Positions 1-64,000 of a DNA stretch of 64,000 nt are shown one piece after another. The stretch lies in assembly GCA_964252035.1 (NCBI GenBank), contig OZ176214.1; one strand, given 5' to 3'. Below the pieces are notes generated by a model. The model saw only the letters and a list, made by a program, of their open reading frames with translations. It was not told where the DNA came from and made no database searches. The DNA comes from Podarcis erhardii. Its lineage: Eukaryota. Each line of letters starts with the position of its first letter. The stretch's first letter is position 1. The position numbers and the translations under genes were made by a program.

Positions 1-228
1 TGCACTGAGTGCGTTTTTGCATTGCACGGAGTGTGTAGTTGCATTGAACGGAGTTTGTAGTTGCATTGCATGGAGTGTAGCTGCATTGCATGGAGCGTAG
101 TTGCATTGCTTGAAGTGCATTTTTGCATTGCACGGAGTGTGTAGTTGTGTTGCATGGAGTGTAGTTGCATTGCATGGAGTGTGTGTGTGCTGCACGGAGT
201 GTGTTTTTTGCATTACACAGAGTGTGTG
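1..228. repeat. Minisatellite, about 20-22 bp unit (TTGCATTGCAYGGAGTGT(GT)AG), running off the window start
   Basis: About 9-10 degenerate units visible directly. Confidence 0.85.
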
Positions 229-399
229 TGTCGGAAAAGGAAGCTGGCTTGGCGGCAGCTTTGTCGGAACTTCTTTAGGGGTTCTGGCCAGCGTCGGCCC
301 TGTAAATTTACGTATTATGATGGCAGCACAAGATGCCCCCTGCCCAAGAGGGGGCTGGAAGCTGGCATGCAATACCTCAATACCTTTTGCCATATTCCC

Positions 400-1260
400 A
401 TTTTATTTGGGATCCAGATGGATATCGTTGCTAAAACATGCCACTTGCCTATGGAGAAGCTGTCTGCCTTGAAGGAAGTTATTTTGTAATACTTCCTCTG
501 TAGCAAGTGATTCTTCATCAGATCCGATCTTGCTGGGTCACTTAATTAATCTTGCATGCAGAGTGGTTGCCCCAGGCCGCCCCTTCCCTTTCCACTAGGC
601 CAGGCTGCCTGCGGCCTGAGGTCCCCTTAACTTTCTCATGCAATGGTTGCAATTCCTAAATGTCGAGGTCCCCTTGCCTTTCTCATGCAATGGGATCTCA
701 TGCAATGGTTGCAATTCCTAAATGTATGCAATAGTAGTTGGCCATGGCAGGATACCTGGAACTTGCACAGGGATTTTCAGGTTCATGCTGATGCTGCTGG
801 ATCTTTGCCCTTTGGGTTTTTTATTTATTTATTTTATTTTTTTTATTTATTTATTTATTTATTTAATTTTATTTTATTTTATTTTATTTTATTTTAGGAG
901 CTGCTGGTGTGCAAAGCCATGGCCTCAAGCCCGTGTGGTGAGGCAATCATGTGACCTAACTTTTCTTGAGTTTTCCCCATTGTAGTAGCAGTTCACATGT
1001 GGCCCGAGGAGTTCAGTGAACATCGGATCTGCTTTTGGTCTGATAACCAGGTAGTGGTGAGCGTCTTGGCAAAACGGTCCTCACGCTCTAGCTGAGTCTC
1101 CGCCCCTCCGCTCACGCTTTCGAGCTGCGCCGCTTAAGGTTTAATATTGTGCTTTCTGCTCCTGATTACGGGATCCTCTAATGATGTCACTGTCACTCTA
1201 TCCCATTTTCAGATGGAGCGGTTCAGATCCTGGGCTCCAGACACTCAGCTACTGCCAGAC
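400..1260 (+). pseudogene. Decayed DIRS/Ngaro RT C-terminus and RNase H
   Basis: Fragments LFGIQMDIVAKTCHLPMEKL, LLGHLINLACRVVAPGRPF, FQVHADAAGSLPFG, DLTFLEFSP.VVAVHMW..FWSDNQVVV and LSHFQMERFRSWAP in shifting frames; stops, deletions and a (TTTA)n insertion. Confidence 0.88.
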
Positions 1261-1379
1261 TTTTCCAGACCACCTGTGGCATTTTGGCAACAATTAGTAA
1301 TTACAGAGAGCAGCAGCTTCCATTTCCCCTTCTGCTTTTAGCTCTTATGGGAAGGCCTGGATGGATTTCTTAGCCTTAA

Positions 1380-2160
1380 GCTGGCAGCCCTTGGCCATTC
1401 AGATGAACTGGCCCCCATCCTCTGAGCAGATCCTGCAGTATTTGGTCCACCTGCTGCAGATTGGGCGTGCTGTTAGAACTATAAGAATTCAGTCCGCTGC
1501 AATGTCTGTTATACTGAAGCTTTATTTTTCAGAGACCCTTGTATAAAGTTTGTTGTGTGCAGGGCCTTGGAAGGTTGGAATAGGCTCCAACCTCATAGGA
1601 CACTGGGCAGGAAGTCGGTCAATTTTACCAATGCAGTATCTCCAACAAGTTAAAACTTATCTGCTGGTAAAAGATCAAGGCGAGACTCCTTTCAGTATTC
1701 CATTGCATTTTGGTGCACTGAGGGTTGGGGAAATGGTTGTTGGAGCTAGCACGGGGCTGAGAGTCTGGAGGCTTATTGCTTCAGGACTTTTCCTTATCTG
1801 CTTTGGAGCTTGTCATTAGAGTCGGGAACTCTAAAACAGACTTAGTGGGCAGGAGTGCCACAATCTGGCTTCCCGTCACAGGTAAGGAGGGCCCTTGCCC
1901 AGTTATGGATACCAGAAATTTGGCTTTTCATTCCCCTGGGGGCTGGCCCGCTCCTAGTGCGTAAAAATGGGTTCCTGTTAGCCAGGCATCAATGTGCTTA
2001 CGTCGTGCACCAGTTATTACGGCCTGCGGCTTGCCTACCGCTGAACACGCCTCATTCCTTCCAAATAGGGCTGCTGCAAAGGCTGCACACTGGGGGCCTG
2101 TCAGTAGACAGGATTGTGAAATCATTGAATGTCTGATGCTGAGAAGGGTTATATCAGGAA
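1380..2160 (+). pseudogene. Decayed tyrosine recombinase ORF
   Basis: WPPSSEQILQYLVHL (N-terminal domain), FGALRVGEMV (Arg motif), SKTDLVGR (Lys), PHSFQIG (HxxR with R to Q), SDAEKGYIR (catalytic Tyr region); several frameshifts. Confidence 0.88.
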
Positions 2161-2214
2161 GCGTCACAATGATGTCTGTGCTGATGCTTGTCTGTTATTT
2201 CCTTTTTTCATAGG

Positions 2215-2520
2215 AACAGCTGTGCACATTTGGGCCACAGCATTGTACGCTGGGCTGGCAAGCGCGCTGACGAGTCTGGACTGGGCGCCATCTCAGTCTT
2301 CCTGCCCATGTGAACATATACTGGATGTCCAGATGGGGAATGCTTTGGGAGGAGATCCTTCCTTTGGCGGTCGAGTGTGACCTGTGCTGGTCCTCCCGCA
2401 GTGCTGGTGGTACAGCTGGACAAGAATGATTTGCCATCTTTCTCCAGCATAAGTTTGCATTCCTGCATGCAAGAGGGCTTGGTTCGAGTTGATGGCAGCT
2501 CTCCCTGGACTCAAAATAAT
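2215..2520 (+). pseudogene. SGNH/GDSL hydrolase-like segment 1 (N-terminal half, decayed)
   Basis: GHSIVRWAG (block I), W...GMLWEE, GPPAVLVVQLDKNDL (block III GxND-like); frameshifted. Confidence 0.75.
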
Positions 2521-2521
2521 T

Positions 2522-2707
2522 AAAGGCATTGGTTCAAGGTGATCTGGAGGGGGGGTTGGAGCACCTGTCCCCTCCAACCGCTAGATGCGGTAGCTTTGGA
2601 ATTCATTGCTCCCCCACAATGTTTGCTTGTACTGATGATATGGTGGGGCCCAGTCGTCAGTGCTGCCCTGCTGAGGTCAGGTGCAGCTAGTCGGGAACCA
2701 ATGCCTA
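2522..2707 (+). repeat. Diverged, internally shortened copy of the Ngaro B repeat (B')
   Basis: Colinear matches to B1: aggcattggtt, tggagggg..cccctcca, ggaattc, gtcagtgctg, (c/g)ctagtc/atagtc, aaccaatgccta. Confidence 0.72.
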
Positions 2708-2724
2708 GACAAACTACCACCGTT

Positions 2725-3113
2725 TTGGCCCTCCTTCGGCGATTGTGGTGCAGCTTGAGGAGAATGATATGGCTTCCTCTTCCTGCTATGAGCTGCGTGC
2801 GGCCATTTTACAGGACCTGAGGGAACTGGCGGCACTGGTGCCGACCGGTAGGTTAATTTGGTCACAGCTGCTTCAACGACGCACTTGGAGGGGTAGCCCT
2901 TGCCCAGCTGCCACCGAACGAGTGAGGAAGCGGATTAACTCCACTGCGAGTAAGCTGGTGGTCGATTTGGGCGGGTGCGTGATCCCTCACCCTCTTATTT
3001 CATTCCGGGCGGTTGAATTTTATAGGGATGACGGGGTTCATCTCTCGCCAGTTGGGAATGATGTTTGGTTGGATGCGATGGTGTCCAGGCTGAGGGTGTG
3101 GCTTAATTTGTGA
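2725..3113 (+). pseudogene. SGNH hydrolase-like segment 2 (C-terminal two-thirds, open frame to TGA at 3113)
   Basis: GPPSAIVVQLEENDM...IWSQLLQRRTWRG...RKRIN...YRDDGVHLSPVGNDVWL, containing the DxxH catalytic motif; lacks block I. Confidence 0.8.
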
Positions 3114-3142
3114 GTGGTTGGCGGCGAGCGTAAGGGCTCGAA

Positions 3143-3566
3143 TGGCGGTTAGGCATTGGTTAAAATTGGTTGGTGGAGGGGTATGGATTGGCTGTGCCTG
3201 CCCCTCCAATGCTGCTGCTGACGGGTATTCCGTTAAAGGAATTCTGAAGCTTACCATCCCCTTTGTCCAAACCCTGACGGCAGGGTGCGGGCCGCGTAAG
3301 CTTCAAGGAGCATGCGCGGAGTAGCTGAGGGCCTGTGACGCAGCTCCAGCTGACTCTGTCCCGTGTTCCTCCGGGACTGACTAGGGAGTCAGTGCTGTCC
3401 CCCATGGCGGGGGGTGACAGATAGTCATAACCAATGCCTAAGCAACCACTCTCAATTTGTATGCAAATAAAGTTGTGGCCAAAATTATGCCAAAAACCTT
3501 AAACAAAAATTACGTGTGATGTGTGAGTTATTGGGGAAGGGGTTTTGGGGGACCTCAACACGCAAA
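3143..3566 (+). repeat. Ngaro split direct repeat B1 (424 bp)
   Basis: No difference from 3945-4368 seen on reading (offset 802; the ORF-track peptides at 3160 and 3962 are identical); contains ATGCAAATAAAGTTGTGGCC (polyA signal). Confidence 0.93.
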
Positions 3567-3944
3567 GCGTGTTCACATAAAAGAGAGCACGTGTTGCGGT
3601 TGGGGCCGAACAAAACCCATTTTAGTGGCTAGGCCATAGATGGCTAGAGGCCTGGGAACAGATAGGTGGATGTTGTTACTGGGGCAAATTTGATGTTGCC
3701 AATTTAGGGGTGGGGTCAATGGCTTTATAAGCAGGGTCCACAGCTTTCTCTTTCTCTTTTGCTGTGGACACCGGATCTCCCGCCCGCCCTCCCTTGTTTG
3801 GGCTTGCGCCTTGACCTTGCTTTGCCTGTCATAGGGTCGCTCGCATTGTTGCGAGGGCCCAGTAGGAATTTTTCCAATCGGCTGATTAGTGCGTGCCTTT
3901 TGGGTTTTGCCTACTGCTTAGCAAATCGTCACAACTTGTAAGGT
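3567..3944 (+). repeat. Ngaro split direct repeat A2 (378 bp), with TATA-like TTTATAAG at 3724-3731
   Basis: Lies between B1 and B2 as in the A1...B1-A2-B2 architecture; its A1 twin is predicted left of the window. Confidence 0.75.
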
Positions 3945-4368
3945 TGGCGGTTAGGCATTGGTTAAAATTGGTTGGTGGAGGGGTATGGATTGGCTGTGCC
4001 TGCCCCTCCAATGCTGCTGCTGACGGGTATTCCGTTAAAGGAATTCTGAAGCTTACCATCCCCTTTGTCCAAACCCTGACGGCAGGGTGCGGGCCGCGTA
4101 AGCTTCAAGGAGCATGCGCGGAGTAGCTGAGGGCCTGTGACGCAGCTCCAGCTGACTCTGTCCCGTGTTCCTCCGGGACTGACTAGGGAGTCAGTGCTGT
4201 CCCCCATGGCGGGGGGTGACAGATAGTCATAACCAATGCCTAAGCAACCACTCTCAATTTGTATGCAAATAAAGTTGTGGCCAAAATTATGCCAAAAACC
4301 TTAAACAAAAATTACGTGTGATGTGTGAGTTATTGGGGAAGGGGTTTTGGGGGACCTCAACACGCAAA
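3945..4368 (+). repeat. Ngaro split direct repeat B2 (424 bp), right terminus
   Basis: Second copy of B; ends AACACGCAAA, followed by hAT sequence. Confidence 0.93.
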
Positions 4369-5094
4369 TAGCCTCAAGATTGCTTCCACATTAGGAAAGG
4401 CCATCTGAATTTTTTCCTTGTATATAATTTGATAAAGGTCTGTATGAGGCAGAGAGTGCTCTGCTGTAAGCCTATGTCTTTGTCTCATGTACAGATGAAA
4501 GTGCAAAGTTCATCATGAAGTTTGAGGTCAATATCTTCTGGATATGCTTCCATCAACAGTTCAACACCTTGCTGAATTTCTTGCTTAGATGATGTCAGAT
4601 TAGCAAGAATGGAAAACAATTGTGCAACATCACTGTACACATTACTTCTTCTTTTTAAAATGGCTTCAAGTGCATCTAATATAGGAATTAAGGATTTTAT
4701 CTTAAACTTATCTCTTGTTTTGTAGCTGACATTTGGCAAGGTGGCTTTTGCTTGTTTCTCAAGCTCATCAAAATTTTCTCTAGTTTTCCTTAAAAAATCC
4801 AGAAGTGAACTGTACAAACTTGCACAAGAACTCAATAACAGGTCTGATTTCTGAAGGGCTTTGCTGACCTTGTGAAAATGACCTAGCACATGGGTCAAAA
4901 AATAGGGCTCCACTGGCTGGCCCTGAGTCTCATAGTTGCTGGGCCTGAGCTCCCCTGCCCTTGCATGAAGTCTTGGGTTTGCAATTTTGGGAGAGGGCAA
5001 ACTGCCTGCTGGGGGGTAGGTGAACTGGGGAGGCCCCCTAGATTTAGAGGCCCTAGGCTTCATCCTACTTAGCCCATACATAAATCCAGCACTG
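4369..5094 (-). mobile_element. Internally deleted hAT DNA transposon (5' terminus plus transposase C-terminus), interrupted by the Ngaro element
   Basis: Minus-strand terminus CAGTGCTGGATTTA at 5094; about 200 bp later ...KVSKALQKSDLLL...RDKFKIKSLIPILDAL...YPEDIDLKLHDEL; then, after frameshifts, YQIIYKEKIQMAFPNVEAILRLF (start of the hATC dimerization motif), cut at 4368. Confidence 0.82.
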
Positions 5095-5494
5095 GCACCC
5101 ATCTTGATTTGCTTGCAGGAAGCGTCTGTGGAAGTTAGATTATATCCCATCTAGATCAAGCACCCATTCTGATTTGTTTGCCTTGTGAATATATGACAAA
5201 GGACATCCTGACTTGCTTGCAGGGTGTTTATAGGTCTTCCTATTACTTGTTCACTCCACGCTTTCTAATACATTTGTCTCACTTTCTAAACTGCAAAAAG
5301 TCAGATTCTTTTTTTTTAAAAGTGGTTTTGTTTCGCTAGGGTAACAAAGCCTTTAACTGTGGAAATCTAAAGTTCTGATACAGTACGTGCTTAAATTTCG
5401 CCCACAAAATAGTGACAATGTGGAAGCACCCTTTATCGAGACATTGGCAAGCGAAGTTAATTTGCTTGATGTGCTAATTCATATAAGCACAGAA

Positions 5495-5945
5495 GAAGAG
5501 CCTGCTGGATCTCCTCAATGACCCATCATCCTGTTCTCACAGTGACCAGCGAAGCATGCAATCAGGATTCAAGCACAAGAGCACCCTCCCCTGCTGTGAT
5601 TTCCAGCAACTGGTATTCAGACACATTACTGCCTTCAGCTGTGGCATCTCCACTACTGCCAGTAGCCATTGATAACCTTCTCCTCCATGAATTTGGCTAA
5701 TCCTTTTTTTTTAAAAATCATCCAAGATGGTGGCCACCACTTCTTTCTGTGGAAGCAAGTTCCATAGTTCAACTATGTGCTACATGGAGAAGTACTTGCT
5801 TTTGTCATTCCTGAATTTCCCAACATTTGGCTTCATTGGAAGTCCACAAGTTCTAGTGTAACAAGACAGGGAGAAAAACATTTCTCTAGCCACTTTCTCC
5901 ATGGCATGCATAATTTTATAAATGAGGGCTGCCATACATCCAGAT
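5495..5945 (-). mobile_element. CR1 LINE 3' fragment, old
   Basis: Recognisable squamate CR1 3' sequence (gttccatagttcaactatgtgct...aagtact; tggccaccact; ctgttctcacagtg). Confidence 0.65.
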
Positions 5946-6238
5946 TTTCACTTTTTGAAATATGGCAACCCTATATACTGTAAACATCTATCACAATCAT
6001 TTTGCTTTATGTTCCAGAATGATCAGATCCAAACGTCTCAGAGACAATGGTACAATTAATCCAATTAGTAAATTGAGGATGCAACCCTACGTACACATTG
6101 AAACCAGTGGGACAGACTGAAGACATAAAGTTCTAGGCTCTGCGTATTGAGTGTGTGTGTGTGTGTATGTGTGCGTAGGAGAACGTATTTCTTCACAACT
6201 AAGTTTTTGTGAAAAATCAAAGAAGGTATTTGACTTAC

Positions 6239-6328
6239 TCAAAGTGGTCTTTGTGATCTGCTTGAAGTGGCGTAGTTCACTGAACTCATCCTTGGATACT
6301 GTTTGCTTGTCAAAGTGGCTCAGGATAC
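6239..6328 (-). CDS. CHRDL1: CHRDL1 exon 11 (GILSHFDKQTVSKDEFSELRHFKQITKTTLS); the terminal coding exon is not in this window
   Basis: 90 nt, manual translation; CAG acceptor 6329-6330, GTAAGT donor 6237-6238; aligns by recall to human [31 protein letters not shown]; no stop reached. Confidence 0.93.
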
Positions 6329-6759
6329 CTGCAGCAAATGGTTAGAAGAACACACTCAAGAACCACCTTCTGCTTCTTGACACCAGGCCTTGCACAACTT
6401 GATTGCACAGCCTGAACCACCAGCGAACTGCACCATATTGTGCAGCAATTGGGCACCAGTAATTATCAGGATTTTTGACAGGCTTTAAGTGTTTCCATTT
6501 GCTCCAGCGTCAAAAAAGAAAAATCTCATACAGACAGATCTGACAACAGGCTTTCCTCACTTTATCCACAAAGCTTCAGCTCATTCTGGTTTGACTAAAA
6601 GCAAATCCGTTATCAATAGTGGGCTGGGGGAGCAGGTCTGCATATTTTCTGCTAAAATGTTTTAACAAGTAAGAAAAAAGTCGAAACATAAAGGGGTTCA
6701 GCACAACCCTGTGTACCTTGTAAAAAGCAACAAGTCAACCAAACAACAACCAAGTAGAC

Positions 6760-6860
6760 TTTGAAGAGGGCCTACCTTTGTTTGCCCACGAAAAGTTGTG
6801 TCCGAATAAAGTGGTTAGTTTGTTAAGGGGACACAACTCATTTTTTGTGTGTTTTTTAGT
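6760..6860 (+). mobile_element. Penelope-like element 3' remnant
   Basis: ctttgaagag...cacgaaaagttgtgtccgaataaagtggttagtttgttaagggg.cacaactc resembles the reptile Penelope terminal motif. Confidence 0.45.
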
Positions 6861-7901
6861 GCTAGATGCAGAAACTTGTTTTTATATCACATTTGGAGGT
6901 GGTGCAGGGGGACTGGGGAGACATTAACCTGGATCATGGGTTTCCAAAAATTTTGGACCAGAGGGCATTCATTTTGGACCCATAACAGAATTGCTACTGT
7001 GCAGGAATTATCTCAGATGGATGTTGAAAGGACATAGCATAATGGCTGATCCCTGTTAAAGAGAGAGAGGACCACAAAATGCTGCATCAGTAGGGGGAGA
7101 AAGCACCTACATGAGCCACCAGCATGCCTGTTCGTTTAGAGAAGCTCTTTACACTCTTCTCTGCTCAGAACGGAACTGGGCATCAAATGAAACATGGGTA
7201 TGTTGAAGGGGCAATATTCAATGTAGGAGAGGCTGAGCCTGTGCAAAGAGGAACTGAGCAGGAAGAACAAGCAGACTCTCTTCTGATGTGACTTTTTAAG
7301 GGGATATTTACTGAAACCTTTTGAAGGTGTCATAGGAGGTACTGGCAGGCACACTCTGACCTAGATACTAGGCAAACTCCATTTGGCAAACTCCGACCTA
7401 GATACTAGATAGAATGCCTTTCTCAAATTGTTCTACATAGGCACGACAATCTTCTGGGGAGGTACTTCTTAGCATCTTGTCTTATTTACTGTTTTATTTT
7501 CTCCCCCCCCCTTAATGGATTGTCCTAAATGTATTCCTTTTGCTACTCCCATTCCTCCCCTCTCTTCCTGCCACACCCTCTCTCTCTCTCTCTCTCTCTC
7601 TCTACCTTCTCTACCTACCTCTCTTTCTGCTACTCCTTTTATCCCTTTCTTCCCAATTCCCCCATTCCTTATCATCTGCATAGAATAAGGCTGAGAACCA
7701 CAGGTTGCCAAGCTCTGCTTTAAGTTCTTAAAAATACTTGACTCCATTTTGTTTGCTTTAATCCTAATGTCCAAAACCCACTTGCTTGGGAGTAAGCCTC
7801 ACTGAATTCAATCCAATTTCTGAGTAGGCATGGTAACACAGATCCACCCCCCCCCTTGAAACACACACCTTGATGATGGAAAGAGAATGTTCCCCGCTCA
7901 C

Positions 7902-8069
7902 CTTTTCTAATGGTCCACATGTGGATTTTGACTTGCGGTGGTTGATCTGTCTCCAGCGCTATCTTGCGTATGGTTTCTCCTTCCTCAGAGAGAACAGCTT
8001 CATAGACAGGGAGCATCTCTTCACCACAGAAGTAGTCTTTGCTGTCAAGGTTCTGACTTCCAATTTCAT
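7902..8069 (-). CDS. CHRDL1: CHRDL1 exon 10 ([56 protein letters not shown])
   Basis: 168 nt; AG 8070-8071, GTGAG donor 7900-7901; C-terminal region of CHRDL1. Confidence 0.96.
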
Positions 8070-8328
8070 CTATAAGGGAAATAGGTCGATGCATTCATAT
8101 TTTACTTATTACATTTTATTCTCTCATTTACTCCAAGGATTCCATGCCCCCCTCCCCGTTACAACTCACAACAATCCTAGGTTGTATGTTAGGGTTAGGT
8201 TAGACTGAAATGCCTGCCAGGTTGTGGCTGTTCCCCTGTGCCCCGTTCCACAGATGCTAAAAGACTCAGGGTCTGAGAATGGGGTTGTGGGCTGCCCTTT
8301 TAAACCCAAAGCAACCTGTTATCCATAC

Positions 8329-8523
8329 CTGGGCAGACTTTACAGCACTTTCCTTCAATTTTCCTTGGATGCTTGCAAGGATATTGATCGGGGCAATTAA
8401 TTTTTTTGCATTCTTGCTTGGTGACGTTGCAGGTGCACAACACACACTCCACAATTCCGTAGGACCGAAGGTTAGGGTGCCAGGATTCTCCGTGGGAGTA
8501 GGTTTTTCCATTGGAAACACAAA
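8329..8523 (-). CDS. CHRDL1: CHRDL1 exon 9 (VWC3: [65 protein letters not shown])
   Basis: 195 nt; AG 8524-8525, GT 8327-8328. No in-frame 15-nt downstream donor is visible, so this matches the short form without the KKAKE extension recalled for human. Confidence 0.97.
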
Positions 8524-8605
8524 CTGTGGTGAAAAATGAGAGGGAGGGGAGGACAAAACAATTAGAACTTAGATAGCTGCAATAGGGATAAAGTAACCAC
8601 AATCT

Positions 8606-9120
8606 TGCCCATTAATTACTCAAAAACCATGGCACATTTTACCAGCCCATATTTTACCCACTTCATCACAAGAATATTGTGTGGGACTTTATCAAAAGCG
8701 TTACTGAAATCAAGATACATTGCATCCACAGCATTCTCCTGATCCAAAAAGCTTCTAATTCTATATATATATATAAAAAGAACTGAGTTTTGTCTTGCAT
8801 GATTTGTTTTTGAGAAGCCTTCTCCCTGCAACTGTTGGCTACTTGCGTATACTCTTCCTTCGTGGTTTCCCCATTTTTCCATTTATTATACATGCCCTTC
8901 TTAATTCTCAGCTCATCTTTAAGCTACAACCACACTGGTTTCTTTAAATGCCTCCCACTTTTCTTTCTTGTTAGAATTGACTGCCTTGGTGCCTTCAATA
9001 TTTCACCTTTAAGAAGCTCCCATCCCTCTTGGACTTCCTTGTCTTTCTGCACTGTTTTAGTGTTGTTAGCCGCCCTGAGCCCGGCTTCGGCTGGGGAGGG
9101 CAGGATATAAATAAAATTTA

Positions 9121-9173
<53 letters not shown>

Positions 9174-9240
9174 ATGGCCGACAGGTTGGGATTCCAAACA
9201 GGAGCACTCCTGTTAGGAGGTGAGGAGGTACACAGCAACA
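8606..9240 (-). mobile_element. CR1 LINE ORF2 remnant with large internal deletions, interrupted by an L2-type tail
   Basis: GWELLKGEILKA...RKKSGRHLKKPVWL, MYNKWKNGETTKEEY, VDAMYLDFSNAFDKVPHNIL. Confidence 0.8.
9050..9171 (+). mobile_element. L2-type 3' tail with (TTA)n microsatellite
   Basis: gttagccgccctgagccc...gggcaggatataaataaa followed by (TTA)n at about 9127-9171. Confidence 0.6.
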
Positions 9241-11576
9241 TTTTGTTGCAGTTTTATATGTCACTAGTAATCTTAAAGGTATGTGTAGGTTCTAATGCTT
9301 AATACAGTGCTATCTTCTAAACACATACAGTATGCATGTGTGTTTAGGAGATCCATAAAAGTTTAACACTGCAGGCCTGTGCATGTCTACTCAAATGTAA
9401 GACTCACTAAATACTCTCAAGTAAGGCTGCAAACCTAAGCATGTCTACTCAGAAGTAAGTCCCACTGAATTCAATGTGGTTATCTGCCAGGTAAGTACAG
9501 CTGGGATTGCAGCCCAAGCATGTGTAAGACTGCAACCTAAATGTGTCTCTATTTAAATAATAATAATTAAAGCAATACTTTCTGCATTAGGACTTGAAAA
9601 AGCCAAGCACATCTAGCTGTGAGAAGTCTACAAACCCAAGCCGAGTAACAAATTTGTCTGGCTGGCATCCAAATGTGCCTTTCAGACCTTTCTAAACATC
9701 TGCAATGAACTTCATGGTCATTGATTTGGTATTTCAGGAATCTGGAGTTGTGTCGTTTGGCGCCAAATGTGTGACAATAAGACCGTGACTTCAAAGGGGA
9801 GCCTCTCACCCAATGAGATGTTCTATCCCCTCTTTCCCCTGGATGAAGTAGCCAACCAATCAGTAGATAGCAATATGTCTGATCTATTTGCGCAGGCTTA
9901 ATAGCAATTGCTCGCTTGTCGACTGATACAGCTGCCTCCATATCTCTGCCAGCTAGAGGTGACCACTTAAAAAAAGTCCCAAAAAGATTCTTAACAAGTG
10001 TATACATTCTATCACCACCAAATAATCACAGAAAACTGTCTTATTCCAAATTAGATCATTGGTCAACCTGGCCCCTAATTTTTCAACCCTGACTAGCAGT
10101 GGCTCTCCAGAGTTTCAAATAGGGGTCTTTCTTCCACCCTCAAATCTGGAGATGCTGGGAAGCTTCTGCATGCGAAGGATGTAGTCTGACGCAAGGGATG
10201 TAAGAAGGCATCATTTTCTATTCTGCCCTTTATTCATCCCTAGCAGAACTGTTTCCACTATGCTGCAGTTCAATTTCCACCAGAATTGATGCTATTTATC
10301 TCACATTCTTCTGTGGCATAAGTATGTAACTTACATAATTTATTCAATTCAATATGTCAGTTATTATGTTATTCCATGCAAAGGAAATGCAATGCAAATG
10401 AGGACAATACATAATCAATGATGTATTATTTGCAGATTGAAAGAAGCAGCAGCAGCAGCAACAGTGAATACTAATCATATTCATTGGTTTGATTTCTGTT
10501 CTGGACATGAATAAGTAAACATTAGTAATCTCCACTACCATTTCTATTTTCGTTGGAATTATTTGACATCCTTATCATGCAGTTAGCTTTTTACCTTCCC
10601 CTTGCATGTTCCTAAATTAGGGGTGTGACTCTCAGTCTTACTTTGGACCCCCCCCCCAGTCCCTCTTTTTCAATATTAGTTCTCAGGTAAAATCTGACCT
10701 CTCAACCACTACTGCTGCTTCTATTTGGATTCCCTGTTCTACAAATACCCCAGCACAGATGCCTGCATTTTATAAAAAACAAGATTTTGGGCAACTTCCA
10801 AAAATCATTGTTGGAAGTGGGGAGGAAGGGGGAGCACTGATGTTGGCATGCCCTTCTCTCACTAGATAGGGTGGGTGCCTCTAGAAAGTGGAGCCCTTTG
10901 TCTGCATTTACAAAGGGCCATAAGAACCTCAAATCCTATGGCATTCATGCCCATGACCTTTTTGAAGTTACCTCTCCAGTTAATTAATAACACTCACACT
11001 AATTGCATAGAACAAAAGGAAAAGACCTCATCAGCATTCTTGCTTCCATCTGGGGGTGGGGAGGGAATCTTGGACTCTGTGAGAAGCACATACAAGCCCC
11101 CCAAAACTGCCCCCCCCATTGATGTGGTATCGTGCATGGGAAATGTGCTATTCATTTGGAGGCTTTTTATGTACTGAAGCAAATCAGTTAGAAATTGCTT
11201 TGATGATATCTTCGTGTGTGAACTGGAGGTCGGAGACATTGCAGCGGGCGGGGATTTCTTGCTTTGAGATCCAACATGAAACATCGGCCTGAGCTGAATG
11301 TTATTCCATGATTGTTCAGGTGGATAATAGACTCTATAGCCAACATTCCTTCAGTTAGTTAATACCTTGAAAGATTAGCTGGCCATAAATCAAAGGCTTT
11401 TACCATATTGCAGGCCACTTTTGAGAGCCCGTGGACTGTTGGCTTTGTGCAGAACGGCTTTTTCTACTTCAAATCCTTTTTACTACCCTTTTGGGTTTCA
11501 CTTTGCAAACCTCCGGGCTCATTCACACAATCACTAGTGGAAAATCCTATGCATAAGTTGGGGGGAGGGTTCTGCT

Positions 11577-11610
<34 letters not shown>

Positions 11611-13191
11611 TTAAAGCTTTGGCACCATCCTTTAGTCTGCATATTTTGCTGCAGGGGTAGCCAATATGGCTCCCTCCATTCCAATTCCATCTGCTCCATC
11701 CAGCATGGCCAATGGTCAGGGCAGATGAAAGGCACAGTCCAACATATAGACACATGGCTGCCCTTGCTCTGCTGTAACTAAGGATGCTTGCAGAATTCAT
11801 TCTGCATGACTTCTGATCTGCACCTTGCAAACTAATATACAGATTGGAATGTGGTTATCCTGTGACACAGTTAGAAATGGATGAACACCAGTTTCTGGGA
11901 ACTCCAGGTGGAGAGAGTTGCTGTTTTGCTCATGTCCAGCTTGCAGGAGTCTGGCTGGCCATAGTGAGAATCAGATGCTGGACCAGATGAGCCACTGGGC
12001 TGGTCTACAAGGCTCATCTTATCTTCTTATGAACCTCTTTATTTGACTTTCTTTCACTTTCTCATTTTTTCCAGCCTTAAATTCAGTTCACTATATTTCC
12101 ATATCAGTTTGTGAATTCTTTTTCAAATGTCCTCATGCAAATTCACCAGGATTTTAGTGAGAATTCATTTGAAGATACACATATTTGCATGCGATTTGAC
12201 CCAATATACACATTTTTGCAGAACTGTTTCCCCTAATATAATGCAAAATTTGGAGAAGTGTGCGTTTTGGAGGACAGTTCTTTTTCAGTTTGTATATTGC
12301 TTAAGAAAGTATGAATTTGGTGGCTCTATCTTTAAATGCAAAACAGAATCAAATTTCTCCTTCACTCCTAGGTACAGTACTAAGGTACACGTAAAAATGC
12401 ATGTTTTAGGATAAAATAGGGTTATAAATGCCTATTTTTGTGAAGATTCTTCAAAAAGTACATACTGTAATACCAATTTTAATGCAGGGTTGTTGTTTTA
12501 AAGTAGAAGATTCATGCAGAAATGGAATGCAACAGACTTAGGGAATGAAAATATCTGAAAAACCAGAAAGAGTATGCTTAACCCTCCCTAACTGTAACAA
12601 GCTTAAGCCCATGTAACGGGGGTGGGGGGGGTGTAGAAATTTATATCCCTATCTACCCTTACTTTCATCTTCTTCCACCCTGTGCTGAAATTTAGTTTGC
12701 AAGATCGTAGAGGCAGGGATCTGCCTTCTTATTCTTTGTAAAGTGCACACTGATGAAGTTCGACAAACAACAACAATAATGCGTGTATTGTGTATTGTGT
12801 GGGCATAGATCTGACGGGGTTTGTGTCTACTCCCTGCAAATTCTTCCCCCATAAAAAGGATGGATATACTGCTGGAATCAAGCACATGTGATGTACATGC
12901 ATGCGGGCCTTCTCTGCACTTGATGCACAGGAGCCTTGGCTGATGATGGTGTGAAATGGCCTTCAGTCATTTCACATGTATTTCTGCAGCAGTACTGCAT
13001 GAATCCTACCACCTTGCTGAAGCTGCGCAGATTGGAAGAGGCATAGCATAGGAACATAAGCAGCTGCCTTATACTGATTCAGAGTCATTGGTCCCTCTGG
13101 CTCAGTACTTTTCATATTGATGGGCAGCAGCTATCCAGCATTTCATGCAGAGGGCATTCCCAATTCTACCTAGAGATGCTGGGGATTGAAC

Positions 13192-13465
13192 CAGTAATTT
13201 GCGCCCCCTAACCCATGGATTTGCGCCCCCTAACCCCAGTGGCGTAGCGTGGGGGGTGCAGGGGGGGCCGGCCGCACCGGGCGCAACATCTGGGGTTAGG
13301 GCAAATCCACGGGTTAGGGGGCGCAAATCCAGGGGTTAGGGGGCGCAAATTACTTGCCTTGCCCCGGGTGCTGACAACCCACGCTACGCCACTGCCTAAC
13401 CCTAACCCCCAGATGTTGCGCCTGGTGCGGCTGGCCCCCCCTGCACCCCCCACGCTATGCCACTG
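13192..13465 (+). mobile_element. hAT MITE (outer copy; left TIR deleted after CAGT), 8-bp TSD GATTGAAC
   Basis: TSD at 13184-13191 and 13466-13473; right TIR cccacgctatgccactg; inserted in the tRNA-like head of a SINE (gggattgaac|ctagaaccttctgcatgc). Confidence 0.85.
13237..13394 (-). mobile_element. hAT MITE (inner copy of the same family, inverted), 158 bp, TSD CCTAACCC
   Basis: Perfect 17-bp TIRs CAGTGGCGTAGCGTGGG; TSD at 13229-13236 and 13395-13402. Confidence 0.93.
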
Positions 13466-14135
13466 GATTGAACCTAGAACCTTCTGCATGCAAAGCAGAT
13501 GCTCCCTTGGTCTGGTCAGTGCCTGGCCTTTTGAGTACTGGGTACCACATGCTTTGGGTTCCGTGATGGAAAAATGTGGGATATAAATGTAAGCAAAACA
13601 ATAAATATACTAAAATTAAACTCCCCCCTCCTTCTCCCTGTACCTGACTGATGGTCACCACTCCTGACTAGTGTAAGTCACTCTTTGCTACACCTAGCTT
13701 AGGACCCTATCCCTCCCTGAAACTTTCCAGGTAAAAGTGCAGCATGGCTTGCTGAGGAGAGAAAAAATGATTAAAATAAAAATAAACTGGAGAAACAAAA
13801 ATACTTTCACTAGTCAGCAAAAGCAAGCTGCCAAAGGTGTTTGTAGAAGCTCCATAAAATGTGCAGGAATCCCAGAGATTGCCTAGGACAGACTTCCTCA
13901 ACCTCAGCCCTCCATCCCAGCATCCCTGACCACTGGTCCTGGTAGCTAGGGATCATGGAAGTTGTAGGCCAAAAACATCTGGAGGGCTGAGGTTGAGAAA
14001 GCCTGGCCTAGGAGCCCCTCCAGCCACAGACCTGAATCTGGGGCCTTCTGAGTTGTGTTGTGGTGCTGGGTTCTTTCCTCCAAACCCTCTAAGAAGACAA
14101 TTGAAAAAAAAAAAAAAAAAGGACATTTCACTTAC

Positions 14136-14310
14136 TTCGCCCGTGCTTCTGTTTGCTGTTGAGGACAATCTGTACAATAGTTCCAGAGGCCTGTTGCATA
14201 TCTGGCAGGGCTCCTCTGTTACTTCTGCCACCAGGGGCCCGTGGAATGCTGGCTGCCTGTCGGGAATTGCTGGGTGGAGGGTCATAATGGGAGCGATGAG
14301 GAGAGTGCCT
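14136..14310 (-). CDS. CHRDL1: CHRDL1 exon 8 ([18 protein letters not shown]...[18 protein letters not shown])
   Basis: 175 nt; AG 14311-14312, GTAAGT donor 14134-14135; linker between VWC2 and VWC3 matching the recalled RSHYDPPPS and [11 protein letters not shown] motifs. Confidence 0.96.
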
Positions 14311-14949
14311 CTGCATGAAAGAGAGAGAAAGAGAGAAAAAACCCTCTGAGAACAGGAATAGGAGAGCTTCATGAGACTGAAGGTTTTAGAAGAACAATCT
14401 TATGAGCTCTGTTATGGAGCTTCTGTTGTCAGGACCACATTCCAGGAGGGTAGCTCTGCTACGGGTGCCTCCAGACTGTTGGTATTTTGCAGGAAGGAAC
14501 TTTAGGCTTGTGCCTTTAAAGTGGATTAATGTGCTCAGTTGCCCTAGCACGACAAACCCATTCCACAAAAGAAACAGACTTTGCAGTTAGGAAAGTAATG
14601 GGGAAAGGCATTGAGAAGTGTGGGGTGAACTAATGATTAATGGGAAGAAGTTTAAATGCCACTTGAGTAAATCAGGATGAATGTTGGATGAATGAGCTTT
14701 GTTGAAAAACCTCCCAGCAAACAAATCATAACAAATGCTTGGGAAAGACTGGGTACAATCTGAGCTCCTTGCCGGCTTTGTACAAGGATCCATGCCGACT
14801 GGGGCTAATGGGAATTGGAGCCCAGCAACATCAAGATGCTAAATGGAAATAGGTTCATAAACAGCTTGTCTTCACTGTACTCTTTTTGGTGCCTGCTAAA
14901 AACGTTTTTGCTTCAGCAAGCATACCTAGATGTGTAATCTTGATAATGA

Positions 14950-15150
14950 TGATGATGATTTTATTATTTATACCCCGCCCATTTGGATGGGTTTCCCCAG
15001 CCACTCTGGGTAGCTTACAGCATATCTAAAAACATCAAACATTAAAACCTCCCAATACAGGGCTGCCTTCAGATGTCTTCTAAAAGTTGTATCTCCTTGA
15101 CATCCGAAGGAAGGGTGCCACTACCGAGAAGGCCTTCTGCCTATTTCTCT
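14950..15150 (-). mobile_element. L2 LINE 3' fragment
   Basis: tttataccccgccc...agccactctggg..gcttacag; gggctgccttcagatgtcttctaaaag; gccactaccgagaaggcc. Confidence 0.6.
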
Positions 15151-15856
15151 GACGCATGTTTTAATCTGGTTTTTAGTTTATTTCAGATTATGTTTTGAAT
15201 GTTTTAAACAGTTGTTTTTAATTGTTTCATTTATTTATTTTTCTCATGATTTTCTTAATACATTCTTTTTGCAAACTGCTTTGAAGTTTTATTGCAATCA
15301 AGTGGCATATAAATCTTGTGAAATAAATAAACACTAACAATAGCTATACCTGGAGGGCCACATGTTTTCCACCCATGCACCAATACTGTTAGTACAGAGT
15401 AAGGTACAACCTCTTCTTCTCTTGGACTTGGATAATCCACTTTTGGGGATGTTGGGAAGCTTTTCAGGGAAAAATAACGCAGCTGCCTGCCCTACTTATC
15501 TCCAGGCAAGGCTACCATATGCATAGGCTAGCACACAACAAGCTACTTTCATAAGTGCTTTCCTATGGATGGAGTCTAACACACCTAAATCTCAGCTTAT
15601 GATGATTTTGCCCATAATTGTCATAGATACTTCACAGATGCATTTTGCTAAAGGTCTTAATATCACATAGGAATGGCTCTGGAGTTACAGGAGCTCTCGA
15701 TAAAGTATTGTCTGGTAAGTCCCCATAGGGTTTATGGTGCACTTTCTTTGGTGATGCAGTGCTGGTGGCCAACCCAAATGGCCAATGAAGAATCTTCCAT
15801 GTTTTGTGTGTGTTTAAAATGGTGGTCATTTCTTCCTGGTAATGTCCTGGAAACTG

Positions 15857-16796
15857 AAATGGGCACAGGACATAGGGTACAACATTATGTTTGCTGACTG
15901 GGAAAAGTTATGGACCACCGGTATGAAGTTCACGGCATGTAATGCCTTGAAAGAAAACATTATGAAAATGATATATAGGTGGTACATGACTCCAGTCAAG
16001 CTCGCAAAGATATACCATCTGTCTGACAATAAATGTTGGAAGTGTAAAGAAGCTGAAGGAACATTCTTTCACCTTTGGTGGACTTGCCCAAGAGTGAAGG
16101 CTTTCTGGGAAATGATATACAATGAGCTGAAAAAGGCATTTAAGTATACCTTCCCTAAGAAACCAGAGGCCTTTCTTTTAGGCATTGTCGGCCAGAGTGT
16201 GCAAAAGAAGGATTGAACTTTTTTTATGTATGCCACAACAGCAGCAAGGATACTCATTGCTAAATGCTGGAAAACTCAAGATTTGCCCACGCTGGAAGAA
16301 TGGCAGATGCAACTGATGGATTATATGGAACTGGCTGAGATGACTGGCAGAATCCGAGACCTGGGAGAGGAACTGGTGGAGGAGGACTGGAAGAAATTTA
16401 AGGACTATCTACAAAAACATTGTAAATTGTATGAATGCTAAGAAAGATGTAAGATTTGTAATAACATGGCTCCAACAAATTAGTAATAAGGAATATAAAT
16501 TTGAACGTAATTGAAAGAAAAGACAAATTTTGGATAAACAATATTTCAAAACTAAGATCTCAAAAGTGTGATTTAAATTCTAAAATTTGAGATTTAATAT
16601 TGGATAATTATATGATATGAATTGAAACAAGTAAATAATTTGCTAGCAAAATTTGTGAGTTCAGGATGCAGGAACAAGAGATGTGAGGAAGTCCTAAGAG
16701 GAGAATGAAATGTGGAAATTTGAAAAGACTATGTTATTACGTATGTTTTTTGTTTATTGTTTAAAAACTTTAATAAATATTATATATATAAAAAAA
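15857..16796 (+). mobile_element. 5'-truncated L1 LINE (ORF2 C-terminus with CCHC region, 3' UTR, A-tail), 19-bp TSD
   Basis: KCWKCKEAEGTFFHLWWTC zinc-knuckle; one in-frame TGA at 16214-16216; AATAAA plus A-run; TSD GGTAATGTCCTGGAAACTG at 15838-15856 and 16797-16815. Confidence 0.93.
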
Positions 16797-17128
16797 GGTA
16801 ATGTCCTGGAAACTGTTCTAACTTTGTTGGTGTTGTTGGGTGGAGGAGATGGTGGCAGCTGGGAGATGGTATGAGCATTTTTTTAAAAGACAAAAAAGAG
16901 TCCAGGGCAGGGATCAATTATTTGCTCTAACACACTGGGTTCTCAGATTCTCCCCCTTGTCAGATTAGGTAGTAATTTGGGGTTCCTTTCCATTTCTTGC
17001 AGAGTTGAGGGCACTTGAGTCCATTGATTCTAGTGGACTTAGGTTTGCCTAAATCTGTTTTGGATTACAGCCATTATTTTGAGCAACGAAAACATTCATT
17101 CTCTCCACCCCCACCCCACCCCACCCCC

Positions 17129-17196
<68 letters not shown>

Positions 17197-18424
17197 AGAG
17201 GCATTTGTTTGTTTTTGTTAGGTTTTGCTCCTCACATTTCAAAATACTGAGCTTTCATTTCAAATTACTCTGTTGTAACAATCAGTTCTGCTGGACTGAA
17301 TATCTGACAGTTTGGTTTCATAATACAGACACCAAAATCATTGCAGACCCAGATTTAGTTCCTCAGAATGAGTTGGATATACACACTCCAAGCAAGGACT
17401 TTGCTCCAAACTTCTGTAGCCCTGCGGCTGTGGTTGGGGAGGCATTCTTTATCATCACTGGCCAGAGGTCAAAGAGCTGTTGGGGAGTTCTGCTACCTCC
17501 ATCTCAGCAAGAAGGCCAACACAGGAAGGGAACAGCAACAGCTCATTAGTAGAGCATCTGTTTTGAATGCAGAAGGTTCCAAGTTCAATCCCTGGTGTCC
17601 CCAGGTAGGGCTGGGAAGGTCCTTATTCCAAAATCCTGAAGAACCACTTCCAATCCTCAGCCTGTCCCCAACTGGACACAGAGTCATGAAGTTGGAAGGG
17701 ACTTGGAATGCCCCCACCCCCCTGCATTTCTGCCAATGCAGAAAATCTGCTGCTACCACATCACAGATTGGTGGCCACCCAGTTTCTGTTTAATAGCCTC
17801 TGACAAAGGAGAGTCCACCACCTTCTGAGGCTGTCTGTTCCATTTTCTGCTTTTGACCTTTGAAATTTATCACTCTGCCGCTGTACTCCACCCCAAAAGT
17901 CTCCCCAAACGCTTGCTGATTCAGTGGCCACAGAAATGGATACAGACGCTCTTCTGATTGGCAATTCAGTATACTCCAACCACAGAAAATAAGCAACTGT
18001 TTATGTTTCCTTCACTGCTAATTTTTTTTCTTAAACAAAGGATGTTTTCTCCCCTTCCCTCCTCCCCAGATACATGAGATATACTCATGCCCTTGATTGC
18101 ATTTCAACTATTCATGGGCTAATTTTTTTTGATAGATTTTCTTTGTCTTTTTTTTCCAGGAAAAGAAAGCCAGGCCTCTTCCAGTTTCAAGCCAGTGAAC
18201 GTCAAAACGAGCTTTAAGTTTCCTATCAATTTAGTCAATGCTTCAACTACCAGAGGACGTCTCAATCACAAAGATAAGTCTCGCTACTATAAAAACATCT
18301 GCCAGAAATTCCCCCTTTGAAACAGGATGGGTGTGAATGAACAAAAGACACAACAACCTTGGGTGTGTGCACAACTCAGTAGGAAAGTTCTGTTTCTTTT
18401 GATGAGATCATGGACTTCACTTAC

Positions 18425-18492
18425 AGCTTCTCTGTTGGCTGGTTGCCGAAAGATGTCGCCATCCGAGTTGTCCCACGAAGACTCCCTGTCTC
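18425..18492 (-). CDS. CHRDL1: CHRDL1 exon 7 ([23 protein letters not shown])
   Basis: 68 nt; CAG acceptor 18493-18494, GTAAGT donor 18423-18424; creates RGD across the exon 6/7 junction. Confidence 0.96.
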
Positions 18493-19131
18493 CTGTAATC
18501 AAGAGACAATTATGTCAAGAATTACTGGGGCCATTTGTGATCCCCACCCTGATGTCCCTGTGTGTAATGAAAGTGAAGATATCAACATGGAGGAGTTATA
18601 TTCCAATGATAGCCTGAGGACATTTCTATGGAGCTTTCTACTGTTTAACTAAACTGGAAACAGAACTGTCCTAAATTCTGAAACAGCCTCAGCCTCACTC
18701 TTGAATAGGAGAATTGACTTTTGGCATGTTTCTGGGGTCTGGGGCTCCAGGTCTTCATGGTTTCCAGGCTCAGGCTCAATATCAGGACTTGGGCCACACA
18801 CTTCTGCATCTAGTACTGATGGCTAGAAGTGCTTGCAGATTTCAAAGCACACCAACCTGGGTCACATTCACAACATATTTTTAAACCACTCCCATGCCAC
18901 TTTAAACAGTCATGGCTTCCCCTAAAGTTCTGGGAGCTGTCCTTTGTTAAGGGTGCTGAGAGTTGTTGGCAGACCCTTGTTCCCGTCACAGAGCTACAAG
19001 TCCCAAAGTTGTTTTGCCAATCAATTCCTCGTCCTAAGAAACTGTGTTGACAACTAAGTATTGTGATTTCTGCATTACAGGGGGTTGGGCTAGATGACCC
19101 TTGGGATGCCTTCCAACTCTACAGTTATCTA

Positions 19132-19357
19132 CAGTGGTACCTCGGGTTAAGTACTTAATTCATTCCTGAGGCCCGTTCTTAACCTGAAACTGTTCTTAAC
19201 CTGAAGCACCACTTTAGCTAATGGGGCCTCCTGCTGCTGCCGCGCCACCAGAACACGATTTCTGTTCTCATCCTGAAGCAAAGTTCTTAACCTGGAGCAC
19301 TATTTCTGGGTTAGCGGAGTCTGTAACCTGGAGCGTATGTAACCTGAGGTACCAGTG
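19132..19357 (+). mobile_element. Tc1/mariner (Tigger/pogo-like) MITE, copy 1
   Basis: TIR CAGTGGTACCTCGGGTTA / ...GAGGTACCAGTG, TA TSD; sits in a CR1 3' tail. Orientation arbitrary. Confidence 0.88.
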
Positions 19358-19805
19358 TAATGCTATGATGCTACTTAGCTAGATGGACCAATGGTCTGGC
19401 TTCTTGGCAAGGCAGGTTCCTTCCTGTGTAAAAGTAACTTTAGGGGAAGGATCATAGCTCAGTGCTTAAAGCTTTCTCAACATCTTCAGGTAGGGTTGCA
19501 AAACAGACCCCTGTCTGAAACTCTGGCTGCCTGTTGTCACTGTCGACAGAACTGAGGTCAATGGACCAGTGGTTTGACTCAATATAAGGTATCTTCCTTA
19601 TACTTATGTTCCTAAGTTTCCTTCTACCTTAGTGGAAGTTGCTGATAAGGCTGCCCCAGCTACAGTAGTCATGCTGATGAATTCAGTGTCTGAAGAAAAC
19701 AGTGACATTCCAGCTGCCTGAATGCCATGCTTAATTGTCGAGCTCTCTCAAGACATGGGCAGGTTGGGCTTGGCATGTAAGAAATTGCATACATATATAT
19801 TTTAC

Positions 19806-19899
19806 CTCTGCAAACTGGGCAGCACGATTCAGGTGTGGACACTGGAGACGTGCAAGTTAATTTGGGACATGTCTTCAAGCCACAGTACACATTTCCTTC
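19806..19899 (-). CDS. CHRDL1: CHRDL1 exon 6 ([31 protein letters not shown])
   Basis: 94 nt; AG 19900-19901, GT 19804-19805; end of VWC2. Confidence 0.97.
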
Positions 19900-20689
19900 C
19901 TGCCATTAAACACACAGAAACACAAAAAGATAAAAGTAGGGCTAGTTAGTGCTTGATGCAGGTGCACAGATTCAAATGGCAGATGGTTGCCATAACAGCA
20001 AAACAATCCCATGCGCATTCTTTACCTTTTATGAAGCGTTATTTAATTGCAACAAAGCTTAAAATGATGAGCTGCTGTCTCTCTCTCTATATATCAAAGC
20101 TCTGGAATCCTCATAACGCTCTCATGTCACTGACCTCTCAAATAATCAGATGTAGAGGAGGACTGAGAATCTCAGTAGCAGGAAGAGGTGCATCCTACCT
20201 ATTCCCTTCAGCACTATGAAATGTGTGACAGGCTGAAACTGCCCAGTTGCCTTATTCTTGTGACTTTCAAAAAGTTCTTTTGGGCGGTATGGGGCACTGG
20301 AGTTTCTCTGAAGATTATAAATTCCTTAAAACAGGGATGGGGGCCATGTGGCTTTCCAGATGTTGCTGGACTACCAACCTCCATCAACCCCAGCCAGCAT
20401 GGTCAATGGTCAGGGATGATGGGGCTTGTAGTGTGGCAATGCCTGCTCCATCACAGGTTCTGCAGCCCACCTGATAACTGTTTCCGAGAAATGTTCCATG
20501 TTGGATACCTCATCTTTTAAAATAGAGAATGGAGAAAAGAATCACACTGGTTCAAAACCAGAGGTCAAAGTGACTTACAAAGGATATATATTGCTCTCCT
20601 CACCCAACTGGAGAAGCTGTGTCATAGATGAAGCCTTGGCAATGCATTCACTGACTCAGTTACTTGACAGTGTCCCTGCTCCATTTCCC

Positions 20690-21221
20690 TTCTATTATTA
20701 ATAACATCAATAAATTTATTAGTCACTTATTTGCCACAGTAATTCAAAGTGACTTGCAACATTTTAAGCAAAAAAACCAAATGCACACATTAAAATCAGC
20801 ATTTAAAAAAACATTAAAACATCCCACCCACAAAAAAGGCCATAGATATTTGAAAGTCAAAGGCCTGATTAAAGAGGAATGATTTTGCCTTGGGTTTGAA
20901 TATATGCAACAATGGTGCCAGGTTGAGTTTCTCTCAGCAAAGTATTCCACAAGTGTGCAGGCAGCACTGAGAAGCCCTGTTCTCATCTTGCCACCGTCCA
21001 GACCTCCTGTAGCAGGAGCGCATGTAGAAGGGCCTCAGATGACAAATTGCAGGGGCTGGGTTGGTTCACATGGGGAGGGAAGGTCCTTGAGGTATTGAGG
21101 ACCTAAGCTACATAAGACTTTATAGGTCAAAACCAGCATTTTGAGGTGGACCCAGAGACTAATTGGTAGCTGGTACAGTCAAGCCAAGATTGGTGTTATG
21201 TGCTCAGATGTGACTGAAGTT
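20690..21221 (-). mobile_element. L2 LINE fragment (host of the 21240-22963 insertion)
   Basis: aaggtccttgaggtattgaggacctaagc...tttataggtcaaaaccagca.tttga...ggacccag typical of the L2 RT C-terminal region, minus strand. Confidence 0.6.
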
Positions 21222-21239
21222 TGAATGTAATGTTCTGCA

Positions 21240-22963
21240 CTTCCGGGTTGGCGCCATCGCCGAATGGCGGACTCCCTCCGAGCTCCGGAGGGAGCCTGCT
21301 CGGCAGGGGCTGGGTCCTACCGCGCCGGCGACGCGGGGACCCTCAAAAACCATGGGCGCTGAAACCCATGGACATGGTGACTCGGCTGGCACCTTTTGCG
21401 CCCCCTGACCCGCGAAGGAGCCTTTTTAAAGGCTGCGGAACGGGTGACGGGGGGGTGGTGGTGCTTTGAGTCCTCCGCTTCCCCTGCCGAGCGAAGCCGC
21501 ATGCCATTCGACGGAGAGCGCTGACTTCTTCTATTGAAAATTTGGACTTAAAAGAATAACCCGTGAGTAATTGGAACCTGGACTAAAAAGGGGGATAATT
21601 TTTTAAAAAAAATCGGAGCGAGCGGGGGAGGCGCAAAAAGGAAGTCAGCCCCCCCCCTGTTGTAGAGGAGTTAAAGTAAAGGATTTGACAACTAAGATCG
21701 AGCGCAACCCTATTTTGACAAGGTTACTAACTTCGCGATGGAAAATTATAAGACTGAGCTGGAGGAGAAAAGTGGAATTGAATTAAAAAGCAACCCCCCC
21801 CCCCCCGGAATCCTGGGAGCGATTTGTGAGAGCGCCGGGAGAAGAGAAAGAGAGGTTTTGACAGCTGTCAAAGAGCTGTCAAAGCGGAAGAACAAAAATG
21901 AGAACTTTGTTACGAGGACTTTGCCAGTTACATTTGTTATAAATTGGATACAAATTGCTTAAAACAAGGAATAACAAGTTATTTTGACTGGTGGGCATGA
22001 TCTGGAAGGGAACTGAATTATTGCAATCCACCTAGAGGAGCTGAGGGATATTACAAGTATTGTTGGCTTGGAACTTGAATAGAACTTTTTATCTCCTGGG
22101 AAACTGCAGGAATGGAACACTATTTTGTCTACAGAGGTCTACACACTAAAGGAGACAATAGATTTATCTATTGAAGAATGGAAGGGACTTGGCATAATGT
22201 TTTGTTCCTGAATAACAGAGCCTCTGCAGAGGAATTAGCAGCTTTTGGAATTAGAACATTTGTGCAGGAGAGCAGGAAAAAAAAAAAGGAGGAGAGGGAT
22301 TAACAAGAACAACAAGAACAACAAGAATTGGATAAAGTTGGAAGTGGGAACATTTGGGACATCCAGATTTGAAAAGTCTAAGAAATAAAATTGGAGTTTT
22401 TACTCCTAAATATAAAAATCTGGATGGAAGAAATGGGCCTTTTTGAGATAGACTCCTTCCAAGATTGGACATTCGAAATTAAAGATGACTGGTAAAGGAC
22501 TATGGCCTAGATAGATGTGGGAGCTCCAGGAAGACATCAGACGTTGATGAACATTGGGAACGCAACCGGGAAAGGGGGGAGGGAAATTTGGAATCCAAAG
22601 GGTGTAAAATTATATTTGATTATCTTAATTATATTTTTACAATTTTATTTTAATTAATTATATTTGATTATTTTAATCTGTATTGTATATTAAAGGAGGG
22701 AACGCGCGGAAGGGAACAGGTCGATTTTAGGGGATGGGAAAATATTTTTAAAACTAGGCTAATGATTTTTAAAACTGGGCTAATAAGTTCAAAATCTGGG
22801 ATAAGAATTTGCTGAATTCATTTGTAAGAATTGGAATACAAGAGGGGGAGGGGAGGGGAAGTCCTGGAAAGATGCTACTGAAAATAAGATTTTAAATTGG
22901 GATGTTTTGTTCTTTTTATTTTTTTGTAATTGGAAATTTCTAATAAATATTATTTTAAAAAAA
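21240..22963 (+). mobile_element. Non-autonomous L1-like retroelement (CpG-rich 5' head, no intact ORF, L1-type 3' end), 18-bp TSD
   Basis: TSD TGAATGTAATGTTCTGCA at 21222-21239 and 22964-22981; head cttccggg...gaatggcgg; AATAAA plus A7 tail; G(A/G)GAAGTCC motif shared with the 3' UTR of the L1 at 16.7 kb. Confidence 0.75.
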
Positions 22964-23325
22964 TGAATGTAATGTTCTGCAGGTTTTGCTCAAGTTGACT
23001 GATGTCATTCTATTATAAAACTAATAAAATATTTCACACACACGAAAATAATTCTCCCCAGACCACACACCTTCTCCTGGTTCAACTTTCTACCCTTAGT
23101 ATTTTTGCCTGGTTGGAATGCGTCCTTGAACTCTGATAATCCTTCTTGCTTGTCTGGATGGAGATGAGTGTGGATGTGGAAACTAGCCTACTGTGCAAAT
23201 GTAAAATTTACATTCCTTGGTTTGCATTTGCCTCAGGCCCTGCCCACCATTGGCACAAAGCCCTTGGAAAGTTGCTCAGAAGGGAATGGGCCACAACACT
23301 GGTTTAACACAATCACGTGACTTAC

Positions 23326-23471
23326 GGAACAGCTGCATTGGGCACACTGGTTGGCTTGTCTGTTCTGGAAGAGCCCCTCTGCCACAAACATCTCCCCGTG
23401 GTAGTAGGTTGTGCCATTGTACTCACAGGACTTCCGGGTTATCTTACTGCCAGTAGAAAAAAGCGAATCAT
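23326..23471 (-). CDS. CHRDL1: CHRDL1 exon 5 ([49 protein letters not shown])
   Basis: 146 nt, manual translation; AG 23472-23473, GTAAGT donor at 23324-23325; start of VWC2. Confidence 0.96.
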
Positions 23472-24229
23472 CTGCAAGAGGGCAGGAAGAAGAGGCAATT
23501 TACAAAACAAAGTTATCTCATGTGTCTTCTCTGGTGTGGCAGGTAGAAGGGCTTCCCAACTCACAGAGGAAACATTCTGCTCTCGCTCTGCCTGGATCCC
23601 TGCTCAACTCTCCCAACAGGGTAGTAATGGCAGATTAATCCCCCAGGAATAGACTGCCTTATCTCTTAGATCTGTTGTCTCACTTTCATTAAGAACATCA
23701 GAAGAACCCTGCTGCATCACGCCAAGGCCCACCTAGTCCATCACTCAGTTCTCACAGTGGCCAGCACCAGGGTTCAAGCCAGGGTTCCCTTGGGCAATCA
23801 GGAAGAGCACCACCAGCTAAATCGGGGTACCAGCGTGGTGTCCTCCAGACATTTTTGGACTTTGGCTCCCATCGTGTCAGGCATGTGGAGAAGCGGAAGA
23901 ACCAGATGGGTCTAATATGGTATTGGTGCCCCAGCTCTGGAACACTCTCCTGGAAGCATGGATAGTCACAGGTCTGTTGGGAGTTCAGTGTTCAATGGAA
24001 GTTTGCTTGCTTTTTCTAGCTTTTGGGAACTATGGTTTAGAGCCTTGAATCGGTTTTGTTTTGTAGTTCTAATTTTGTGGTTCTGTAATTTATATTGATA
24101 TTGCTTATATTTTGCTGCCCTCTCAGCTGTATTCTGTGGCTTGCAATTTATATGATTTTTTTTTTTTTTAAATGTAAACTGCATTTTTGAGGTCACTTGT
24201 GACAAAAAGCACATTAAATTAATGAAGTG

Positions 24230-24345
24230 AATCACAGAATTCTTAGAATCAAAGAGTTGGAAGGGACCACGAGGATCATCTAGTCCAACTCCCTGCAATG
24301 CAGGAATCTTTCGCCCAGCATGGGGCTTGAACCAACAACCATGAG
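24230..24345 (-). mobile_element. CR1 3' end
   Basis: agaatc..agagttggaagggacc..gaggatcatctagtccaac.ccctgcaatgcagg. Confidence 0.7.
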
Positions 24346-27230
24346 CTATCATGCCTGTCCATTGGCCCTGCTGGCTGAGGTTGATGGGTGCTGTAGTTGA
24401 AATGCACTAGGCTGGCTTCATTAACAGATCTTAGTTAGCATGGCAATGAAAGACCTCCTATTGAGACCCTTGTTAAAGGCCAGCCAAAGTGTCACCCTCC
24501 AGAAGTTGGCAGATGAAAGCTCCCATCATCATTGTTCATGATGTCTGGAGCTGATGGCAGCTGTAGTCCATGACATCTGGAGGGCACCATTTTGGCTACC
24601 TCTGTCCCAGAACCACTGTGTGTCACAGCAGGCAATACAAGGCTAGTTGGACCAGGGGTCCAATCATCCCACCTGTTCATTTGAGTTTGTGTCTCTGAGG
24701 ACTTCACAGAAAAGAATTCTGGTTTTAATAACCCCAAGCAGCCAATTATTCCTTGCTAGTTCATGCTCAATCTCAGTGTTAGTTCATGCTCAATCTCAGC
24801 ATCTCCAGGTATGGCTGGGAATGTTTCCAGCCTGAAATCCTGGAGAACTTCTGCCAATCAGTATAGACAAGACTGAGCTGGATTAGCCCATGGTCTGACT
24901 CAGTATACAGCATTTTTCTATGTTTCCTAATTTCTGTTCGATGTGCTTCTAGAGCATAGGATTAGTTAGCCTCCCCTACACACTGGAAATATTATACGTT
25001 TGCTTTCATGCACAGCCATTTGAAATAAAAGCTTTATGTAGCACTAAGAACAAAGTGTTTGTTTGTTAGAACTGAAATAATGTTGGCATGCAAGGAATTC
25101 ATTGGGTTTGAAGGCCCAGTGCAAAAAAGATGCCCCCCCCCATTGGGTTTCCTTGACCTCCAGAATTCACGGGTGACTGCAGTTCTTTTACATCAGTGGC
25201 ATAAAATCATGTAAAAAGAAACTCTCCATAATTATTGTGCTACTGAGGAATGCATGAGGTTTTTCCCCTTCTTCTTCTTCTTCATTTGTTAAGCTGGGCA
25301 CTCAACCAAAGGAGCAAGAGGTTTCAGGTTTTAGGCATATGAGCTAAATAGTGACATTTGGAGGGCTCTGTGAACCATTTACTTTGTCATGCGGGCACCT
25401 CAAAGCCTTTGAACCACCTTCTGAAGTAACAGGAAAAGTAAATGCCGGGACCTCTGTGTTGTACAGTATGCACAAAATCCAAACAACTTACAGCCTCACA
25501 TGCCTACTTGATCTCCTAAATCCTAGATGGCTCCTTTTGTTATCTATATGTCCCTGGTGCATTTTTACTACCACACATCTCATGCACGAAATATTAAAAT
25601 ATTCAGCACTTTGAAAGCCAGAATCATGCCACTCAGTACATGTAAAAGGGTCATATAGAGCTACTGTATATTATGAAATACAAAAATGGTGCACAGTGTG
25701 AAAATAGATATGGGGTTCAGGGGACACCTCTCTTAAGATATTTTAAAGCTAAAATGGCACTCAGGCAAGGGCAAACAGGAGCAAGTACAACTCAGGTGTA
25801 GAGTTCCCACCTGCCGGACCGGTGAGGGTTTTTTTGCAGATGTAATTCTGCAATGTAATTGGCACAATTATAGTGCATTAGTTGTGGATTTATACAGGAT
25901 CACACACACAGTTCTGCTTTATCAGCAATGCTTCCCCAATGTTATTGCATTACAGCTACCTGGACAGGGACTCTTGAACAAAAGCGCAACAAAAGTGAGA
26001 AAATAAATAAATCAGAATGTTTGCATTATGAAAACTTACAGCATTTCAGGAAAACTGCAGGACATGCCCCACTTAAGAAGGAAGCAGCATTACTGTCCCA
26101 AAAACCTTTCCACTGCAAACATTTTTGAAAACAGGAGCACCTAAATACTACCATAGTACCACCATGAGGACAAAACTTCATAAATGTATTATGAGTGTTG
26201 GATGTTCGTGGGTTTGGTTGACCCTCTGACTTACTCAGGGAACAGACTTGCTCAAAATTTACTCTAACTCTTTTATTTTCTTCATTCCTGGTTGATAAAT
26301 GCAATGTATATCCTTTGCGAAGAGATAACAGGGAAATGGAAGGAATCTGATGCTGGAAAAATTATATTTGCCTGGCTAATCTTTTTAAATGACAATACAA
26401 TTAAAATAGCAAAAGGTTTAAACACTGAAAAAAGAAATGATATTTGAACCAGGAGCATAAACTCCTCGAATGAAAGAAAAAAACACTCCTGATTTTTTCC
26501 CCTAAAAGGGGAGTTTGTTTTTTTACTAATTAACATCAGAGCTACTGGGCAATGTTATTTTCAAAGCCGAAGGGAAACTTTCCAAGGATTTAAACGTGCT
26601 TTGAGGCAAATGGGGAATCCATCTGCCGATAAATCAAACCCCAGCAGTTCCAGCCTCAAATCCTTCAGCATGCTGTAATTTAATATTTAAATAAAATACA
26701 AAGTGATTTGGGTGAGAGCCCAAGATTTGCTTTCTAGAGTCAACTCACTGGGTTACTTTTTCAGCAGTGGCTGAGAGCAATGAGACAGGATTGGGAAGCG
26801 ATCCAGCATCAAGCAACTGCAAATGTGGATGCTAACTGCCTCCATATGTGCAGCCTTAAGGCGCAGGTGTCAAACACATTATGCTACCCAATGCTTTTTG
26901 AAAGCAACTTCAAGGGCTCCGTTAAGCTTGCAAAAGCCAATCTATTCCAGCAACTTGTCCTTTTACACAGCCAGCCAGTAGCACACACAAGATCACCCAC
27001 CGCTTGGAGTGATTAAACCAGTGTGCGGGACGTGGCCAACCCAACTGTATCAAGTTATTGGTGAAGTTTCAGTTCTGATGCTCAGGTTTCTTCAACCTTT
27101 TCCTCCTCAATGGTTTAATGTTTGTGGGTGCACATGTGGCTTAATTTCCTGTGTTTTTCTTTTTATAGTGGTCTAAATAAATCATTCAAGGAGAGCAAGA
27201 GGAAGCCTCCATTTCAATTTGCCCCTAGAG

Positions 27231-27399
27231 CAGGCACGTCCAACAGGTAGATCGTTATCTATCAGTAGATCACTGGACATCTGTGGTAGATCACTGGTAG
27301 ATCACTGGCTTCCCCCAAGGAAGCTCAACAACTTTGGCTCCCCTAAAAGAAAGCTTAACAACCTTTTAACCACAGTCTCTTGGGAGTTGGCCACCCCTG
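27231..27399. mobile_element. hAT (Charlie-like) MITE, 169 bp, TSD CCCTAGAG
   Basis: Ends caggcacgtccaac / gttggccacccctg; 8-bp TSD at 27223-27230 and 27400-27407; internal gtagatcactgg repeats. Confidence 0.8.
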
Positions 27400-27754
27400 C
27401 CCTAGAGCATAGAAGATTCCAAGCAGATTCCATGGTAAAGATTCCACCTTGAACTAGGGATAGGGAAGGCCATCCTCTCAGTCCCACCACCCTCACAGAT
27501 GTGCTTGGTGGGGACATGGGAGAGGACCTTCTCAGTGGCAGCTCCCAGACTCTGCACCAAAAGCAGCACAGCAAAGTCACCTATCTAATGTCCAAAGGCA
27601 AGGAGTCCCACAGTATCAATGCTGCCACACTGAAGGATTGTTGCCTTGCAGCAAACATTATATGGCACTTGGAAAAGTGCCAGTTCTATAGATCAAAGTG
27701 GACATACATGGGGTAAGGTGATCCTTAAAAAAAAAAATAAAAAAAAAAAGCTTG

Positions 27755-27930
27755 TTCCCTTAAGCTGTTAAGGGCTTTACATTTCAACATTAACACCTTG
27801 ACTTTGGCCTGGTAATGAATTGGCAGCCAACATCACTCTCAGGGCGGAGGTGTAATATGCTGGCAGGGTCTCACTCCTGTAGGCAATATTTAAAAAGCAA
27901 TTTAAGCCACCCAAGAGCAGCTCCTGGTGC
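27755..27930 (-). mobile_element. Old L2 fragment
   Basis: Reverse complement aligns to 29410-29600, which encodes the L2 HITP..ELHWLP..FKVL..YKAL motif. Confidence 0.6.
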
Positions 27931-28442
27931 CGCCTGCATTATTTAAAAGAAGTACCTCCTTTTCTCAGTCGCACAGACTTCTAAGCTGAGGCTTGGAAGG
28001 ACAAACATACATTGACTAAAAGCAAAGCACACAATCACTGCTCCTCTCAGTGCTTGGCCACTCCAAGAAGGTGGGTGAGCAGAGAGGAAAAAACAAGGAG
28101 GATGAGTTGGGTCAGGAAGCTCCAGAGATCAGCAATGGAGCCCCTGTTGGGATGTGCACCACAGTCGGTGCCCAATGGTGATAAGTTCCTAGTAAAAAGT
28201 GCCCCTTGTCTAGGAATGGGCCTAAAGGCATCCTCCATATTGAGCCAGCTTGTCATGAGATGGAACTAAAGTTTGTACCCTCTTATTTCAATGCAGGTTT
28301 TAAAGGAAAATTAATATAAATACTTTAAGATATGCATGGAACACGTTTATGTAAGAAATGAAAAGGTTGTCTAAAGGCTGCCTATCTGACTTCTTTTGCT
28401 GTTTTACGAAGTGATTTCTGTTCCCCAAGAGCAGCTGTTGTC

Positions 28443-29117
28443 TTATAGTTAAAGCTATGGTTTTCCCAGTACAGTGGTACCTCAGGTTACATACACTTCA
28501 GGTTACAGACTCCGCTAACCCAGAAATAGTACCTCGGGTTAAGAACTTTGCTTCAGGATGAGAACAGAAATCGTGCAGCGGCGGCGCAGTGGCAGTGGGA
28601 GGCCCCATTAGCTAAAGTGGTGCTTCAGGTTAAGAACAGTTTCAGGTTAAGAATGGACCTCCGGAACGAATTAAGTTCTTACCCCAAAGTACCATTGTAG
28701 TGATGTATGGAAGAAGGCTGATCGCCGAAGAATTGATGCTTTTGAATTATGGTGCTGGAGGAGACTCTTGAGAGTCCCATGGACAGCAAGAAGATCAAAC
28801 ATATCCATTCTTAAGGAAATCAGCCCTGAGTGCTCACTGGAAGGACAGATCCTGAAGCTGAGGCTCCAATACTTTGGCCACCTTATGAGAAGAGAAGACT
28901 CCCTGGAAAAGACCCTGATGTTGGGAAAGATTGAGGGCACAAGGAGAAGGGGACGACAGAGGACGAGATGGTTGGACAGTGTTCTCGAAGCTACCAACAT
29001 GAGTCTGACCAATCTGCGGGAGGCAGTGGAAGACAGGAGTGCCTGGCGTGCTCTGGTCCATGGGGTCATGAAGAGTCGGACATGACTAAATGACTAAACA
29101 ACAGCAGCAACAACAAC
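28443..29117 (+). mobile_element. BovB/RTE LINE 3' fragment, interrupted by MITE copy 2
   Basis: RRIDAFELWCWRRLLRVPWTARRSN...LMRREDSLEKTLMLGKIEG..RWLD...; tail gactaaacaac(aac)n; 5' part aaagctatggttttcccagTA continues as gtgatgtatgg after the MITE. Confidence 0.92.
28472..28697 (-). mobile_element. Tigger/pogo-like MITE, copy 2
   Basis: Same TIRs, TA TSD (28470-28471, 28698-28699), opposite orientation to copy 1. Confidence 0.88.
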
Positions 29118-29409
29118 CAGAGCAGCTAGCTAGTTTATGGGGCTCCTGATGCACACATTGAAATCAATGTAGCAAGTTCCCTGAGAGTGACAGGTTTTGA
29201 TGATGTGTTGTCACTCTCAGGGTGGGATTTATGTATTTAGCATATATACATATTTTATGTTCAATTTCCCTTTAGTCTTAGAGCAAATGGAATGCAAAAT
29301 ACATGAAGTTTACGTGAAATATGTAAAAAAATTCCCTCTTAGAGCACATTGTTAAGATCATTTGCTCCCAGCAGATCTTGCCATGTTGATTTCAGTGCAT
29401 ATGACAGCA

Positions 29410-29600
29410 GGAGCCACATGCACTAGATAGCTGCTTGTAGGTGGCTGTAATTAGTTGTTAAAGATCGACAGCAGGAGTGAAACCTTGCCAGCATATTACA
29501 CTTCAGCTTCAAGAGCTGCTCTGGCCGCCAGTTTGTTACCTGGCCAAAGTCAATGTGTTACTACTGGTATATAAAGCCCTTAACAGCTTGAGGGGTACCT
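29410..29600 (+). mobile_element. Old L2 fragment
   Basis: ccttgccagcatattacac...gagctgctctggccgccagtt...aaagtcaatgtgttactactggtatataaagcccttaacagc corresponds to HITP..LHWLP..KV.LLVYKALNS. Confidence 0.65.
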
Positions 29601-32600
29601 TTTGAGCCAATCCAATCAAAGGGCGACTAATCCATTAAACATTGCAGCAATCATAATCATGCTGCTAATTTACTGCCTTTACCAGGAGCTGGAATCTCTG
29701 TATGGCTACCCCATGTGGTGAGTCACTAAACTGCAGGTGACAGCCTTCTCAGTGAAAAGCTTTCTGGGCTGACTCTGCGGGTACTCCTACCGGAAGCTGC
29801 TCTTAGCCCCTGATGGACCCCAATGCCTTTGAAATAGATAAGCAGATTCAATGTGGGGAATTTTTGGCCAGGGTTGTGGCAGGCAGAGAAAGAGTGGAAC
29901 TCACAGTGTTTCCCAAATGTGGGTCTCCAGCTGTTTTTGGACTACAACTCCCATCATCCCTAGCTAGCAAGACCAGTGGTCAGGGATGATGGGAATTGAA
30001 GTCCGTAAACAGCTGGGAACACTGCTCTAGACCCAAGGCTCAGCATGTTAATTGCATTTGGGCAACTCACATCATGCCCAGTTTGGCCTTAAATGCCAGT
30101 CAAGGAGATGAGAAAGTAAGGATGATTTAGAACCACGCTTTTCAGTGATTGCTGAAACTAATTTTGTCTAGGCAAGTCTATCCAGACATGTAGGTATTGA
30201 TAGGTGTTTTTTTTTATCATCTTTAAAGGTTTTCCATTTTTCTTAACTGATTTCATTGATGATTTTAATATTTCTTCTAAACTGCTGAGACGTTTTACCA
30301 CAATCAAGCAGTATATACATTTTGTTAAACAAGAACACCAAATGCTGCATCCAGTCTCAACTTCTCCTTGTCCTTATATGGGTGATCAAAAACTGTGTCT
30401 TATCTGTCCTGCTTTTACTTGCTTTTTTGTTCTTTCCTTACTGGAATAGCAGAAGAATAAAAGGGAGGGGGACTGAAAAGTGAGAAGGAAAACAGGTTGA
30501 ACTTGAGACGTCCCGAAAAACCATAAATTCACAGGAGTGTGAGCGTAAATATGTAGCTAATCATAAAAAGTTCCTGGAAGGCTGAATATAGTCTGGAGCA
30601 CAAGCTGAAAAAAGTTCTTGGAGCCAGATGGTCTGACCCACATGGCAAAAGATGGTGGTATCCAGTCAAATATAACTGGAGATCAAAGCAGGAGGTGGAA
30701 GAACCAGTGGCAGTGCTAAGGACTGCTGTGTACAGGTCTTATTTATTCCTGTTGGAAATTTGTTTGACTTCACTGTCAAGCAGTCAAGATTTGTTTGTTA
30801 GTTGGATTAGTAACACTTAGTTACTTTCAGATGTAAAAATGAAAGCCTGAACACACCTACCATGCTTACAGCAAGTCTCTAAAAGTATGAATGGTATTAA
30901 TAATAAATCCCATGTGTGACAGTATACATGAAGAGCTAATGATTCATGGGCATGTGCCAAATTTATGGTGATATTTATGAGAAGCTGTGGGCAAAAGGTT
31001 TCCAAATGGCCTGTAACCAACATAATGTGACCAACATAACACGAGACAATTAATTGATAGGCACCCACAAATAAATGCCTCCAAAGCAAGACCCTGTGCA
31101 TACAACACTTTGGAGCACCCAAACTTAGCACTAAGCAGGATCACAAACTTTCTTAGTGCTGGACTCAGGAGAGTGAATGGGCACACTAGGGAGCTCCCTG
31201 CAAGGAGCTCTTGGGCACGTCATCATCACAGTAATAGTAATAGTAATTGTTGTTGTTGTTGTTTATACCCCACTCATCTGATTGGGTTTCCAAACTCCAA
31301 ACTGAAAAGGAAAGAAGTCTCCTCCCTTCCCTTTTAAACCCAAACTTGTTGTGATCTTAAAGAGGGATGGAGAGACTCCCAAAACCTTTTCCCTCTCATC
31401 CATGTGAAGCCTGATCTTGTTGTGACCTTAAGGGGTGGATGAAGAATCACAAATGTTCTCAAAAGCCTTTGGAAGTCTTCTCTCTTTAAGACTTCAATAA
31501 AATTGGGCTTAAAGGGGATGGTGGAGCTTCTTTCTCCTTCCCCATTCAAGCCTGATTTCTCTCTAATGGGGGCAAAAGGTATTCTGATAGGCTTGTGGCC
31601 CCGCCCATCTGTAAAATTTGACCCATAAGGGAGATCCTGATAAGGACCTGGCCCATGGGGACAAAAGTGGTTCCCACTGCTGCTCCACATTAATCCACCT
31701 ATTTAGCCTAGCTAGGGAGAGCTTGCCTTTGCCACATGGATCTTCCCACAGGCAGGAGGAAGCTGAATGAAATTGCCCCCCTCTCTGCTCAGCCTGAGCA
31801 GCTGTTTTGGTCTCAGTGGATAAAGATGAAATTCTGCTCACGTGAATTGCTAAACTGGTACAAGAGCCTCTGCTCAGTCCCAGTGTTCAGTCCTGTTCTA
31901 CATTGGCTGCTATCAGCAACAAAGCAACCCTGTAGCCCTCTGGAGAATGCTGAATAAATACCTCCTTTGCAACCCTGTGTAACTAATACCCTTTTAAAAC
32001 GGGGAGCTGGAGAGACGGTGGCAGGAGCAGAGGCCAAGCATCAAGCCTGCCAGACGTTAGGCCATGTCGGGAATTTTGCAACAAATCCAAGAGAGATCTC
32101 GCTTCGTCTGCATTGTACAGTGGTTCTTAACAATGAGCATATAATAAATGTACAGTCTGCAGGAGTTTATTACGCAGCGTATGACCCAGTTTATATAGCC
32201 ATAAACATCACCAGCTCTCTGCTTCTCTGATTTACAGTTCCCCAGCCTAATTATGAAGCTATGTTACGTTGCAAGAAAGACTCCAGTTGTATATGGCTTT
32301 TATTTAGGGTTACTGCCTCTCCCAGACAACCATTCAACTACAATTTTCTGCTCATTTGGGCATGGGGCCAGCCTTTGATATAGTCTGCCAGTAGGATTTA
32401 GAGCAGGACCCTGGGACTGGAGAACAAGGACGAGGATGACATCTTCAGTGCAGGGTGGCTCCCCAGATGTTGCTGAACTGAAACTCCCATCAGTCCTAGC
32501 CAACATGCCAAATTGTCAGAGATGGTGGGAGTTGTAGTCCAGTAACATCCAGCAATATATGGACACTGGGCGCCATTTTGAATCACAATCATGGACCAAA

Positions 32601-32684
32601 ATGTCACTTTGGAATGACTTTGCCTGTTTTCTGATGTAGGTTTGACTGCCTCTCAAAATATCACCGCAAAACTCAGCACAAGGG

Positions 32685-32998
32685 GAGTAGTGGAGGAAGG
32701 GGAGTGGAGGGGGTGGAGCGCCATGGGTGGCACTGGGGCTGCAGGGCGCCCTCCAGCACGGGATGTGACGTGGGACGCATGTGGCACACGGCCTGCAGAG
32801 CTTCAAAGTCACCGCCTCCATTCTGGCCACCCTCCAGCTGAGGGGGAGGCGGCGGGCAGACTCCCTGCAGGGAGCAGTGTGCCCTCTCCCAGCTTGCCCC
32901 CCCCCCCAGTTGGTGGCTAGCCCTATCCCCTGTGCGTGGCGCCTGCATGCAGGGCATGCGCACTGCCCCTGGCTCCTGAGTGGCTAGCTATGCCACTG
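32685..32998. mobile_element. hAT MITE, 314 bp, TSD CACAAGGG
   Basis: TSD at 32677-32684 and 32999-33006; right TIR gctatgccactg, left TIR decayed; GC-rich body; inserted in an older repeat carrying three ccattttgaatca motifs. Confidence 0.7.
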
Positions 32999-33921
32999 CA
33001 CAAGGGGCCCTGGGGTGAAGATGAAGGAGATGTCAATGTATGGGTGCCATTTTGAATCAAGATGGTGGACCAACAATAGGACTTGGGCATTCTTGCACAA
33101 GTTTTTTGGCGTAGGTTTGGCTACCTCTCAAGATATAATTGCCAAACTTGGCATGAGGGTTCCTAAAGTGGGAGCAGCAAACGTCACTGTTGTTTGGATT
33201 CCAGGTGTCATTTTGAATCAACATGGCTGACCCAAAAATCACCTTGGTGTGACATCACCCATTCCCCCCTGCCCCCGTATTTTAAAATATAGATTCTTAG
33301 AGAGGTTTAACAGCCAATACCTCTTGACAGGGAGCTCCATGGATTGTAGCTCTGTGAGGGAGAATAGTGGTCTCCTAACAAATCTCAGCACCCTTGGCAA
33401 ACCACAGTTCCCAGAAGACATGCCTGTTTAAAGCAGTATAATAGTACTTTAAATGTATGCTGCGTGAATGTGGCCCAGATGGGCCTTTGGCCTGATCCTG
33501 CAGTCAGGCTCCTCTTGCATTCTAATGAGATACAATTCCTAGGACAAACAGGACAGCACCTAAAAGGTGGATTATAGTGCCAGATAAACAAAAACTGAGT
33601 GCTCTGCATGCACAGAGGAACAGCACTATTTGATATGGGATTTATCTAGCCAGCTTGCTCTGATAAAATGAGCTGAGGCCATATAGAAATGGTACTGATG
33701 GCTTGTGGGGAGGGCTAGGCTCCCCTCCAGGCTCCCTCAGCCAGTCATCTCCTGAGAATATGGGCCTCTCTTGTCATAAATGGAGTGTATAACAGCGTTT
33801 GCTGCATGAAAGCATTCCATTGTTATTTTTAGATGGGGAATTTGTCTGTTTGCTCTGCCCCAGCAGCATCCCAAGCTGAGTGCAGTTAAGGAGCTTTGTT
33901 ATACTGGAAATAAGACTTTAC

Positions 33922-34015
33922 CTGGACATCGTGGGCAGCAGAGCTGTGGCACATGCACTGGATTGGGGCAATGCAAATTTGGGCACCTTATTCTGTTGCA
34001 CAACACGTTCCCATT
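33922..34015 (-). CDS. CHRDL1: CHRDL1 exon 4 ([31 protein letters not shown])
   Basis: 94 nt, found by manual translation (not in the ORF track); AG 34016-34017, GT 33920-33921; completes VWC1 with CCxxC. Confidence 0.96.
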
Positions 34016-34429
34016 CTGGAGAAATAAGTTGAAGAGAAGAAGGGTTATTTCTGTTCAGCAACCTCAGCATGCTTTACCATCCTGGCCTTGCAATAGCTTT
34101 CCCATTTTATGGATGAAGATTCATAAACCAAGCAAGATATCCTTCCTAACTTCAGGCAAGTTCATGTAAAATTCCACTATGGTGAACAAGAAATTGAGCC
34201 TGATGTAGAGTTATGCAAATGAATGGGTGGAGTTTATACAGACATTGGTCGTCATGATCCTCAATAACTTCCATTGAATTCTATGGGGCAAAATAATTGG
34301 GGTTCAATTTGAGATACCCTTGGGAGCAGGGATGGATTGATGTGCCCATTCAATATCTCCATTCCATTCTGCATTAATCTATGATTTTTTTAAAAATAAA
34401 AAATGCATATTTGAATGTATTTTCTCATA

Positions 34430-34784
34430 AAAGGCAAAGGTAAAGGGACCCCTGACCATTAGGGCCAGTTGCAGACAACTCTGGGGTTGTGGTGCTCATC
34501 TCGCTTTACTGGCCAAGGGAGCCGGTGTACAGCTTTTGGGTCATGTGGCCAGCATGACTAAGCCACTTCTGGCGAACCAGAGCAGCGCATGGAAACACCG
34601 TTTACCTTCCTGCTGGAGCGGTACCTATTTATCTACTTGCACTTTGATGTGCTTTCGAACTGCTTGGTTTGCAGGAACAGGGACCGAGCAACGGGAGCTC
34701 ATCCCATCGCGGGGATTCGAACCACTGACCTTCTGATCAGCAAGCCCTAGGCTCTGTGGTTTAACCCACAGCACCACCCGCATC
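34430..34784 (-). mobile_element. Sauria SINE (lacertid type)
   Basis: Full-length pattern aaaggtaaagggacccctgaccatt...ggggattcgaacc...ctgtggtttaacccacagc. Confidence 0.92.
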
Positions 34785-34972
34785 ATAGACACTTCTAAAT
34801 CCACAGTCCCCAAACACAAATTTTAACATGCATTTTGCTGCATTGTTGAGTCAAGGATTGAGCCGAGGCATGCAAAACCCAAATGATAACTGTGTCCCTC
34901 TCTACATATTAGCCAGGGCAGTACAAATCAGGTTACTTCACTTCAAAAGGCAAAACTGAATAACATCTTTTA

Positions 34973-35198
34973 CAGTGGTACCTTGGGTTACAGACACTTC
35001 AGGTTACAGACTCTTCTAACCCAGAAATATTACCTCGGGTTAAGAACTTTGCTTCAGGATGAGAACAGAAATCGTGCAGCGGAGGCACGGCAGCAGTGGG
35101 AGGCCCCATTAGCTAAAGTGGTGCTTCAGGTTAAGAACAGTTTCAGGTTAGGAACAGACCTCTGGAACAAATTAAGTACATAACCAGAGGTACCACTG
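34973..35198 (-). mobile_element. Tigger/pogo-like MITE, copy 3
   Basis: TIRs plus TA TSD (34971-34972, 35199-35200); 175 bp from exon 3. Confidence 0.88.
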
Positions 35199-35216
35199 TA
35201 GTTGGATCACTAGCTA

Positions 35217-35561
<345 letters not shown>

Positions 35562-35564
35562 TTA

Positions 35565-35740
35565 GGAACATAGGAAGCTGCTGTATACCAAGTCAGACCA
35601 TTGGTCCATCTAGCTCAGTATTGTCTACACTGATTGGCAGCAGCTCTCCAGGGTTTCAGGCAGACAGAAGACATCCCCAGTCCTACGTGGAGATGAACTT
35701 AGGATCTTCTGAAGGCAAAGCAGATGCTCTAGCCCTGTGC
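35565..35740 (-). mobile_element. tRNA-head / CR1-tail SINE (abundant squamate family; further copies near 13050, 17530, 19400-19620, 24800, 45520, 50200, 54410, 58030)
   Basis: aggaacataggaagctgc..tatac..agtcagaccattggtccatctagctcagtattg...ccagggtttcagg. Confidence 0.7.
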
Positions 35741-36584
35741 CCCTTGGGGATATCTTACTGTAGAGCTAAACTTCCACATGTTTATTGATTTATTTAGCAA
35801 TATTTAGATTCTCCTTAATCCACAAATACCTTCACATGGCTTCCAAAACACATAAGAAATTAGTGGTAAAATAAAACTTTAAAAGCAAGTATGCATAAAG
35901 ATGGTCAAAGTATACATAACACCAGCAGTTGCAAATTGGAAATTGCATTTGGAAATTGATCTTACTTTTGTAGGTTACCATTCTGTTATTGCATATTTTA
36001 TTATTCCATTCTATTTTAGATTCTAATTGAAAATGGACAGAATATTTTGTGGAAAACCAAATGCCATTTTTGAAGAAGAGGAAGAGGAACTTAAAAGATG
36101 CCAAACATTTGCTGTTCAAGGAAACAGGGAAGAGGACAAGCTTCCATTTCTGGTTGCATCTTCTAGCCTTTGTCCTTAGCTTTGCCTAATCTCCTGCTAA
36201 GTGATGAGCCACTGAACCTGATTGTGTCTCTCTGTGTGCTCTTTAACCTGCTTGCCTTCCTTTCTAAGACCCTGCTTCTCTCCAGGCAGACATACAGTTA
36301 GCCAAAGGGCCCTGAAGCCTTAAAACAATAACAACAACAAAACCACCAACTACCTCAAGGTTGTGCTAGAGGGTAAATGTACCCAGGAACCCACTCCCAT
36401 ATAGTGTCCTCCTTTATAGAGAACAAGCTGCCAGAGGGCAGGCCTCCATTTGAAGGCATTCTCTATTTCCAGGGCTGCCTGGCCCAAGTCTTGTTTAAAA
36501 CTAAAGAACACCAAGAAGGGAGAGCAGGAAGGCACTTGAAATTGTCCATCAACAATCAGCACTTGGATAGCAGACAGAGCATAG

Positions 36585-36905
36585 GAACATAGGAAGAGCC
36601 TGCTAGATCAGGCCAGATGCTCTTCTAGTCCAGCAGCCTGTTCTCACAGTAGCTGAACAGATGCCTTTTGGAAGCCTGCAAGCTGGACATGAGTCCAACG
36701 ACACTCTGTCTTCTTGTGATTCCCAACAACTGGTATTCAGTGGACGAAGGCCTCTCTCAGTGGAGGTAGAACATAACTTTCATGGCTATTGCCTTGTCCT
36801 CTATGAATTTGTCCAATCCTTATTTCAGAGTTGGTGGCCATCAATGCCTCCTGTAGGAGTGAGTTCCACAGATTAGCTATGTGCTGTGTGAAGTACTTTC
36901 TTTTG
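36585..36905 (-). mobile_element. CR1 3' fragment
   Basis: ataggaacataggaagagcctgctagatcaggcc...ctgttctcacagt...gagttccacagattagctatgtgctgtgtgaagtac. Confidence 0.7.
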
Positions 36906-38869
36906 CCAGGCACAGCAACCACCTGGTCACAGTGTCTTCCACTAGCATGACATATACTCCAGTTTAAATTTGCATTTATACATAGAAATCATTATAAGCA
37001 AATGCTATGCAAATCTGTTTTCTCTTATTTTGGCAACACTCTGCTCGTGGTTCCAGATTGAACCCCACTATTGTTCTGAAGTATCTCCACAAGAGATGAC
37101 ATACATCACAGCAGTGGTTCTCAAACATTTTATTTTTTTAATGTCACTCCAATGGAAATTGCTGAGGGTCTTGGTGAACCAATGAATAAAGTTTTTGTTT
37201 GTTTGTTCTACAAAACAAACCACACATACAACTCATATTTTAGTGGCTGTGGTCTCTTTCTAATGGAATGGCCTCTTGTCGGCAGAGGCCTGTGACGCAG
37301 GGTGGAATTTAACTCAAAACCTCAACTCAGGTTCAGCATTCATTCTGCTTCTGTATTTAGGATTGAGGGTGGCAAAGGATGAAGAGCCCTTGCTGTACTT
37401 TGGCTTGAGCAAAGCGGTCTCAATCTCCATTGTCAGAAATAAATAAAATCAAATGCAGGGCCAAGTAGGTATATTCACAGGTCTTGCTATCTGAGCACAA
37501 TGCATTCTCAGGAAATTGTTTGTTAGATGAACGTTCGCATAATGAATTGATAATTTCTATTGAACCCTACTGGGAAAATTCCAATGCATTCTGGACCATA
37601 GAATTTTGACCTCAAAATGATTGGGGGGGGGGAACAACCCACGAAGACCCTTTGAAACTTTGCAAAAGGCAAACAAGAAAGGGGAAAAATTCTCTTATTT
37701 GTCAAATCTCCCTCCCTCCCTCCCTCTCCTCCCGCTCCCACCCACATGGTTTCTAGCAGCAAAACATAAAAAAGTAATGCTTGTTTAAGGTTGCTTATTT
37801 GTTTACAGTACTACATGCAGGTCCGACTGTTTGGATATCTGAATCTGTGCTGTGTATAGCAAGTTTTGGGTACTAATTCCTCGTGTTTGGATAAGTGAAT
37901 TTTCATTCGAGTGTTTGGATAGCAGGACCTGCATGCATTCTTAACAATTTTGCAAGTTTCCTGAAAGCACTTGAAGGAGCCTGCAAAGTAGTATTAGTCA
38001 ACAGACCTCAGATTGATAACTTCCGCACCATAGAAGAGTTGTTGAGAGATGGTCATTTAAACCTGGCCAATATGATCTGCTTTCCTTCCTTCTGCCTAAA
38101 AACAGAGTGCAGGCTGTGTGGGGCACTGTGGTGGTTTGTGTGAAAAGATCTGCTTCCATTTCAGTCGGCTGTGGGATGAATGAGGCTTTCATGTCTGAGA
38201 AGCAGTGAACTGGGGATGCCACCGACAACCCCTTGGTGATGCTCCTGCTTTAGACAAAGCTATTTGCACAGCTCGTTCTTGTGAATAAGCTCAGCCGAGC
38301 AGAGAGAATGCCTCCCTTGGATCACGTTCATCTCGTCCTTCCCTTTTGTATCCCTCTACTTGCCAGGGAAGTTTGGTTAGAGTTGGGAAATATGCTTGTT
38401 CTATGGTCAACTACTATCACATAATGTTGAGCAATACAAGAAATAAGCCAGAGAAAAGTGGCACCTACAGGTACAGCAAAGAATTCCATGGTTTCCAAGT
38501 AGCTTCAAATGAGATTTCCATAGCTAGCCCTACCATGAGGCAGAGTGAGGTAATTGCCCCAGGTGGCCAATTCTATGGAGCTGAGAGTGGACAGAACTAT
38601 GGGAAGAATTCAACATTGTGCTCTTCCAATTGCTCTGTCAGTGCAAGCGTTTCAGCTTGCCCAACAGAATGATCTCCCTCAGCTCCTGCCATGCACTATT
38701 CTGGGGGTTTCCAGACTCCCCAGATTTTTGGGCGGGTGGTGAGGAGAGAGGAAAGGGGGGGAAGTCCCACTGCACTAGTGGAATTCATTTTGCTGGTTCC
38801 TTCTGGCACATGTACATCTAGCCCTATGTATTCTACATGTCTGTCCTATGGCCCCTAAGGTGGAAAATG

Positions 38870-39200
38870 TTGAGGGAAAAGGCTATCTAAACAATCAAAG
38901 GGGGCGGAGCAACTCTCTTGTGAGGAAAGATTACAACATCTGGGGCTTTTTAGTTTAGAGAAAAGGTGAGTAAGAGGGGACACGACAGAGGTGCATAAAC
39001 TTATTCTTGATATGCAAAAAGTGCATATCCTGTCTCATAATACTAGAACTCAGGGTAATCCAATGAAACTGAATGTTGGAAAATTCAGGACATTTATTTG
39101 CACAATGTATAGCTCAAGTGTGGAATTTTCTCCCACAAGAGGTGGTGATGACTACCAACTTGGATGACTTTTAAAGAGGATGAGACAGATTCATGGAATG
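38870..39200 (+). mobile_element. CR1 ORF2 3' fragment
   Basis: gaggaaagattacaacatctggggctttttagtttagagaaaagg..taagaggggacac...cataatactagaactcagggt..ccaatgaaactgaatgttgg. Confidence 0.75.
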
Positions 39201-41482
39201 CTATTGCACTCAGGGCTTGTTTGCAGGCTTCCCACAGGGGTATCTGGTTGACCACAGTGAGAACAAGATGCTGGAGTAGATGGCCCATGGTCTGATTCTG
39301 AGGGCTCTTCCTATGTTCTTAAGCTAACCTGCTTTGCTCAGGTGCAGTGGAGGCAATGTCAAAGCAAGATTCAACTGTCACTCAAGTCTGGGGTGGGGTT
39401 GTACATTGAATGGGGGCAGCAAAATGTCTTGAACAATTTCCAGTGATCACCAAGTATGTCACCTGCCATTCATGACTTTTGGCAAGCAATGTCATGTCCC
39501 ATAGATTGCTAAGATCAGTGAAAACTATTCTCAGATATATACGGTATTTTTGTTTCCAAAGACCTCATTAATATGTTTTACTAACTGCCTGGGCAATTTG
39601 TGTCCTTAAATGGTATTGCATCTTTTATTCGATTTAACTTAGATAAATATGACCTGAAAACTTCAGCACATGACTTCAAACTCATGGGATGGAACCCAGG
39701 TGACCTCGGTGATGTGTATAGCAGTGCTTAAAATGGAATGAAGCAAACTCTGCATTTGTTATATCTGAGGTAAAACAGACCCTCCAGCTATTACATTAGA
39801 TTCTTGACAAGGCAATGAAAAATATACTCTTGGGGAAAACAAAGAGTTCATTCAAGATAAAATAAAATTTATCGGCTAGCTAAATAAGGGAAAAACAGTT
39901 AAACATGCTTAGCATAAAGGCAAATGTAACAATAGAAACATGCAGAGTAAGGCAATCTTGTGGGGAAACCAGTCCCAAATTATTAAATGTGAATCAATCC
40001 CCCCCATCCCCACTAAGTCCCTCTGAACTCAGTGAGACTTACTTCTGAGTAGACATGGATAGATTTATGCTGTAAATGTTATATTCAAACAAATTCAAAG
40101 TTCAGTTTCTGTATTAGTTTTATTGAAGTGCTTATAAATATGTTAAGATTATGAACATGATAACTTGACCTTTGCTGGAAGAGTTGTGCACATAAGTATA
40201 TGTATTTCCTAGGGATGGTCACCTGACATTATTTAATTGCAGCTTTCATTTTGGATTGGGCTGGCATTGCATGCATTTCCAGATGCTCAAGTTGGCTTGC
40301 ATCATATTCATTCATTATGTTAGTAATTAATTTTATGATTGATGCATTTCTACAAATGGAAAAAAAATCCATGGAAAAATAAAGTAGTGGAAAAAGTTGC
40401 AGAACATGTTTTCCCTTTCCTTTCCCCAACATTTCCCTCTGAGAACACTCTACCCCACATAACTGGTGCTGGATGGGGATCAACAATGATGGTGGTAGTC
40501 ACTGCTTTTTTCCTGGGAGCTTCAAACCAAAACTTGTGCTCTATTGGCCAACTATTAAGACTTTTTTTCTTCAATGTTCCTGAATTCATTGTCTACAGAA
40601 GGGAACATTCTGTGGGTGGGCATTCTTGCTGCCAATCAGCAGTGAATGAATCCATCAATACCAGTTGTTGGTGGGCACAAGTAGTTGTTACACTCAGGTC
40701 TTGCTTACGGGCTTTACTTTAGGGCATCTGGTTGAGCACTGTGGGAAGAGAATACTGAGCTAGATGGTCCTTGGGTCTGATCCAGCAGCCAGCCTCTCCT
40801 TATGTTCATCTACAGCTCCACCTGCCTCTCCATCTGGAAGCCTAATATCTAAGCTGTGTCATCATCTGCCAGGGGATAGACAAGACCACCCCTATCCATG
40901 GATCCCTAAGATCAGCCTTCCCCAACCTGGTGCCCTTTAGATGTTTTAGACTACAGTTTCCTTCATCTCCAGCCAATACAGCTATGCTGTTGAGAAGAGT
41001 AATACAAATAAGCTGGAGGGCACCAGGTTGGGGGAGGATGTCTTATATTCTATATTTATGACAGATTTTAATTGTTGCAAGTTGCTTTGGAGATCCTGTC
41101 TTGATTGAAAAGTGGGGTGTAAATAAACCAGTAAAACCAACCTTCATATCAGCTTTAGAAAACAAAACATTTTTGGTGTTGGAAAACCGTTAAAACGATA
41201 TACACTGAAATTCAACCAGGGGGATACGAGGAAGTCACTTAACAATGTTACTAAGTTTGGTTTAAATATAGAGAGATTTATGTTTGTTTGTTCATTTGTC
41301 TGTTTGTAAAACTTTTGGAAAAACCAATATTTTTTGGAAAAAAAAGAAAAACAAAACATTTCTAATTCTGGAGTATATCAGAACAAAATAAAAATTGTTT
41401 CCATGTGCAATACTGTCTTTGCAAAACAATAATGACAACTGTGATCCCTTGAGAGAACAAGAGAACATCGCCATCTTATCAT

Positions 41483-41849
41483 AGGTAAAGGTAAAGGGAC
41501 CCCTGACCATGAGGTCCAGTCGTGGCCGACTCTGGGGTTGCGGCGCTCATCTTGCACGCTCATCTCGCTTTATTGCTAAGGGAGCCGGCGTACAGCTTAC
41601 AGGTCATGTGGCAAGCATGACTAAGCCGCTTCTGGCAGACCAGAGCAGCGCACGGAAAAGCTGTTTACCTCCCCACCGGAGCGATATCTATTTATCTACT
41701 TGCACTTTGATGTGCTTTCAAACTGCTAGGTTGGCAGGAGCAAGGACCGAGCAATGGGAGCTCACCCCGTCGCAGGGATTCGAACCACCAACCTTCTGAT
41801 CGGCAAGTACTAGGCTCTGGGGTTTAACCCACAGTGCCGCCCGCGTCCC
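41483..41849 (-). mobile_element. Sauria SINE, full length
   Basis: ggtaaaggtaaagggacccc...ccgcccgcgtccc; small internal duplication gctcatct. Confidence 0.92.
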
Positions 41850-42738
41850 TTGCTCTCATAACTACTGTTTATTCAATTTATTACTACAATTATATCCCAC
41901 CTTTTCCCTTAGGAGCTCAAGGTGGAGTACATGGTTCTCTCCCTTCCCATTTTAGCCTGTGAGGTAGAACAGGCTGAGAGGCAATGTGTCTTACTTGTTG
42001 TAAACTGCTACACACAGTGCTTTTTTCTGGGGGGACACAGGGGTACGCATACTCCTAAACGTTTTGTGAATCTTTGTACTTTTGTCCATTTACTGTATTT
42101 ATTTTTCCCAATTTGATCTATGATCATTTTCATTAAAATGTGGACCAAATCTAATTTCTCTCCCCTGCATTCCTGCCAGGGCTGGCCCAAGACACTTTGG
42201 CACCTGAGGTGAACTACAAAATGGTGCCCCCCCAGCCAGGTAAGAAGGTGCAAGTGAAAGAATAAAGATCTACATAAGGATAGGCCACACCTGTGGATCC
42301 TGCCACCTGAGCCAGTTGCCTCACCTTGCCTCATGGGTGGACTGGCCTGCATCTCTGCATCCCATCTGTCTGCCACTGCTGTCAGATAGGCCTTCCAGGT
42401 TCAACCTACAGAGGAGGTTGACCTGGAGGCTGACCCGACTAAAGAGCACTTTCCCCAGGGCTTTCTTGGAGCCACCCATACCATAGACTCTGCCCTTTGC
42501 AGGTTTAAGGGCCATGTGTGTGCAGAACCAATTGATGTACACCACATGCACATTTTTCCAGGGTATGGATTGTATATGCAGGAGCTTACATGTATTCAGG
42601 TGTAAGTACAGTACAGTGGCTCTTGATCACCTGGAGGATCATCTTCCTCCCCATTCTACACAGATGAATGCATGGTCAAGGCTAATGACACAAAGGACAG
42701 CAGGATTCTAGCTGGCCTTCAACCAGAGTTTTACTCAC

Positions 42739-42835
42739 ATTTTCCTTGTTCCGTTTTACTTCCCTCAATGAAAAGAAGGCAGAGCACACAGGCCAAAAGG
42801 AATCTATTGTTTTCCAGTGTCCACTTTTTCCTCAT
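42739..42835 (-). CDS. CHRDL1: CHRDL1 first coding exon (exon 2; signal peptide MRKKWTLENNRFLLACVLCLLFIEGSKTEQGK)
   Basis: ATG at 42833-42835 (minus); acceptor ttttctttaCAG at 42841-42842; donor T|GTGAGT at 42737-42738; 97 coding nt. Matches the recalled vertebrate CHRDL1 N-terminus MRKKW...EG.KTEQ.K with a hydrophobic core. Confidence 0.95.
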
Positions 42836-43534
42836 CTTTGCTGTAAAGAAAAGGAAGGTGGGGAGGGGAAACAAAAACACATTTGCTGTCAAAGAAAGCT
42901 GGAGCTGTAGAAGAAGACCCAAAGGCTATTTACAATGAAGTCCTCAAAGATGATTAGACTCAGACTAGAAATCAGCTGAACTGCTGGAGCAGGAGGGAAC
43001 TCTGTAGAGGTCTTTTGCTAGTGCAGCATTTTTCAAGCTTCCTACCCTCTGGGAACTCCTGACACATTGATTTGTCCACTGCAGAATCTCTTTGGGATTG
43101 CAAAAGATTCTGGGATTCTAGGACACACTTTCATCTGATGCAAGGCATGGGTATAGCTTGGTGCAGATACAATGCTAAATGATGGTTTAGTGCACAGTGG
43201 GGCCACCTATGGCCCAACCTCAGCCTCATCTTAGCCTGCTCAAGTGATCAGTTCAGACCTCTAGCGAGAGTAAACTTTCACTTCCCCAACTGCCTGCTAG
43301 GTGAGGATGGAATGGAGATTGTATGTGTGTGTGAGAGCGCTAGGTTAGCTCCGGCCTTTCCCACAGTCAGAATGTGCCGTTGTTCACATCTAGTTTACCA
43401 TCATGTGAATGAGGCTGTGCAAAGCTTGTGCTTGTCTGCCCCCCTCTCTTCACTTCTTATTTTGCACACTGCAAGGAGAAGACAGGAAACTTTAGATTTT
43501 CATTTTCAGTTAACTGCAGTTTAGCTATGGTTTA

Positions 43535-43862
43535 CTGTGGGTTAAACCACAGAGCCTAGGACTTGCTGATCAGAAGGTCGGCGGTTTGAATCCTCGCGAC
43601 GGGGTGAGCTCCCGTTGCTTGGTCCCTGCTCCTGCCAACCTAGCAGTTCGAAAGCACATCAAAGTGCAAGTAGATAAATAGGTACTGCTCTGGTGGGAAG
43701 GTAAACGGCGTTTCTGTGCGCTGCTCTGGTTTGCCAGAAGCAGCTTAATCATGCTGGCCACATGACCCAGAAGTTGTACGCAGGCTCCCTTGGCCAATAA
43801 AGCGAGATGTGCGCTACAACCCCAGAGTTGGCCATGACTAGACCTAATGCTCAGGGGTCCCC
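43535..43862 (+). mobile_element. Sauria SINE, slightly 5'-truncated
   Basis: ctgtgggttaaaccacagagcctagg...gaatcctcgcgacggggtgagctccc...tcaggggtccc. Confidence 0.9.
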
Positions 43863-45159
43863 CCTACTGAAACAAGCCAACTTCATAAACCAAAAGTTGA
43901 AGTTGGCTTGTTTTAGTAAACCATAGTTTAGACTAATCACAGTTTGTTGAGGTTCATGTGAAAAGACAAAACTCTGGTTAGTTAAAAACAGAAGCAAAAA
44001 CATCTGTCTCTTCCTCACAGTCACTTCAGAAGAGGGTCAGGGAGTACTTGAACCTAAAGATCTTGCAGGCTCATTCTCATTACATAATAAACCATAATTT
44101 ATCATTCTATCTGAGGGAGGACAATGACCATGCTCTGCAAGGCACCCAATGCTCTGCTGAGGTCAAATTTGCAGGGGAAGATCAGTCATAATAGACATTG
44201 ATCAAGCTTTGGTACCACCAGAACTGGAATCATGCTTTGAGCAGATCAAAATTGAACTCAGCATCTTTGCTTGTTAGTGTCTGTTAGTGGTGATGAAACA
44301 ACAGAAACTGTCTGATACCATTTCGTACAGATTAATGAAAACTGCTTCTGAGAATTAAAATAAATTATAATTGAGAGCTACATTCAGTGCATGCCATGTT
44401 TTGGAATTTCTGATGCAACCTTTAATCCCATTCATCCTCTTTAAAAGTTGCTTAATGAGAGGAATGCTACGAAAACCAGAATTTCCAGAAGACAATGCTC
44501 TGCATGTGCATAACTATTTGTTAATTTCCTTTTTTTAAATCTGAAGTTTCCACTCTTATAAATATGCATGATTAATTTTAATAAGAATCACGTGGGGGTT
44601 TTTTTTAAAGTGTTTTCGGCAATAGCTTCTTTAATTCCTGTATTACTTTGTAGGCATCCGCTTTTGCAACTGTTTCCACCCCTCTTCATCATAATCAGAC
44701 CAGCACCCCCCCCCCCTTTTCACAACAGCTAAAACCTGGGGAGGAACATCTGCCTTCAAGGAAATGGATTAGCCTGTTAGTGCACAATATTACCCAATAC
44801 AGTGTGTGACAGCTTTTACTAGTCCAGTGTCCTCCAGATGTATAAGACTACAACTCTCATCAGCCGCAGCAAGGCTGGCTGGGAGTAGTGGGAGTTGTAG
44901 TTCAAAATATTTGAAGGGCACCAGATTGAGAAAGACTGGAGCATGGCAAAACCAAGCGAGTCATGTCTCTGAGTAGGCCAACCTCATCTTCACCACTGTC
45001 CCTGCTCCACATCCACATGTTTTCTCTATCCATACCCAACCCACACAATCACCCAGAGGAGAGTGCAAGGCAGGCAGAGAGAGCAGATCTATCTCTTCAA
45101 CCTTGTCACTGCTTGCATACTCAGAAAGTGGAGGTGAGTAGGCATGGGCAGATTTTTGC

Positions 45160-45355
45160 ATTGCATTTATATCCCACCTCTTCTCCAAGAAGTTCAAGGT
45201 GGTGTACATGGTTCTCCTCCTCCCCATTTTATCCCACACAACAACCCTGTGAGGTAGGTTTGGCTGGGAGGCAATGTCTGGCCCGAGCTCACCTAGTGAG
45301 CTTCATTGATGTGGTGGGATTTGAACCCTGGTCTCCCAAAATGCTGCACTACTAC
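45160..45355 (-). mobile_element. MIR-like / L2-partner SINE (similar copies at about 41885-41990 and 51840-52068)
   Basis: ttatatcccacct...gaagttcaaggtgg...cccacacaacaaccctgtgaggtagg...cacctagtgagcttca...gatttgaaccctggtctccc. Confidence 0.65.
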
Positions 45356-46509
45356 TGGCTCCCAGGAGGAGGAGGAGGAGCAGCAGCAGAAGGAGGAGGG
45401 ACAGGAACACTGAGGTCACCAGTGGCAGAACTTGGCATCTCAAATTTCAGCGACACCCTGTGCGATTCCAGAATCCAGCATCTCCCCACCTCTAAAATGA
45501 CCTTCCAACATAGGAAACTCCCTAATACCTGCTCAGATCATTGGCCCACCTAGCTCAGTGTTATCTATGCATTCTGGCAGCAACTCTCCAGGGTTTTGGA
45601 TGGGGCTGTTTCTGAACCTTACCTAGAGCTGCAAAGGTGTGAGACTCATAGAGGCTGTTTTTTCTGTGATAACCATGTGCTCAGCCAATGAGCTCTACAG
45701 GCTCTTGCTCATCCCAGTGGGGCTTTAGATTTGTGTTTCTCAAATCCCTTATCAGCAACACTGGTCAGAATTTTGCAATGTTTTGAAGTAGTTCTGGGTT
45801 AGTCACTCCCTCCACCTAACCTGCTTTACAAGGTTGTTGTGAGAACAAGTGAGAAAAGAATGGCAAAGCATTTCACATGTTGTGAAGAAAGCACTGCAAA
45901 AGAAATTTCTAAATACTACTTCTATCATGGCTTAGCTGAATTTCCACCATGCCTTTGGAGATCTGCTCATAAGGTCTGTGTCCAATCTTAGGATGGAAAC
46001 CACAAATCTTTAGCCCTCCAACTCTGTCTTCTTTCAGCAAGAATCCCTTATTCGATCTAAGCTAAAAAGCAACAGCCAATTACCGGTACCTGCAACTTTG
46101 GTGACAAGGCAGATCCTTTCATTTAGCTGTCCCTTTATTCTGTGTTTTGTGCCAAGATAGCATTCCAACACCATGTTACCAAGATCATATATCATCATTT
46201 AAAAATTGTTGGTATACCAGGGGTGGTATGGGGAAACCCCCGCCCCTGCTCCAAAAAAGAGATACCAACTAAATAGTACAAAGAATTTGCAGAAGTGTAC
46301 CCAATCAGCTCAATTTGAGCTGGGGGTTCCTGTCACTCAAAGGTTTACATTTGTACCAGAATCCACCCTAAAGCTGTTTCCAGTGAACCTGGTAGATTTT
46401 ACAAAATGCTTTCCCCCATCACTGAGCTTCTGAAACCAGTGCCTAAGCTTTCCCAGCAAAAGGCATGGCTTAATGAAATGCAGAACTCAGCCACAGGGGC
46501 AGTTTAATT

Positions 46510-46705
46510 CAGTGCCAATGGTTATCTCAGTGTTAGAGCATCTGCTTTAAGTGCAGAAGATCTCAAGTTCAATCCCAGGCATCTCTAGGTCGGTCTGGGA
46601 TGCTCCCTGCCTGGAACCCTGGACAACCTCTGCCACTCAGTGGAGGCAATACTGAGCTAGGCAGAAAAATGGTCTAACTTGGTATACACCAGCTTCCTTT
46701 GTTAT
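46510..46705 (+). mobile_element. tRNA-head / CR1-tail SINE
   Basis: A/B-box-like head (tctcagtgttagagcatctgct...agttcaatcccaggcatctct) plus caatactgagctag...tggtctaacttggtata tail. Confidence 0.7.
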
Positions 46706-47164
46706 CTCTGGAGCATGTGCCTCAGATCATGTGCAGAGTGTTTTTCCTCATCACTGGCTCACTGTAGGTGGCTTCTTTGTATCTGGGATTGGGCCTACTG
46801 GTTTCTTAAGCAGAAAGGATGCTTGGGGGATTGATAGTACCTTTCTGCTCAGTGGGGCAGGTGGGAGGCAGGTAAAAAGGGGCCAGGAGGACAAACTGCA
46901 AGGTAAAGAACCATTCAAACACATGCAGCAGCCAATCCATCTTTACCCAGATGTAAGCACCGCTATTTTCAATACGACTTCCCACCAAGTGAGTGTGCAT
47001 AGGACTGCAGCCCTAAAGTGCTCCAAGTGTATATTGAAGGGAGGGAATGAAAGAAAGGGTTGCTGCTACTATTGTTACATCAATGTGTTCAGTCAATTTT
47101 TTAAATGAAAAATTCAGGATGGGAGACCTAGTTATTGTGCTACAGGAAGCAAGCAAGTACACAC

Positions 47165-47167
47165 GAG

Positions 47168-47215
<48 letters not shown>

Positions 47216-47286
47216 TCTCACTGCATCTTAAAGACCCACAGTTTCATTTTGGCTTTTTGCCACAGTTGTCCCAAGGGTAACACACG

Positions 47287-47341
<55 letters not shown>
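47165..47341. repeat. (GA)n at 47165-47212 and (TC)n at 47291-47341, mutually complementary
   Basis: Directly visible; 78-nt spacer. Confidence 0.95.
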
Positions 47342-47344
<3 letters not shown>

Positions 47345-47879
47345 CTTTTGCAAGATATTTCAAGCAATATACAAAGGATCCCCCCCCCAAGATATCAGTT
47401 CCAACTGCAGCTAGGCAAACAATATCCATCTCAAAGGAAGTAATGCTAACCTCTCAGAGCCTATTTACATTGGAGAGACATCATGCCCCCACAACATGAC
47501 ATAAGAGTTCAGCTGGATCGGACCAAATGGGGCCCAGCTAGTTCAGCATCCTTTCCTCACAGTGGTGACCAACCAGATGTCTTTGGGAAGCCCACAAACA
47601 ACAGGTATTCAGAAGCATAGCCCCGCTAGGCTGCTGGAGGCAGGCAGAGTCTTGTGCCAGCTTAAAGTGCGTGCCTAAAGCTACTCACGAATTCAGTGGT
47701 ACAGGCTTACTCCCAGGTAAGTCTATGAAGCCTATGAAGCCTTACCTGGAAGGGAAGTCCCAGTGAACTCAATGCGGCTTGCTTTCATTGTCGACATGTG
47801 CAAGGCTAGGGGTGTGCTGTAAAACTGCGGTCCTAAGCACATTCCCCTTGGAGCATGTCCCATGGAACGCATTAGCACT

Positions 47880-48038
47880 CAGTGGCGTAGCGTGGGTTGT
47901 CAGCACCCGGGGCAAGGCAAATAATTTGCGCCCCCTAACCCGTGGATTTGCGCCCCCTAACGCTACCCCTACCCCTAAACCCCAGATGTTGCGCCCGGTG
48001 CGCCCGGCCCCCCCTGCACCCCCCACGCTACGCCACTG
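47880..48038 (+). mobile_element. hAT MITE, 159 bp, perfect 17-bp TIRs, TSD TTAGCACT (same family as 13237-13394)
   Basis: TSD at 47872-47879 and 48039-48046; TIR CAGTGGCGTAGCGTGGG. Confidence 0.93.
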
Positions 48039-48179
48039 TTAGCACTTGCTGCTGAGTAGACATGTCTGGATTGTAACTCTCACACACCGCGATCCTAACC
48101 ATTTATAATGGGAAGGAAACCCTATTGGATTCACTGGCGCTTCCTCCCAAGTAGGTGGCGTTAGGATTGCACCCTGAAA

Positions 48180-49100
48180 TAGATGCAACGCGTGCAGCAG
48201 TCGAGGACCAAAGACTGGGGTCCTCCGCACTTTTCTGCGGAGGCAAAGCACAACCAGGTTGGCGGTTGACTTGACTCTGCTCAGTAAAGAGGGACCGCCG
48301 CCCGATATATACTAACCTGACTTGTCAATTTCTAGCGTGCTTCTTGCGTACCCTCTGAAGCAGCAGCCTCCGCGACTTTCCCCTCAGCCCTGAACTGGTC
48401 CAAAACGCCGGGCGGGAGGCGCGGCTTGTTCCTAAAAGCGAAGCGCGCTTCCACAATGCACACACGCACGGAGGGCTCCTGCTCCACTGCAAAGGGACGA
48501 ATCACACCGGCTTGCTCACTTAGTGGTATTCACCATCGAAGTGTGCTTGTGTGGAGGAGGAGGAGGACTCGTTCTGAGAGCAGCCTTCAGAGAAGCAGAG
48601 AAGGAGCTGCTGCCGTTTCAAGAGAAGGAGCTGCTGCCGAACAAACGCGGAGGAGAGGCGAGCGGCGTCGGGTTCGTCGGATCTCTCCAAAGCTTTTGGA
48701 GTGGCCAGAGCTCAGGGAGGGTGCGAAGGCTCTGCTTTTCTGGAGGGGGGCGGAGAACAAGGGACACCTGCTGTGCCGGCCGCCCACCGCCGCTCCCGCC
48801 GCCTTCCCCGCCCCCCAATGTTCTTGCCAACGAGAGCCGTCGAGTGGATGATGCGCACCTCACCACGGATCCGCCTGTCGGGGCGGCTCTGCAAGCAGCC
48901 GCGGCTGACTGAGTGCTGAGATGCGCCTCCCACAGGCCTCGCTTTCTTTCTCCTCCTCCTCCTGCTGCCGCCGCCCCCCACCCCACCCCCCACTTTCTTG
49001 GCACACAAATGGCGATTGACAAAGGTAGCGCCGGGTGGGGTTCCTTTCCTTATTGCCAGGGAAGGTGGGGAGGCGAACGAGGACCGGTGTGTGTGTTGTA
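48180..49100 (-). promoter_or_regulatory. CHRDL1: CpG island: probable CHRDL1 promoter and non-coding exon 1
   Basis: The only non-transposon CpG-dense stretch, 5.4 kb upstream of the ATG exon; multiple GC boxes (ccgccc, ggggcgg). Candidate minus-strand donors: CAG|GTTAGT (48315-48316), AGG|GTACGC (48350-48351), TAA|GTGAGC (48518-48519). Exact exon limits not determinable. Confidence 0.75.
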
Positions 49101-49465
49101 CAGCGCCACTGCTAGAAAACATTGGATGGAGTGGGTCAACAAAGTGCATGGGGAGGGGGAAGCGAGGGAGCACACCAAAAGTGTGTGTGTGTTTTGTTTT
49201 AGCCTGGCAAGTGAAGCAGCCAAGCAAGGAAATGATGCCACTTAAACAGTTACTTATTTATATCGTATTTAAATTATTTATAACCTACTCTTCATTGTTT
49301 GCACAATCCCAGCATGGGGAAGAGCATTAACATACAGAGAAACATACAATGTGCTTCCCTAAAACAACTTAAATGGAAATTCCTCCATTAGGAACCAAAT
49401 GCTGGCCTCTCTCTTTCCTGATTTGCACCCTCAGAAAGCTCACTCTTATGTCACAAATGACATGA

Positions 49466-49501
<36 letters not shown>

Positions 49502-51413
49502 CTTGGTGCCAATATCCTCACCTCATAGCACACACCTTTATTTATTTAGACACATTGGCTGCATGGTTGGTTGTTTGGTGTTAAAGGAAGGTCACTCCAA
49601 CTAAGAGTCCCTGAGCATGTGAAAACTGCCTTTCCTTACAGGTTGCTACAGGGATCTCTAGCAAGGTGGGGCATGGAGGTGTTTCCCCCCTCTTCTCTCT
49701 CTAACCTGGCCTGTGATATACTGGTGGTAGCCACAATTTTCATGCATTCTGAATGGTGAGCTCAGTTGACTGTTTGCCAGGGAAATTAGGCTGAAGAAAC
49801 CTAAGAGCTGTAAAAAGAAAGATGTGAAGGAAACAGATAGACCCCTTCCCCAAGTAAAAGATGTCATCCCCTTCAGTCTCCTTCTTGCCACATACCTTGG
49901 ACACAGGGTGAATGAGCAAAAGCCACAGGACACAGGAGCTGTGCATTGTAATCACAATCTACATAAGGTGAGAAATGAAGAGGGGTGGAGCTGTCCTCTT
50001 CATTTTCTCTTCTTCTGGCAAGGGTTCTCTGCTTCTAAAAGCTGTGCAGAGGAGAGATGTTCAGCACTGGTGGTCTACCAGGACAGGAATTTTGAGGTGA
50101 AGGCCAGGGACCAGCAGTGCAGAAGGAGTGGGTTGGGGGTGGGTGCCCAATGCAACAACAGGTCCCTTCCTTATTGCCTGTATAAAAGTGTGATTCAGCT
50201 GTCAGTGTTGCTGGCTTCTGTGTTTGCAAATAGGAACGTAGGAAGCTACCTCGTGCCAAGCCTTTGCTCCTACAGATTGGTCTATCTGGCTCAATATAGT
50301 CTGCTCTGACAGGCAGCAGCTCTGCAGAGTTTCAGGCCAGAGCTTTTCCCAGCCCTGTCTGGAGACACCAATAAATAAACCTGGGCATATGCAAGGCATG
50401 TACTCTACCACTAAGCTTGTTCCACACACAAGATGGGGTGCCATCTTGTTGTTGTCCTCAGGCAACAAAATTTCTTGCACCTGCCCTGCAGAATGATGTC
50501 CCAGTGTAGATTTGTGGATGTGGATGGGTCAAGCAGCTAATTTTCCCTTTCCCATTTTTCATTGTCTACTTAGATGATTGGGTTAGTCTTGTGGCCCTCC
50601 AGATGTTGTCACAAACCCCACCATCCCAGACCACACTGACCATGCTGGCTGGGGCTGAATTGGCACCCCACCACATCTAGAGGGCTGCAGATTCCCCAGG
50701 AGGTGTCAAGGTCACCTTGACATTCTGTAAAGAGTGGCTTAAAATCCTGACTCAAGTCACATCATATGCTTGGTCAGACTTTGACGTCTCTGGGCTTGTT
50801 GTGACCCATGGAACTAATAGGAAGAGATCAGGGAAGAAAGCCTGAGCAATGATCTGAGAAAAAGGGTGAGAAGATCTTTAAAAGGCATCATTGTCTGGAG
50901 GGAAACAAGTGACAGCTTATTTCCCCCTCCCCTTAATTTGGTAGCAGGGCATGGGAGACTTAACACTGCTGGCTAGTCAGGAGTGCCCCTCCCCTTGACC
51001 CCAAGACAGGCCAGTAAAACTGAACACTGTGTGTAGCTTGTCTCCCAGGAACTTAAGACCTTAACAAAGCCCAAGAAAGACGCAGTACAGGGCAGTTAGA
51101 ATTTGCCTAAAAGGTGTTTCTCAGCTTCCATTGTGGTAGGCCCTCTCATCAATGGAAATGTGTGTTCTGGATAGAGATAGGGAAGAAATCCATTTTTTGT
51201 CTGCCTTTAAAGGCAAATCCTTGACGAACTTCCTGAGATGATACATGAATTGAAGCACAGCCATCCTTTGAAATATGCATATCTCCAAATTTCACTACTC
51301 AGTTTAAAGTAGTTGTTTTTAATTGTGTTTTTTTCCTGAAAATTTCAATATTTTATTCTTTTTGTAAACTGCTTTGAGGTCCTTTTTTTTTTGTTTTACA
51401 ATCAAGTGTTATA

Positions 51414-51655
51414 CAGTGGTACCTCGGGTTAAAAACTTAATTTGTTCCGGAGGTCCGTACTTAACCTGAAACTGTTCTTAACCTGAAGCACCACTTTAGC
51501 TAATGGGGCCTCCAGCTGCTGCCACACTGCCGGAGCACAATTTCTGTTCTCATCCTGAAGCAAAGTTCTTAACCCGAGGTAATATTTCTGGGTTAGCGGA
51601 GTCTGTAACCTGAAGCGTCTGTAACCTGAAGTGTATGTAACCCGAGGTACCACTG
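51414..51655 (+). mobile_element. Tigger/pogo-like MITE, copy 4
   Basis: TIRs plus TA TSD; inserted in the TATA of an L2-type tail (caatcaagtgtTA...TAtaaattttgtgaaataaataa). Confidence 0.9.
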
Positions 51656-51839
51656 TATAAATTTTGTGAAATAAATAAAATAAGCATATGGTTGTGGACC
51701 AGAGTATCTAAGAAGCTGCATTTCTTCTGATATCCCACATGGCTTGCTTAGATCTATGGATGAAGATTTGTTAATGGTACCACACACCCCTGCAGTAAAG
51801 TGTGCAGTGTGTTGAGCATGTGCTTTTATTTGTTTATTT

Positions 51840-52068
51840 ACTGCATTTATCACCTACCTTCTTCTCTCAGGAGCTCAAGGTGACAAAATCGTCCTCCCTC
51901 CCCTCATTTAACCCCCACAACAACCCTGTGAGGTAGGTTAGGTTGAGGGGCAGTGGCTGGCCCAAGATCACCCAGTGAGCTCCATGACCGAGTGGGGGTT
52001 TGCACTCTGGTCTCCCAGGTCCTAGTCAAACACTCTAACCACTATGCCACACTGGCCGGCACTGGCTT
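51840..52068 (-). mobile_element. MIR-like / L2-partner SINE, near full length
   Basis: caggagctcaaggtg...cccacaacaaccctgtgaggtaggttagg...ggcccaagatcacccagtgagct...cactctaaccactatgccacactgg. Confidence 0.7.
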
Positions 52069-53989
52069 ACAGCACCAGTTCTCTGGAAATTTCTTACCTG
52101 TGGAAGCAATCCTCAACATCATTATGTTTTCAATAGTTGTTGTAAATGGTCACTTATCCTCTTCCAGGTGGGCGGTGGTTGCAGTCCCCTTGCAGGTCAG
52201 CCACCATTCCTAGCAGCCAGGACACACGGACTCACCCAGCTGTTGAAAACTATCCAGCTGGCCACATTGCACACCAGGAATTGCCCGCCAAAACTCCATA
52301 TCTGAATGGGCCAATCAGGGGCACTCTAGTGCGAGGGGCCTTACTGGCGGACCGGGAATCAAATGTTTCCATCCCGGTCCACCAGTGACAATTCTTTTCT
52401 TCCAAACCTTCCCAAATCAGTCTGAAGTTTTTAAGACTGTTTTTATTATCTACATTACATTTTATATTCTAGTTTTGTGTAACACTTGGGGATTCTTTGA
52501 ATATGGAGCAGGTATTGGTTCTGAAATAAAATACAATAATTAAAACAAACAGACCTTAAAGTTGGCTCGGCAGCATATTGGCAGCTAGTGCCGATCTTTA
52601 AGCAAAGATCAAGGGAATCTAGTTCAATGCTGATGAAAATCTTAAGTACTGGTAGGTGCTGGATAAATCTTAAGAAGTTCTAGCGAGCACCTAAAATCCT
52701 ATTACATGAAAATGAAAAGAAAGAAGATTAAAAACCATAAGGGAAAGAAACAGTTAATACCAGTGTTTGTAGGGTGTGTGTGTGTGTGTGTCCATTTGCA
52801 ATATTAAGGGTCCTGTCACACAACAACCGTTTCTTTGATTCATTCTGTCCTGCCTTCCACCTCTCAGTGTTTAGCCTGAACACACAAGGCTGTGAAATTA
52901 TCAGGCCTGGATTCAAGCCAGTACAAACCAATTTATTGGGGTCCAGCAATTAACTAAAACCTAGAAAGCTTGATTAATTATGGCATCACTCAGCAGGGAA
53001 CATTGATATACAGAGGGAGGGGGAAGGGAAATTGGGTGTTCTTGCACAATTTCTATTCATTTCAGTGGGGCTTGTGGAGGAGAATTTTGGGAGGGGGTGT
53101 GGTGCCCCCAAACAAATAATTTATGCTGCCAATAAACACTGAATTCCCAGAGTCATAAGATGGTCGGTTGCATTTAATACTCAGAAGCTGCTTAATATAA
53201 TATGTTCCTTTTTGTATCCATCGTAAGAGGTTAAAACCTTCCTTTTTGTATCCATCGTAAGAGGTTGAACACTGTTGCTATTGAAATCAGGAAGGAATCT
53301 ATTATCCTGCTGTTTTGTCGCCTGCTGAAAATGTTTTTGTTTTCACCAAAGAATTTTAAGAGAATTTTTTTCAGTGTTAGTCATTTGTCTTGCATCTTAT
53401 TATGTTACACAATAATTATGTTTAGATGATTTAATTGTTACCGCTACTACAGTATTTTAAAATTTATTTATTTTGCAAATTTATAAACCACTTTCAGAGT
53501 CTGAGGCTATCAAAGAGCTGTGTAACAATATGAAAATAAGATAAAATACAAGTTCTACAAACATTTATAACCATTTCTATAAACTCTAAAAAACCAACAA
53601 ACTCTCTACAAATTCTGAAAAGTAGTGAAACCATTCCTGCTGATGGCATTTGGTGAGTTGGCAGAGTATAAATATTCTAAGGAATTAATTGACCTGAGTT
53701 GTTGTGTCTATTAATTTCTACGATGAGTGGAATTGGCATTGGGTACAAGTACTGTGGCATAGATTTCATGGGAAAGACATATTATGAACATAGGAAACTG
53801 CATTTCACTAAGTCACATCACTGGCCCATGCAGGGCCAGATCTATTATGAAACTAACAAAGCCTAAACTTCAGGGCCCCTGATCCTGTACAAGCCCCAGA
53901 AGTTACTTTAGTCCACGCTGTTTAAAATTTTTGTTTCTAGTAGACCCAATTTGAGTCACACGACTCAAATTGGTTACTTTTTTGTTGTA

Positions 53990-54223
53990 CAGTAGTACCT
54001 CTGGTTACGTACCGGAGATCTGTTCTTAACCTGTAACTGTTCTTAACCTGAAGCACCACTTTAGCTAATGGGGCCTCCTCCTGCTGCTGCCGCGCCACCA
54101 GAGCCCGATTTCTGTTCTCATCCTGAAGCAAAGTTCTTAACCTGAAGCACTATTTCTGGGTTAGCAGAGTCTGTAACCTGAAGCGTATGTAACCTGAAGC
54201 GTATGTAACCTGAGGTACCACTG
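53990..54223 (+). mobile_element. Tigger/pogo-like MITE, copy 5
   Basis: cagtagtacctctggtta...gaggtaccactg, TA TSD; lies inside an older hAT-like remnant (about 53830-54400). Confidence 0.88.
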
Positions 54224-57200
54224 TATATTTTTCAACAATCTCAGAGTTTGAGAGTCAGTACTGCAGATGTTATAAAGGTGTAGTGATTTGTCATGGAATA
54301 ACCCCACTGTTGAAGATAGCAGTGGTTACCCAGACCTTGTTGTTGATTGTGAAGTGGCCCCTGTGACAGGTTAAGCTTCAGGGGCCCAGAAACGTAGGTC
54401 CGCCACTAGGTCCATGTTGTATTGTCCACACTGACTGGAAATGCCTCTCCAGGTTTTAAGGAGGCTTCTCTCTCAGCCCTATCTGAAGATGACAGGAACT
54501 GATTGTGGGACCTTCTGTGAGCAAGGTAGATGCTCCACCACTGAGCTATCATTCTCCTCCTCCTCCTCTTCCACCTCTCCATCTTCTTCTTCTGCTCCTC
54601 CTCAATTACATCTGCTTTTTGGTTCCATTTTTGGAAACTGGTGGAGCAGAGTAGCAAAAAGATTAAGTTATAAATCAGGAAGTTCCCAGTTCATATACCA
54701 CCTCTCTTGTCAGGAATTCACATTGTGGTCTTAGGCAAATCACTTAGGCAAATCACATCCCACACATCTGCAGTATGGGGGATAATAATGCAGACTTACC
54801 GTGTTTTACATGGTTGTTGAAGGGATTACAGCTAATAATGCATGATAGTGGGTTATTAGCAGCAGTTGTTGTTGTTATTTTCATATGTTAAACTATTCAA
54901 AAAGAAAGCCTATTAGCTTTCCCCTACCAGCAACCTCCCACAGACCTATGAAAAGCCTTTCCAGATATGCACCCCAATAGGCATGAGCAAAGCTGCTGGA
55001 AGAAAAAACTGTTCAAACTGCAAACAAGATTAAAAGTGCATGACCATTCAGAGTGAGGACAGAAAGCATTGCCCTTACTCTGAACTGGCTCTGTAAAGTT
55101 GTCAGATAGCCAAAATACATTTGCTACATGGTTTCACAGCACTGTCACATTCGCTATGTGATTTATCACATTCACTGTGTGATTTTATTTGCAGGAGGAA
55201 TAAACTGCAGCTAGGAAAATGGCACCGAAGCAGTTATAATTCTTTGGGGCTGACTGCATCTTCCTAAGGCTCCAAATCTCGCCGAATGCAGAACTGTTGA
55301 ATTGTTTTAATATAATGTAGCCTAAATAACAGATTAAGGCACCTTATTTAATTATAGCTGTAGTTGTTGTGCTAATAGTAACAATAATAATAAATTTGCT
55401 CTGATACAGGTAACTGTGGCAACAATGAAATATGGTCACCAGATAAAGGGCCTTTTTTCAGGAATCAAAAGTTGTTGAGCTTTTTTATTTTTATTTTTAT
55501 TTTGGTTGCTGAGGGGGCGGGCAGGATCCTGTGATCAACCCACGATCGACCACAGACCCCCCACGATCGAACAGTAGATCGCAATTGACCTGTTGGACAT
55601 CCCTGCATTATGGGATGCCTTCCGCAGAGAGGCTCACCTGGTAGGCCTTCTTTTTGCTGCTAAGTAAAGATTTCTTTTTCTTTTTTAAAAAAATCCTACA
55701 ACATTAAAAAAAAATCTGTACTTTTAATCTCCAGTATTGTGTGGTGCTGTGGTTGTTAAACTCAAGGATTTTTTTGTTTTTGTTTTTTAAAGAAAGTTTT
55801 ATATTCATTGCTTTTTGCTACGAGCTTTAGATTCTTTTCTCTGGCTCAGGCTGAGGGTTTTACTTTGTAGAATGTTGTTCCTTTGGAATGTGCCGTTTTA
55901 ATTTGTCTCTAGCTGCAGATCACATGGGAACTATCATTATTTGGGTGTCTGACAAACAGAATGGACAAACTCATAAAAATATATATGAAGACATTGCACA
56001 CCCACCCACACCCAGGCTACAGGAAAGGCAGTTGGGCTTAGTCAATTGGCTCTGCTGAGAGACTGGCTGAAATGCTTCCATTCAAGCTAGTTATTCCCAG
56101 AACAAGCATAGGCATTCTATTCCCCCTTACAGATTGAACCACTCAAACAAGAGTAGAGATGAGCATGCCAACTTTGCCCTTCTCACTGTCCTTGTCATGT
56201 TCTGTGACAGGCATGAAGAACTTCAGGTCCACTCTCCAGGAGTTATTTGGGCAACTCATGGAGAGTGAGAGAAACTGAAGCCAGATCTGTCGTGCTCCTT
56301 CCCACTCTTCCTCATTACCTGTGGGATTGGAACACCCAGAAAGAACATAAGATCTGGTTCCTGAATTTTCTTGTTTTCCCCTCCCTTCCCCATCCCCTTT
56401 CCCTCTTGTGCCATGCCTGTTAGATTGTAAACCTTAAGGCAGGATCTGCTGTGTTTTGTGTTTTAAAAAAATCTGTAAGATGTTTAAATGTTAGGCAGTT
56501 TATAAATGAGAAGTAATAATGGTTATGATGACATGATAATAATGGTTTTCACATTTAAGTAAAGTTGTGAGACATAAATGATCCCAGGGCTCATTTATGA
56601 GGGCATCCTTCTGAACCACGTTCACAGGGCTGATGTTTTGGGATAGCCAGTGAGATAGGAAAAGCTGCCTCCTCCAATTTGGCAATGGACGTTGAGGATT
56701 TGAAGAATGTTATTTTTTTCCTCTCTCTCCCAAAGATATTGGCAGTGCAAATGAGGATTTGCGGAAGGTCATCTAATTCAATCTTCGGTTCTGGCAGCCC
56801 TTCACAAAGGCTGCCAGAGAAGGCCATGGTTTGCTAATGTTTAACTGTGAATACCCAACAGGGGTCCTCCACAGGGCTGAATAGAGTCAATTGTGATATT
56901 TTTCTAAATATGAGTGACTCAGCTGTCTCTGCTTGTGAAGAGCTGCCAGGGTCACAGATACAATCAGACAAGCCCCCCTGCCTTCCCTTACAACCAGTGG
57001 GTGGAAAGGAGGGGGTGGTGATGGTGAGGACCAGCCATTAACGAGACTTGGCTGGATCCTAAGAGGCTGCTGCTGTGGACTGGCTGGTTCTGTTCCCAGA
57101 GCAGAGTAGGGATGGGGGAAGAATTTGATTCACTTCGCATTTTAAGGTGAACCTGAACCTACCTAATTTTCACTTTTCAAAACCACAGGAGAACTGAAAC

Positions 57201-58110
57201 ACAGTTGTCCTTCAAAATTCACGCTTCTCTGAATTTTGCAATCCAGTCAAGCAGTGTGTAGTAAAATGTAGCATGTGTATCAAAATTGCATATAATAATG
57301 AGAATAACATATTAGAATGTTAGGTATATTAAGTAAGATCGCTTTGCAAGGATGAAGCAAAATTGCATACAAAAATTGTATATTAGGAGAAATTCACACT
57401 AAAATGCTGATGAATTTTCGTGAGAGCTGTTTAAAAAACAACAACACAGAGATATGAAAATATGGAGAACTGAACTTTAAGTGGGGGGGGGGAATCCACC
57501 ACCACCCTTAAGAAAATAAAATGGACAGAATCACCCATCTGAGCTCTTGGGACAGGTGGCCTGACTGAATTGTAAATTCTCCTTGCTTATGATAAAGTTG
57601 GAGGCAAACAAAAATCCTGAATGCATTGCTTCAGCAACCCACTATTTCATAATTCTCACTTTTCCTCTCTCTCAATTTTGCCTCACTCCCTGAAAGTTTA
57701 ATGCCAACTACTGTCCTTTCATACTGAAATGTTATCTCCTGCGAGGATTATATGGGGGTGGGTGGGGGTAATCAAGTTTCCACTAGTTTAATTCTACCCC
57801 AATCTGTAAGCTGGACTCCTGACCCTAAGCAGGTTTTGTCCTGGGATAACGGCTGCCTTTTACAGTTTGATTGTATTTTGCTGGTGTCAATTTCCAATCC
57901 TGGATTGACATGGATCGCCTAGATCTTAATTAAATCATCAATCATTTTCTGAAGTGGGGGACATTGATACCAGAGGGAGAAGGCATTGCTCTGATGTGGT
58001 TAGCCATCTAAAATGTTAGATTCCTGGGAACACAGGAAGCTGTCTTATACTGAGCCAGATCACTGGTCCATCTAGGGCAATTAGGTCTGACTGGCAACAG
58101 CTCTCTAGGG

Positions 58111-58241
58111 CAGTGTTTCTCAAACTCAGGTCTCCAGCTGTTTTTGGACTACAACTCCCATCAGCTCTAGCTAGCAGGACCAGTGGTCAGGCATGATGGG
58201 AATTGTAAAACCAGCTGGAGACCCAAGTTTGGGAAACACCA
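58111..58241. mobile_element. hAT (Charlie-like) MITE, 131 bp, TSD CTCTAGGG (related copy at about 29905-30030)
   Basis: cagtgtttctcaaact...agtttgggaaacacca; TSD at 58103-58110 and 58242-58249. Confidence 0.8.
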
Positions 58242-59664
58242 CTCTAGGGTTTCAGACAGGAGTTTTTCCTGGCCCTCCCTGGAGATGCTAGGGATTGGAC
58301 CTAGGATCCTTTGAATGTAAATATGCCGTCCACCCTTCATATTAGCAACTGACCCACTAAATGTGGACATTTGGAAGATATGGTCAAATCATTCGTATCT
58401 GGACACAGAGTGGCTGATGTCACATTGTCTCTGCACTCAGAGAACTTTGTTCTTAGGAGCACGGGGCTTTTGAGGAGCTGGGTATAAAAGTGAAAATTCT
58501 TCCTCAAAAGCTGATTACCTCTCCATGACTCTCAGCTTAGCCTGAAGATGCCAGTGTAGCAGTCCATGTGGAGCTGGACCTTCTGATTCCTCTCCCTTCA
58601 TCCAACAAGAGGATGGCAGAGCCTACCATGAGTGAGCACTGAGGGCACATCTGCAGCAGCTAGTTGTGCAAAAAGCAAGCTGGAATACTGTGTGCCCCTC
58701 CACCACCTCTTGCCCTCCCCAGGGATGCATTTATAACATGTTCACAAGAAGCAACAGGCAGAGATTAAGCCAGCTTTCAAAACAATATGCATTAATGTTT
58801 TCAGATAGCAGAAAAGTTATGTGGCGATTTCTGCATTCACTGGTGGACTCCAAGTTGTAGCTAAACAAACCCTACTCAGAACAGATCCATTAAAATTAAT
58901 ACCCCTTTAATTTCTGGGGGATCTGCTCTGAGTATGACTAGCATTGGATACAGACCAATTTAAATTTTCAGAACACTGTGAAACCATAACTTAACTTAGA
59001 CAAGAACCCATATTTCTTACCCTACTCACTAAAAGACAACCAATTTATTATGAATTTGTATTGTTACTGGCTTTTCTCCTTAAAACAACCATAGTGTGTT
59101 AATTTAGAGATAGGGAACCTGTGGTGTCCCCCCTTGCCAGATGTTGCTGGGAATGAGGAATGAGGCTCCCATCAGTTTCAGCCAACATGGCCAATGACCA
59201 GGGGTGATGGGATCTGTAGTCCAACAACATCTGGAGGGCATCAGGTTCACCATCCCTGATTTCCCTTATTTATTCATCATTAGACGGTGTTTTCAATTTC
59301 CCTGCACAATAAATCCTAACCAAGGCTGGCCTGCCTATGAGGTCACTTCAGGAAGCCTGAGGAGTAGCCCACTCACTGATGCCACAACCCCCTGCTGCGG
59401 TCCCCCACCAGCCATTTTATGATGTTATACTTCTTAAATGAAAAGGGGGCATAGGTATCCACAAGTCTGCTGTGTTTTGCTACCTTATATTATTGCTAAT
59501 GCTATAGTTTCACTGTACATTTTATGTTGTTCGGTATCTTGGAATCTATCGGCTGAAGGGTGGCATATGAACAATTACAAATGAATGGATAAATAAAATG
59601 TACTAAAATAAATACGTGGAATTGAAAAGCATCCTATAAATGATTGATGGATGCACAAGAAAGG

Positions 59665-59706
<42 letters not shown>
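59665..59706. repeat. (TG)n microsatellite (others: (TC)n about 7577-7603, (TG)n 11578-11608, (TC)n(AC)n 17132-17196, (AC)n 49467-49496)
   Basis: Directly visible. Confidence 0.95.
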
Positions 59707-59709
<3 letters not shown>

Positions 59710-62444
59710 CTAGCATCCAGAAGTGGTCTACCAAGTGGGACCTTGTACACTGAACTGATGACCTCCCCACCACCTTTTGCAATTGTTAATGCAATTGTCT
59801 TTAAATGTCATCATATTTTATTCTGCATGAGCGTGGTTTTACCATGGAAAAACAGCTTACAAATAAACTTACGATGCTGATGATCTTGCTTCTAGAATGA
59901 TCTCACCAGGTAGCCTTAAGCAAGCTGTTCTTTCAGCCTCAGTCCTCCCCTTTGTAATATGGAGGTTGTTATTACTGCCTACTTTATAGGGCTCTTGTGA
60001 AAATTACATGGAAATAAATGTGAAGCATCTTCAGCAGTGAAAAGCATATTATAAAATGCCAAGAGTGGTATCCAGCCAAGTTTTACTCAAAGCAGACCCA
60101 TTGAAATTAATGGACCCAATTTAGTCATGTCCATAAATTTAAGTGGGTGTACTCTGAGTAAGTTTAGCATTGAATAAAACCCCAAGCATGTAAAAGGCAA
60201 CATTCTTCAAGCAGACATCAAATAGATTACCTATTTTATAATGTTTACTTTGCTGCTAGGGCAACGGATTTTGAAAATTCTGCTTTCTAACCAGAGCAGT
60301 TGTTTTGGAAAATACTTCAGCCCGCTGGGACTGCAAAAATGGAGCAGATAAATGAGTTACCTGCCAAGGCACATTCTGTGGGGCGGCTTATGATAAAAAA
60401 TTTAAAAGGAAAGGATTCTCTTGGAGCAAGATGCCTCATTTAATTGATGGTTAGTGGCATCTTGCTGTGATGGCAAATTCAAAATAAGCAGTGCTGCAGC
60501 CCATTGTGTTATGAACTAGTAGCTGTTTAAATAAACAAAGCATTAAAGAGTACAAAGACTCACAGGCAATTAAAAAGGCATTATCCATTGTTAGTTACGA
60601 TGGTACTTGGGGACTTTAATAGTGTCCCTCCCTGGTTTCTTAAGAGGGAATACTGACACTTAGTGGAGAAACCCCAGCATTACAATTAAGCAGTTTTGAT
60701 TAAACAGGTAGTCCTATTGCCTCATGCTGTGGTACCACGGTACATCAAATATGTTATTTTATTTAGGTAGGTCACTAGTGTCATGATGTTTAAGCACCTA
60801 CTGAATACATTTTTCTTTCCAAAGGTTTTCCCTGTGGTGTGACGTCAATTTTATATCTGAAAAATAATATTTTACCCTTCCCTCTCGCTGTGGTCTAGAC
60901 AACTACTGCTACTAAATGTTGCCTCTTCCCTGAACCTCCTGTTTGTATTAAGGGGAGGAAATCCTCACTGGTGCATCTTTGGGGCTACTCCAGACCAGTG
61001 GCCCAACTCACTGCAAGGCACGTTCAAATGGATCTTTCTGGCAATGCATTAAGGACATGATTAGCAGGAAGTGAATTTGGCAAATAAAACTATGAGAAAT
61101 ATAGTTTATTTATTTTAAAATATTTTATAGTGTGTTGTTACATGTTCTCCAAAATACCGCAGAGGAAAATTGAAATGAGTTTCTTTGAGGGCTGCGCTCC
61201 TGTGAGTCCTGTGACTCATGCCAGAACATAGTCCCCCCAAATGTTTTTCTTTGGGGGCTGCAATCTTGCAGGAGCCAAAACTGGGCAACCCGGGAACCAA
61301 TCAGCCAGGATGGCTTCTGTACTTCTAGGATGTCCTGCAGAAAGTGGGACAGTTGAGGGGTACAGTATTTAGCCCATTATTTTGAAGATCCTGAACAAAT
61401 TTCACCAGCCTTTGCCAACCTGGTATTCTCCTGATATTTGGACTACAACTCCCAGACTGCAGGGCTCTCCAGTCCAAGTGCAGTTTATTTTTTGGCCAAA
61501 GAAACATAAGAAGGGAGAGCAAGCAGGGGCCTTCTAACCAGCGGTTAGAACCAGGACAATAAACTGACCAGCCCCACAGGCATCTGCAGGCTGTAGTCAT
61601 CTCCACTAGGGTGAGGTATATTTCTGTTTAAATCATACTAATTATTTCTAAATTTGCACCTATACTTATAAATCAGCACATGCAAATTTTAACTTCAAAT
61701 TGCCTTAAGTCAACCCAGCTGCACAGAGCTTGTCTGAGGCCAAGGGTAGAAGTGCGGGAGGCATGGGGCGTTCTTGGCATGACAGAATAAGCCTGGCAGG
61801 CCCTTGGCAGGGCCCCCCAGCCAGCTTAGTTGTCCAAGGCCCAGGGCAAGTGTACACAGCTGCCCTGCTCTTCACTGTCCTGCAGCTGGACTTGTGGCTT
61901 CTCCTGCTCATTCTGTTGAGTAGGGGTCCTCAACTTGTGCCCCAAAGTACTGTCCTGACTAGTGTAAAGTTTATTCAGGCACAACCCAAACTATGGATAT
62001 TGCCTGGCAGGGTTTAACCGAGTGGCAGAATCAACACTCCATCTGCATCCCTATTGAGAATATGTCCTAAGTAGAAGGTGTGTTGTTGTTGTTGTTTTGG
62101 GGAGGTGTCTGGCAAATAGCTGCAGTCTGGACCTGGTGCAGCAATTGGATTTGATGCCATGGCCGGCTCAGGTTCCAATGGAATCAGGCAAGCTCGGCCC
62201 TTTCCCATTATGCGATGCCTGATTTCAGGGTTTACCACTGGTGGGGATCCTGCCAGTTGCACTTTCACCACCCTCATGTTCCTTAAAAGGGATTGTGGGA
62301 AGGCATTGGCTTTGCATGCAGAAAGTCCCAGGCAGAGCTAGGAGTTTCGCTTGCCTGAAATCCTGGAGAGCCACTGCTAGTCACTGTGCACAGTACTGAG
62401 CTACCTGGACCAAAGGCTTGACAAGGAAGCTTCCTGTGTAGGAG

Positions 62445-62620
62445 TAACTTCAGGGGAAAGGCTATAGTTCAGCCATAAGGCACACGTTTTGCAAGGTCCC
62501 ATGTTCAATCCCTGGCACCTCCAGGTAGGGCTGGGAGTCTCCCTTGGCTGAAACATTGGTGGATCACTGCCATTCAATGTGCACAGTACAGAGCTCGATG
62601 GACCGAGGATCTCAGGAAAG
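62445..62620 (+). mobile_element. tRNA-head / CR1-tail SINE, degenerate
   Basis: ggctatagttcag...ggtcccatgttcaatccctggcacctccaggtagggctggga. Confidence 0.65.
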
Positions 62621-63825
62621 GTGGGCTATAAAGGCTATAAATGGTAAAAAGAACTCCCAATCAACTATCATTGTGAAGCTTGAATTTGTCAGTATTTGAA
62701 GACATGCGCTTTAAATATATAGTGTGTGTGCAGCCTCTGTTAGCCATGCTGGTGCATATAGGAATGCATTTTGAATAGGCCACTGCTTCAGTGTGTAAGG
62801 CAGCAGCTGTGCAAAGCAACCATAGGAGGTCACTAAGGCGCTACCTACCACAAGGGAGTGAAATATATTCTGCGTGCTGGGCAAGCTTACAGGAGCCGTG
62901 TTAGCAGTTAAACACCCACTTTTAACCTCGCTGTGATCTTGGCAAGAAAACCTCTATGCATCTATTCATTTTTCTGTTGAACTAAGAGATGCCATCAATG
63001 CATTACTTATTTTGTTCCCTGCAAAATAAGCATGCAGCTCTGCCCTTGAATCTTTGATAAGAGCTGCCCCTCATACTAAGGTAAAATTGAGTATGCATAT
63101 TGGTGTGATTGCTGCGTGTGTGTTCATTGTTGATTGAGATTTTTTTCAAAACATGCTGAGGTCAAAGGATACATGATCTACATATAGGTTTAGAAGGCTT
63201 CCTTCTGAGCTGCATGCAATATATATATACACATACACATATACATATATAGTTTTTCCAAAAATACTATATTTAATAGATTTTAAAATGCCTTTCAGGA
63301 TAAATTATCCTCCCAAAGTGATTTCAAAATAGTAAAGAAAACACCACAGTAAGGTGACATATTATTAAAACAACAAAATAATGAAACAGCATTAAAATAA
63401 CATTAGAAAAATAAAAACAATCAGATAAAAAGTTCAGCTGCAGATAAAATGACAATATTAAAAACAGCAGCATTAGATAAAACAGTTATTGAAATGCAGA
63501 AGCATAAATCATCCAAATGTCATCTGGAACAAAGCTAAAAGATCTTTGGGGCTCTCCAAAAGGCAGACAAAGAAAGAGGGCAACAAATGTATTTTTCTGG
63601 AGGTAATATTCCCCCAGATGTTCTGGCCCAGCCCAGCCACCCACTCCCTGCAGGGCAATATTACAGAATATTAGCCATATTTACCTATAGATGTGGGCGG
63701 GGCCAGCTCTATCATTAGGTACAGCAAGACAGCAAACTTAGGCAGCAGATTTTGGGAAGGGAGCAGCAACAGCTGCAGGTCAGAGCTGTTTGCCATGCAG
63801 TCTGCCCTGTGGCCAATAAGCCACC

Positions 63826-64000
63826 TTGTTGTTGTTGTTGTTTAGTCGTTTAGTCGTGTCCGACTCTTCGTGACCCCATGGACCAGAGCACGCCAGGCAC
63901 TCCTATCTTCCACTACCTCCCGCAGTTTGGTGAGACTCATGTTTGTAGCTTCAAGAACACTGTCCAACCATCTCATCCTCTGTCGTCCCCTTCTCCTTGT
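63826..64000 (-). mobile_element. BovB/RTE LINE 3' end, continuing past the window
   Basis: (ttg)n tttagtcgtttagtcgtgtccgactcttcgtgaccccatggaccagagcacgccaggcac... Confidence 0.92.

What the first reader, a model, noticed from the sequence alone, without database searches (positions are those of the whole stretch)
240..4368. Dead coding body but apparently identical terminal repeats: a recently mobilised or chimeric Ngaro element
Seen: RT, RNaseH and YR carry many frameshifts, stops, deletions and a microsatellite, yet B1 and B2 (424 bp each) show no difference on reading and 2725-3113 is an open frame. Established: split direct repeats are re-copied at each replication cycle, so identity indicates recent insertion. 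Inference: either a non-autonomous derivative moved in trans by an active relative, or a young Ngaro 3' module joined to an old related element near 2708 (template switch or homology-driven capture). Either way, an active YR retrotransposon family is implied in this lineage.
Basis: partly seen in the sequence, partly recalled or inferred. Interest (0 to 1): 0.75.

Follow-up and report, generated by a model that had tools for sequence, protein, structure and literature searches.

The report
Old Ngaro body, young Ngaro tail
A lizard jumping gene of the tyrosine-recombinase (Ngaro) kind turns out to be two elements of different age fused end to end, so its perfectly identical tail repeats date only the young tail; this is a well-documented but fairly ordinary rearrangement.

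Summary
B1 (3143-3566) and B2 (3945-4368) are 424 bp and 100% identical. 2709-3110 is stop-free. The body at 240-2520 is broken by many frameshifts, stops and a microsatellite.

The locus is an Ngaro-type element: reverse transcriptase (RT) end, tyrosine recombinase (YR), SGNH hydrolase, then B1-A2-B2. It is a composite of two parts.

- **Old part:** it carries its own hydrolase N-half (2230 to about 2520) and its own diverged B repeat, B' (2524-2722).
- **Junction:** at 2722-2730 the old part abuts the hydrolase C-half of another Ngaro lineage.
- **Young part:** 80% identical to intact homologues with no break, against about 35% for the old half. CpG observed/expected is 0.62-0.83 against 0.37.

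The identical B repeats therefore date only the 1.64-kb tail, to under about 2-7 My at assumed rates.

A short-read contig matches 2693-3058 exactly and crosses the junction. It is unbranched and about 4 times as deep as the exact flank contigs. That hints the composite exists in 2-4 copies, possibly copied in trans, but contig depth is a weak measure.

A1 and the 5' end are not in the window. This is a known kind of element, of moderate interest.

The parts
1..235 (.). Minisatellite with a 20-22 bp unit abutting the truncated RT. It is unclear whether it belongs to the element family.
   Evidence: TRF. High contig depth in all four runs; one contig of run X13 stops matching at 238.
240..744 (+). 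C-terminal part of the reverse transcriptase and its connection region, broken. The 5' part of the RT, gag and A1 are absent from the window.
   Evidence: P0016 carries Pfam RVT_1 at residues 3-87. Its residues 65-185 align to 353-744 with score 143 against about 35 for shuffles, with 3 frame changes and 2 stops.
745..1265 (+). Presumed RNase H region, broken and interrupted by the microsatellite at 817-896.
   Evidence: Motifs read by eye. The Atlas gives only leads (RVT_3, RT_RNaseH, scores 0.81-0.84). Pfam finds nothing on the 41-aa piece. Not firmly tested.
1285..2180 (+). Tyrosine recombinase (SAM-like N-domain and catalytic domain), broken by 7-11 frame changes and 1-2 stops.
   Evidence: HMMER hits down to E 1e-17 for 1301-1543. 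The hits carry Phage_int_SAM_4 and Phage_integrase below Pfam's cut-off. tblastn E 1e-30 to 1e-47. Break counts.
2230..2520 (+). N-terminal half of the old element's SGNH hydrolase, through the GxND block. It is broken and lacks its C-terminal part.
   Evidence: tblastn to P0002-P0005 gives 34-36% identity, E 1e-9 to 1e-11. P0020 (Lipase_GDSL_2) aligns at 2233-2511. 2389-2481 aligns to 2727-2819 at 66% nucleotide identity, above all shuffles.
2524..2722 (+). B', the old element's own diverged, shortened B repeat, cut short at its 3' side.
   Evidence: 2524-2688 aligns to B1 3151-3345 at 77% with many indels, score 52 against a shuffle maximum of 35. Contigs in X1 and X13 join 2714 to 3466, so other copies continue into the B tail.
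2723..2730 (+). Junction between the two elements: TTTT, then GGCC where hydrolase homology begins. A GGCC overlap is possible.
   Evidence: tblastn starts at 2727. An X16 contig matches from 2727 and has ordinary hydrolase coding sequence before it. The exact X1 contig 2693-3058 bridges 2726/2727 with 34 letters on the left. Sequence read.
2727..3113 (+). Intact C-terminal half of the SGNH hydrolase of a younger Ngaro lineage, with its stop codon.
   Evidence: 128 codons, 80% identical to P0002, no gap, no stop, no frame change. Pfam Lipase_GDSL E 0.007, below the cut-off. CpG observed/expected 0.83.
3143..3566 (+). B1 repeat, with AATAAA at 3466-3471. It folds into a closed multi-branch structure.
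   Evidence: Fold -169.5 kcal/mol, z -3.7.
3567..3944 (+). A2 repeat, with TATAAG at 3726. No A1 partner exists in the window.
   Evidence: Self-BLAST finds no second copy. Motif.
3945..4368 (+). B2 repeat, identical to B1, with AATAAA at 4268-4273. It marks the 3' end of the element.
3557..3573 (.). Palindrome AACACGC-AAA-GCGTGTT at the B1/A2 boundary. B2 ends in the same AACACGCAAA before the flank.

Best explanation
The stretch 240-4368 is a composite of two Ngaro-type tyrosine-recombinase retrotransposons, not one decayed element.

The left part (240-2722) is a decayed, 5'-truncated copy of an abundant older family. It holds the RT end, presumed RNase H, recombinase, the hydrolase N-half and that family's own B-type repeat (B').

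At 2722-2730 it is joined, without extended homology, to the last 1.64 kb of a younger, rarer Ngaro lineage. That tail holds the intact hydrolase C-half and the canonical 3' split repeats B1-A2-B2.

The perfect B1/B2 identity therefore dates only the tail, or the last event that copied the composite. It means under about 0.35% divergence per copy, roughly 2-7 My at assumed rates of 0.5-2e-9 per site per year.

Shown: the anatomy, the duplicated hydrolase segment, B', the junction, and the contrast in integrity and CpG.

Inferred: how the join arose. Either reverse transcriptase switched templates between two co-packaged RNAs, or a DNA deletion joined two adjacent elements. I lean at about 40% to the view that the composite is itself a non-autonomous element copied recently by Ngaro proteins supplied in trans, which would also have renewed B1 and B2.
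For: - **Repeats:** B1 and B2 are 424/424 identical.
- **Duplicated hydrolase segment:** 2230-2571 and 2727-3110 both align to the same homologues, covering overlapping residues (P0002 residues 32-145 and 86-213), at 35% and 80% identity. Nucleotide identity between the overlapping segments is 66%.
- **B':** 2524-2688 aligns to B1 at 77% with many indels, above all shuffles. Other copies of B' run on into a B tail, seen as the joint 2714 to 3466 in X1 and X13.
- **Integrity:** 20 breaks in 1,395 aligned bases of the body against 0 in 384 of the tail, P about 0.004.
- **CpG observed/expected:** 0.37 in the body and 0.27 in B', against 0.83 in the tail's coding part and 0.53-0.58 in B and A2; the flank is 0.21.
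- **Junction is real:** an exact contig of run X1 covers 2693-3058.
- **Family assignment:** the RT-end, YR, SGNH order and the B1-A2-B2 repeats match the published Ngaro layout (PMC9210276).
- **Trans-copying:** the exact junction contig has depth 200 against 51-53 for the exact flank contigs and is not broken at 2727. The A and B ends are shared with very abundant short relatives. [quoted passage not shown]
Against: - The 5' end, and any A1, lies outside the window, so whether the composite is a complete mobile unit cannot be seen.
- All read evidence comes from Logan contigs. The tool warns that depth is not copy number and that rare variants are dropped.
- Part of the low identity of the old half may reflect a different lineage rather than age.
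- RNase H was not confirmed by any tool.
- No contig shown bridges B2 and the flank, or spans B1-A2-B2.
- Gene conversion between B1 and B2 cannot be excluded. It is not needed, because the unique part of the tail also looks young.
Confidence: 0.8

Rival explanations
1. The composite was formed in place and is unique to this locus. A young Ngaro inserted next to or into an old resident copy. A later deletion of several kb then removed the old A2'-B2' and the young element's A1, gag, RT, RNase H, recombinase and hydrolase N-half. The composite never moved.
For: The join lacks extended homology, at most a 4-nt GGCC overlap, as expected of end joining. DIRS-type elements are known to cluster. The depth of a single contig is a weak guide to copy number (tool warning).
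Against: The exact junction contig is about 4 times as deep as the exact flank contigs of the same run. It is also unbroken at 2727, although any close intact relative in that genome should create a branch there. No remnant of an old A2' or B2' lies downstream of 4368.
Confidence: 0.35
2. The junction is multi-copy because a genomic segment holding the composite was duplicated, as a segmental or tandem duplication, rather than retrotransposed.
For: Depth 200 against about 50 for the exact contig fits any kind of copying.
Against: Exact flank contigs at 5045-5690, only 0.7-1.3 kb past the element's end, are at single depth. Each duplication would therefore have to end close to the element boundary.
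Confidence: 0.12
3. This is one element of uniform age, and B1 and B2 were made identical by gene conversion between nearby direct repeats.
For: The 424-bp direct repeats lie only 378 bp apart, so they are good substrates for conversion.
Against: Conversion does not explain the intact 128-codon frame or the high CpG in the non-repeated part of the tail. It also does not explain the second, overlapping hydrolase segment or the separate B' repeat.
Confidence: 0.04
4. This is an assembly artefact: a mis-join at about 2725 or an artificial duplication of B.
For: The region is highly repetitive. Short-read contigs cannot span a 424-bp repeat, so the B1-A2-B2 order was not checked independently.
Against: A short-read contig of a public run reproduces 2693-3058 exactly across the junction, though that run may be the sample the window was assembled from. 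B1-A2-B2 with identical repeats is the canonical Ngaro 3' end, for example DIRS-53_XT (PMC9210276).
Confidence: 0.05

Closest known systems
Ngaro-like retrotransposons with an SGNH hydrolase ORF, such as Xenopus tropicalis DIRS-53_XT (described in PMC9210276) and the Ngaro group of Goodwin and Poulter 2004 (the latter cited from that paper and my own knowledge)
   Same: The domain order is RT/RH, then tyrosine recombinase, then SGNH hydrolase. There is no room for a methyltransferase between the RNase H region and the recombinase. The 3' end is B1-A2-B2 with 100% identical B copies.
   Different: Here the 5' end (A1, gag, most of the RT) is missing and the body is decayed. Two lineages are fused, so the hydrolase GxND region occurs twice and an extra B-type repeat sits between the halves. 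B is 424 bp and A is 378 bp, against 152 and 236 bp in DIRS-53_XT.
Non-autonomous derivatives of retroelements copied in trans, such as the coding-deficient DIRS-1 construct mobilised by endogenous proteins (PMC7192593) and plant LARD/TRIM elements (own knowledge)
   Same: A dead or missing coding interior is combined with well-kept terminal repeats. Very abundant short relatives share the A and B ends here.
   Different: Mobility of this composite is not shown, and its 5' terminus is unseen. The interior is a decayed older element plus a fragment of a younger one, not a simple deletion derivative.
Recombinant retroviruses and LTR retrotransposons made by template switching of reverse transcriptase between co-packaged RNAs (own knowledge)
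   Same: A junction joins two related elements of one superfamily in the same orientation, 3' part from one and 5' part from the other.
   Different: The junction here is non-homologous (B tail to mid-hydrolase). Nothing is known about RNA packaging or strand transfer in Ngaro elements. A DNA-level deletion explains the join equally well.

Membership tests
Ngaro (tyrosine-recombinase retrotransposon, DIRS order) | Reverse transcriptase domain | tested here: met
   Only the C-terminal part is present. P0016 (Pfam RVT_1 E 9e-7, 29.3 bits against a cut-off of 29.6) aligns at 353-744, score 143 against about 35 for shuffles.
Ngaro (tyrosine-recombinase retrotransposon, DIRS order) | RNase H domain after the RT | tested here: inconclusive
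   Motifs read by eye at about 745-1265. The Atlas gives leads only. Pfam finds nothing on the 41-aa piece. None of the retrieved proteins carried an RNase H to align.
Ngaro (tyrosine-recombinase retrotransposon, DIRS order) | Tyrosine recombinase downstream of RT/RH, on the same strand | tested here: met
   1285-2127 aligns at 51-53% identity to P0008 and P0017. The hits carry Phage_int_SAM_4 and Phage_integrase matches, below Pfam's cut-offs.
Ngaro (tyrosine-recombinase retrotransposon, DIRS order) | No methyltransferase domain (distinguishes Ngaro from DIRS1-like and PAT-like elements) | tested here: met
   The recombinase alignment starts at 1285 (1188 with P0008), directly after the RNase H region. 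The hydrolase follows the recombinase at 2230. No Pfam methyltransferase match appears on any piece. This rests on spacing and on absence of a match, which is a weak test.
Ngaro (tyrosine-recombinase retrotransposon, DIRS order) | Split direct repeats: A1 at the 5' end and B1-A2-B2 at the 3' end, with A1 = A2 and B1 = B2 | tested here: inconclusive
   B1-A2-B2 is present and B1 = B2 over 424 bp. No A1 is in the window, because the 5' end is truncated or lies outside it.
Ngaro subgroup with a hydrolase ORF | SGNH/GDSL hydrolase ORF after the recombinase | tested here: met
   2727-3110 is 54-81% identical to P0001-P0006. Pfam Lipase_GDSL E 0.007, below the cut-off. P0020 carries Lipase_GDSL_2 at E 7e-7 (30.4 bits, below the cut-off of 32.9) and aligns at 2721-3101 and 2233-2511.
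Non-autonomous Ngaro derivative mobilised in trans | Several copies sharing the same internal junction but lying at different genomic sites, each with complete termini | tested here: inconclusive
   The exact junction contig is unbranched and at depth 200 against 51-53 for the flank contigs. That is suggestive only. Flanks of other copies and the 5' terminus could not be examined.

The most novel reading that the evidence does not exclude
The composite is a recombinant, non-autonomous Ngaro: a dead body of one lineage carrying the 3' repeat module of another. It has been retrotransposed within the last few million years by proteins supplied in trans. That would show the terminal repeat modules, not the coding interior, are what the Ngaro machinery needs in cis, and that Ngaro lineages exchange these modules.
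Probability: 0.35. Interest if true: 0.55.

Novelty: new member of a known kind. Interest (0 to 1): 0.35.

Why it matters
Ngaro elements are among the least understood retrotransposons. Their replication model, including how the split repeats are renewed, is untested.

This locus shows that identity of the terminal repeats cannot be used to date a whole Ngaro copy without first checking that the copy is one element.

It also gives a concrete, checkable junction (2722-2730). If that junction is found at several sites, it would be natural evidence for module exchange and trans-mobilisation in a tyrosine-recombinase retrotransposon of an amniote. If it is found at this locus only, this is an ordinary rearranged transposon copy.

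Tried and rejected
The DNA around the homologous hydrolase proteins could not be fetched, so related B/A repeats from other contigs were not compared.
- **Pfam on single stop-free pieces of the body** found nothing. The word search with the recombinase piece 1846-2133 also found nothing. The full HMMER search was then used.
- **Rfam** has no family for B or A2. The only match was a chance-level miRNA hit.
- **Simple nested insertion** of the young element into the old one is rejected. No remainder of the old 3' end lies downstream of 4368, and the young part lacks its 5' 5-6 kb.
- **Protein alignment running to 2571:** the frameshift-aware alignment extended the old hydrolase into B'. I treat this as over-fitting, because the nucleotides 2524-2688 match B1 far better than they match the hydrolase.
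- **Expression is not shown.** Run X16 is only guessed to be RNA, so its contigs on the body and on B (3177-3445, 2 differences) do not prove transcription.
- **Presence or absence of the insertion in the other organisms** could not be read. No listed contig bridges 4368/4369 or the upstream side.
- **Summed depths** (table 2) were not used as copy numbers.
- **No mended sequence was made.** Broken frames were only counted.
Full report
**1. The observation**

- The repeat search and an exact extension show two 424-bp direct repeats, 3143-3566 and 3945-4368, with no difference. Identity stops sharply on both sides.
- Between the repeats lies a 378-bp segment (3567-3944) that has no second copy anywhere in the 64-kb window.
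- The frame over 2709-3110 is free of stops and ends at the stop at 3111-3113.
- Upstream, all three frames are littered with stops.
- A (TTTA/TTTTA)n microsatellite sits at 817-896, and a 20-22-bp minisatellite fills 1-235.

**2. What the coding remains are**

Pfam on single stop-free pieces gave only a weak GDSL-lipase match for 2709-3110 (E 0.007, below the cut-off).

- **Hydrolase.** A word search with the 2709-3110 piece found six unnamed proteins from public assemblies, 54-81% identical. The longer ones (190-216 aa) are full-length SGNH-type ORFs with GHS, GxND and DGVH blocks.
- **Recombinase.** A word search with a recombinase piece found nothing. I therefore spent the one full HMMER search on 1301-1543, which gave 15 hits, the best at E 1e-17. 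Among the hits, Pfam finds RVT_1, the SAM-like N-domain of phage integrases, Phage_integrase (below cut-off) and Lipase_GDSL_2.
- **Mapping back to the window.** The hits mark the RT end at 353-744, the recombinase at 1285-2127 (51-53% identity) and hydrolase segments at 2233-2511 and 2721-3101.
- **RNase H.** The interval 745-1265 shows RNase H-like motifs by eye. The only tool support is a weak Atlas lead, so I leave it as presumed.

The order RT/RH, recombinase, SGNH hydrolase, then B1-A2-B2 is the published Ngaro layout (PMC9210276; PMC7192593). Notes of this scan say the genome is a lizard's.

**3. The element is a composite**

*Duplicated hydrolase segment.* The same reference hydrolases align twice, over overlapping residues. 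P0002 residues 32-145 align at 2230-2571 at 35% identity with breaks. Residues 86-213 align at 2727-3110 at 80% identity without a gap. The segment around the GxND block is thus present twice. At the nucleotide level, 2389-2481 and 2727-2819 are 66% identical, above all shuffles.

*The B' repeat.* Between the two hydrolase segments, 2524-2688 aligns to B1 (3151-3345) at 77% with many indels, again above all shuffles. Its end (about 2690-2720) resembles the B segment around 3424-3455, including the same inverted ends GGCATTGGTT and AACCAATGCC. This is the old element's own B repeat, as another note of the scan also proposed (s1-263229). Contigs of two runs join 2714 to 3466, so other copies of this B' type continue into a normal B tail.

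*The junction.* In the window, B' is cut short. After 2722 come TTTT, then GGCC, where hydrolase homology starts. A contig of run X16 matches from 2727 and carries ordinary hydrolase coding sequence before that point. The 9-mer at 2722-2730 resembles the 9-mer that follows AATAAA in B (3472-3480). B' might therefore reach 2730 and overlap the hydrolase by GGCC. This is a lead, not a finding.

**4. The two parts differ in state**

| Measure | Old body | Young tail |
|---|---|---|
| Frame changes and stops | 20 in 1,395 aligned bases | 0 in 384 bases |
| CpG observed/expected | 0.37 (B' 0.27) | 0.83 coding, 0.53-0.58 in B and A2 |

At the body's rate, 5.5 breaks would be expected in the tail (P about 0.004; about 0.01 with the more conservative count). 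CpG is 0.21 in the flank and 0.25 over the window.

Zero differences in 2 x 424 bases bounds divergence at about 0.35% per copy (95%). That is roughly 7, 3.5 or 1.8 My at assumed rates of 0.5, 1 or 2e-9 per site per year (the rates are my assumption).

The perfect repeats therefore date the tail, or the last copying of the composite, and not the body.

**5. Evidence from public runs**

All runs are kept as Logan contigs. The tool warns that depth is not copy number and that rare variants are dropped.

*Run X1.*
- One contig matches 2693-3058 exactly and bridges 2726/2727 with 34 letters on the left, so the junction is not peculiar to this assembly.
- Its depth is 200. Exact contigs in the flank (5045-5511, 5508-5690) have depths of 53 and 51.
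- The contig is not broken at 2727. It would be expected to break there if the same genome held a close intact relative with normal upstream sequence.
- The only other contigs on 2800-3058 in X1 are about 13% diverged.

Together these points suggest the tail, in this exact form, occurs only attached to B', in perhaps 2-4 copies. I rate this at about 40%.

*Lineage-specific changes.* The tail lineage differs from all other contigs at 2758 and 2773. There it encodes Glu and Ala, where all six homologues have Gly (the GxND block) and Val. That fits a fragment no longer under selection.

*Other runs.*
- X4, a different organism label, holds a 98% relative of 2761-2983 at depth 534.
- X13 holds only a 14%-diverged copy.

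*Family abundance.* Contigs 2-8% different from the old body occur in all four runs, so that family is abundant and shared among species. The ends of A and B are covered by far more contigs than anything else. They are shared with very abundant short relatives, which agrees with scan notes on ORF-less A/B elements in this genome (not checked by me).

**6. How it probably works**

The following readings from the sequence are inference:
- A2 carries TATAAG at 3726, and B carries AATAAA at 3466 and 4268. This fits a transcript that starts inside A and ends inside B, with the internal B1-A2 supplying the missing ends on copying, as in the published model.
- The B1/A2 boundary is a palindrome, AACACGC-AAA-GCGTGTT. 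B2 meets the flank right after the same AAA. That fits a recombinase site at the circle junction (s1-263203; three-base junction model described in PMC3266345).
- B folds into a closed multi-branch structure (z -3.7).

For the composite, two routes fit the non-homologous join: a template switch of reverse transcriptase from a broken young RNA to the 3' region of an old-family RNA, or a deletion between two adjacent elements. A plain nested insertion does not fit, because no old A2'-B2' follows 4368. If the composite is multi-copy, it was copied after the join, most simply in trans, as shown for DIRS-1 (PMC7192593).

**7. Comparison and verdict**

This is a rearranged member of a known kind: a Ngaro element with a hydrolase ORF.

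- Of the two readings offered, the chimera is supported, with the join placed at 2722-2730. Trans-mobilisation stays open.
- 'Active family' is better put as 'activity within the last few million years'. In run X1 no intact close relative of this tail was seen. Intact Ngaro copies elsewhere in this genome are reported only by unchecked scan notes (s1-217710, s1-232466).

Noticed in passing
window 1-235: A minisatellite with a 20-22 bp unit (consensus near TTGCATTGCATGGAGTGTAG) directly abuts the truncated RT. It is covered by many contigs in all four runs, most in X4. Whether it is part of the old element family or just the flank is open.
   Followed up: partly
window 3920-3963: The A2/B2 boundary has by far the highest contig depth of the stretch, about 1.19 million at 3946 in X1. 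Contigs there leave the window sequence at 3963. A very abundant short relative seems to share the end of A and the first 19 bases of B.
   Followed up: no
window 3259-3400: Run X16 holds a B variant that skips 140 bases (joint 3259 to 3400). It also holds a contig only 2 letters different from 3177-3445, although that organism shares few words with the window overall. B appears strongly conserved across species.
   Followed up: no
window 4380-5150: The 3' flank is itself repeated: contigs at 9-10% divergence appear in several runs. It holds a 221-aa ORF on the minus strand (4485-5150) with no Pfam family. The Ngaro tail appears to sit inside another, unidentified repeat.
   Followed up: partly
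window 5400-6000: A very abundant interspersed repeat, with sharp points where hundreds of contigs leave the window sequence (5634/5661 and 5922/5939). It is probably a short high-copy element.
   Followed up: no
window 240-2600: Summed contig depth on the old body is several times higher in X4 than in X1 and X13. This hints that the old family is more abundant in that organism. It rests on depth only, so it is weak.
   Followed up: no
window 3116-3124 and 3941-3949: The 9-mer GGTTGGCGG that spans the A2/B2 boundary also occurs 19 bases upstream of B1, just after the hydrolase stop codon. It may be chance or part of the repeat-renewal signal.
   Followed up: no
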